NCBI GenBank assembly: GCA_002269645.1
Contig: NIVC01004195.1
Coordinates: 1 to 55,772, forward strand
Direction: 5' to 3'
DNA from: Macrostomum lignano
Taxonomy: Eukaryota
Length of the DNA stretch: 55,772 bases
Part shown: piece by piece, positions 1-55,772 of the stretch
How positions within the stretch are numbered: the stretch's first letter is position 1
Layout of the letters: each line of letters starts with the position of its first letter
The notes under the pieces: generated by a model
Told to the model about the DNA's origin: nothing
Databases searched by the model: none
Seen by the model: only the letters and a program-made list of their open reading frames with translations
Program-made: the position numbers and the translations under genes

Positions 1-264
1 TGTTTTAAGCATATATATACTACTACTTTCGCCTGTGTCAGCTGTTATATGTATAGTTGTATCACTTCTGAGTACACCAAGTTACCTTGCTTTGTACGTG
101 TTTTTGTTTGTTCTTGTAAAAGTTTTTAGTAAAAAATATATTTGTGCTTATTCTGTTCTCAGCTTTCACTACACTAGAAGGTTCTGTTTTGCATTTTTTC
201 TTATAGAAAGTAGTTTAGATTTTTATATGCTACTTAGTAATAAAAAGTAGTAGATACTAAATAT

Positions 265-960
265 CACTCGTCAGTGGTATCCTTGCCAGTAGCATCATTC
301 GTCAGTAGTATCCGTCAGTAGCATCACTTGTCAGTAGTATCGTTGTCAGTAGCATCCTTGTCAGTAGCATCACTTGTCAGTAGTATCCTTGCCAGTAGCA
401 TCACTCGTCAGTAGTATCCTTGCCAGTAGCATCACTCGTAAGTAGTGTCCTTGTCAGTAGTATCCTTGTCAGTAGCATCACTTGTCAGTAGCATCACTTG
501 TCAGTAGTATCCTTGTCAGTAGCATCACTTGTCAGTAGTATCCTTGTCAGTAGCGTCACTCGTCAGCAGTGTCCTTGTCAGTAGTATCCTTGTCAGTAGC
601 ATCACTTGTCAGTAGTATCCTTGTCAGTAGCGTCACTCGTCAGCAGTGTCCTTGTCAGTAGTATCCTTGTCAGTAGCATCACTTGTCAGTAGTATCCTTG
701 TCAGTAGCATCACTTGTCAGTAGTATCCTTGTCAGTAGCATCACTCGTCAGTAGTATCCTTGTCAGTAGTATCCTTGTCAGTAGCATCACTTGTCAGTAG
801 CATCACTCGTCAGTAGTATCCTTGTCAGTAGTATCCTTGTCAGTAGCATCACTTGTCAGTAGCATCACTCGTCAGTAGTATCCTTGTCAGTAGCATCACT
901 TGTCAGTAGCATCACTCGTCAGTAGTATCCTTGTCAGTAGTATCCTTGTCAGTAGTATCG
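265..960. repeat. Minisatellite of interleaved 15/16-nt units (GTCAGTAGTATCCTT / GTCAGTAGCATCACTT) upstream of MetAP2
   Basis: Units read directly from the sequence; about 45 copies. Confidence 0.95.
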
Positions 961-1221
961 CTTGTGTAAAAATTCGCTTGGGTAGTTAACAAAACATTGA
1001 CATTCGGTGGACTGTATAGAATTTAATTTCTTTTGTCTGTGTCAAACTGATTGATTGCATGGCGTTAGCAACTTAACGATATTTCATAAATAATCCTGCC
1101 TTTTAACAATGCAATGCGCATTTTGGTTTCGGGGTTTGGTAAACACTACTGTGGGAGAAACAACATTATTAATTTTCCAAGAGTCCTCGATCGCCTGCTT
1201 CAGCTTGCAGTCCCCACCACC

Positions 1222-3983
<2,762 letters not shown>

Positions 3984-4894
3984 CCGGCCCTAACAACACG
4001 TGTTGCGCTTTCCGCATGCTGCATTGCATTGTCAGGGTCTGGAAATTCTCTCTTGGTGAATTAGCGCGCCACGCTGAGGCCAACTGTTAACTCCCATGGG
4101 TTTAGTTCGGCAGCGGGCTGATTAAGTGTGCAAGGGCGCTGGGAAAATACGAAAAGAACCTGAATTTACAATCAAGTCAAAACATAGCTACCTATTAATC
4201 CCACATGACCGGCCCCAGCTCCCCTTCCCCATGGCCTGCCTATTATTGGCTATCTCCCAGCTCTGTGTCAGAGTATTAGCAGTTCTGCGTGATTTCCTGT
4301 TATCGCACAACAGATCGCCCAGTGCCCACTGTTTCTCTCAATCATTAGGAAAAGCTCCTGTACAGCATGATGGCGTGCGTCTGTACCGCAGCAACTCAAG
4401 TGTTTCATTGTTTATTGTACTGTGCTGGATCAGCTTATTTAAAATATGATACGAGCCACCATCTTATTGGATTTCATTAGTATTTATGCTAAACATCTCG
4501 AGTCTTGCTTATTTATTTTAATAAAAGCATGTAGTTTGATAGGCTTGTGAATATGAGAAAGACGTCTCTCTGGAGACCAACCACCTTCCAAGCGAGCTGC
4601 CTTCCGTAAGCCTCCTTACTGAGAGGTGATAGTTTACCCTAAAATAGGGTTTCCCAGATGCATATTTACCTTGATGCCGATGGTGCCTCAATGTAATTTA
4701 TACAATGGGCAGCTTGCGACTCAGCTGTAATGTAAATATAAATGAGGAATTATTATCGCCCTATATTTTTAGTCTGCTTTATCCATAGACATGCGGCTGG
4801 CAGCTGCGGCTCAAATGCATTCCGTGCGCTTTCGATTGCAAAGCATTCACCTATCCCATCTCTATTGCACTCATGCTAATCTGCAGCCTCAGCC

Positions 4895-7222
4895 ATGTCC
4901 GCCATCTCCGTGCTCAACAGCAAGGCCGAGTTCGCCAGAGCTCAGCAAGCCCTCGCCATCAACATCACCGCCTCCCGCGGTCTCCAGGACGTCCTTAAGA
5001 GTAACCTGGGCCCCAAGGGCACCCTCAAGATGCTCGTCTCCGGTGCCGGCGACATCAAGCTCACCAAGGACGGCTGCGTGCTGCTCAACGAGATGCAAAT
5101 CCAGCATCCCACCGCCTCTCTCATCGCCAGGGTCGCCACCGCCCAGGACGACATGACCGGGGACGGCACCACCTCCACCGTGCTACTCATCGGCGAGCTG
5201 CTCAAGCTGTCCGAGGATCACGTGGCTGAGGGTCTGCACCCGCGCCATCTCACTGAAGGCTTCGAGATTGCAAAGGAGAAGGCGCTGGCAGTGCTGGAGC
5301 AGATCAAGATCCCCGTGACCCCGGCTGACCGGGACCTGCTGCTCAGCGTGGCCAGGACGTCGCTCAAGACCAAGGTGCGCCTCATTACTTAGTTTCAAAA
5401 GAGACTTGATGCGGCTTTGCAGCAGACATGCCAAACCAATTCCCCTCTTAGCAGCCTGAAACTCAGCAAAATTAGATGGAATTTTGCTTGGAATTTAGTT
5501 AATTGCTTTCGGGGTTTCAAGTGCCCCTCCTGGCAGTCTTACTGGCTTTGATTCAATTCTTGATTTCAATTGCAGGCGCGTTCTCCCTCTCTCTCGAGAT
5601 TAACTTTCCCTCTCATCCCACTCTCCATTATCCCGATCCCCCACTACGCAGGTGCACGCCGCCCTGGCCGAGCTACTCACGGAAGCCGTGACGGACGCCG
5701 TGCTGGCCATCCGGCAGGAGGGCGCTGAGCTGGACCTGAACCGCGTTGAGATCATGCAGATGATGCACAAGACCGACATGGACAGCAAGCTGGTCCGCGG
5801 CCTGGTGCTGGACCACGGCGTGCGCCACCCGGACATGCCGAAGCGCGTTGAGAACGCCTTCATCCTGGTGGCCAACGTGTCTCTGGAGTACGAGAAGACC
5901 GAGGTGAACTCCGGCTTTTTCTACAAGTCGGCCGCGGAGCGCGAGAAGCTGGTGCTGGCCGAGCGGGAATTCATCACTCAGCGAGTGCAGCGGATCATCG
6001 CATTCAAGGAGTCCGTCTGCTCCGGTGCCAACGCCGGCCGGGCCTTCGTGCTTATCAACCAGAAGGGCGTGGACCCCTACTCGCTGGACCTGCTGGCCAA
6101 GGCCGGCATTCCTTCGCTGCGCCGCGCCAAGCGCCGCAACATGGAGCGCATCGCGCTAGCCTGCGGCGGCTACGCTGTCAACTCTGTGAGCTCGCGTCCT
6201 CCCGTGCATTTGTTTTTTTCAAACTGAAAGTGCACCAATGCTCATCATGCGAGTGTTGCAGCCATCTAGCATAGAGTCGCCAAGTTTAGTGTCTGGCGCG
6301 AATTCAATTGTCAGGTGACAGCGATGTCACGTGGCAATGATGTCAAGATTTCAGGTAGTTTATTCACACTTTTTACTCTGGACTTGAAACTCCACAGGTG
6401 GACGACCTCGCTCCGGACTGTCTGGGCGAAGCCGGCCTGGTATACGAGTACACCCTCGGTGAGGAGAAGTACACCTTCATTGAGGAGTGCAAGCGGCCCC
6501 AGTCCGTTACTCTGCTGATCCGCGGCCCCAACAAGTACACGCTGACGCAGATCAAAGACGCCGTCAATGACGGTTTGAAGGCAGTCCGCAACGCCATCAA
6601 CGATGGTTGCGCTGTGCCCGGCGCTGGCGCCTTTGAAGTGGCCGCCAGTCGCAGCCTGACGCGCGCTGCTGAATCCGTGGCTGGTCGGGCCCGCCTGGGC
6701 GTCCAGACATTCGCTGATGCCCTGCTGGTGCTGCCTAAGGTCCTGGCTTCTAACGCTGGCCACGATTCGCAGGAGGTTTGTATGCTGTAACTGATGTGCC
6801 TTTCCCTGGGTATCGCAACTGTTATGTGGCTTGCCTCACCCAGGCCTTTAGTGGGTGCTACTGCACCCAGTCCTTCAGTGAGCCCTCTTATCCCCAGTCC
6901 TTCAGTGAGCTCCGCTACCCCCAGCCTTCAGTGAGCTCCGCTACCCCCGGTTCTTCAGTCTGAGGTATTTCAGAGCCTGTAATTAATATCCCAAACTCTC
7001 CAGGTGATGGTGAAGCTGCTGGAGGAGAGCCAGCGCAGCGGCGGCGCGGCCGTGGGCCTGGATCTGGCCACTGGGGAGGCCTGCCTGCCAGCCGATGCCG
7101 GTGTCCTTGACAACCACTGCGTGAAGAAGCAGATTGTGAACTCCGTGTCTGTCATCGCCGCCAACCTGCTGCTGGTTGACGAGATCCTTCGCGCTGGCCT
7201 GTCCTCCCTTAAGGGCGAGTGA
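4895..7222 (+). CDS. CCT6: T-complex protein 1 subunit zeta (CCT6); exons 4895-5374, 5652-6185, 6398-6775, 7004-7222; 536 aa
   Basis: [71 protein letters not shown]; canonical GT-AG introns; exon sum 1611 nt, in frame. Confidence 0.97.
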
Positions 7223-7285
7223 CCGGGCTGGAGTGACCGCACCGGGCTGGAGTGACCGGGCTGGAGTGACCGAGCTGGAGTGACA
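7218..7285 (+). repeat. Short repeat (GAGTGACCGGGCTG) whose first unit contains the CCT6 last codon and stop
   Basis: GAG-TGA-CCGGGCTG reiterated about 5 times, starting at the stop codon. Confidence 0.85.
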
Positions 7286-8111
7286 GCAGACGAGAGTGAC
7301 TACAAAGGAGTTTTGGCTATAAGTTTGGCAAATGTTCCACAATAGTTAGCAATATTTCTGAGGCAGCGCAAGCTGATTTATTGCTTCATTAGCTGACAGC
7401 TCGACTTCTTAGGGTGTTTTGCCTGACTTGTAGCGAGGCCGTTGATTGGTCATCGGATGGTTCTCAAACCTGTGTCCCTTCGCAAAAGAAGCCGTCTCTT
7501 GAGCACTGTTTACTGAAAGCGCGTTTCCTTCTCAAAATGTTTTTTTTACAAAATACTACAGCCCCTTAGTGCAAGCCTGTCGCTTCTGCCACCCGACTTC
7601 TTTTTACCTTAATCTGTGCTTACCGTTGTTTTTTATAATAGCTAAATGTACTTCTGCAACACCTACTTGACAGCTCATATTCGGCTAAATGTGTGCGTTT
7701 CTCGTTTGTTTACTAATTTCCCCTCTCTGAAGCCGTCTTCTTCAATATTCCCTGCATATTCAGACCGGCAATTTGCTTTTCTTTGTCCATCTGATGGTGA
7801 GGCAATCGAGAATGCTGAATGGTTGAGTGATAATTGCCCTGTTTAAGCTAAATGCAAAATAAATAAATAGCATGTGCAGCGCACTGAGCCGGCCAGCTGC
7901 CAGAGTGACTGCACTTCCCACCCTTGTTGGATTAATAAAGCATTTGCTTGAAGTTCGATCTTTTCAGTGGGATATGCAATAAGTTAGCTTATCCAGCCTT
8001 GCCTCCCAGTGCGATCCGTTCGTTTGCAGTGTGTTCTAGCTCGTGGAGACAGTCATCACTTCTGGAAGTCTAGATTGACAACAATATCTGTCTCCTATTC
8101 TGAAATAGATA

Positions 8112-8490
8112 GGGGGTTGTAGCCTAGTGGTTAGAGCGTCGGACTCACGAGTTAAAGGTCGGGGGTTCGATTTCCGATCCCGCTGGAACAATTTGTGTCC
8201 TTAAGGCTACTAAGAATACATTAATGAGACAATGTGTTTGTGCATATGGTTTTGTCATAGGCATACCATATATAGCTCGTATACAATCTACCATTGCTTC
8301 AGTTGTAAAATGGGTGCAAGCATTAGCTGGGGTTATCGAGGGTGTGTGGCCACCCCCCCGTCCTTGGACTGAACAGCCGCACGCAGCCTTCAGATGCGCC
8401 GCGCAATAGCTGCGGCTGAGCTGTCGGTTGCACATCTGCCCATTCAGACAGGTATAATAAGAAAATCGACCTCTAAATAAAAGGCTTGGA
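8112..8490 (+). mobile_element. tRNA-derived SINE-like element
   Basis: A-box TAGCCTAGTGG at 8120-8130, B-box GGTTCGATTTCC at 8164-8175, anticodon stem does not pair, and downstream TGTAAAATGGG (8304-8314) resembles the CORE-SINE motif. The 3' boundary is approximate. Confidence 0.65.
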
Positions 8491-8728
8491 ACGCATTGTC
8501 GAGATAGGAAGTTTCTGTTTTACAACACGAATCCGTTTGTTTGTCACTTTCTGGATTTCAATAGTTGCAAATAGAGTTGGTGTGTCTTGTGCTCCTCGTC
8601 CCTCTGACCCTTGGCCTGAAGTCTAGCGGGTGCGAAAGGCAGCGATTGCTTTTCCAAACTGGCAGCGGCCAGTCACTACTATTGACGTCTCTCAAACTGA
8701 CTTTGCCCCCTCCCCGCCCGCAGCAGCG

Positions 8729-9073
8729 ATGCCGCAGCTCACCCTGAGCACCAACGTGTCCGGCAGCCAAATTGACAGCCAGCTGCTGCGGGACCTCACC
8801 GACCTGCTGGCTCAGAAGCTGGGCAAGCCGGACTCCTACTGCAGTGTGCACATCAGCCCGGACCAGCGGATGGCCTTCGGCGGCACGGAAGACCCCTGCG
8901 GCCACGCCACTCTGCTGTCGCTGGGTGGCCTCAGCGCCAACCTGAACCGTGAAATCTCCAAGGCGCTGGCGGATTTCTTCAGCACCAGGCTAGGCATCCC
9001 GCCCAGCCGCTGCTACATTCGCTTCATTGACTGCCAGCGGCACGAGCTGGGCTGGAACGGCGGCACCTTTTGA
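8729..9073 (+). CDS. MIF: Macrophage migration inhibitory factor / tautomerase family protein, single exon, 114 aa
   Basis: M-P N-terminus (catalytic Pro), LGKPDSYCSVH, MAFGGTEDPC, LGIPPSRCYIRF, C-terminal GWNGGTF. Confidence 0.95.
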   Translation: MPQLTLSTNVSGSQIDSQLLRDLTDLLAQKLGKPDSYCSVHISPDQRMAFGGTEDPCGHATLLSLGGLSANLNREISKALADFFSTRLGIPPSRCYIRFIDCQRHELGWNGGTF

Positions 9074-9278
9074 ACTGCAGCAGCTGGGCTTAATTCAGCT
9101 GGCTTGAGTGCTGTGCCGATTCCTACCATTAGGGATTTTCTAACAGCTGGAGGAGTTCTACCATTGAGGATTTTCTAACGGGAGGATTTCTACCAAAGGG
9201 GATACTTCCCCGTTCTCAACAAAAAGGATTCCCACCAAAGGCTTGGATTTCGATATCTATAATTTAGATGGCTTATGA

Positions 9279-10155
9279 CCCTAACCCTAGCCCTAACCCT
9301 AGCCCTAACCCTAGCCCTAACCCTAACCCTAACCCTACAACCCTATAACCCTAACCCTATAACCCTATAACCCTAACCCTAACCCTATAACCCTAACCTT
9401 AACCCTAACCCTAACCCTAGCCCTAACCCTAGCCCTAACCCTAACCCTAACCTTACAACCCTATAACCCTAACCCTAACCCTATAACCCTAACCCTAACC
9501 CTAGCCCTAGCCCTGACCCTAACCCTAACCCTACAACCCTATAACCCTAACCCTATAACCCTATAACCCTAACCCTAACCCTATAACCCTAACCTTAACC
9601 CTAACCCTAACCCTAGCCCTAACCCTAGCCCTAACCCTAACCCTAACCTTACAACCCTATAACCCTAACCCTAACCCTATAACCCTAACCCTAACCCTAG
9701 CCCTAGCCCTGACCCTAACCCTACAACCCTATAACCCTAACCCTATAACCCTATAACCCTAACCCTAACCCTATAACCCTAACCTTAACCCTAACCCTAA
9801 CCCTAGCCCTAACCCTAGCCCTAACCCTAACCCTAACCTTACAACCCTATAACCCTAACCCTAACCCTATAACCCTAACCCTAACCCTAGCCCTAGCCCT
9901 GACCCTAACCCTAACCCTACAACCCTATAACCCTAACCCTATAACCCTATAACCCTAACCCTAACCCTATAACCCTAACCTTAACCCTAACCCTAACCCT
10001 AGCCCTAACCCTAGCCCTAACCCTAACCCTAACCTTACAACCCTATAACCCTAACCCTAACCCTATAACCCTAACCCTAACCCTAGCCCTAGCCCTGACC
10101 CTAACCCTAACCCTAGCCCTAACCCTAACCCTAACCCTAGCCCTAACCCTAGCCC
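9279..10155 (+). repeat. Interstitial telomere-type array (CCCTAA)n with variants and a ~190-196-bp higher-order repeat
   Basis: CCCTAA/CCCTAG/CCCTATAA units; the CCCTACAA marker recurs at ~9335, 9531, 9721 and 9917. Confidence 0.95.
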
Positions 10156-10764
10156 TTCGCCATGCCGTCTCGGTGAATGAACGTGAGCTCATTATTCACT
10201 GCTAAGTGAATCCAAGTCAGTCCAAAAGACAGCTAAAACGTGGCCAAACGCCCGTTAGTTGTTGAGTGTCTCCTAATTCAATTAGGATCCATTGGTCTCT
10301 GGTCTCTGTTGATTTTTTTATGTTTTCTTCACACGCCAGTTTTCCTGTACTGCATGGCTAACTTTGCAAACTTAGGTCAACAGAAAATTATTAAATTGAT
10401 TTTCCTTGCATAATTTCAATATTTCTATATTTATCCGCCATTATGCGCTTAGCGCTTTTTCTAGTCTAGCATGCGGGATGCCACAATTTGCAATCTTATA
10501 AGGCCATCGTGAAAATTAATTCCAGCTTAGCGGTTTAATATCTAAAAATTTCACTCTGTCCGTTTCGTTTTTGACAGCAAAAATCAGTAGAAATAAATGT
10601 ATTGCGCAATTTAGCTCGTAATTCAGTTTTCTAATAATACTTGCACAACTGACTAATGTTATGCACCTGATGTGCCTGGGTTGTGATGCACTTTATGCCT
10701 TAAGCTTTATTGAGAATACTAGCATGTAGTCTAGTTTTAATTCAAGGGCTATAGTATCTCTAAT

Positions 10765-11140
10765 GCAGATCCTATAGCATTAGGATGCAGGTCCTGTAGC
10801 ATTAGGATGCCGGTCCTGTAGCATTAGGATGCAGGTCCTGTAGCATTAGGATGCAGGTCCTGTAGCATTAGGATAGAGGTCCTGTAGCATTAGGATGCAG
10901 GTCCTGTAGCATTAGGATGCCGGTCCTGTAGCATTAGGATGCAGGTCCTGTAGCATTAGGATGCAGGTCCTGTAGCATTAGGATGCAGGTCCTGTAGCAT
11001 TAGGATAGAGGTCCTGTAGCATTAGGATGCAGGTTCTGTAGCATTAGGATGCAGGTCCTGTAGCATTAGGATGCAGGTCCTGTAGCATTAGGATGCAGAT
11101 CCTATAGCATTAGGATGCAGGTCCTGTAGCATTAGGATGC
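10765..11140. repeat. 22-nt minisatellite (GCATTAGGATGCAGGTCCTGTA) upstream of the JARID2-like ORF
   Basis: About 17 copies; most units contain CAG|GT. Confidence 0.95.
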
Positions 11141-11186
11141 CGCATGGTAGCACATTTCAGTACAGTTTTCCCGCATCACTAATTCG

Positions 11187-12119
11187 ATGCGCTCGTTGTT
11201 GCAGGCTGGGGCGCGTCAAAAAAAGAAAAAGCAGCAGAAGCGCCGCCCCGGCCAGCAGCTGCGGCATCGCCAGCTGCGGTCCCACAGCGGCCCGCCCGCC
11301 GGAGCGCCCAGCCGGCCGGCACCATGCGGCGACTTTCTCGGCCTGCCGTGGCGCGAGGAGGCGCAGCTGCGCAAGGCGCTCATCCTCAGCCTCCGCGACG
11401 GCCGGCCAGTGAGCCGCCGCACCGTGGAGCGCTCGATGGCCGCCGACGCCAACGCCACCCCTGCTGCTCCTACACCAGCCGCCGATCCACCAGCCGCCTC
11501 CGTGGCGTTGCGGGCCACTTCGATTGCTGCGCCAGCGGCGCCAAAATGCGCGACGCGCCAGCACTGCTCGCAGCCGCCACCGCCGGAGCTCCGCTTGGAC
11601 CCCCACACCGGCCGGCCCGTCTCCACCGTGGCCTTCCTCGACTTCCTCTGCTGCTATCGGGCCACAGCTGTAGCCGCCTCCGCCGCCGTGCCCGCTCGCC
11701 TACGCTGGCTCGCCTTGCCACCAAGCCTTCGTAGAATGAAGAAGCGACCGACTCTCCAGCAGCTGTCGGTGCCGCATGCACCGAGGCCGAGCCCCTTGGC
11801 CTCTGACCCGGAGACGCCCGGACCGCTGCAGCAGTGCCGGTCATCTCCGCAACCGCGCGAGCAGTCCAAAACTGTTAATGGTGCTGCTGACTGCCTTGAA
11901 TTCGGCAGGCACAGCGACAGCCAACTGCTGCACCAGCATCAGCAGGTGGCCGCTGCAACCAGAGCCAAACGTCGGGCTCTCGCAACGCTGCGAGCGGCGG
12001 CCGCCACCGCCGCTGCCGCTGTCAGTCACTCCGACTGCGATGAACGCGAGGAGCCGCAGCGGCCTTCTGAGGCGAGTCTCCAGTCGGAGCCGAGGCGCAG
12101 CCGGCGCCTTGCCGTCTGA
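11187..12119 (+). CDS. JARID2 N-terminal-like protein (UIM plus SUZ12-binding motif), ~305-310 aa, no JmjN/ARID/JmjC
   Basis: GLPWREEAQLRKALILSL (11340-11393) aligns with the JARID2 UIM GIPWSEERVVRKVLYLSL. AFLDFLCCYR..VPARL (from 11631) aligns with JARID2 DFLTFLCLRGSPALP. Both JARID2 motifs were recalled from memory. The start is either ATG 11187 or the acceptor at 11204. Confidence 0.72.
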   Translation: MRSLLQAGARQKKKKQQKRRPGQQLRHRQLRSHSGPPAGAPSRPAPCGDFLGLPWREEAQLRKALILSLRDGRPVSRRTVERSMAADANATPAAPTPAADPPAASVALRATSIAAPAAPKCATRQHCSQPPPPELRLDPHTGRPVSTVAFLDFLCCYRATAVAASAAVPARLRWLALPPSLRRMKKRPTLQQLSVPHAPRPSPLASDPETPGPLQQCRSSPQPREQSKTVNGAADCLEFGRHSDSQLLHQHQQVAAATRAKRRALATLRAAAATAAAAVSHSDCDEREEPQRPSEASLQSEPRRSRRLAV

Positions 12120-12126
12120 TCCCCTC

Positions 12127-12840
12127 TTAGACTGGCTCAGTTATCTTCTTGAGCTCGCATTGAGACCCGCTTAGACTGGCTCAGTTATCTTCTTGAGCTC
12201 GCATTGAGACCCGCTTAGACTGGCTCAGTTATCTTCTTGAGCTCGCATTTAGACCCGCTTAGACTGGCTCAGTTATCTTCTTGAGCTCGCATTGAGACCC
12301 GCTTAGACTGGCTCAGTTATCTTCTTGAGCTCGCATTGAGACCCGCTTAGACTGGCTCAGTTATCTTCTTGAGCTCGCATTTAGACCCGCTTAGACTGGC
12401 TCAGTTATCTTCTTGAGCTCGCATTGAGACCAGCTTAGACTGGCTCAGTTATCTTCTTGAGCTCGCATTGAGACCCGCTTAGACTGGCTCAGTTATCTTC
12501 TTGAGCTCGCATTGAGACCCGCTTAGACTGGCTCAGTTATCTTCTTGAGCTCGCATTTAGACCCGCTTAGACTGGCTCAGTTATCTTCTTGAGCTCGCAT
12601 TGAGACCCGCTTAGACTGGCTCAGTTATCTTCTTGAGCTCGCATTGAGACCAGCTTAGACTGGCTCAGTTATCTTCTTGAGCTCGCATTGAGACCCGCTT
12701 AGACTGGCTCAGTTATCTTCTTGAGCTCGCATTGAGACCCGCTTAGACTGATCAGTTAGCTTTCTGAGCTCGCATTGAGACCAGCTTAGACTGGCTCAGT
12801 TATCTTCTTGAGCTCGCATGGAGACCCGCTTAGACTGATC
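12127..12840. repeat. 44-nt minisatellite starting 8 nt after the stop of the JARID2-like ORF
   Basis: Unit TTAGACTGGCTCAGTTATCTTCTTGAGCTCGCATTGAGACCCGC, about 16 copies. Confidence 0.97.
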
Positions 12841-13526
12841 AGTTGTAAATGTTGAGTTTCCTCGCCACACTGTAGCATGATTCCCCCTGCCTGTCTCTCT
12901 TAGCCAATCATCTCGCACCGCCGCTGTTGATGAGCCACTTAATCCGAGATTATCTCGGCTGGTTCAGGTTTCTCCGATTCGCTCTCTGTCCATTGTTTGT
13001 TTCATCTGCTGTTTTTACTGTAGATATTGATTTTTATAGCCGGCTTTTACTTAAATGGCATATCGCGTGAACAGCACTGACTGTATGTTTCCACACTGCT
13101 AATCCACATTTATTCACTTTGGTTTCTTTAGTTACGATTTTCTGTGCTTCAGTTGGCATCTCATCATTTAACTGCTTTTACTGAAATTCTCTTTTTTATT
13201 TCAAGCAGAGCTGCTGCAACTTTTTCTGGCCTGCCGGAAATGCAAGTTTTGTAAAGACTGTTACCATGGTCGCAGACGCTTGTAAATAGGCCACTTTTTA
13301 ACTCGCATTCTGGCCAAATACACGCACTTAAGCCATTGTCGCTGACTGACTTTGCTAGCATTTGCACGGGTGTACTCGCTTTATTTTTCTTTATATGGCT
13401 TGGCAACGATTGGTTCCTCCCTCACTTTAGCTTCCAATGTAAGCACTACTTCATGGCTCAATGGTGCTTCAAAATTGAAATTCTTTCCACTTTCTCTCTA
13501 CCTCCCTTGCAAGCACTCTGGCATCG

Positions 13527-14845
13527 GGTTCCCCGTGTTAGCAGTTCCCCGTGTTATCAGATCCCCGTGTTAGCAGTTCCCCGTATTAGCAGTTCCCCGT
13601 GTTATCAGTTCCCCGTGTTATCAGTTTACCCGATGTTATCAGTTCCCCATGTTATCAGTTCCCCGTGTTAACAGTTACCCGATGTTATCAGTTCCCCGTG
13701 TTATCAGTTACCCGATGTTATCAGTTCCCCGTGTTATCAGTTCCCCGTGTTATCAGTTCCCCGTGTTATCAGTTCCCCGATGTTATCAGTTCCCCGTGTT
13801 ATCAGTTCCCCGATGTTATCAGTTCCCCGTGTTATCAGTTCCCCCGTTCCCCGTGTTAGCAGTTCCCCATGTCATCAGATCCCCGTGTTATCTGTTCTCC
13901 GTGTTATCAGTTCCCCGTGTTATCAGTTCCCCGTGTTATCAGTTCCCCATGTCATCAGATCCCCGTGTTATCAGTTCCCCGTGTTATCAGTTCCCCGTGT
14001 TATCAGTTCCCCATGTCATCAGATCCCCGTGTTATCTGTTCCCCGTGTTATCAGTTCCCCGTGTTAGCAGTTCCCCGATGTTATCAGTTCCCCGTGTTAT
14101 CAGTTCCCCGATGTTATCAGTTCCCCGTGTTATCAGTTCCCCCGTTCCCCGTGTTAGCAGTTCCCCATGTCATCAGATCCCCGTGTTATCTGTTCTCCGT
14201 GTTATCAGTTCCCCGTGTTATCAGTTCCCCGTGTTATCAGTTCCCCATGTCATCAGATCCCCGTGTTATCAGTTCCCCGTGTTATCAGTTCCCCGTGTTA
14301 ACAGTTACCCGATGTTATCAGTTCCCTGTGTTATCAGTTACCCGATGTTATCAGTTCCCCGTGTTATCAGTTCCCCGTGTTATCAGTTCCCCGTGTTATC
14401 AGTTCCCCGATGTTATCAGTTCCCCGTGTTATCAGTTCCCCGATGTTATCAGTTCCCCGTGTTATCAGTTCCCCCGTTCCCCGTGTTAGCAGTTCCCCAT
14501 GTCATCAGATCCCCGTGTTATCAGTTCCCCGTGTTATCAGTTCCCCGTGTTATCAGTTCCCCGTGTTATCAGTTCCCCATGTCATCAGATCCCCGTGTTG
14601 TCAGTTCCCCGTGTTATCAGTTCCCCGTGTTATCAGTTCCCCATGTCATCAGTTCCCCGTGTTATCAGTTCCCCGTGTTATCAGTTCCCCGTGTTATCAG
14701 TTCCCCATGTCATCAGATCCCCGTGTTATCTGTTCCCCGTGTTATCAGTTCCCCGTGTTATCAGTTCCCCGTGTTATCAGTTCCCCGATGTTATCAGTTC
14801 CCCGTGTTATCAGTTCCCCGATGTTATCGGCTCCCGTGTTATCAG
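13527..14845. repeat. Minisatellite of ~15-16-nt units (CCCCGTGTTATCAGTT) with ~300-330-bp higher-order blocks, upstream of RanGAP
   Basis: Read directly; the CCCCCGTTCCCCGTGTTAGCAG block recurs near 13840, 14140 and 14470. Confidence 0.95.
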
Positions 14846-14909
14846 TCAGTGCCTGCAGCTGGATGACCCAATGCTATTCTCTATAATCCCGCCTGCCCTC
14901 AGCCAATTC

Positions 14910-17120
14910 ATGTCTGCTGCCGATTCGGACCCCGTGGCCAGCCTGGCCGAAGGTCTCTCCCATACTAAACTGGCCACTGCCGACTCTTCCGACGCCGAGG
15001 ACGCCGCCGCCTCAGATGGCCGCCTGCTGAGCTTTGCCGACCGCGGCCTGAAGCTGGACTCGGCCGAGGCTGCCACCGAAGTGACGGAAGCGCTGGGCGC
15101 GGGCGAGCCGGACGTGGCTGCGCTGGACCTCTCCGGCAACACCATTGGCGTGGCGGCCGCCGAGGCCATCGGGCTGGCGCTGGCGCGGCATTCGTGCAGC
15201 CTGCGCCGTCTGCTGTGGAAGGACACGTTCACCGGGCGGCTCAAGACCGAGATCGGGCCGGCTCTCAGCGCAATGACCCGCCAGCTGGCCCTGCCCGACT
15301 CCGGGGCTCGCCTCACCGAGATCGACCTCTGCGACATCGCCTTCGGCCCCAACGGAGTTGTAGGCGTTACCGACCTGCTGGCCTCGCCCGCCTGCTTCTC
15401 CCTCCGCGTGCTGCGGATGAACAACGAGGGCCTCGGGCACCAGGGCTGCCGCCTGCTCTCCGACGCCCTCAGTCGCGGCATCGACGCCAGCGAAGCGGCT
15501 GGCCGGCCGCTGCGGCTGCGGGAGTTCTCGGCCGGCCGGAACCGGCTGGAGAACGCGGGCGTCGACATGCTGGCGGGACCGCTGAGCCGCATGGCCAGCC
15601 TGCGCAAGCTGGAGCTGTACCAGGACGGCATCGGCATTCACGGGCCCGAGGGCGCCCAGCAGCTCGCCGCCATTGTGGCTGCCAACCCCCACCTGCGCTG
15701 CCTGAACCTTTCCGACAACAGCATCAAGCCGGATGGAGCTCAGCTGCTGGCCGATGCTCTGCGCAAGCTGCCCAAACTCACCGAGCTCAACTTGGCCGAC
15801 TGCCTGCTACTCAGCGATGGGGCTCAGGTGATGCTGGCATTTTTTAACCCAATTCAAACTCTCGATAAGTCTATCAAAACCTCAGAAATTCTCCCATCAT
15901 TTTACTCAGCAGTAGCTTTTCTCACAAAGAAACGAACGACCACCAACTCTCTTTACAAACAACCGCAGGCCATTGCGGACGCCCTGGATGAGGCGCTGTG
16001 TCCCAGCCTCCGGAGTCTAATCATCAGCGGCAACGAGATCAACCGAGATGCCGCCCTGGCCGTCGCAGCGGCCGCCGCCGGCAAGCCGAGTCTCCGCCTG
16101 CTGGACCTGAACGCCAACGCCATCGGGCCGGAGGGCATCGAGCTCATCCGCCAGCACGTCAGCGCCTCTGGCAGCGCCGAGCTCGCCTCATTTTCCGACG
16201 ACGAGGGCGAGGACGACGGCGAGGAGGGTGACGAAGACGACGAGGAGGCCGAAGAGGAGGAGGGCGATGGCGGCGACAGGGGCGCGGAAGAGGACGAAGT
16301 CGAGGCCGCCACAGCTGGGCTGTCCATCGGCGGCGGCGGCGCGGGGAATCGCAGCCTGTTCGACAACGTGCCGGAGCTGGGTCTCTCCGGCTGCAGCCTC
16401 TTCGGCGGCGGCTCCGCCTCTTCTAAGCCTGCTGCTCCTGCCGGCTCTGGCGGCGGCGTTGTGGCCTTCAGCTTCAAGGCGGCTGCGGCGGTCACCCCCG
16501 CTGCAGAGAAGCCGGCGGGCTCGGAGGTCGGCCAGCCGCTGCTTCGGCCAGGCCGCCTGTCTGCTGGAGGTGGTCGCTCCGACGGCGAGTCCTCGGCAGC
16601 GGCCTCACTGGTGGACCGCCTGCTGACCTCGCCGGCCACCTTCAAGCTTGGCGAGGATGGCCTGGCCTCACTCGGTCCAGAACCCGGGCCCCGTGTGCTC
16701 CGCGCTGCTCTGTCGGCGCCTGACATGCCCGACCGCTGCCAGCGCCTGGTGGCCGGCGCTCTGGCGCTGAGCCAGCAGTCCGACTCGGCCCCCGCGGAGT
16801 CAGCCGCCGCCGGCTTGCTGCAGGCAGCGATGAAGTCGGAGTCGTCGGCCCCCGGAGGCTGGGTGCAGGCTGTGCTCACCGAGTGCGGCCTCATCAAGTG
16901 CGAGCGCTTGCGCAACCGACGCCGGCCATGCGAATTGGCGCGCACGGCGCCATTTTGGCGCGCCTTGGGACAAGCGCTAGCAGCCGTTGGCGAATCGGCC
17001 GGAGAAGAGCAGCGCCGCTGCCTGGCCGCCTGCCTGGAGGGCCTCTGGCCGCGTGACGACAAATCGCCGGCCGCCTCTGCCAAGCAGAGCCTCGTCGGCT
17101 CGCTGGCCGCCAGCGCATAG
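14910..17120 (+). CDS. RANGAP1: Ran GTPase-activating protein 1; exons 14910-15827 and 15969-17120; ~689 aa
   Basis: LSFADRGLKLD, LDLSGNTIG, WKDTFTGRLKTEI, DLCDIAFGPNG, GRNRLENAG LRRs, an acidic tract, and a C-terminal domain with GLIKCE. The intron CAG|GTGATG..CCGCAG|GCC is AT-rich and non-homologous. Confidence 0.95.
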   Translation: MSAADSDPVASLAEGLSHTKLATADSSDAEDAAASDGRLLSFADRGLKLDSAEAATEVTEALGAGEPDVAALDLSGNTIGVAAAEAIGLALARHSCSLRRLLWKDTFTGRLKTEIGPALSAMTRQLALPDSGARLTEIDLCDIAFGPNGVVGVTDLLASPACFSLRVLRMNNEGLGHQGCRLLSDALSRGIDASEAAGRPLRLREFSAGRNRLENAGVDMLAGPLSRMASLRKLELYQDGIGIHGPEGAQQLAAIVAANPHLRCLNLSDNSIKPDGAQLLADALRKLPKLTELNLADCLLLSDGAQVMLAFFNPIQTLDKSIKTSEILPSFYSAVAFLTKKRTTTNSLYKQPQAIADALDEALCPSLRSLIISGNEINRDAALAVAAAAAGKPSLRLLDLNANAIGPEGIELIRQHVSASGSAELASFSDDEGEDDGEEGDEDDEEAEEEEGDGGDRGAEEDEVEAATAGLSIGGGGAGNRSLFDNVPELGLSGCSLFGGGSASSKPAAPAGSGGGVVAFSFKAAAAVTPAAEKPAGSEVGQPLLRPGRLSAGGGRSDGESSAAASLVDRLLTSPATFKLGEDGLASLGPEPGPRVLRAALSAPDMPDRCQRLVAGALALSQQSDSAPAESAAAGLLQAAMKSESSAPGGWVQAVLTECGLIKCERLRNRRRPCELARTAPFWRALGQALAAVGESAGEEQRRCLAACLEGLWPRDDKSPAASAKQSLVGSLAASA

Positions 17121-17188
17121 GCGGCGACGCAAATTCAGTACGCGATGCGGCCCGCGTTCTGCCTGTTTCTTTGAACTTTCTGCATATT

Positions 17189-17680
17189 GGCGTATTACAG
17201 GAGATCTAGGCGTATTACAGGAGATCTAGGCGTATTACAGGAGATCTAGGCGTATTACAGGAGATCTAGGCGTATTACAGGAGATCTAGGTGTATTACAG
17301 GAGGTCTAGGTGTATTACAGGAGATCTAGGCGTATTTCAGGAGATCTAGGCGTATTTCAGGAGATCTAGGCGTATTTCAGGAGATCTAGGCGTATTTCAG
17401 GAGATCTGGGCGTATTTCAGGAGATCTAGGCGTATTACAGGAGATCTAGGCGTATTACAGGAGATCTAGGCGTATTTCAGGAGATCTAGGGCGTATTACA
17501 GGAGATCTAGGGCGTATTACAGGAGATCTAGGCGTATTTCAGGAGATCTAGGGCGTATTACAGGAGATCTAGGCGTATTTCAGGAGATCTAGGGCGTATT
17601 ACAGGATATCTAGGCGTATTACAGGAGACCTGGGCGTATTGCAGGAGACCTGGGCGTATTACAGGAGACCTAGGCGTATT
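17189..17680. repeat. 20-nt minisatellite (GGCGTATTACAGGAGATCTA) 3' of RanGAP
   Basis: About 24 copies. Confidence 0.95.
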
Positions 17681-18461
17681 CTAATCGAAAACCGGCTATC
17701 TAGACAAGACTGCCGCACGTCCCTGCGAGCTGTGGGTTTTAATCAAGTTGTGTGGCTGCAAATAAATTGAGAAATTATTTGCCCAGTTGAAGTAGCTCAC
17801 GGTTTTTAATCTAGTATTTGAAGCCCTGTTCTCATTGCAAAGTATTGTATGAATCCTTGATTGCGCTCCATCTATTCAAAATGCAGCATTTAGTTACCAC
17901 CCTTCCCCCAAGTCTACCCCATTACCCTTTCCTCTCTACCCCCGTATTTCCTAATCTGCGTTGCGTTGCCGCAAATTCTGCACAAAATAATCCGTGCTAT
18001 TTTGTTATTTATTAAATTTATTTTATTCAATGAATTCTCGGTGCGATTAACAATGTAATTGGCTATGAATTTTAATTATACCACACTGTGAATGCTGAAA
18101 TGCTTTGCTCTGGGTTTTCGCATCTTTTTTCAATTTCTATGCCATTCTCGTAGGCTAGCTTGTGACCTTTTCTGTGCATCTGTGCGCAACAAAATCTGTG
18201 TGAAAAATCGCCCTGTGTGAACAAGCACCTGTGTGATCAATCGCCCTGTAAGAACAATCGCCCTGTGTGAACAATAGCCCTGTGATCAATTGCCCTCTCT
18301 GAGCAATCGCGAGTCAGGCAACCCATGAACATGCAAAAAGCAGCCTCATTGCGACATTCTTCAGCAATCGGGTGGCTCAAGCAGAGCCCAACGCGAGCGC
18401 ACCAGAGTCAACAGCAGCCAACAATCGGACCAACAGGCAGACTTGGAGGCCGGCCGCAGCG

Positions 18462-20038
18462 ATGGCCACCCAGCCGAAGCGCACGCTGATCAAAGCCATC
18501 ATCCTGGGCGACCAGGGAGTCGGCAAGACCGCGCTGCTGCACAGGCTGGTGAAGAACAGCTTCACCCAGTATTACAAAACTACCGTATGCGTGGACTTCC
18601 TCACCAAGGACGTCTGCATCGATGGCCGGCCGGTGACGCTGCAGCTGTGGGACACGGCCGGCCAGGACCGGTTCAGGTCGCTTGGCGCTTTCTACTTCCG
18701 CGGAGCCGACGCTTGCGTGCTGGGTGCGGGTCTTGCTTGGCTGTTTGCTTCACCTACTTGCAGTAGCATGTGTCTGCAACTCAGAAGTTAAGCATCCTTA
18801 GAGCGCCCTCAGAGCAGCCACACTGGAAGTGCTGGCCAATCAGCTCACCCTGTCGTGAGCAGGTAGAAATACAGATTTGCACCTCCCCCCGTGATGAGAC
18901 TCAGCGCTCTGGAAGCTGTACATGTACAGTCCTCGGAAGCTTATTGTAAAGCTTATTCAACATCACCCTGGTGAACCCTAGCGTTACATAATCCCATTGA
19001 AAACGATACCGTGAAAAAATCGCTAAAAAGTCATTACAAACAATTCTCTAGTGACAAGCGACTCTTGCGTCTAATGCGACGGAGAGGCAACCTTTGCGTC
19101 ACGAGCCAAGCGCATCACGTGAGTTAAAGAGTTGCGAAAGAGTCGCCCAAGAATCGTTGTGTTGGTGCTTAACTTTTGCTAAAGACGCGACTCTAATGCG
19201 ACAAGCGACGCAAATGCGCTTTAAACACAACTCAGGGACTCTACAGCGACTCCAGCATGCCTTAGATACGACTCTACGACCCCAGAGTTGTTATACCGCC
19301 GCCCCAGAGTCGCAGACAACAAAACGACTTTTTGAGTCGGGCAACTTGACGAATTTTTGGCGACTTGTACCGTGACATCTCGGCGTTTTAGTCGTTTAGA
19401 GTTGATTCTTTCCTATTTTACCTGTGTCATCTGCAGTGACTCTGGGGTGACTCGGGTGACTCTGGAACGCTTCTTGGCATAGGTACCGTTTTCATCGGGA
19501 ATGCCACCAGCTATTGTTCTTGAGCGTGTTATCTGTTCAGGCCAAGCACAAGCAGAGCATTTAGTATTCTTCCATTAATGGGTTTATACAGTGAAAATGT
19601 TATATGCATTACTGCCAGTAGCATAGCCAGCCACCCGCCCATCGCCTCACCCCAGTGTACGACGTCACTCAACCAAACTCGTTCAAGTCGCTGGACTCGT
19701 GGCGCGACGAATTCCTGGTGCAGGCGGGGCCCCGCGACCCGGACAAATTCCCCTTCATCCTGATCGGCAACAAGGTGGACCTGGAGAGCCGCTCCGTCAC
19801 GAAGAAGCGGGCCGCCCAGTGGGCTCAGTGCAAGAGCGGCATGCCCTACATCGAGTGCTCCGCCAAGGAGGCCGTCAACGTGGACGAGGCCTTCTGTTCG
19901 CTAGCCCGCATCGCCCTGGCCCGCGAGACCTCCGCTGTTGCCGCCGATGAGGCTGCGGCTGCCGAAATTCCCGCGGCCATCCAGCTGCGGGCCGGCGATG
20001 CAGACTCGAACTCCGGACACCGGGCCTGCCAGTGCTGA
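18462..20038 (+). CDS. RAB7: Rab7-family GTPase with divergent exon 1; exons 18462-18723 and 19656-20038; 214 aa
   Basis: [14 protein letters not shown], Rab7-typical [42 protein letters not shown]-terminal CQC; exon sum 645 nt. Confidence 0.88.
18991..19501. mobile_element. Possible MITE in the Rab7 intron
   Basis: Imperfect ~20-bp inverted ends (ATCCCATTGAAAACGATACC / GGTACCGTTTTCATCGGGAA) and many internal GCGACTC/GAGTCGC motifs; no clear TSD. Confidence 0.4.
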
Positions 20039-21398
20039 GTGTGGCTTCCTCTGACTGGGAGAGTTGGGGGAAATGGAACCGGCGCTTCCCTTCAAACGGC
20101 CAATCCTGGCCAATTTAATCGTTTTGAAATGGCTGAAGGGATCAGCGGTGCAAAGTTCTTCACACAGATAACTTACACGGGGCTGTAAGCGCAGCCTGTT
20201 CTACCATTGTGAATCTGTTGAGCAGCCGGCATTCTGGGAGACTTTGCTCCGCCTTTCTCTTTAGTCTATTCGAAAACATCGGCCTGGGTTCCAATTTCTT
20301 GGTCCGGCCCGCTTGACTCCCAACAGAAGCGATTGACGCTGCTCAGAGCTGAGCACTCATCCAGGATGCGCTAATTCTGGCTTCTGTTTTGCTTATTGCA
20401 TGCGAATTTATACTTTCCTTTGTTGCACAACTCAATTCCTTGAGTCCATGTGGCAGTCCTGAGTTCGAAGCAAATGACCCGAGTGGGTCTTCGCCTGCTT
20501 GCCCCGAGCGCCAAGGCTGCTGCTACAAGCGAAATTCGTTAATTCCCTTTACCCCCCGCCTGTATAATTTGAGCTGTACACAATGGGCACCGCAAGCCCT
20601 GCGCCTGTTTTAGTTCCCCACCTTCATCAACTTTATCCAGATCTGTTTTATTTGGTGTTCTCGCCATTGCTGTGTGTGACAACCTCGGCTCTGCAATATT
20701 ATTCATATATTTTAAAGTTCCTCATCTTGGCATGTAGATTATTGTCCTACTCCACACTTGCGCGTTCAATTTCAGTTGAATGCTGAAATTTGTTTTTAAT
20801 CTGACGCTTTTTCCTGAGTGGCCCTGGCTGTCTCGCTGAGAATCTCGGGGCAGCGCACCCTGCTGTGTGCTCATAATTCTGTCGCTTGTTCATTTGGCAT
20901 TTTAAGCAGAGATGTTTGGCAATATTCTGATCAACGAATTACAGCATTATATTTTTAGTATATGGATACCGCGGCTTTTCATCAACTCTTTTTTCTGCTT
21001 CAAGCTCGCACTGCTTGTTTCATCATGACAGATTTGGCGCACTTTGACAGGACTTTTGGATTGGAGCCTCAGTGGGTCTTTATCACACCACCTCAGCTAA
21101 AATTGAAATTTTCCGACTGCTTGTTTTGACTCTTTTCACGCACCGTCAGTTTACTTTTGTGTGCAGAGTGCAGACCGATTCTGTAGCAATTTGTTGTAAT
21201 AAATGCGAATCTGTGCAAGATTATCAACACTATACCGCTTGTGCTGTCTCTTGCGTTTGTTTGCAATGATTTATCGACTCTGTGCTCAGCCCCAATGCCA
21301 GGCATCAAAGGAAGTTGATCAAAACCCAATACTCGAGGGGAGTTGCTCAAAATTCCAACGCTCAAGAGGAACTTGGCTCGATGCCAAGTCTTGAGGCT

Positions 21399-21992
21399 AA
21401 TTGGTAAAACACCGAGTCTCAATGGGAATTGGTGAAACACCGAGTCTCAATGGGAATTGGTGAAACACCGAGTCTCAATGGGAATTGGTGAAACACCGAG
21501 TCTCAATGGGAATTGGTGAAACACCGAGTCTTAATGGGAATTGGTGAAACACCGAGTCTCAATGGGAATTGGTGAAACACCGAGTCTCAATGGGAATTGG
21601 TGAAACACCGAGTCTCAATGGGAATTGGTGAAACACCGAGTCTCAATGGGAATTGGTAAAACACCGAGTCTCAATGGGAATTGGTGAAACACCGAGTCTC
21701 AATGGGAATTGGTAAAACACCGAGTCTCAATGGGAATTGGTGAAACACCGAGTCTCAATGGGAATTGGTGAAACACCGAGTCTCAATGGGAATTGGTGAA
21801 ACACCGAGTCTTAATGGGAATTGGTGAAACACCGACTCTCAATGGGAATTGGTGAAACACCGAGTCTCAATGGGAATTGGTGAAATACCGAGTCTTAATG
21901 GGAATTGGTGAAATACCGAGTCTCAATGGGAATTTGTAAAACACTGAGTCTCAATGGGAATTGGTGAAACACCGAGTCTCAATGGGAATTGG
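21399..21992. repeat. 28-nt minisatellite (GGTGAAACACCGAGTCTCAATGGGAATT) upstream of the second Rab gene
   Basis: About 21 copies. Confidence 0.97.
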
Positions 21993-22160
21993 TAGAAGGC
22001 CGTCTCTACGGGAATTAATAAAAAAGTTAAAGTCACATTAGCCGAGTTGGAATTTGAATTGTCAATTGCCAAGAACTCAGATAACCGTGCAGTGTATTTG
22101 CTTGCTGTCTGAAGTCCGGGAGCTGTCTGTCTGCAAGGCCCCAGGGGGCGAGCATTCCAG

Positions 22161-23353
22161 TCTAGCGGACAAGCCCCAGTCTTTGTGCCGCACTCTGCCC
22201 AATGCTTTGACAATTTGCCCAACCAGCGCCCGCAGTGCCGGCTGGCCAGCGTCAAAATTGTTGTCTTGGGCGATGCCGGCGTCGGCAAGACGGCCCTGCT
22301 GCACCGGCTGGTTCACAGCGGTTTCCATGGAGACGGTATCTATCGGGCCACCATCGGCTCGGACCTGCTGATGAAGCGGCTGGTGCTGAACTGCGGAGCC
22401 GAGGTGACGCTGCAGCTGTGGGACACGGCCGGGCAGGAGCGGTTCAGGTCGCTTAACCGCGCCTACTTCAGAGGGGCCGACGGCTGCGTGCTCGGTGCGG
22501 GCTCTTGTGCTGACATTTGCGCCTGAGTATTTGTTCTGGCAATGCATCATCAGTTCTGGCATGCAAGCCAGGCAAAATCATTGCGTATTGAAAGATGGGG
22601 TTGGGCCGTCCAAATTCTTCATTGTAAACCACTCGTGGGGGCTCATCATAGCCTCGACGGCGGCATCCGAATTGCGGGCCGTGTGCAAAACATTTACACA
22701 TGAAAACTAAACCTCTGGCTGCTACAGAATTTCTATATGAGTTGAAATTCGTGTCAGTAGTAGAAAAGCGTTGGTCTGCGATCGGATTGAAGTGGAGACT
22801 GTACGCCAGGCTTCCATCTTCAATGACATCGTCAGGGGATTCTGCCAACTCCACAGCTTCCCCTGAGGGGCCAGCACAGAGAATAAAGGCTGTGAACTTT
22901 TAAATCGGGTCTAAATAAAATGGATTGATCAATCAGATCGCCTGGCAGCTCCGCCCCGCTCCTTCCGCAGTGTTCGACCTGACCAGCACCGCCAGCCTCG
23001 CCTCCCTGACACACTGGCGCCAGGAATTCGACTCGGAACGGTCCGGGTTCGAATCCGCGGCCGCCTTGCCGCCGCTGCTGTTGCTGGGTAACAAGGCCGA
23101 CCTGCCCACGGGCAGCCGGGCGGTTTCCGGCCGATGCGTCGCCGCCTGGCGCAGCGCCCAGCAGCTGCCTAGCGGTGCCGAGCGCTACTTCGAGTGCTCT
23201 GCCAAGACTGGCCTGAATGTTGAGGCCGCCTTCCGCCACCTGGCCGCTGCCTGCCTGTCACGGAGGCGCCACCCGATGGAGGCCGGCCTGCGGCTCGCGC
23301 TGACTAACGGAACAGACGACAGCGCCTCCGGCTGCGTGTGCCGCCCAGCCTGA
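22161..23353 (+). CDS. Divergent Rab7-like paralog; exons ~22161-22494 and 22971-23353; no in-frame ATG upstream of the P-loop
   Basis: VKIVVLGDAGVGKT, YRATIGSDL, LWDTAGQERFRSL, LLGNKADL, FECSAKTGLNV. Same intron position and donor (G|GTGCGGG) as the neighbouring Rab7. In-frame TGA at 22110-22112 with no ATG before the P-loop. Confidence 0.8.
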
Positions 23354-24278
23354 ATTTCCCACCAAATCTCAGGGGTGGAGACTTTCTGTTTTATGCGACT
23401 CTTTGCAGTATTAGCCTTTTTGGCCCATTGCTCAGCGGGTGCTTTGGGTAAGCTGGGCATCACTGTACTGTACGCCTTTCTATCGCTGTTTGTTACTGAT
23501 GGACCACGTAGGTATCGGCTCAAGCCTGTGCATGAGCTCATCTTTTTCTTTCATAAGCCTTTTTATTCTGGAGCCGGGTTCCTCTCTGACCGTCCGCTGT
23601 ACTTTTTATAGCTGTGTGAAGTGTATTTCTCCCTTTGCTATCTGGCGGCAGTCTGCTTGCTCAGTATCTGTCTGAACAGAAGCAGCAGAGCAAGCCTGTG
23701 CTTGTTAGTTTTTAGTCCGATTTCTGTCCGTAAAAAGATACTCTGCTGCATGCATAAGAAAGCAATGTAAAGTTTTTATCAAATATACCCTACCTGACTG
23801 TCAAATGTATGTTTCATAAATTCACTACACATGACATATTGGTTCCGATTTGAAAGAATGATTTTTGACTGCCATTTTGTCTCTCTGCTACTGCCATTCC
23901 AACCCTTGAATGCCTGCCGCTTTAATCTCACCTTGAGTCTGCACTGGTAATGACGGAGTTCGCAAATTCGATAATTAGAGCTTACATACAAACATGTTTA
24001 TCGCTTTTCTCGAATCACTATTGACTGTCCTGTCGCTGTCAGAACAAATTAAAGGATGAAATTTCCTATACACTTTCACTTCAACTCTACCCCACGGCCA
24101 TCATATATGACAGCTCGAGCTAATAAGCTGCAGGTATCTCTGACAGGTATGCGACCGCATGCAGCAGCCTCGGTGTCGAGTTTCCAGTATTGGCCATAAA
24201 AGCGCATTTGGGCAGCCAAACTCGGCCTCGCTCGCGAATTTCGCTGCCGCCACGGCCTCAGCAACTGTTGTGAAGCAA

Positions 24279-25653
24279 ATGACGGCGCGGGGCGAAAATT
24301 CCTCGGCTGACACAGCGGGCGGTGAAGGAGAGCCGAGCCCGAAGTGGCAGCTGCGCTACTGGCCCAACGTGCCTGGCAGAGCGGAGTTCATCCGCCTCAT
24401 CCTGGTGGAAGCTGGGCAGGAGTTCAGCGAGCACTGCGACCCCGAGGCCATCTACCTGGACTTCAAGTGTCAGCAGAAAACTGGCTGGCCTGTGTTTGCT
24501 GTGCCCATGATAAAGCAGGGTGAGGTTTGCTGTGCCCATGATAAAGCAGGGTGAGGGAGGTTGCTGTGCCCATGATAAAGCAGGGTGAGGTTTGCTGTGC
24601 CCATGATAAAGCAGGGTGAGGTTTGCTGTGCCCATGATAAAGCAGGGTGAGGTTTGCTGTGCCCATGATAAAGCAGGGTGAGGTTTGCTGTGCCCATGAT
24701 AAAGCAGGGTGAGGTTTGCTGTGCCCATGATAAAGCAGGGTGAGGTTTGCTGTGCCCATGATAAAGCAGGGTGAGGTTTGCTGTGCCCATGATAAAGCAG
24801 GGTGAGGTTTGCTGTGCCCATGATAAAGCAGGGTGAGGTTTGCTGTGCCCATGATAAAGCAGGGTGAGGTTTGCTGTGCCCATGATGAAGCAGGGTGAGG
24901 TTTGCTGTGCCCATGATAAAGCATTCGATCGAACATTGTGACATAAATTAATTTAAGTTATCCCAAAGTTTACACTATTGTTTACCAAAGTCTTAAGTTA
25001 AATAGAGAGGAGTTTCGTAGAGGTAAATTCTGGATTCTGTTGGATGGACGACTTTTACAAGGCGACAGCAGAGCTGCAGCTTCAGCACTGAGGCTACTGC
25101 GGACTGATGTTGGCCGATATTTCACCTCCCAGGCGACTTCGAGCTGGGCCAGACGGCCACCATCTGCCGCTACCTGGCCAAGCGGCTCGGCCTGCTGCCC
25201 GATGGCGAGCCGGACCGCTGGCGGGCCGACCAGACCTGCGCCACCGTCATGGACTTCATCACGGAGGGCCGGCTGGCCTTCCACGGCCGCAACTTCTACG
25301 AGTCGTACTTCGGCCAGGAGGCGGAGACGCGGCCCTACATTGACTATTTTGAGCGGCACCGGCTGCCCAAGTTCCTGCGCCACTTCGAGCAGGTGCTCAG
25401 CTTCAACGCGGCCAACTGGGACGCTTCTGGCGGCGGCCGGTTTGTCGTGGGCCGGCGGGTGACCTACTGCGACCTCTGCCTGCTGCACGTGCTGCGGGCC
25501 GCGGAGTCGCAGTTTCCGGCCGCCTGGGCCCGCAGCATCGGCGACTGTCCGAGGTTGGCCGAGTTCAAGGCCGGAATGGAGGACCGGCCGAGAGTTCGCG
25601 ACTACCTGAGCTCGGCCAGGTGCAAGCCGTTTGAGGGGAACAGCATGATGTGA
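24279..25653 (+). CDS. Glutathione S-transferase; exons 24279-24519 and 25133-25653; 253 aa
   Basis: LRYWPNVPGRAEFIRLIL, FAVPMIKQG|DFELGQTATICRYLA, RLPKFLRHFEQVL, VTYCDLCL, RPRVRDYLSS; exon sum 762 nt, in frame. Confidence 0.9.
24494..24923 (+). repeat. 31-nt minisatellite copying the GST exon-1 end plus its donor
   Basis: Unit GTTTGCTGTGCCCATGATAAAGCAGG|GTGAG, about 14 copies; the first copy is coding (FAVPMIKQG). Confidence 0.95.
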
Positions 25654-25975
25654 TGGGGCCGGGCCATCGGTAGACTGCAGATGGATCATCGCTATAGACT
25701 ACAGGCGTTCGATCTTTACTGCATTAATTTGCTCGTAGTTTTAAGACAAATGAAGTGCAGCTTTTTGGTGATGGTGCTTTGTCACAAATAAAGGCAAGTT
25801 CGGTTGCTCAAATACTTAAATATTAGCGAATGTGAACATTAAAAGCATTTGATTGCTTGAAATTCACCGAATTTCAGTTTCCTGATCACATGCAGTACAG
25901 CATCAAGATTGCTTCTTTTTCGGCATTGTTGGACCGCATTTGGCACTGAAGAGTTGGAACGAAGTTTAAGTTGCT

Positions 25976-26142
25976 ACCGACACCGCTCCCGACCTCCTTC
26001 AGTGGGCACCACCGCTCCCGACCTCCTTCAGTGGGCACCACCGCTCGTTCCTGACCTCCTTCAGTGGGCACCACCGCTCGATCCTGACCTCCTTCAGTGG
26101 GCACCACCGCTCGATCCTGACCTCCTTCTGTGGGCACCACCA
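25976..26142. repeat. 29-33-nt repeat (GGGCACCACCGCTC...GACCTCCTTCAGT) 3' of GST
   Basis: About 5 copies. Confidence 0.85.
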
Positions 26143-28349
26143 CAAGCCTCAGCCTACAACGCTAGTCTTGTTCGTACGCCAATGTGCGTTTCCAGCAAGA
26201 CCCAGAAGGAAGATATTGTGCACTAAAATGAAGTCAAGCAGATGCACATTGTCAGTCACTGTTTGTCATAAATTCCTCATGTTTTTATTTATTTAATCAA
26301 GTCTCATAGAATTATGATCCATATTTATTTTATAACATTCAACTAGAATTATTTCCATCAAATTTTAATTGATAAGATCAGGGAAAAATCATGACGAACT
26401 TACAGGTAAAATTAGCACTTGGGATCATCTTTTGACTAAATTTCGTATAGCGCGTTTGCAAAAGAAATTACTGGGAGTTTTTCTAGCCTTTTTGTGGTTT
26501 TTGTGGGGACTTTGATGTCTAAGGACAGCATGCTTACACAGACTCAAGATTTGGAGCTTTTGTTAATGCTGCTGTCTATGCGTGAGCAGTCTTGATGGCG
26601 CTGGTCCTTTGGCCAATAAGGATGAACTTGGCATGCTCAATGATGATGTCCGTCGTGCAGATCCACTGTTGTCACAAGTTCACTTTGCCCCTTGACCAAG
26701 TTTCGTGTTTCAACAACATCAACTCAACTGCAAGTTACCAAGTGGGACTACGTATCGCAAGCAAATGCACAACTGTACGCCATGTCATCATTGCTCCAAG
26801 CTTATTTTCAACAGAGCTCGGAGGGCCTCGCTTCCCTGAAAAAAGAGCGACTGAAGTGAAACGAAGGCGCCGTTAGCAAGAGGATGGGAGAAATCAGCCG
26901 ACACGCGCGTGTTGCGTGAACAAGCATCCAGCCTTGGCAGCAACTCCCCAGATGCACAAGATCTGCATGCCTAAAAATAGTCCTGATGATCGGCGAGCAA
27001 GAAGCCCAGCCATGCGACCCTCGCGTGATGCATGCACAACCTCTGACCGACACTGCCTATTGGGCCTCGAAATCCCACTCTCTCTCTCCCTACTGCTCCT
27101 ATTCCTCGTTGCTCGCGTACAGTGTGCTAGCTTATAAAATATACTGATTGAAGAGGAAAGATCCTCGCCTGAAGTTTGAGAATGTGACTCTAGAGATCAC
27201 ACAGAGAAAGTTACCATCGAGTCCATTGTTCGTTGTCTTCCTGAACTGTTGGCAGAAGGAAACGATAATATGGGAAAAACCTATATAAATTTTCGTTTCA
27301 ATACTGTGCTGCCAGTGACACTTTCGTCTGTGGCTGAAATCGTATGGCCTGTAGGTGCAATTTCTCAAGCTTAAGGCCTGAACTGTAATGCCGAGTGAAA
27401 CTTTGGCCATAGACTATTATCTGCTTGTCCCAGCCATGGACTTCCATACATTTATCATTTATCAAGTCCATGTCCCAGCCCGCGTAGCTGGATCGCAGAA
27501 TTCAGAAAATTACAACGATTCAATATGGCTGGTAAGCATGCAAACAGTTTCGAAAAAAGCTTTATTGAGCGATCCATCTTGATCATTTAGTATCTGGGCC
27601 CGCTTGTACTTTTAGTCAACATCAAGAATTCGCTTTTTTGTCATACTCGTAGGTTTAAAGACTGGGTGGCTTTTCAAATAATAGTGGCTAACAAATAAAT
27701 CTGTCATTCTACGAGTATCCACTGGTCCTTGCCTCTTATCCACTGGTCCTTGCCTCTATCCACTGGTCCTTGCCTCTTATCCATCGGCGCCCAACGAATG
27801 GACCACGGAATACATCGCAGCTATTCCTCAGAAGCCGGCACAGCCTTGAGGAGGAGTATGAGGGCATCGATCTGCCTTCGGTCGTAGAGTAGTGGCACAA
27901 ATTTTGGCTTTTCGCTGAGGCATCGAAGAGGCGCGGATACGCTAGCAGATCCTGATGTTATCTTGGGGATTCGCAGATATACAGATTCACAGATTTGTAG
28001 TTTATGTATTTGTCGGTGGATAAGTACATATGCTGCGCTCCCAATTGTGAGCCATTGATTTGCTATAGAGCGCCCACCCCATTTTTCCGGCTCCGTACGT
28101 CAGCCGGCTTTCTCTCTCTAACTCTCGCCCCCTTATCTGTACTCGTAGTAAGCAAAGTGTACATTTACGACCACCACCCCACGCAATGCAGTAGTCGACT
28201 AAATATTAAATAAATAGCATCGTTTCGCCCACTGGGGCTTTCGTACTTCTTCGTGCAACTGCCAAATCATGCATTGAACTCTTACACCAATGGTGTGCCA
28301 AATCAGCTGGTTTCCGCCATCATGGCGATGTGCTGTGACACGAAACTGC

Positions 28350-28610
28350 GTGTCAACACCGGACGGCCTATCGAGACCGTTCTGCTTTACAACGCCGAGA
28401 CTTCTGGACGCTGACAGCTGTAGACTCGCTCGAGTAGCCGGATCAAGCGGCGCACGCCGGCCTGCTACTCGTCGACTTCAAGATAGGCGACAAACAAGTT
28501 CCAACGTGGCACCACTGTATCATCGCACCAGCACAGAGCGCCCAAGCGACCTGTTGTGCCATCGGCGAATCCAACTGGTTTTAGGCTTTCGTCAATGGTC
28601 GTTACTAATC
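28350..28610 (+). mobile_element. Degenerate non-LTR retrotransposon (RTE/RTE-X-like) RT C-terminal fragment
   Basis: Frame-shifted IETVLLYNAET-(W)TLT, followed by SNVAPLYHRTSTERPSDLLCHRRIQL, resembling the RTE motifs VLLYGxETWTL and SN.ELY...RRRRL.LAGH. Confidence 0.65.
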
Positions 28611-29084
28611 CTTGCCACTATCCCCGCCTCCATCAACAGTATTCAGGGCCTCGCGACTATGGCAATTTAATAATTATTTAAACGCAAGAACTGACACAGC
28701 ATTGTTTCTAATTTAAATTACTGATTTCTGATTTAATTTTCTCAATTTGCTTCAATTTCTTATTTATTTTAAGCGCATCGATAGCAGAATCAAAGCAAAT
28801 AATTGGTTAGCTTTTATATGCAGGACTGATTAGCAGTTTGCAACAGATGTAATCATGCAACAGCGGACACTAGAATTGAAATACAAGGCGGGAAGATGCT
28901 TAGATGAAGGTGCGATCAATATAGAGTTTTCTGTTGTGTTAGGATTATGATTTGTGTGGATAATTGGATTGATTGGCCTACATGTACGTACAATAACAAG
29001 TGGAGTGGGTTCGAATAAAACTTCAACATGCGAATGTCTTTCACGTTTCAGTCTTCTGGCTTGAATTCAGTGACCACGATATTA

Positions 29085-29552
29085 GTGACGATGGTCGTCA
29101 TGGTGGTGATGACCGTCATGATAATGATGATGACCGTCATGGTGACGGTGATGGTCGTCATGGTGATGGTGATGACCGTCATTGTGGTGGTGATGGTCGT
29201 CATGGTGATGGTGATGACCGTCATGGTGGTGGTGATGGTCGTCATGGTGATGGTGATGACCGTCATAGTGGTGGTGATGGTCGTCATGGTGATGGTGATG
29301 ACCGTCATTGTGATGGTGATGGTCGTCATGGTGATGGTGATCGTCATGGTGGTGGTGATGGTCGTCATGGTGATGGTGATGACCGTCATGGTGGTGGTCG
29401 TCGTCGTGGTCGTGATGACCATCATGGTGATGATGATCGTCATGGTGGTGGTGATGGTCGTCATGGTGATGGTAATGACCGTCATAGTGGTTGCGATGAC
29501 CTTCATGGCGGTGGCGATGGCCTTCATGGTGATGGTGATGGTCGTCATGGTG
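29085..29552. repeat. Triplet-periodic GGT/GAT/CAT repeat, open in several frames (His/Asp-rich on the minus strand)
   Basis: Units such as GGTGATGGTCGTCATGGTGATGGTGATGACCGTCAT. Confidence 0.9.
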
Positions 29553-31291
29553 GTGGCCGTCATTGGCTAGTTCGAAGAGCATCTCGCCAGTACTGATGGC
29601 GTCGGCCTTGGTCAGCAGGGCAGCGGCGCTCATCAGGCCGACTGCCAGAAGTGCGAACTACGAGCTCATTGCTAGCGGCGTAGTGGGTGGTCCTTTGCCA
29701 GTGAAAAACGTGGTGCTCTCGTATCTAGCAGATTCGGAAATTAGCTCAAATGCAGCTGCAGCTCTCACTTAAACTGCTGCGCTCGAGACTCAGCCCATCG
29801 AACCTGTCTCCACAGTCCAGTTTTGTCTGTGTAAAAAACCCTGGCGTTGATGCCACAAATACGTCTATGGCAATAAAACGAAATTAACTCATGGCTTCTT
29901 TAAACAGATATTTGTTTTTTTTCAATGCATTTCAGCGCAGAATTTGATTGAGGTCTTGCTATAGGCTGACTGTAGTAAATGCACTTTTTAAAATCAATAG
30001 ACTTTAAGAAGCAGCACACACGAGAACTGATGTCCCCAGTTGCTTAGTTGTACATGTATGTGTGGGCATGAAAAATATTGGACAACAACAACACATGATT
30101 TGCTCATGAATTCGTACGCACTGTGCCAGTCAGCCAGTGGCTATATTTATGTACAGGTGTGTTTTTGTACACGCCTTTTATACATATTGTCGCACTTTGA
30201 CAGTAAAATTGCAGTGCTAAATGGGGAGATACTTGGATATATGTAGGAGCATCGGTGTGGTTTTCGGCCTTGCTTTTTCCCTATAGTCATGCAGTGGAGA
30301 TGTGTGAATGATGATGTTCTGACTTTATCTTTCACTTAATGAGTACGAGGCTTTTCTCTAAAATTTACAATATATATATAAACCAGAATAATTGCATGGT
30401 TCTAAACCAGTACCTGTGTAGGAAAATGACAACCATCAACTTAACACAGCTATATACAGTGTAGGTAAAAATACTTTCAATTCACAAATATGAATTCTTT
30501 GATAAAGATATGAAGAGTTTTCGCCATTTTGGCTAGCTACCATGTATTCCTTATTTAATTTATTTAGAGACAAAGCAAGCCACGAAGAATGAAATTAGCT
30601 CAAAAGAATCGGTAACATAGCTTCCATAGCTTAGAAACTAAAACGCAGCAGTAAAACGAGAAAGTTTCGTTCAAGAAACAGCTAGTTTTGAGCCTGGAAA
30701 ATGAAACAAGCAAAATTAAAAGTTTCAAACTGATTCTTGTTCTGAATCGGGAATAAGCCTATATCCTGATAAGATAACAATCAGGATCTGCTAGCGTATC
30801 CGCGCCTCTTCGATGACTTGGCGAAAAGCCAGGATCTGCACCACTTACTCCACGACATTGAAGACAGTACAGTGTAGGCAGATGCGCGCCCTGATCATCG
30901 TAGAAAATGAAAACATTTTGGTGGATTGTTTAGTATAATAGGTAAACGGAGTGGAATAATGGTCAGACACTCGTGCGCCGAGCTAACGCACAGCGATGGT
31001 TGAATAGATTAATAATTAGCGGTTGCAGTGCGTGACAACGAAATCTGGCGAGCGCCAGCTTATGCGCGAGCCATAGACAATTCGTTGTCACGCTTTGACA
31101 TTTTTGAAACATTTGTTCAGCACATTTGAACTTTTTTAAAATCAAACAAAAATGAGAACCCAAGTTTCAATTTTTTAGGTCTGCTTATATACTTCTAGGC
31201 TTTCCAAAATTATAAGCAAAAGGTTTTAGGGACTATCTATCTTTAGATTGTCAACTCTTTTCTCAATGACAAACTGACTGAACCTACTCGG

Positions 31292-31795
31292 ATGAAAGTT
31301 CGTGATTCCACCTCTGAATGTCCCTTGATCACTTTGCCTTACTTTGGTGTTTGTTCTATAGAGTTTAAAAAGAAGTTAGAAAAGCTGCTCCGTAAAGACT
31401 TAAACACTCAAATCCGTGTTGTGTTTCGCACCGAAAAGATTGCTAAGTTCGTCTGCAAGTTGAAATCCAGTGTTCCACGTCCTCTCGCGGCTGGTGTCGT
31501 GTATAAATTTGTTTGCTCTGAGGACCAGAGCATCTCCTACATAGGAAAAACTAAACGACACTTATACACGAGGGTCAGAGAGCACTGGCTAAAAAACTCT
31601 GCTATTAACGAACACCTGCTAACCTGCAATTCTTGTTGTGAGGCTGAACCACACGAAATGATAAAGGCTATTGATTTTTGTAATAGAGATCACATGCTCT
31701 GCCTATTAGAAGCCCTGTACATTAAGACCAAACAGCCCACGTTAAATAACCAACTTGCGATGGGTGGGGCTAGCCGTCAACTCAGAATTTTTTAG
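31292..31795 (+). mobile_element. 5'-truncated Penelope-like retroelement, GIY-YIG endonuclease region
   Basis: ITLPYFG..IRVVF, GVVYKFVC...YIGKTKRHLYTRVREH, SAINEHL, LEALYIKTKQPTLNNQ, typical of the PLE C-terminal GIY-YIG domain. Confidence 0.9.
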
Positions 31796-33158
31796 GCAGT
31801 GGTTATTTTTACGGCTGAGCCGTAGATATAGCCCAAATACTAATTTTTACGGCTGGCCGTAGAAATGTCAAAAGTTGTTATTATTACGGCTGAGCCGTAA
31901 AAATAACGAATTTGTCTATTTTTACGGCCAGCCGTAGATATAACCTGGAACTACTATTTTTACGGCTGTCTGTAATTTATTCTTAATAGCCGTTTCAATA
32001 GCTGGCATTTAATTTCATGACAGTTTTTGAACTATTTTTACTATCCATACTAAAATCGTATTACCTGTATTTTACGATTCAATTGATACTATTTTCACTA
32101 CAGTACAAGTACAGTACAGTACTCTACACTACTCGAGAGACACGGGTGTACAATGTACATCTTGTCGCCGGATTTTCTGTCGCCGCTTTGACCATACGTC
32201 GTCGGATCGATCTTGTCACCGGTTTGGCACCGGTTTTTTACATCTGAAATGTAATTTTTATGGCAAAAAACATTAATGTTATTATCTCTACACATGTACT
32301 GAGAAATTCTAACTACTGCATGTCATCTGTATAGAAAACTCTGTAGAACAGTCAATGAGGAAGATAGAAATTAATACATAAGACAATTGGCATTGGCATT
32401 ATGGCATGGTTTTTTAAAGCGAAAAATGTATGTAAAAGTCATATACATGTAGAACACAATTTCTACTAATTTAGTCGCACCATGGAAATTTTAACCTTTA
32501 CATGTACCTCAAGGGGCACGTTTATGACGAGAATTGTAAAAAATGACATGGCACATTTAACAAAAAATGACCGCTGTGTATCCCAATAGAAACGCGCAAA
32601 GTTTTGGCCATGACACAGACTTTGCAAAAATGACAAATCCATGACACTTCCAAATTGCTCGATTTTTGTAAAACTTCCAGCCTCTCTGATAATATACTGT
32701 ATATACAGTATTCCGTAGTGTACGATCCTTTAAGCCTGTATTGGCGCACAACTGCACGACATTTGTGCAGTGCTGATAAATACTGTTAGACTAAAATTAA
32801 CGACTGTAAATACTTAGCAATTTATACAATAAACTTTACCATGTAATAAAACAACAGGGATCTTATATTCACATTAAATTAGTCTATAATAGAAGTAGTA
32901 TAGCTACTACTAAAGAAATTGTAAAAATCAGTTAAGTAGATTGTGTGGAAGAGAAAGTAGAAAGTGAGTTGCAGCATTTTAAGTTTGAATTTTGTTGAAC
33001 ATGCAAATAGTTGTATGTTGCAAACATAGATGGTTTATTCATATACGAGATTGCAAGCATAGCACATCTAATATGACAATTATATACTAAATCGTTTTAT
33101 AATATAAAATTATAAAACTTATTAAAAGTACATAATTAAGGCTATAATACGTAATACA

Positions 33159-34420
33159 CTGTCTTCTGTCATTTTTGGCACAATGTGCAATCGTCATATT
33201 TTACAGCTTGTGCAGCAGTCATTTTTACACAGCGAGCACTGCCAGAAAAGTAGTTAAACGCTACTGCAAGTAAAACCAACGGACATCAGAACCTACATTT
33301 GAAATAGCCGATAAAAAAAGGAACTATAATATAGTGTAAATAGAAGACTGTCTTCTGTCATTTTTGGCACAATGTGCAATCGTCATATTTTACAGCTTGT
33401 GCAGCAGTCATTTTTACACAGTGAGCACTGCCAGAAAAGTAGTTAAACGCTACTGCAAGTAAAACCAACGGACATCAGAACCTACATTTGAAATAGCCGA
33501 TAAAAAGGAGGAACAAAAACATATAGTGTAAATAGAAGACTGTCTTCTGTCATTTTTGGCACAATGTGCAATCGTCATATTTTACAGCTTGTGCAACTGT
33601 CATGTTTACACAAAAAAGACTGCCAGAAAAGTACTTCAACGCTACTGCAAGTAAAACCAACGGACTTCAGAACCTACATTTGAAATAGCCGATAAAAAGG
33701 AGGAACTATAATATAGTGTAAATAGAAGACTGTCTTCTGTCATTTTTTGGCACAATGTGCAATCGTCATATTTTACAGCTTGTGCAGCAGTCATTTTTAC
33801 ACAGCGAGCACTGCCGGAAAAGTAGTTAAACGCTACTGCAAGTAAAACCAACGGACATCAGAACCTACATTTGAAATAGCCGATAAAAAGGAGGAACAAA
33901 AACATATAGTGTAAATAGAAGACTGTCTTCTGTCATTTTTGGCACAATGTGCAATCGTCATATTTTACAGCTTGTGCAACTGTCATGTTTACACAAAAAA
34001 GACTGCCAGAAAAGTACTTCAACGCTACTGCAAGTAAAACCAACGGACATCAGAACCTACATTTGAAATAGCCGATAAAAAGGAGGAACTATAATATAGT
34101 GTAAATAGAAGACTGTCTTCTGTCATTTTTGGCACAATGTGCAATCGTCATATTTTACAGCTTGTGCAGCAGTCATTTTTACACAGCGAGCACTGCCGGA
34201 AAAGTAGTTAAACGCTACTGCAAGTAAAACCAACGGACATCAGAACCTACATTTGAAATAGCCGATAAAAAGGAGGAACAAAAACATATAGTGTAAATAG
34301 AAGACTGTCTTCTGTCATTTTTGGCACAATGTGCAATCGTCATATTTTACAGCTTGTGCAACTGTCATGTTTACACAAAAAAGACTGCCAGAAAAGTACT
34401 TCAACGCTACTGCAAGTAAA
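33159..34420. repeat. ~190-bp satellite, 6.6 copies, two alternating variants
   Basis: Unit starts at 33159, 33348, 33540, 33730, 33923, 34113 and 34305; order A,A,B,A,B,A,B. Confidence 0.95.
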
Positions 34421-35149
34421 ACCTTCCTTCAACATGCACTCCTTAGACTGTTCCTTCAACATGCAGGTCCTCGCTGTTAGATTTATCTGCCAGATGGCCA
34501 GACGACTGAGCTGGATTAATTAATTCACTTTGCAGAAATAATTCTTCCATTTCATGCATTGTTATAGGAGTATCAGTGAGTAGTTGTAAGAGACTATAAC
34601 TAGAGACTCCATTTTCTAGAGGCTCTGAAGGCAGCTCCATTTTCTGCAGGAACTCGGATAAGTCAGACCTGCTAGTGGCTCTGCAGAAGTTTTTTAGCCT
34701 TTAGCCATTGCACCTGGAAATTGCAAGTGTTTTTCAATGCGAAGCTCAATTTTAATAGTGACAAAACCCAAAATATAGCAGTAATTTTCAATATTGTTTG
34801 ATATAGTTATTCTACATTATTGTGCAATGCCATATGTACTAAGATATTTACTATTTACTTATATAAAATGCCGTTTTTATTTATATACCTATAAATATAG
34901 TTATACAAGCTGTTGAAACCCGCGGATTTTGAACCCGGGGAATTTCAATCCCCGGAACTATTTTTGCATGTATTCTGAAATCTAAGGCCATACACAAACA
35001 AAAACTTGTTAATAGTTAGTAGGATAGAGGTAGACATAAAATGGAGCACATTCGTGTAAAATTAGGGTTTGAGACATTGTTGGCTGGGGTACTGCGCAGA
35101 ATGTCAGGCAATGTCTGTCTGACTCTAAAACATATATTGCTAAACTCTG

Positions 35150-35475
35150 GTCTCTCCCTGACTCTCCCTACGTCCCTTGGATGCTTTAAAATTTCTATCG
35201 TCTCTTTGTTTCCTCTCATCTCTCTCGTCCCTCGTCTCTCCTCTCTCCTCTCTCCCCTCTTCTCTCGTATCTTCTCTCACCTCTTTCCTCTCTCTCCTCT
35301 CATTTCTTTTCTTGTTTTATCTCTTCTCTCTCCCCTCGTCGCTCGTCTCTTCCCTCACCTCTCTTCTCTCTTGTCTGCGTTTTTATTTCTCCTTTCTCTT
35401 CTTTTATCTTTTCTCTCTTATCTCTTCTCGTTTCTCTCTGCTCTTTCTCTCTCTCTCTCTCTTTCTCTCTCTCTG

Positions 35476-35570
<95 letters not shown>

Positions 35571-36350
35571 TCTCCTCTCCCATCTCTCTTCTCCTCTCTA
35601 CTCTCTCCCTTCTTCATTCTCCTATTTCCTCTTCTCTCCCTGTCTCTCCTCTCTCCTCTAGTCTCTGTAATCTCTTCTCTCTTATCTCTCCTCTGTTCTC
35701 TCTACTCTCCCATCTCTCGTCTGTTCACCCTCATCTCTGCTCTCTCATCTGTCATCTTTACTCTCTAATACGTTCTCTCACTTATCTCCTCTGTACTCTT
35801 CTCTTTCACCTCTTCTGACTCCTCTCTTTCCTTACTCCTCTCTTCTTTTCTCTTCCCTCTTCTATACTCTCTCTCCTCTAATATCTTCTCTCGTCTCTCT
35901 GCACTCTCCTCTCACCTTTTTCATCTCTCATCTTTACTCTCTCATCTCTCATTTCATTTGTCTCATCTCTACAATCTCATCTCTCCTTTCTCCCTCTTCT
36001 TACACCCCTCTCTTATCTCTATCTCTTCTCTTCTCACTCCTCTCTCCCCCTCTTATCTCCTCTCTTCTCTATCCTTTCTACTCTCTCCTCTCCTCTTGAC
36101 CCTCTGTCATCTTCTTTCTGCTCTCTCATCTCTACTCTCTTCTCACTCTTCTCTACTCTCCTCTCATCGATCCTCTGTCTCATCTCTCCCCTCTTCTCAC
36201 CTTTACTCTTTCCTCTCCCTCCTTTCTCCCCTCCTCTCGCTTCTTCCTCCCTTCTTCTCTGCTCTCTCCTCACCACTTGTCTCTCCTCTTATCTTCCATG
36301 TTTTCTCTTATCCCCGTCTCGCCTCTCCTCTCTTCTAATAGTCTATTCCT
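35150..36350. repeat. CT-rich low-complexity tract with a pure (CT)n core near 35486-35566
   Basis: Read directly. Confidence 0.95.
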
Positions 36351-36555
36351 TCCTTTCCACTCTCATCTGGCCCGCACATAAGCTGGATTCCTTATCTGGC
36401 TTTTGAAGTAAAAGTCTGCCGATCCCTGCTTCGAAAGCCAGTTTGTGGGACGTACTACTCTCATCGTTATTCTCATGCTTTGATCACGTCATCTTTCTTG
36501 CCAATTTGCAGCCCTGAAAGGAATTTGTGTATCTTCAGCTCCACTGCAGTCTGCA
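36325..36555 (+). repeat. Dispersed repeat; diverged inverted copy at ~40440-40730
   Basis: Shared anchors GCTTCGAAAGCCAGTTTGT / ACAAACTGGCTTTCGAAGC and TTTGATCACGTCATCTT / AAGATGACGTGATCAAA; both copies abut CT/AG-rich tracts. Confidence 0.8.
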
Positions 36556-36847
36556 TCAGTCTAACAACCAATGAAATATGCATTTCTTAGGCCATTTAAA
36601 TTTCAAAGTACTTTTAAGAGAAACTTAAAATTTCAATGGTGTGCCTAATTTAGTAGGGTTGTATTTCATTGCATCGCATCGCCTTTTCATAAATCTTTCG
36701 CTTTTACAAACCATGCTGGATTCCCTCGATTTGCCAATTGCCATCCAGTGTTAAACTGCTGCAGAGTTTGCCAATACAGAGGGGAGGGCAGTGGTTAGAA
36801 TTTCTCACTAAACCGCCATGGCTAAACGTAGCCTCTCCACTCTCGGG

Positions 36848-37780
36848 TAGGGATTCCAAAATCCCGACATTTTACAATCCCGGGATTGAATAGTCCCGAA
36901 ATCCCGATGCTGTTGAAATCCCGGGATTCAAAATCCCGGAATCCCGGTGCTTTTGCAATCCCGGGATTAAAAATCCCGGGATTCGATTCCCAAAAAAATC
37001 CCGGGATTCAAATCCCGGATTTTTGGCCCCAATCCCGGGATCCCGGGATCCCGGGATTGGAATCCCTAAATTGCTAGACGGACTGTGCGGCGTGCCGCGT
37101 GCAGTAGTCATGGTCTCGCGACTCTCAGAGTCTCAGGGCCTTTTCATATTACCAATTCCAGAACCAGAATCGGTTCGGAATTCGAAGAAAAACAGCAGTA
37201 TAACTATTAAACTCTATTAATATTTGACTGCCTTAACAGCCTCACTTAGCACAATTTTTCACTTTCTTCTTGGCGACTGTCATTCAATAATAAAAACTTT
37301 ATAGCACGTATCTCCCTCTAGTTATGGAGACAAAAAGTTTATACTTCACAAATTGGTTCTTGTTCTGGAACCAGAGCAAGCAATATGAAAAGGCCCTCAG
37401 TCTCGTCTCGTGGTAGAAAACGAAAAAAAAGTTAAAATTATCTATAATTTACAGTTCACATTAACAATTTTTAGCTCAATTAGGACAGGAGCTTTGCAAA
37501 TGTTTAACGTTTCATTGAGAAACAGCAAAAACAAATAAATGTTTTATTATTCAAATAAACGTTTAGACTTTAAATTATCTAATTTAGGCATTGAAAGGTC
37601 GTTCTAATCCCGGACCAATCCCGGGATTAAGGCCTTGAAATCCCGGGATCCCGATCCCGGTCTTTTGCAATCCCGGGATTAAAAATCCCGGGATTCGATT
37701 CCCAAAAAAATCCCGGGATTCAAATCCCGGATTTTTGGCCCCAATCCCGGGATCCCGGGATCCCGGGATTGGAATCCCTA
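36848..37780. mobile_element. Non-autonomous hAT-type element
   Basis: TIR TAGGGATTCC...GGAATCCCTA; exact 8-bp TSD CTCTCGGG (36840-36847, 37781-37788); AATCCCGGGATT subterminal palindromes. Confidence 0.9.
37136..37396. mobile_element. PIF/Harbinger-like MITE nested in the hAT element
   Basis: TIR GGGCCTTTTCATATT / AATATGAAAAGGCCC with a 3-bp TSD TCA. Confidence 0.8.
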
Positions 37781-37929
37781 CTCTCGGGGTGCAGAGAAGG
37801 CTATAAATAAAGTTATTCCAAAACACTGTACATTTGCTATGTACATTCAGTCCTATCGCCCGACCCTTCGTCTGGGCTGGGGGAATGAGCGAGTGAGAGG
37901 CACAAACAACAGAAAAAGCAGACAAAATT

Positions 37930-38510
37930 CACATGCTTACAGTTTCTGTCCTGATTGAGATACAGAGTTGAGACTTTACATGTAGGCAGAGAATGAGTCA
38001 ATAAAGAATTGTGTCAAATTTGAAGTCAATCGCTTCACGTGGAGCAAAACTATGGCAGCCGAAAGTTAGGCATTTTAAAACCTACTCACACCCTTTGCCC
38101 AGATCGGGAAAGAGAGGCAGGCGGGCGGAGGTTGGGGTGGCTGCCTCGCTGAAAAAAACAGCCAAACTTTAAAAGTGCACAGCGCCATTCAGGATTAACT
38201 TTCAGACTCGAACTTTTACATGATTGTGCCAAAATAGTTTAAGATTATCTGTGTCAAATTTGAAGAGAATCGGTAGAAGTGGAGCGGCGCTATGGAGGAT
38301 TTAGTGAAAAAATTGCGCATTTTGAGCAGTTTTTTGCACTTTTAGGTAGGAAGACTCAAATTTAGGAAATTAAAAGGTAGCCTAAGACATTCTCCGTAGT
38401 AAGTTTAGGGTGGGTGTAAAGTTTGGTGTCATTTGGTTGAGCGGTTTGGGAGTCCATAGCGAAGTAATTTGTCCACAGACAGACAGAGTTTTGATTTTTA
38501 TAGGTAGAGA
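37930..38510 (+). mobile_element. Possible non-autonomous Helitron/HINE-like fragment
   Basis: Repeated TGTGTCAAATTTGAAG..AATCG, then GAGCGGTTT...ACAGACAGACAGA and a T-rich/TAG end; resembles Lep1/HINE architecture (from memory). Confidence 0.4.
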
Positions 38511-40941
38511 GATTGTATCTAGGACTTGGCTTTGCTTAAAAATGTATAGAGTATTGTTTTTTTATATAGTTATGTTTTTATAGATAAGTATAACTTTTAT
38601 TTGTTAGCCTATATTTAAATATAGCTGTTATATTCCAGGGTTCAATTAAAGGGTGGGGGATGGCCATCTCCCTTAAAATGGCTTTTACTAGTAAATGTTT
38701 TATTAACATTTTATACCCTCTATAAACCTAAGTTTATTATACCTTTTAGACTTTTTTTGCCCCATTATACAAATTTTTATGCCCTTAAGCTTGATTTGTT
38801 ATCTTTAAATCTATACCCTAGCTTAAAAATTGGTATCTCTTATGTTTGTACCCCAAACTTGGACTACCTCCCAAAATGAAATTCTAGATCTACTACTATT
38901 AAATTTTATTAAATCTTTAGGCTTTTTATACTCAGACTATCTTGGCCTCCTAGGTCCTATTAAAAGTCAACTTTTCTAATCTGATTATTATTGAAATAAG
39001 TTAATAATTAAATAATAAATAATAAGTTAATAAATATTTTTTTAGATATACCTAACCAAAGTTATTAATTAACTTTTTCTTTGCTAGCTACACAATTAAG
39101 TTAGATTTTTTCTTAAGCTTCTTAATTTAATTTTCTATATTCCACATGTCATAGCTATTGCTATTAATAAATAGTTATTAGATATTTACTATAAGCACTT
39201 TGAATATCAACTTGCTTTATAAATAGGCTTATACATATTAACTTCCTATTCATTAAAATAGAAATATCAAATATATAAATAAGCCTGCCACAAGAAGTTC
39301 ATAGAAATAAGTAATTGAATAATAGTTATGTTATGTTATGAGAATATAATGGTATAATAATTTTATAACAAAAACCATTCATTATAAAATTATTCATTTT
39401 ATTATTTAGCTATCATTAGACAATTCTGTCTATTTAAAGGTTATAGGTAACACACTTATTACCATTGAACTAAGTGAAGATTTAACAAAATCAATATTTA
39501 TATATAAGTATAAGTATTAAATTGAACTAAACAAAATGAATCAATGCATAAAAAATTTGACTATTTAACAATTTCAATTCAATGCAATATTATATGACTA
39601 CATATACATAGTTCATGCACAAATATTTTTTAGAACATGAACCACAATGTGTGATAAAGTGATAGGAAGATTCAGGTTTTTCTTATTATATGCCACTTGT
39701 CTATTGATATTGAGTGCTGCTTCATAGCATTATTCATATTTATGGATGAGTTAGAACAAGATTACATTAAAATATTTCATATTAGGGCTATCTTTTTTAG
39801 TATATAATGAGAATAAATGAAGTACAAATTAAAAGAATGCAGATGTGCATCTTCAATACAACAGGTTTACAACAGATGCACTTTTTATCTATCGTGTGTT
39901 CTATAACGACATAGCTAACTATATTTAAAATAAATACACGCAATTTTTTGTACAAATAAATATAAATTATTTTTATCTACAAAATACTTTTTATTGAATT
40001 ATCTGTATAACTACTATCCACCTATGCATCTACAATGTTTTTAAAACAAAAATATTGTAAAATTTGATATACTATAATAAACTGTTTTCAAGCCGGAAGG
40101 TGTGTCATATTTGTCATTTTTACGTATGTGCAATCACCCGTATTTTTTGTTTGTTCCCGTCATATTTTCATGCCCTAATAACTCCTTTAATATCATACTA
40201 CTAGTTTTGAAACTTCAGTAATAGTTAGCGGGTGAAAAGGCGCTTCATTTTTTCAGATTAATTTGTAAAAAGGATGTTTGTCATTTTTCATGACACATAA
40301 AAAATGACATCCGTACCAAAAAATGACTTCATGACACATTTTGTCGTCATTTTTGGAGAAATCTGTCATAAACGTGCCTATAGGGGTCAAGGCACATCAA
40401 ATTTAAATGCCTCTAAGACAAGCGTAATAGGTTTTTAGACTGCTGCAGTACGTGAAGCTACAGAAACTACACAAATTCCTCTCAGGGCTGCGAATTGGCC
40501 AGAAATTAAGATGACGTGATCAAAGCAGTCATATGCAGCAAACGGCCGACGGAATGAAACAACCATGAGAGTACTACATGTACTGTATGTCCAACAAACT
40601 GGCTTTCGAAGCAAGGGTCTCGGTAGGACTTTTATTTAGAGGCCATCATCGAGGGCCATGCAGATAAAGGATCCAGCTCATGGCTGCGGGACAGATGAGA
40701 GGGGAAAGGAGAAGGAATAGACGATTAGAAAACAGAGGAGAGGCGAGAGAGGTGATATAAAGAAAAAAGAAATAAGATAAGAAGAGAGAAGAGCGGAGAG
40801 AGAAAAGCGAGAGGAGAGGGGAGAGAACGAGAAAAAGAGAGAGAGGAGACAGAAGAGAAGAGTGTGGGAGAGAAGTGAAAGAGAAGTTTCAAAAGACCTT
40901 AGTGACGGAGAGGCAGAGGCCGGAGGCCAGAGTTTGCCAAC

Positions 40942-41318
40942 CAGGGGCGTCGCCACCGGCGGGTGGACAGCTGGGGGACATGTCCCCCAGATAAAAGATA
41001 TGGGGGGGCACATGCCAATGCTTTGCCCCCCCCCCGCACCCGTGAGCCGGCCATTATGTAAAATCAATAATTTTGCTGAAGGGTGACAAAACAGCGCCTG
41101 CGGCACCAAAAGAGTGCTTTAGCGGTGCTAAAATGAGTGTCTGCGGCGCAAAAAAACACTAAAATGAGTGCTTGCGGCGCCAAAATGAGTGCTTGCGGCG
41201 CTAAAATGAGTGCTGACAACACCGATTTCTGAAAATAATGTTCGTCATACGAGTACATGTACATGTAGAATTCTTGGCTTTGCCCCCCCGCACCATAAAA
41301 TCCATGGCGACGCCCCTG
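40942..41318. mobile_element. hAT-type MITE
   Basis: TIR CAGGGGCGTCGCCA / TGGCGACGCCCCTG; exact 8-bp TSD TTGCCAAC (40934-40941, 41319-41326). Confidence 0.92.
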
Positions 41319-41471
41319 TTGCCAACACATGTTTTAGCTAGACGTTGCCTCTCAAGTCTCACTCTAGCTCTGCAACCCAGCTGATGAGATTAATGCTGGC
41401 CTCAAATATCTTATCTTATTTTTACATGAATTGAACCTATTTTTTGTTTACCTCTATCTGAACAAGCATGT

Positions 41472-41720
41472 GACTACGTAGGACGCAGATAGAGCTGGGT
41501 TTTCAGAATCTTCCCAGAACGGAACGGCCCATAGAGTTCTATGGCCCAGCATTTGAATTAACTCGAGAAAGTAAGGCCATAGACAACTTAATTTGCCATG
41601 CAATATGGAACCTAAGAGGAACCTACGAGTATATGGAACCCAGAGGGGTCCTACCGTTACATGTCTGTTAATCTGTCATGTTAATCTGAAAACCCAGCTC
41701 TATCTGCGTCCTACGTAGTC
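41472..41720. mobile_element. MITE with perfect 36-bp TIRs
   Basis: GACTACGTAGGACGCAGATAGAGCTGGGTTTTCAGA at 41472-41507, inverted at 41685-41720; 4-bp flanking duplication ATGT. Confidence 0.88.
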
Positions 41721-42196
41721 ATGTGTTTGAATATGACATCAGATTTTTAAGAATGCATGCAAAACATAAAACAATTCTGTTGATCGATTGTGGATCAATT
41801 CAGCGGGTTCAAAATCCGCTTGTTCACCAGCTTGTGACTATTAATACGCTCGTAATATATAAATATATATGTGTGCAATTAAATTACAGATTTATTTATC
41901 CAAGTCAAATACTTTCTTCATTCATTATTCATCCCAGCTTATTTGATCTACACTACGGTGATCCCTAAACCGTGACTTCGTAATTTTTTCACACTAGAAT
42001 ATTTTTATGCAATTAGCTCGTGAATGGTGAATTTTTTCAATTGCTCAGTCGTTTAGTATCTGAATTGATGTACATATTTTTTGGGCGCCAAGTGTACTAC
42101 ACATGTAACTATACTGACGAGTAACAATAATTTGCATTTATCAAGAATATTATACTTTCATACAAAGTTACATGTGCACGCACACTTTACATGTAC

Positions 42197-42439
42197 TTAC
42201 CCCTGCTGTGGTCTTGTGCCACGTCCTTTTGTCTGGTAGCTTCCACCATGAACACAGACAAACTTGGCTGATGCTAATCCCAAAGATCCCTCCGCTGGGC
42301 GTGAATACTTTCTTCTATATTGAGCTGGGCTTCGAGAATCGCGCAAGTAAAACCGCACAAAATTCTCCTTCTCAAACAAGCGCACAGCATTTTTAAACTC
42401 CAAGAAATTTTTGAATCGAGCACCTAATTGGATAGCCAT
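42197..42439 (-). pseudogene. Isolated first exon of a MULE/ZSWIM3-like transposase DNA-binding domain
   Basis: LGARFKNFLEFKNAVRLFEKENFVRFYLRDSRS...KFVCVHGG resembles the ZSWIM3/MULE N-terminus; it ends at a GTAAGT donor; no downstream exon found. Confidence 0.6.
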
Positions 42440-42760
42440 TACAATTGTTCGTGTTCTTTTACCAGATAGTTACATGAACATTGCACTGCTACAGGTTCTC
42501 ATGCAAGGACCACTGATATTGTTCTCATGCACATTAGATTTTAAATTATTGCAATTAGAATTTACAGTAAAACAAAGTAATTTGCATTTCTGTAAAAAAA
42601 TTTTAAAGAATAAGGATTTTTGTATCTACCAGATACAATTAGTCACTTCGAAATCTGGCTGTACATGCAATGTACTCGTATATTTTTGGTAAAATGGTAC
42701 GCTGCAGACGTAGGGTTTGTGATGATCGATGATGCGCACTACTTGTGTACTGGAATTAGT

Positions 42761-43026
42761 GTCCCCCTTCAGCAAAATTATTGATTTTACGTAATGGCCG
42801 GCTCACAAGGGTGCGGGGGGGGCAAAGCATTGGCATGTGCCCCCCATATCTTTTATCTGGGGGGACATGTCCCCCAGCTGTCCACCCGCCGGTGGCGACG
42901 CCCCTGGTTGGCAAACTCTGGCCTCCGGCCTCTGGCCTCTCCGTCACTAAGGTCTTTTGAAACTTCTCTTTCACTTCTCTCCCACACTCTTCTCTTCTGT
43001 CTCCTCTCTCCTCTCTCTTTTTCTCG
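42761..43026 (-). repeat. Inverted duplication of 40828-41087, including the left end of the hAT MITE and its flank
   Basis: Near-identical reverse complement. Confidence 0.9.
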
Positions 43027-43305
43027 TTCTTGCTTTCTCGTTTTTACGGCCAGCCGTAAAAATTAGTATTTGGGCTATATCTACGGCTCAGCCGTAAAAA
43101 TAACCACTGCCAATTTTTAGCTGATTTGTCAATGACCGGACTGGCTTGAAACTGATATGAACTTTACCCAACCAATACTGTATCAAAATTGATTACTATG
43201 TACAAGTTTTAAACCATCAATTAAAAACTCAATTCAACTACTCTTGTTACTCTCTCAACTATCTATATACACTGAATATTCGTTCAAATTTTTTCTTAAA
43301 TAAAA

Positions 43306-43348
43306 AGACCCTGACGATGTCCTAATGCAAATGGACGAAATGCATCGG
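43306..43348 (+). ncRNA. Minimal hammerhead ribozyme motif of PLE type
   Basis: CC-CTGACGA-T-GTCC(loop)GGAC-GAAA-TGCA-TC-GG: core boxes, 4-bp stem II, palindromic stem III, UC cleavage site; stem I is only 2 bp. Confidence 0.65.
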
Positions 43349-44224
43349 CAACTCAAATAATACTTCATGTTGATATTTACCTTTATTTATCTATCTATCT
43401 TTAAAAAATCATTCTTAAAATAAAATTATCAAAAACGGAATTCAGTCAGTTTTTTTTTTCATTCAGTCATTTTTCACCTTTCTTTGAATTCTCGTTAAAG
43501 GCATTTCAGAGTCAGGACACATTCTTTCGAATATATTTAATCCCCTTTGCATTCTTTCTCTTAGGCTTAGCCGCGGCATAGGTACTTAATTCTGCAAAAG
43601 TTCTCACCAAGTTGGCAAATCGAAACAAAACTGAGTTGAAACCTTTTCTATACATTTTGCACATATCCCAACTACAGGCCTATGCTCATACGTCAGCTAT
43701 CATATAGAATGGCCTGGGTGCAGTTGAATTTGTCGTGCTACTTAGCCTATTAAATAAATATCTGAGAACACTCATTGCGAGCTATCAATCTATTTGATAT
43801 TCTACTATCAGTCTATTAAAGGTAGGCCTAGTAGGGTTTAGGTACTTGTACTATAGCCTATAGTATAGGCCTAGGTCTATTATAAAGATTGAATTTAGAC
43901 TGCCAGAGGGTGGCACTGCTCTGGTAATCCACGCGATAGGCCCTAATCAAGACTATCCAGACAGTGAAAGCCCAGAAATTTTACTAGGCTTAGTTGTAGG
44001 CCTATTGCCTATAGTAGGCCTAGCTATATCCCATGGCCATAGTCAGAAAGATGACTTTTTCATGGAAAATTTAGGATAAATTGGGTCTATACTATAGACT
44101 ATAGCAAATTTAGCCTGGCAAAGCAAGGCAAGGTAGATCTAAGCAATGCAGAGGCAAGTGGGGCTAGGTCAGGGACAAAATGTATTAGAAAACAGTAAAG
44201 TGGTTGATTAGGTAACTGGTCAAT

Positions 44225-44794
44225 GGTCATTTTGCCCAAAAACCATTTTAGCCATAGACATTTTGCCTATAATATATAGGCTATATACCATTTTGCCCAT
44301 AGACCATTTCATCTATAGACCATTTCGGCCATGGACCATTTCTAAACTTTATAGTTTTAAACTCCGTGCTTTGATTTTCAATTTTGGTGACAAATCTTAT
44401 TCTTTTAGTATTTCTAGCTTTACCTTGCTATAACCAAAACCCTTGAAATGTCTTTAGTTATAGTACAATTCATTTTAATGTATAGTACTAGGGCCTACAA
44501 GGCTTTGCAGGGTGCATTTTATGGAGACCCTTTTTAAAAAAACTTGTAATAATTCATATCATAATAAACAAAATTGCAATAACAGAATTGTTGTAACAAC
44601 AATTTAGATCATAGTTTTTTACACATTAAAACTAAAAATTAGCATTGAAAAAAAGAAAGATACATGTATGGCTGTATCTCTAAAATTACATAATCACCAT
44701 TTTGGCTGCAATGCCTATAGCCAAACTAGTTTATGGGCAAAATGGACTATGGGCAAAATGTCCATGGCCAAAATAGTTTGAGGGCAAAACAACC
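44225..44794. mobile_element. Decayed MITE with ~48-bp inverted arms and CCATTTTGCCCATAGAC-type subrepeats
   Basis: Left arm GGTCATTTTGCCC..., right arm reverse complement GGTTGTTTTGCCC... Confidence 0.7.
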
Positions 44795-44997
44795 AGAATT
44801 TGTTGATTGGCATGCTTGCTTAAGCCAAGCTATATTGCCCATTTGCTAGCCAATATTGCAAAGTTGATTTAGATAAAAATGACTAAATTAAATAACTGAA
44901 TTAGATGAACTTCAAATAATATATACTTACCATGATCTTGACTATATAGCTTATATGTAATCCTAATACAAATATTACTAGGCCTACTAATGCTATA

Positions 44998-45785
44998 GGC
45001 CCATTCCATATAAGATGGACATATTTGGAAAATAGAAAAAAAGTCAATATTTTTGCTTGTCATTGCCTTATCAGCCAATTTTTTTACCAAATCTTTTTTG
45101 TATGTAATGTATACAATCTAAGAAAAAATAAATGATAAAATGTTGGATTAGTATGTTATCAATTGGCAAAAAGTTATTTTTGTAAAAAATTGGACATTTT
45201 CTAAGCAAAAGACATCATTAAGTTTATGTACCTTTTAAAAACAAATAGAAAGCTTTAGAAGGTTAAAACAAACTATATATAAAATTATAGTACTTGCATC
45301 ATCGGATAAAAACATTAGCAACCATATAATCTATTATATTTTTAATATATTAGTACTTCAAAGTTACTGAATTGACAGAAAAAAATATGTTATGACCATA
45401 ATTTTACGACCATAAGGCTGCCTTTTCTTTTGTATCTTTGTTGCCTTTTTGAGTTTATATATTCTAATAAAAGAGTATGACTTCGAAAGATGTTCCTAGT
45501 CAAATTAAAAAAAAATTATTGCAAAATATCAAAAATGAAAAATTTTATAAGACTTTTATCTTTTAGTTTCTATATGTCAAAAATCCTGTTGTTACGACCA
45601 TAAGTGCCATTCAAGGTTTAATAACATCTATACTAATGATGATATCTATATGAAACTTTATAAACATATTCTTGACAAAATAATCTTTCATTCAAAATAT
45701 TGGTTTAGTATATTCTATTATTAGATTTCATTTTATAAGTAAAAATAGTCTGTCATGTTACGACCATAATTATATGGAATGGCCC
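44998..45785. mobile_element. Decayed TIR element with a TA/TATA target
   Basis: TATA|GGCCCATTCCATA ... TATGGAATGGCCC|TATA (1 mismatch); internal TTACGACCATA repeats. Confidence 0.6.
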
Positions 45786-48146
45786 TATAAGAACTCCTAT
45801 TAGCAAAGATAGATACAAAATAAACTTGGCATTTTGTTAACTGCTTATTAGTTGATAGTGGTATAAGTATACAACTATGTCTAGCAAAGTCCCTAGCCTA
45901 GGCCCCTCCAAAATTATCTTATCTATATATCTTATTTATAGATTATCCTTATTTGAATTCTGAAGAAAAATTATCCTTTGCTTTTTTCTTGTAGTACATT
46001 TTGCCATATTATATAGATTGTGGAGATCATGCAAAACATAGGCCTTATGCTGGAATGTAAAGTACCTAATTAGAATTTTATACTAATATATACTAGGCTT
46101 CTCATAGCCAATATGGTATATTTATAGAAATTTTATAGGGCCTTCTAAGTATATCCCAACTTCAATTGCCAAGCCACCTTTATCCTATAATAGGCCTTCA
46201 GTTTTATAACAATTTCCTAGAAAAAGTTGCATTTCAAAATCGTACTACTGTTGTTATATTATTCAAATATAAAAAATATTTCTTATATGCAAAATATTCT
46301 GAATATTCTATGTATTAATACTTTGTTTTAAATACTAGCAAAAACTTTAATATAAAAAGAAGTCAGTTGGAAGCCGAAATAAATAACCTGGTCCACCTTT
46401 TTACCTTGTTCAACCTTTTCACCCTTTCTTGGTTATTGTTTCGAACATTGATCAAGCTTCAAATCAGCCTTGGGCTTGTAATCACTTGTGTTATTTATTT
46501 GAAGTAGTAGATAGTGACTTAGGAGTTGCCCCAAGAGTAGGAGTTCAGTCCATTCTCAGAGAACGAGAAATCCTAGACTTAGGAGTTTAGTAACCCGCCC
46601 CCAGAAGGCAGAAATCCTACCACAGGGTAGAGAAATCCAGGCTTAGAGTCTGAGAAACCCGCCTCAGGGCAGAAACCTAGCAAAGTGCGCTATGACCCTC
46701 TGATCTCAGGAATGTCCTGGACTGAGAATAATATCTTTAGAGGAGTATAGGGATAAGGATAGACTGTGCCTAAAGACCGCTCAGGCCAGAAAGTACAATA
46801 AAAGTACATACGCTACCAATAAAAGTACATACACTACCAATAGAAGTACATGCACTATTAGAACAAGGCAACTAATAACCAGTGGGATTAATAGGAAGAA
46901 ATAACCCTAGGACAACTTTAGTGACAGCTGTGGAATCAATTGTAGAGACAGAATAAAAAGCCTTTTGACAATCCTAGAAATTCCTATTATTTCCTATAAG
47001 ATTTCCCATGTAGTCAAATGCCTAGGGCCTATTTATAATGCAAAATCAATTTTTGTTTTAAATTGAAAAATGGCCAATTCTTTATTTATAATAACCAATT
47101 AATTATTGATTAATAATAGCCAAATTATACAATTTGAACTACCAACAACAGCAGACATGAACAAGCCTTTAAGTTATTGGTATCATCTTTTTCTATTACT
47201 TTTGTATATAAGTATCATCAATTGGTTAAAACATTGTTCAGTCTAGCAAAAAATGAAACGTAGTGACCCTTGCCTATTTTAACTTTATTTTTGTCTAAAT
47301 GCAAATTAGGAAAATATTTTTAGATCTAATAGAACTATATATATAGATGCTATGGCCCAATCCTAATGAGTTCAAGCAAATAGATTTATCTCAAATAGTA
47401 TGCATAGTTTTATATATTTCAACTAAATATTGATCTCTAAACTATATTTATAAGGAAGTTATAATAAGAGAAAATGTTAATAGCTGGAAATGAGAGCATT
47501 ATATTAAAATGGTTGGCTTCCAAGGCATTATTCATCTATTGTCCTATATGCCATGCTATACAATATTTAAATTTAAACTTGAATGATAAGTATAAAGCAT
47601 AATTTAAAGTAACTTAAATTTTATTACTTTAAGGTTAGATAGAAACCTTGTATACCTACAGAATATTAATACCATTTCATATTTAATCTTTATATTAGGC
47701 ATTTTAAACCAGTTATCAAATCAAATAGACAATACTTTTGAGCTATATTAGTCTCTATGTTTGTTTCTATTAGAAAATTATGCTAAGTTTAAGATTTATT
47801 AGCTAATAACAATTCTAATTGCAAAAATGCCCATCTGAAAAATAACCAAGTAAGTAGTACTAAGTAGCTGACGAGGCATTTTGGCTTAATAAGACAGTTA
47901 TAGTTACTCCTGCTGTTTACCCAAAGTTGCGTTAATTTTGCTTTAGGGTTTTTTACATGTAAGTCGCATTTTTGTTAAAAGTAAGTCGTATGGCCGACTG
48001 AATTTCGGAGGTTGCGCATGTATGTCTAGCCATTAATTAGTCAGGAGTAGTCAGTTAATATGTGCTCTAAAATTTCGGAATGAAATTTCCATCTTGAACT
48101 GAAAGTATGGATAGAACTGCATCTGACTGGTATAAATAACTGCAGC

Positions 48147-49390
48147 ATGGAGGACCCCGCCAGCTTTGTTACCATAGAAACTCCAAAGGCAGCTGTCGGC
48201 GACCTGAACTTCACAGGCAACCAGCTGAGCCCGCAGGCGCCGCTGGGCATCAAAGATGCGCTGTCCTGGCGCCGGCTGCAGCTGCGCCGGGCCAAGCTGA
48301 AGGCTGCCAGCCGGACTTCCGCCCTGCTGTCCGGCTTCGCCATCGTGGCCATGGTGGAGCTGGAGATCGGGCAGCGGCCCGTGCCCGACTGGCTGCTTGT
48401 GGCCTTCGCCTGTGCCGCCTCTCTGCTCATCGCTGTGCACATGCTGGCGCTCATGATCAGCACCTGCATCCTGCCCAACCTGGGGATCGCCACTCCCATG
48501 GATGCAAGGTGGGTCCGGGCAGGGTCAGATTTATAGCTCACTGGCTGCCCATCCCTCCTGCATTCACTGACTGCTGCTGCCCACCCCTGCATTCACTGAC
48601 TGCTGCTGCCCACCTCCCCTGCATTCACTGACTGCTGCTGCCCACCTCCCCTGCATTCACTGACTGCTGCTGCCCACCTCCCCTGCATTCACTGACTGCT
48701 GCTGCCCACCTCCCCTGCATTCACTGACTGCTGCTGCCCACCTCCCCTGCATTCACTGACTGCTGCTGCCCACCTCCCCTGCATTCACTGACTGCTGCTG
48801 CCCACCTCCCCTGCATTCACTGACTGCTGCTGCCCACCTCCCCTGCATTCACTGACTGCTGCTGCCCACCTCCCCTGCATTCACTGACTGCTGCTGCCCA
48901 CCTCCCCTGCATTCACTGACTGCTGCTGCCCACCTCCCCTGCATTCACTGACTGCTGCTGCCCACCTCCCCTGCATTCACTGACTGCTGCTGCCCACCTC
49001 TCAGTCACTCAGTGGCTGCCTCTACTCAAGCTCGTATTTGCCCGCAGGTCGATCCGCGAGTCGCCGCACGACAAGATGCGGGTTTTCATAGAAATTGCAT
49101 GGGTATTCAGCACCGGCCTGGGCATACTACTGTTCCTAGTAGTAGTTGTTCTGCTTGCCTGGGTGAAATTCCTGACTGTGTCCCGTGGCGCAGCTATCGG
49201 TGCCACGGTGATCATCGCGCCCGTCGTGCTGCTGTTCCTAATCTTCTCGCTGCTGTTCTACCGTCAGCTCACGCTGCACAAGTTCCAGCGCGCCACCAAG
49301 CTGGTCCAACGGCTGCAGCGCGACCTGAAGGCGTTTGGCGACGACCCCGGGGTTGCTGAAGACGTTGACGGCGTCGTTAAGGTGGTGTGA
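48147..49390 (+). CDS. ORAI: Orai (CRAC) calcium channel subunit; exons 48147-48508 and 49048-49390; 234 aa
   Basis: [33 protein letters not shown] (pore Glu), [29 protein letters not shown]; exon sum 705 nt. Confidence 0.96.
48555..48998. repeat. 32-nt minisatellite in the Orai intron
   Basis: Unit CCTGCATTCACTGACTGCTGCTGCCCACCTCC, about 14 copies. Confidence 0.97.
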
Positions 49391-49983
49391 ATGCCTGCCG
49401 AAATTCACGTGATGACTGCGCGCATTTCGCTTCAGTTCTGTTTGAAAGTAATCTGAATTCTCTGTGATGGCGCGTGACAATGTAAAGGTGCGTGAGAGTA
49501 GTTATAGGAGGGCAGTACGAATGTGAACTCAGGCATGCAGGTGAAATGCCTGTGAGGTGTGCGTGTAGTGTGACAGTCGCATAATCAGTACATCAGTGAT
49601 TTTAGTTTCAGTTCTGTGTGAATTCCACTTGCTGGACTGAATCTCTTTCATGTGTTTTCCAGTTTGCTGGTGTCCTGTGGATTCTCTGAAATATTGTACA
49701 AATTTTGTATATTGCTGTGTTCCACTGCGGTGAATACTGCTGCGTGTATTTCATATTTGCGGTCGCATATAAAATGCAAGCATATAGATTGGTTCTTTGC
49801 TTATTTCGTCTTTGAGTTCCTCTGGCTTCTGAGTAGCTGAGTTCTGGCAGACTTTTCATTCCCAAAATACAGAGAAAGTAAAGATTCTCCTGTTTTGAAA
49901 CCACGTTTTGCAAGAAGCAATCGGTTGTTCTTTTGTAATTCATTGGTGACTGGTCAGTGGGCTGAAAGGTAAATAAGAGGATA

Positions 49984-50352
49984 GAGGTGAATGGTCAGGA
50001 GGGTGATGGAGGTGCGTTGTCAGGAGGGTGATGGAGGTGCGTTGTCAGGAGGGTGATGGAGGTGAATTGTCAGGAGGGTGATGGAGGTGCGTTGTCAGGA
50101 GGGTGATGGAGGTGCGTTGTCAGGAGGGTGATGGAGGTGCGTTGTCAGGAGGGTGATGGAGGTGCGTTGTCAGGAGGATGATGGAGGTGAATGGTCAGGA
50201 GGGTGATGGAGGTGCGTTGTCAGGAGGGTGATGGAGGTGAATTGTCAGGAGAGTGATGGAGGTGCGTTGTCAGGAGGGTGATGGAGGTGCGTTGTCAGGA
50301 GGGTGCTGGAGGTGCGTTGTCAGGAGGGTGATGGAGGTGCGTTGTCAGGAGT
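49984..50352. repeat. 25-nt minisatellite (GTCAGGAGGGTGATGGAGGTGCGTT) upstream of SUZ12
   Basis: About 14 copies. Confidence 0.95.
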
Positions 50353-50524
50353 GCGATGGAGGGACAGGGCAAGGGGGCAATGAGGCTGGCAGTTATGAGG
50401 GCTAGTATTGATAAAAAGGATAGGGAACGTGCGCTGAGTATAATAAATATCATGAGAACAGGGCAAGGAATGGGAGAAGTGATGCTGAATAAGTTGGTGT
50501 TTGCTGCTGCGCCCAGTTGCAGCC

Positions 50525-53385
50525 ATGGTGAAGGCCGGTCAGCAGCAGCGCCAATCAACTGGGCCGTCTGAGTCGTCGGGCTGCCTGCCCCGCGTGGCTT
50601 CGAGCACCTCGTTGAGCAGCCTGGCGTCCTCGGCCGGGGCTGGCGGCGGCAACGGCAAGGCGGCGACCTCTGTGGCAAAGCCGGAGCCGCCAACTGAGGA
50701 GGCCATGGCGCATGCAGCCTTCATCGAGGTGCTCTCGCCGCCCACTCACCTGTACCGCTACCTGGCCATGCGGCACCGGACGTCGCCAATCTTCCTGACC
50801 CGCAGCCTGTCCTACATTGGCCGGCCAGTCGGCAGGTCCGGCAGCCGCAGCCTGGCCGAGTCCACTGCCGCCCTGGCCGGCCGGCCCGTGGCTGCCCCGC
50901 CAGAGCTGCCGGCGGAGGCGCCAGCCTGGGATTTGCCGCGCAACGCCTCGCTGGAGCTGCGCTTTGCCGGCTTCTTCGACTCGAACCGGGAGAAGGAGTG
51001 GGTGACGGTGTCCGCCCGCCTGGACCTGGCTGTGGTGCACCGCTGCTACAACAGGCGCAAGTCCACCCAGTCCAGCGGGCAGCGCCACTTGGCCTGCCTG
51101 TCGCTGGAGTGCAACCCGTACTCCCGGACTCAGCGGCCGCACCGCAACGGCCACGGCAGCGCTGGCGCCGACTCGGAGCCGCCTGCCGACTTCACCGTGC
51201 TGAACAAAGACCTGCGCGATCCGCAAGCCAACCGGATTGTGCAGAGCTACCTGCTGCTGCGGGTCAGCGCCATGGAGAAGAGGAACTACTCCAAGATGTA
51301 CGACTCTCCCCCCGGGTCCAGGAAGTCGCACAAGAAGGACGTGACGGAGTACCCGGTGCAGTATTGCGCCCTGCTGCCGCTGTTTAACCACGGCCGGGCC
51401 CAGACCTGCACCAGTAGCGGCACAGCCATCGACTGCCCGCTGCAGCTGTACACCGGCGAGTACGAATGCCGTCTGGAGTGCCTGGGCGCCGAGGAGCCCG
51501 CCGACCTGGTCAGCGCCTCCGCCCGGGTGCTGCAGGAGTGGCACGGCAGCCGCATCCGGCCGGCCTCGGCAGAGGCTAGCGAGTACGAGCGGTGGCCCGT
51601 GGTTCGATTCTCAGCTCGCTGGTACGGCGTGACCGGGGAGCCGGCGGGCGCGGAGGCTCTGCAGCAGCCACCCCAAGCGGAGGCGCAGGCAAAGGAGGAG
51701 CAGCCGCAGCAGAAGTCGCGCAAGCGGCAGCACAGCGGCACCGCCAAACAGTCGGCCGGCAGCAAATCCGGCGCTGGAGGCGACTGGCGGGTCATTTATA
51801 ATTTTTATCACGCTGGGCGATGCCGCCAGTGCACCGAGGTTAGTGACGACCGCGGCGAGATGCTTTACCGAATCGGGTCTCCATTTCGCCACTAATCCTT
51901 GGTGACTATTTCCACTCCTTGCCCCCGAATTCCCCCCATTCTTGCATCCGCCCCGGAATTCCTTCCATTCTTACATCCGCCCCCGAATTCCCCCCATTCT
52001 TGCATCCGCCCCGGAATTCCCCCCATTCTTGCATCCGCCCCGGAATTCCCCCCATTCTTGCATCCGCCCCGGAATTCCCCCATTCTTGTATCCGCCCCGG
52101 AATTCCCCCCTTCTTGCATCCGCCCCGGAATTCTCCCATTCTTGCATTCGCCCCGGAATTCCCCCATTCTTGCATCCGCCCCGGAATTCCCCCATTCTTG
52201 CATTCGCCCCGGAATTCCCCCATTCTTGCATCCGCCCCGGAATTCCCCCATTCTTGCATTCGCCCCGGAATTCCCCCATTCTTGCACCCGCCCCGGAATT
52301 CCCCCATTCTTGCATTCGCCCCGGAATTCCCCCCATTCTTGCATCCGCCCCGGAATTGCCCCCATTCTTGCATCCGCCCCCGAATTCCCCCCATTCTTGC
52401 ACCCGCCACGGAATTCCCCCCATTCTTGCATCCGCCCCGGAATTCCACCCATTCTTGCATTCGCCCCGGAATTCCCCCCATTCTTGCATTCGCCCCGGAA
52501 TTCCACCCATTCTTGCATCCGCCCCGAATTCCACCCATTCTTGCATCCGCTCGTGCAACATACCGGCCCTCAAAAATCCATATTCGACTTGCCAAATTTC
52601 CACATGCATCCGCCCCCACGCATCCGCCAGGTGGACGGCCTCCGCTGCCCCTGGTGCGACCTGGACTGCCGCCAGGCCAACGGCCTTCTGTGCCACCTGC
52701 GCGCCTGCCATTCGCGCCTGGCCTTCGCCAGCATCTCCGAGACCTCCGCCGTGAAGCGTCGCCGCCTCCTGCTGGAGGTCCGCATCAACTCCGACTACAA
52801 CGGCGGCTATGAGGGCGACCCGGCCTGTCTGTTCCGTTCCACCGGATTCGAACCCACGCCCTTCCCGGCCCGTCGGCTGCCGTTCACCCACCTGATCCAC
52901 TGGCGCGGGGCCGCCTGCTCCGCCCAGCAGACGCTGGTGGCGAACCCGCGCCGCTGGTCAGCGGGCACACGCGGCAGTATTTCCACTCGCAGACCTGCGT
53001 GCCGCTGCTGCCCCAGGAGATCGATGCCGACTCCGAGGACGAGATCGCGCCGGACTGGCTGCGCCAGAAGTACTCCCGAAACCTGGAAGACTTTACGGAT
53101 GTCAACGAAGGCGAGAAGGCCGTGATGATGGCTTGGAACCTGCACGTGATGACCTGGGAGGGCGGCCCCGTAACAGGGCAGCACCAGCTGCCGCAGCTGT
53201 GCAGCACCTTCATCGACCGCTGCGCGCCTGACCTGCTGGCCCGCGGCCTGCGCGGCAACCTGCTGTTGCACCTGGCCAGCCTCACCGACTACGGCCTGGT
53301 GCGGCCCGACCTGCTCTATGAGCTGCTGCTGCGCGTCAACCAGCTCGCTGATGACCAGCCCCAGCCCATGGCTGTGGATGCCTGA
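50525..53385 (+). CDS. SUZ12: Polycomb protein SUZ12; exons 50525-51838 and 52631-53385; apparent 1-nt deletion near G-run 52907-52910
   Basis: HAAFIEVLSPPTHLYRYLAMRHRTSPIFLTRSLSY, zinc finger LRCPWCDLDC..LLCHLRACHSR, VEFS box SGHTRQYFHSQTCVPLLPQEIDADSEDE..DFTDVNEGEKAVMMAWNLHVM. Exon sum 2069 nt (+1 restores frame). Confidence 0.94.
51920..52550. repeat. 28-30-nt minisatellite (CCCCGGAATTCCCCCATTCTTGCATCCG) filling the SUZ12 intron
   Basis: About 22 copies; the unit shares GCATCCGCC with the true acceptor GCATCCGCCAG. Confidence 0.95.
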
Positions 53386-54034
53386 CTTCAGTGCCATCGG
53401 GCAGGTGGCAGCAGCATCAGTGCCGATTCCTCGCATCTTGCTGCCTGGCTCAAGCTTGACTGTCTTGACTGCTCACCCCTGCTACTCAGGCTGTACCTGA
53501 TCCCAGCAGTTACTCTTCATTTCACTGTTCCTGTGCTTGCATTTTAATTCCCCAATTTTTTCAGCTATAACAATTTTACTAATAAACCTCCTCAACTAAA
53601 AATCTTGCTTAATGCTTTTATGCGTTTGTCATGTAAAATTGTGTTGGTTGTCTTTAATTGTAGTCATATGCCTTAATCTTCTTCAGCTTTTCAATTATCC
53701 CGAAATCTTACAATTTGACTGCCGCTGTATCCTTGCTGTCTCCCCGCCATGTACTGCCTGTCTCTGAGTGCCAGCCAACGGTTTTCGATCCGTGCTGGTT
53801 CTACGATCAATTCGGTGGCAAATATTATAAACAGTTAACTATTTGCTGTTCCCTGTCTGACTGATAATATACTAGCTGTGTTATTACGAGTATAATGCTT
53901 TGCTACCCACGTATTCACTTGACTGTCTGTCTTGTTGATCTCTACTTTTTTAGGCCTCTGCTAAGGAATTTGTATCAGTATAGTACTGATTTTACTGCTC
54001 CGGAATTTTGTTGAATAGCAGTTGACACACCCAA

Positions 54035-54295
54035 TGTCCACTCAGTCACAGATGGGTCAGGTGCAGCTGAAACCCCAATGTCCACTCAGTCACACAGATG
54101 GGTCAGGTGCTGCTGACAATGGTCACTCAGTCACACAGATGGGTCAGGTGCAGCTGACACTGGTCACTCAGTCACACAGATGGGTCAGGTGCAGCTGACA
54201 ATGGTCACTCAGTCACACAGATGGGTCAGGTGCAGCTGACAATGGTCACTCAGTCACACAGATGGGTCAGGTGCAGCTGACAATGGTCAGTCACA
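54035..54295. repeat. 41-nt minisatellite upstream of SCO1
   Basis: Unit CAGTCACACAGATGGGTCAGGTGCAGCTGACAATGGTCACT, about 6 copies. Confidence 0.93.
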
Positions 54296-54351
54296 GCTAG
54301 GTTGGTCAGAGCAATCCTGTTACTTTTCACCCGCGCCGCACTGCAGCTCCC

Positions 54352-55205
54352 ATGTCGAGTCTCCTTTGGCAAGCAGTGTCAGCGCGCAGCCTTCGGTGCC
54401 TGTGCCGCTGTCCCCCAGCCCGGCTGATGTCGCAGCAGCAGCAGCAGCAGGATCAGGATCATGAGCAGCACAAGCATTCGCAGCAGCAGCAGCAGCAGGA
54501 GGAGGATGCTAAACGCAGGAAGAAGCTGGCCGTGTTGTCCTGCGCCCTGACCACCTCGGTATTCGCTGGTTTCTACGTGTGGAAAGAGTCCCGCCTGCGC
54601 CAGCTGGAGGCCCAGGTGACGCAGGGTCGCGTCGGCTCAGAGTCCTCTTTCGGTTCCTCGTCGGTTGGCCGCGGCGGTGGCCAGTCGGACAGCGCGCTAG
54701 CAGTCGGTGGTGACTTCCGCCTGTTGGACCAGCGGGGCCGCTACGTGACCCGGGCGGAGCTGTCCGGCAACAGCGGCTGGTTATTGCTGTACTTCGGCTT
54801 CTGCCACTGCCCGGACATCTGTCCCGAGCAGATGGAGAAGATGGCCGAGGTTGTGGAGCGGTTGCGGCTGGACAAGGACCCGCTCCGGATCACCCCGGTA
54901 TTCGTGAGCATCGACCCGGAGCGCGACACGCCGGCCCTGGTCAAGGAGTACATCGCTGATTTCAGCGACAAGTTCATCGGCCTCACCGGCACCAAGGCCG
55001 AGGTTGACGAAGTAGCAAGAAGTACAGAGTGTACTACAGCAAGGGCCCAGTTGACCAGGACGGGGACTACATAGTGGACCACGCGATCATCATGTACCTG
55101 GTGAGCCCGGACGGTAGCGTAGTGGATTACTACGGCCAGACCAAGACTCCGCGCGAGATTGCGGGCTGCATCGCCAAAGTTGTCAAAAGTCATCGTGCGG
55201 CGTGA
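54352..55205 (+). CDS. SCO1: Cytochrome c oxidase copper chaperone SCO1/SCO2; single exon; apparent 1-nt deletion at 55017-55018
   Basis: [40 protein letters not shown]; one added A gives [30 protein letters not shown], stop at 55203-55205. Confidence 0.95.
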
Positions 55206-55772
55206 CGCAGCCAGACTGCAGTTCAGCTCTTCCCGGGAGCTGCACCTGCAATTGCTTTTTTATTGCTAGTGCAAATTCAATCGCTTTAGAAAAGTCTGGC
55301 TTTACCTGCAGTGCGCTCTGCACTCATTCAGCTAGATTCAAAACTGTTGTAACTCTTAAATAGACTGTTATTTAATTGGCTGCTCACATTCGCATTAATA
55401 ATGTGCTTCGAAAAAAATTCTTGCCGGCTCGTTCTTGTGCATTCCTATTCCTTTCTGTCTGGGTCTCTAAGCTATTCTGAAAAATGTTGCTAAAGTACAA
55501 GTACTCGAGATCCAGCAAATAACTAGATTTGCCTAGTGAGTACCATCATACCGTGGATTCGTGCTCTGTGCGCAAAACATACATAAAGGTGCGTTCATGA
55601 TCAAATATATAGCTCGTAGAAGCTTCCACTGAGATTTTCTGCCTACATGTAAAATCGTACGCTCGTACGTACATTTATTGAATAAAGTGCCAAATACTCT
55701 TAGAAAATTGAGCATGCTTGTATAATTCATTTAGCAGTATACGGTTTAAGTAATAATTACATCTTACATGTG

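Follow-up and report, generated by a model that had tools for sequence, protein, structure and literature searches.

Spliced-leader AUG as the probable start codon of two genes in an operon-like run of Macrostomum lignano

Introduction

In Schistosoma mansoni, the AUG at the 3′ terminus of the spliced leader (SL) can serve as initiator methionine (Cheng, Cohen, Ndegwa & Davis, J Biol Chem 2006, as relayed by PMC9851317 and PMC12582326). By these accounts, more than 40 cDNAs need the SL AUG, and 28% of trans-spliced cDNAs carry it in frame. For Echinococcus granulosus, 143 of 187 SL-bearing clusters are predicted to be full length when translation begins at the SL ATG; this use is conserved, and some N-termini match their orthologs only when the SL AUG is included (PMC3510090). 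Open reading frames whose start codon is made by SL addition (slORFs; slORFfinder, PMC9851317) share this principle with the genes described here, but that work deals chiefly with near-cognate NUG codons from the SLs of nematodes, Oikopleura and trypanosomes, and it draws on ribosome footprints. Within Macrostomum, the SL-terminal ATG has been named a likely start codon, and the SL is conserved in two congeners (PMC10468722).

Here we describe two genes on Macrostomum lignano contig NIVC01004195.1 (Mlig_3_7; GCA_002269645.1), of which a stretch of 55,772 nucleotides (the window) was analysed. For an unnamed ORF (ORFX) and a divergent Rab7-like paralog (Rab-B), the SL-terminal AUG is probably codon 1 while the acceptor phase of neighboring genes is unconstrained, a reading to which we give a probability of about 0.65. 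Both would very probably add new cases to a mechanism already established in schistosomes and Echinococcus. Much like S. mansoni, an AUG-ending flatworm SL appears to be spliced in frame to start-less ORFs, and a minority of trans-spliced genes depends on it. The systems differ in that M. lignano is a free-living macrostomorphan, with evidence at the level of annotation as against a transfection/translation assay in the schistosome, and in that ORFX and Rab-B sit in an SL-resolved polycistronic unit. As in E. granulosus, alternative genomic AUGs lie a few codons off (MetAP2, ORFX), whereas the in-frame share is three of seven fixed acceptors in our window against 143 of 187 clusters. Earlier SL and operon studies of M. 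lignano (PMC5730564, PMC8629364) treat the same genome, SL, acceptor motif, transcriptional units and repeat-filled spacers; the available portions of these papers contain no analysis of SL-AUG frame or of gene dependence on it.

Results and discussion

Leader, gene run and annotation

The M. lignano SL (PMC8629364) is a 35-nt sequence, CGGTCTCTTACTGCGAAGACTCAATTTATTGCATG, with the 3′ end ...ATTTATTGCATG (...UUGCAUG); it ends in ATG, as the first-pass annotation of this DNA had assumed. A search for an SL RNA gene within the window found none. The published acceptor motif (PMC5730564, PMC8629364) is [T/C]TNCAG. According to PMC5730564, TBONE delimits transcriptional units by peaks of SL reads and by poly(A) sites, after which TransDecoder calls ORFs. 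Used acceptors were located indirectly, through SL-bounded GenBank models in the window and its homeologous copies. The 5′-partial coding sequences (CDSs) of RanGAP, Rab-A (three copies), MetAP2 (two copies), SCO1, ORFX and Rab-B start 1-3 nt past an AG. Even among identical copies the annotated 5′ ends vary, by 0-35 nt overall, so that a boundary marks only the most downstream position that the acceptor can have. RanGAP ends, for example, fall at 14904, 14904 and 14910, and the MIF ends (8747, 8750, 8762) are imprecise, lying inside the MIF CDS in all three copies.

Every recognisable conserved gene in the window is on the + strand. The following call is on the other strand:
about 29048-29563, - strand, unnamed 171-aa call (annotation)

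On the homeolog NIVC01000581.1, ORFX, RanGAP, Rab-A and Rab-B form one transcriptional unit, Mlig003633 g1-g4 (PAA80424-80427). Tags of a second unit, Mlig027011, cover Orai and SCO1 (g1/g5 and g3), which flank SUZ12. The intergenic spacers are 1-2 kb long and filled with minisatellites, as published for M. lignano. Same-strand neighbors thus share one unit whose downstream genes carry SL acceptors, the pattern of an SL-resolved operon.

In the mechanism that we propose, this run would give polycistronic precursors, from which trans-splicing of the 35-nt leader would release the individual mRNAs. The acceptors used for ORFX (11204|11205) and Rab-B (22235|22236) would fall within the open frame at phase 0, and the genome encodes no in-frame AUG from either acceptor up to the conserved protein region. 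The SL AUG would then become codon 1, giving MAGARQKK... (ORFX) and MCRLASVK... (Rab-B). On the sequence, a codon begins at each of the exon starts 11205 and 22236, and likewise at 22227, so the SL AUG is in frame with no intervening stop. Phase-0 acceptors, together with the loss of any in-frame genomic ATG before the conserved part, point to SL-AUG dependence of both genes; that initiation itself takes place at this AUG is what we infer.

ORFX

The features of the ORFX start region are as follows.
11151-11160, + strand, alternative upstream acceptor CACATTTCAG, exon start 11161; keeps ATG 11187, 26 nt downstream, phase 2
11187-11189, + strand, genomic in-frame ATG, 18 nt upstream of the ORFX acceptor; outron if splicing is at 11204
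11196-11204, + strand, probable trans-splice acceptor TTGTTGCAG, exon start 11205, phase 0 with the ORF (sequence)
11205-12119, + strand, coding exon; with the SL AUG, MAGARQKKKK..., 305 aa, unnamed protein

The phase-0 acceptor at 11204, preceded by a CTAAT beginning at 11179, had been proposed before and is borne out by the sequence. The predicted N-terminus, MAGARQKK, agrees with the homeolog: the partial CDS PAA80424.1 (Mlig003633g1) opens GARQKKKK, one codon past the AG of TTGTTGCAG|GCT. From the acceptor to the next in-frame ATG there are 77 codons with none between, and the ORF is under purifying selection between homeologs (pN/pS = 0.24).

The proposed reliance of ORFX on the SL AUG therefore holds for the annotated transcript, but it had left unmentioned the genomic in-frame ATG at 11187, which means that ORFX is not, by sequence alone, without an ATG of its own. 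ORFX could start itself there (MRSLLQAGARQ...), with the SL joined at CACATTTCAG|T (11160) or an mRNA beginning further upstream, and with truncated annotated ends. We regard this as unlikely, although it accounts for several observations. ATG 11187 is present in all copies, the acceptor at 11160 fits the [T/C]TNCAG motif and lies in phase 2, and annotated ends are demonstrably imprecise, as in the MIF models. Between ATG 11187 and the acceptor at 11204, moreover, both homeolog substitutions (codons 2-6) are synonymous, which allows for a second, self-initiated ORFX isoform. Against it, all three annotated copies begin downstream of both the ATG and the 11204 acceptor (11208, 11214, 11220), the most upstream exactly one codon after the AG. 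Splicing at 11160 would require 5′ truncations of 41-59 nt, beyond the offset of any other gene in the window, and the 64 nt upstream of the 11204 acceptor diverge by 4.7%, an intron-like rate.

The earlier naming of ORFX as JARID2-like was not upheld. The JARID2 domains (ARID, JmjN/JmjC, zinc finger) had no Pfam match in ORFX, which matched no Pfam family, and among PDB sequences no JARID2 chain was matched at E <= 10. A short UIM-like stretch, EEAQLRKALILSL, is in our view reminiscent of the JARID2 N-terminus, and we take it as a lead only.

Acceptor phase in the other genes

Five further genes have acceptors fixed by annotation.
1190-1203, + strand, MetAP2 acceptor ...CTGCTTCAG, exon start 1204, 18 nt before ATG 1222, phase 0
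14889-14902, + strand, RanGAP acceptor ...CCTGCCCTCAG, exon start 14903, 7 nt before ATG 14910, phase 1
18351-18364, + strand, Rab-A acceptor ...CATTCTTCAG, exon start 18365, 97 nt before ATG 18462, phase 1
50509-50522, + strand, SUZ12 acceptors CCCAG| and TTGCAG|, 8 and 2 nt before ATG 50525, both phase 2
54339-54346, + strand, SCO1 acceptor CACTGCAG, exon start 54347, 5 nt before ATG 54352, phase 2

The MetAP2 CDS is annotated from 1207 in the window and from the same place in the homeolog. RanGAP is PAA48257.1 on NIVC01004195.1, and its annotated protein (P0208) opens QFMSAAD. In each of the three copies the Rab-A CDS begins at 18366, and a nearby CAG is not its acceptor. For SCO1, a 5′-partial product was predicted from the acceptor (start 54349) and its exact sequence was then found annotated on NIVC01004195.1; the SUZ12 CDS start, 50522, is not exactly at an AG.

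One possible explanation is that SL-AUG phase is under selection, with own-ATG genes keeping their acceptors off phase 0 and the SL AUG thereby reduced to an upstream AUG. The first-pass annotation had proposed that nine own-ATG genes never lie at a multiple-of-three distance from their acceptor and so avoid the SL-AUG frame. The tally varies with the AG rule chosen. With the nearest CAG, none of the nine is in phase 0 ((2/3)^9 = 0.026), as claimed, but the nearest AG of any kind puts one of nine there (GST, distance 3), the nearest [T/C]TNCAG motif puts RanGAP there (distance 51), and the SL-bounded GenBank 5′ ends put MetAP2 there (distance 18). The nearest-CAG rule is itself unreliable, since the real acceptor of Rab-A is not its nearest CAG. 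Annotation-fixed phases are 0, 1, 1, 2 and 2 (n = 5), with MetAP2, in phase 0 in two copies, as a counter-example to avoidance; no phase-0 deficit was found among own-ATG genes, at sample sizes (n = 5-9) too small for statistical power. With ORFX and Rab-B included, three of seven fixed acceptors are in frame. A C follows the candidate acceptor in eight of nine genes, a weak +4 context that would suit selection. Comparison with other flatworms argues against it, the 28% in frame of S. mansoni being near random and E. granulosus having a strong in-frame excess. An in-frame acceptor also makes a genomic ATG dispensable, so neutral sorting could yield both gene classes. Selection on phase is, in our judgment, decidedly doubtful.

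With acceptor phase unconstrained, as we prefer, the SL AUG of MetAP2 would be in frame six codons before the genomic ATG. In RanGAP, Rab-A, SUZ12 and SCO1 the out-of-frame SL AUG would be bypassed, presumably by leaky scanning, because of its weak context (U at -3, C at +4). A tentative extension is that the SL AUG is an obligatory start for a substantial share of trans-spliced M. lignano genes, especially downstream operon genes, with acceptor context possibly tuned. If this were true, many 'partial' GenBank CDSs would be complete once the leader is restored, the +4 position could be tuned to G where the SL AUG is used and to C where it is skipped, and leader-supplied initiation would be ancestral and genome-wide in flatworms rather than a peculiarity of parasites.

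Rab-B

The Rab-B locus comprises the following features.
22110-22112, + strand, in-frame TGA closing the Rab-B frame upstream (sequence)
22153-22160, + strand, earlier-proposed acceptor CATTCCAG, phase 0 (22161 is a codon first base); unsupported by annotation
22227-22235, + strand, probable trans-splice acceptor CGCCCGCAG, exon start 22236, phase 0; followed by TGC
22236-22494, + strand, exon 1; with the SL AUG, MCRLASVKIVVLGDAGVGKT...; 2 substitutions in 259 nt between homeologs
22495-22970, + strand, intron (GT..AG); position and phase match the Rab-A intron 18724-19655
22971-23353, + strand, exon 2 to the stop codon (sequence)

As claimed earlier, the gene has no in-frame ATG from TGA 22110 to the P-loop (GDAGVGKT, 22269); the first is at 22371, downstream of the P-loop. 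Only one of three copies, a homeolog, carries an annotated Rab-B; the window has none. The partial CDS there, PAA80427.1 (Mlig003633g4), opens RLASVKIVVLGD, one codon past the identical AG, and the acceptor sequence CGCCCGCAG is identical in all three copies. Splicing at 22235|22236 would give MCRLASVK..., a normal N-terminal length for a Rab. The SL AUG context is weak here (+4 U), and an out-of-frame AUG lies 37 nt on. Within the 35 nt upstream of the annotated end there are only two AGs, both in phase 0. The second ends at 22226 (CCAACCAG|CGC, exon start 22227) and is less likely to be the acceptor used.

The proposed phase-0 dependence of Rab-B on the SL AUG is thus supported by annotation, but its site moves from 22160 to 22235 and its N-terminus from MSSGQAPV... 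to MCRLASVK.... Splicing at 22160 would retain SL-AUG dependence and add a 25-residue N-terminal extension, unusually long for a Rab, and we hold it to be highly improbable. The site is in phase 0 and fits the motif (TTCCAG), but any in-frame CAG (Gln) codon makes a phase-0 'acceptor', which renders the phase unremarkable; 12 AG dinucleotides in 22113-22250 divide 3/5/4 among the phases. It lies 75 nt upstream of the 22235 acceptor and 76-78 nt upstream of the annotated 5′ end. ML2 model P0338 reads the stretch as coding, and homeologs are nearly identical over 22083-22235 (1 substitution in 153 nt). That sole substitution is non-synonymous, however, and other outrons of the gene run are equally conserved (0-1.3%), so that conservation before Rab-B is no sign of coding.

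A decaying duplicate, or one with a non-AUG start, would explain why Rab-B has no genomic ATG, is unannotated in two of three copies and ends in CVCRPA where Rab-A has CQC. The chance of this is slimmer still, given the signs of constraint. Over both exons pN/pS is 0.18, indicating purifying selection, and exons diverge by 1.4% versus 4.6% in the intron, making them 3-4 times more conserved. Every G-box motif is intact, as are the two splice sites, and the sole indel between copies is in frame.

Least probable is an upstream cis-spliced exon supplying the Met, by ATG 21381 with a GTAAAA donor (21403) joined to TCTAG|C (exon start 22166) or by a ATGGGAATTG|GTGAAA unit of a 28-nt minisatellite joined to CCCCAG|TC (exon start 22180): both pairs are in frame on paper from sequence and acceptor phases, and ML2 model P0339 opens FVPH just past acceptor 22179|22180, but any donor-acceptor pair is in frame by chance at a rate of 1/3, the donors sit in a variable minisatellite, the ML2 models at this locus are visibly chimeric, and the SL-bounded annotation is a 5′-partial CDS without an upstream exon. 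Since these older ML2 models either place the Rab-B start at FVPH or merge the gene with Rab-A, other Rab-B acceptors may also be in use.

The spliced leader and its gene neighborhood

The first-pass annotation presumed a flatworm, correctly: a RanGAP query matched PAA48257.1 of Macrostomum lignano on contig NIVC01004195.1 of assembly GCA_002269645.1 (Mlig_3_7), and positions in the window are those of that record. M. lignano uses one 35-nt spliced leader (SL), CGGTCTCTTACTGCGAAGACTCAATTTATTGCATG (PMC8629364), the 3′ portion of which reads ...CTCAATTTATTGCATG. Trans-splice acceptors in this species follow the motif [T/C]TNCAG, and repeats enlarge the spacers of its operons (PMC8629364). The terminal ATG of the leader is kept in two congeners and has been called a likely start codon (PMC10468722). 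The window yielded no RNA gene in an Rfam scan and no copy of the SL sequence when searched for it.

All conserved, recognisable genes in the window lie on the + strand, in the order MetAP2, CCT zeta, MIF, ORFX (an unnamed ORF), RanGAP, Rab-A and Rab-B (two Rab7-like paralogs), GST, Orai channel, SUZ12 and SCO1, and their exons have GC-rich third codon positions. The annotation also holds an unnamed 171-aa call on the − strand (about 29048-29563). Each intergenic gap from MIF through Rab-B contains a minisatellite, with units of 16-44 nt:

10763-11140, minisatellite
12122-12844, minisatellite
13528-14846, minisatellite
17189-17680, minisatellite
21399-21993, minisatellite

The 28-nt unit upstream of Rab-B has, in every copy, an ATG and after it a donor-like GT. 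The MIF-ORFX gap also holds an interstitial telomere-like array, (ACCCTA)n, of about 880 bp (9278-10156) with a higher-order period of 196 bp. An AT-rich stretch at 26-48 kb breaks up the gene run and includes an ORF with a GIY-YIG-like motif (31247-31792), probably a Penelope-type element fragment.

Annotated CDS boundaries as evidence for acceptors

The GenBank models were built by TBONE, which cuts transcriptional units at SL-read peaks and poly(A) sites, followed by ORF calling with TransDecoder, which carries an ORF to the transcript 5′ end where no stop intervenes (PMC5730564). A 5′-partial CDS should therefore mark the mature mRNA 5′ end within two bases. We compared the CDS calls of the window with those of two homeologous copies, NIVC01000581.1 and NIVC01001368.1. 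On NIVC01000581.1, unit Mlig003633 comprises ORFX, RanGAP, Rab-A and Rab-B as g1-g4. The CDS starts 1-3 nt past an AG in six genes, for ORFX and Rab-B in the homeolog, giving these exon starts:

1204, + strand, MetAP2, two copies
equivalent of 11205, + strand, ORFX, homeolog CDS
14903, + strand, RanGAP
18365, + strand, Rab-A, all three copies
equivalent of 22236, + strand, Rab-B, homeolog CDS
54347, + strand, SCO1

For SCO1, the N-terminus P-MSSLLW was predicted from the acceptor position, and the exact protein was then found on NIVC01004195.1.

A single fixed offset from acceptor to CDS was rejected: +1 fits seven boundaries and fails for SUZ12 and for the window copies of MIF and ORFX, so the annotated boundaries jitter. 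Annotated 5′ ends shift by up to tens of bases among identical copies, and a boundary therefore only sets a downstream limit for the position of an acceptor in use. All three GenBank models of MIF are 5′-partial, starting inside the CDS at residue 7, 8 or 12 without the Met-Pro that is intact in the genome at 8729 (region 8729-8762 in the window; 8277 in L004 and 1732 in L006, two other MIF copies). Boundary jitter is the most likely source of these starts. A GAG/C site at 8748/8749 coincides with one of the MIF model boundaries.

Probable dependence of ORFX and Rab-B on the leader AUG

The first-pass annotation proposed that ORFX and Rab-B take their start codon from the leader. This predicted dependence is well supported for both by SL-bounded models and reading frames, with a correction to the Rab-B acceptor. 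In ORFX, CTAAT lies at 11179 and TTGTTGCAG at 11196-11204, as originally described, in phase 0 (placing the SL AUG in frame with the ORF). The homeolog product PAA80424.1 opens GARQKKKK, one codon past TTGTTGCAG/GCT, and the N-terminus forecast for ORFX, MAGARQKK..., matches the reading of the ORF with the SL attached. In the other two copies the CDS starts 6 and 12 nt further downstream, in identical sequence. The genome also supplies an ATG in frame at 11187, 18 nt before the proposed acceptor, that had been passed over; it falls outside the annotated ORFX CDS in all three copies. A second, self-initiated ORFX isoform may exist as well: this ATG is conserved, and both substitutions that follow it are synonymous.

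For Rab-B the frame was described correctly, with a TGA at 22110, no in-frame ATG ahead of the P-loop, and CATTCCAG ending at 22160 in phase 0. Three of the 12 AGs around 22160 are in phase 0, 22160 among them, and any in-frame CAG codon would qualify. The annotation places the acceptor at exon start 22236 or 22227, displacing the proposed site at 22160 and its N-terminus MSSGQAPV.... The homeolog product PAA80427.1 opens RLASVKIVVLGD, one codon past CGCCCGCAG/TGC, an acceptor identical in all three copies, and the 35 nt upstream of the annotated boundary contain only two AGs (exon starts 22227 and 22236), both in phase 0. The predicted product is MCRLASVK... or MRPQCRLASVK..., of normal Rab N-terminal length.

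Both are real coding genes, as judged from homeolog divergence, pN/pS and the Rab-B intron. Rab-B copies differ by 1.4% in exons and 4.6% in the intron, with a pN/pS of 0.18, and the intron shares its position with that of Rab-A and ends GT..AG; pN/pS is 0.24 for ORFX versus 0.22 for RanGAP. Conservation of 22083-22235 was discarded as a sign of coding because other outrons of the gene run (stretches upstream of trans-splice acceptors) are equally conserved. Only one copy has Rab-B annotated, and the window annotation lacks it. UniProt models from the older ML2 assembly (P0335, P0338, P0340; 18366-23353) fuse Rab-A to Rab-B, one of them adding RanGAP; Rab-B starts at FVPH in other ML2 models. 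These models look like operon chimeras, yet they leave room for other acceptors.

Initiation at the SL AUG is already known in flatworms, and ORFX and Rab-B are probable further cases. The practical consequence falls on M. lignano gene models: seven of the ten named-gene calls recovered for the contig have a non-ATG CDS start (MetAP2, MIF, ORFX, RanGAP, Rab-A, SUZ12, SCO1). When the leader AUG is counted, at least two of these seven, and a third gene unannotated in the window copy, are probably complete proteins. Gene models, ortholog N-termini and transgene designs in this model flatworm should allow for it. The two genes would extend SL-AUG initiation beyond the parasites to a free-living flatworm of an early-branching lineage, in support of an old origin of the conserved terminal AUG.

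ORFX had been labelled JARID2-like. A UIM-like stretch, EEAQLRKALILSL, and an FLDFLCC motif (11330-11380, 11640-11670) are features that we take to resemble the JARID2 N-terminus; Pfam and PDB sequences gave no support for the resemblance. SUZ12 lies on the same contig as ORFX.

Leader AUG phase in the other genes

It had further been proposed that the other genes avoid the SL-AUG frame and that phase is under selection. The phases fixed by annotation include MetAP2 in phase 0, and one in five is the chance level.

Acceptor-to-ATG distance (nt) and phase, fixed by annotation
MetAP2, 18, phase 0
RanGAP, 7, phase 1
Rab-A, 97, phase 1
SUZ12, 2 or 8, phase 2
SCO1, 5, phase 2

Distances of 2 and 1 would suit CCT and Orai, which the annotation leaves outside this set along with GST and MIF. 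For MetAP2, the SL AUG would merely prepend MLAVPTT to the genomic Met. The original nine-gene tally shifts with the choice of AG taken as acceptor. Taking the nearest CAG upstream of the ATG, a rule that gave a striking CAG/C pattern, is unreliable, as the annotated Rab-A acceptor lies 97 nt upstream. CAG then C occurs 1-17 nt upstream of eight of nine genomic start codons (ATGs 1222, 4895, 8729, 14910, 18462, 24279, 48147, 50525, 54352), MetAP2 having CAG then T, and CAGC[CG]ATG occurs at four of the nine. The upstream CAG of Rab-A differs from its annotated acceptor, so the motif could be start-codon context or secondary acceptors.

The ORFs opened by out-of-frame SL AUGs are 3-134 codons long and run over the true start, so these AUGs must be skipped. 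The context of the SL AUG is weak, with U at −3; position +4 is C in out-of-frame genes versus G in ORFX, in numbers too small to weigh. Of the trans-spliced cDNAs of S. mansoni, 28% carry the SL AUG in frame, and more than 40 cDNAs depend on it (Cheng et al. 2006, via PMC9851317, PMC12582326); for E. granulosus, a full-length prediction starting at the SL ATG was obtained for 143 of 187 SL clusters (PMC3510090). These figures, the former as relayed by later papers, likewise give no sign of frame avoidance. Selection on phase finds no support in the annotation-fixed phases or the published figures, and no new phase-selection rule is established here.

Outron conservation and annotation gaps

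Between homeologs, outrons at annotated SL acceptors carry 0-1.3% substitutions, versus 3.4-4.6% in introns and 5.2% in the Rab-A 5′UTR:

1054-1203, conserved outron stretch
14847-14902, conserved outron stretch
18215-18364, conserved outron stretch
22083-22235, conserved outron stretch

Such low divergence suggests that intercistronic processing signals are constrained.

The MetAP2 CDS in the window (1207-2552) gives a truncated 249-aa product versus 468 aa in the homeolog; its conserved C-terminal exon (3351-3983) is intact, yet lies outside the annotated CDS of the window copy. Queries with this exon and with the Rab-B exon matched nothing from M. lignano, nor did full-length MIF when looked up exactly; these regions are unannotated or annotated differently. 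The GenBank RanGAP lacks 45 residues (VMLAFF...KQPQ; about 15860-16000) that form a continuous ORF in the genome, a sign of either an in-frame intron or an isoform with a retained intron.
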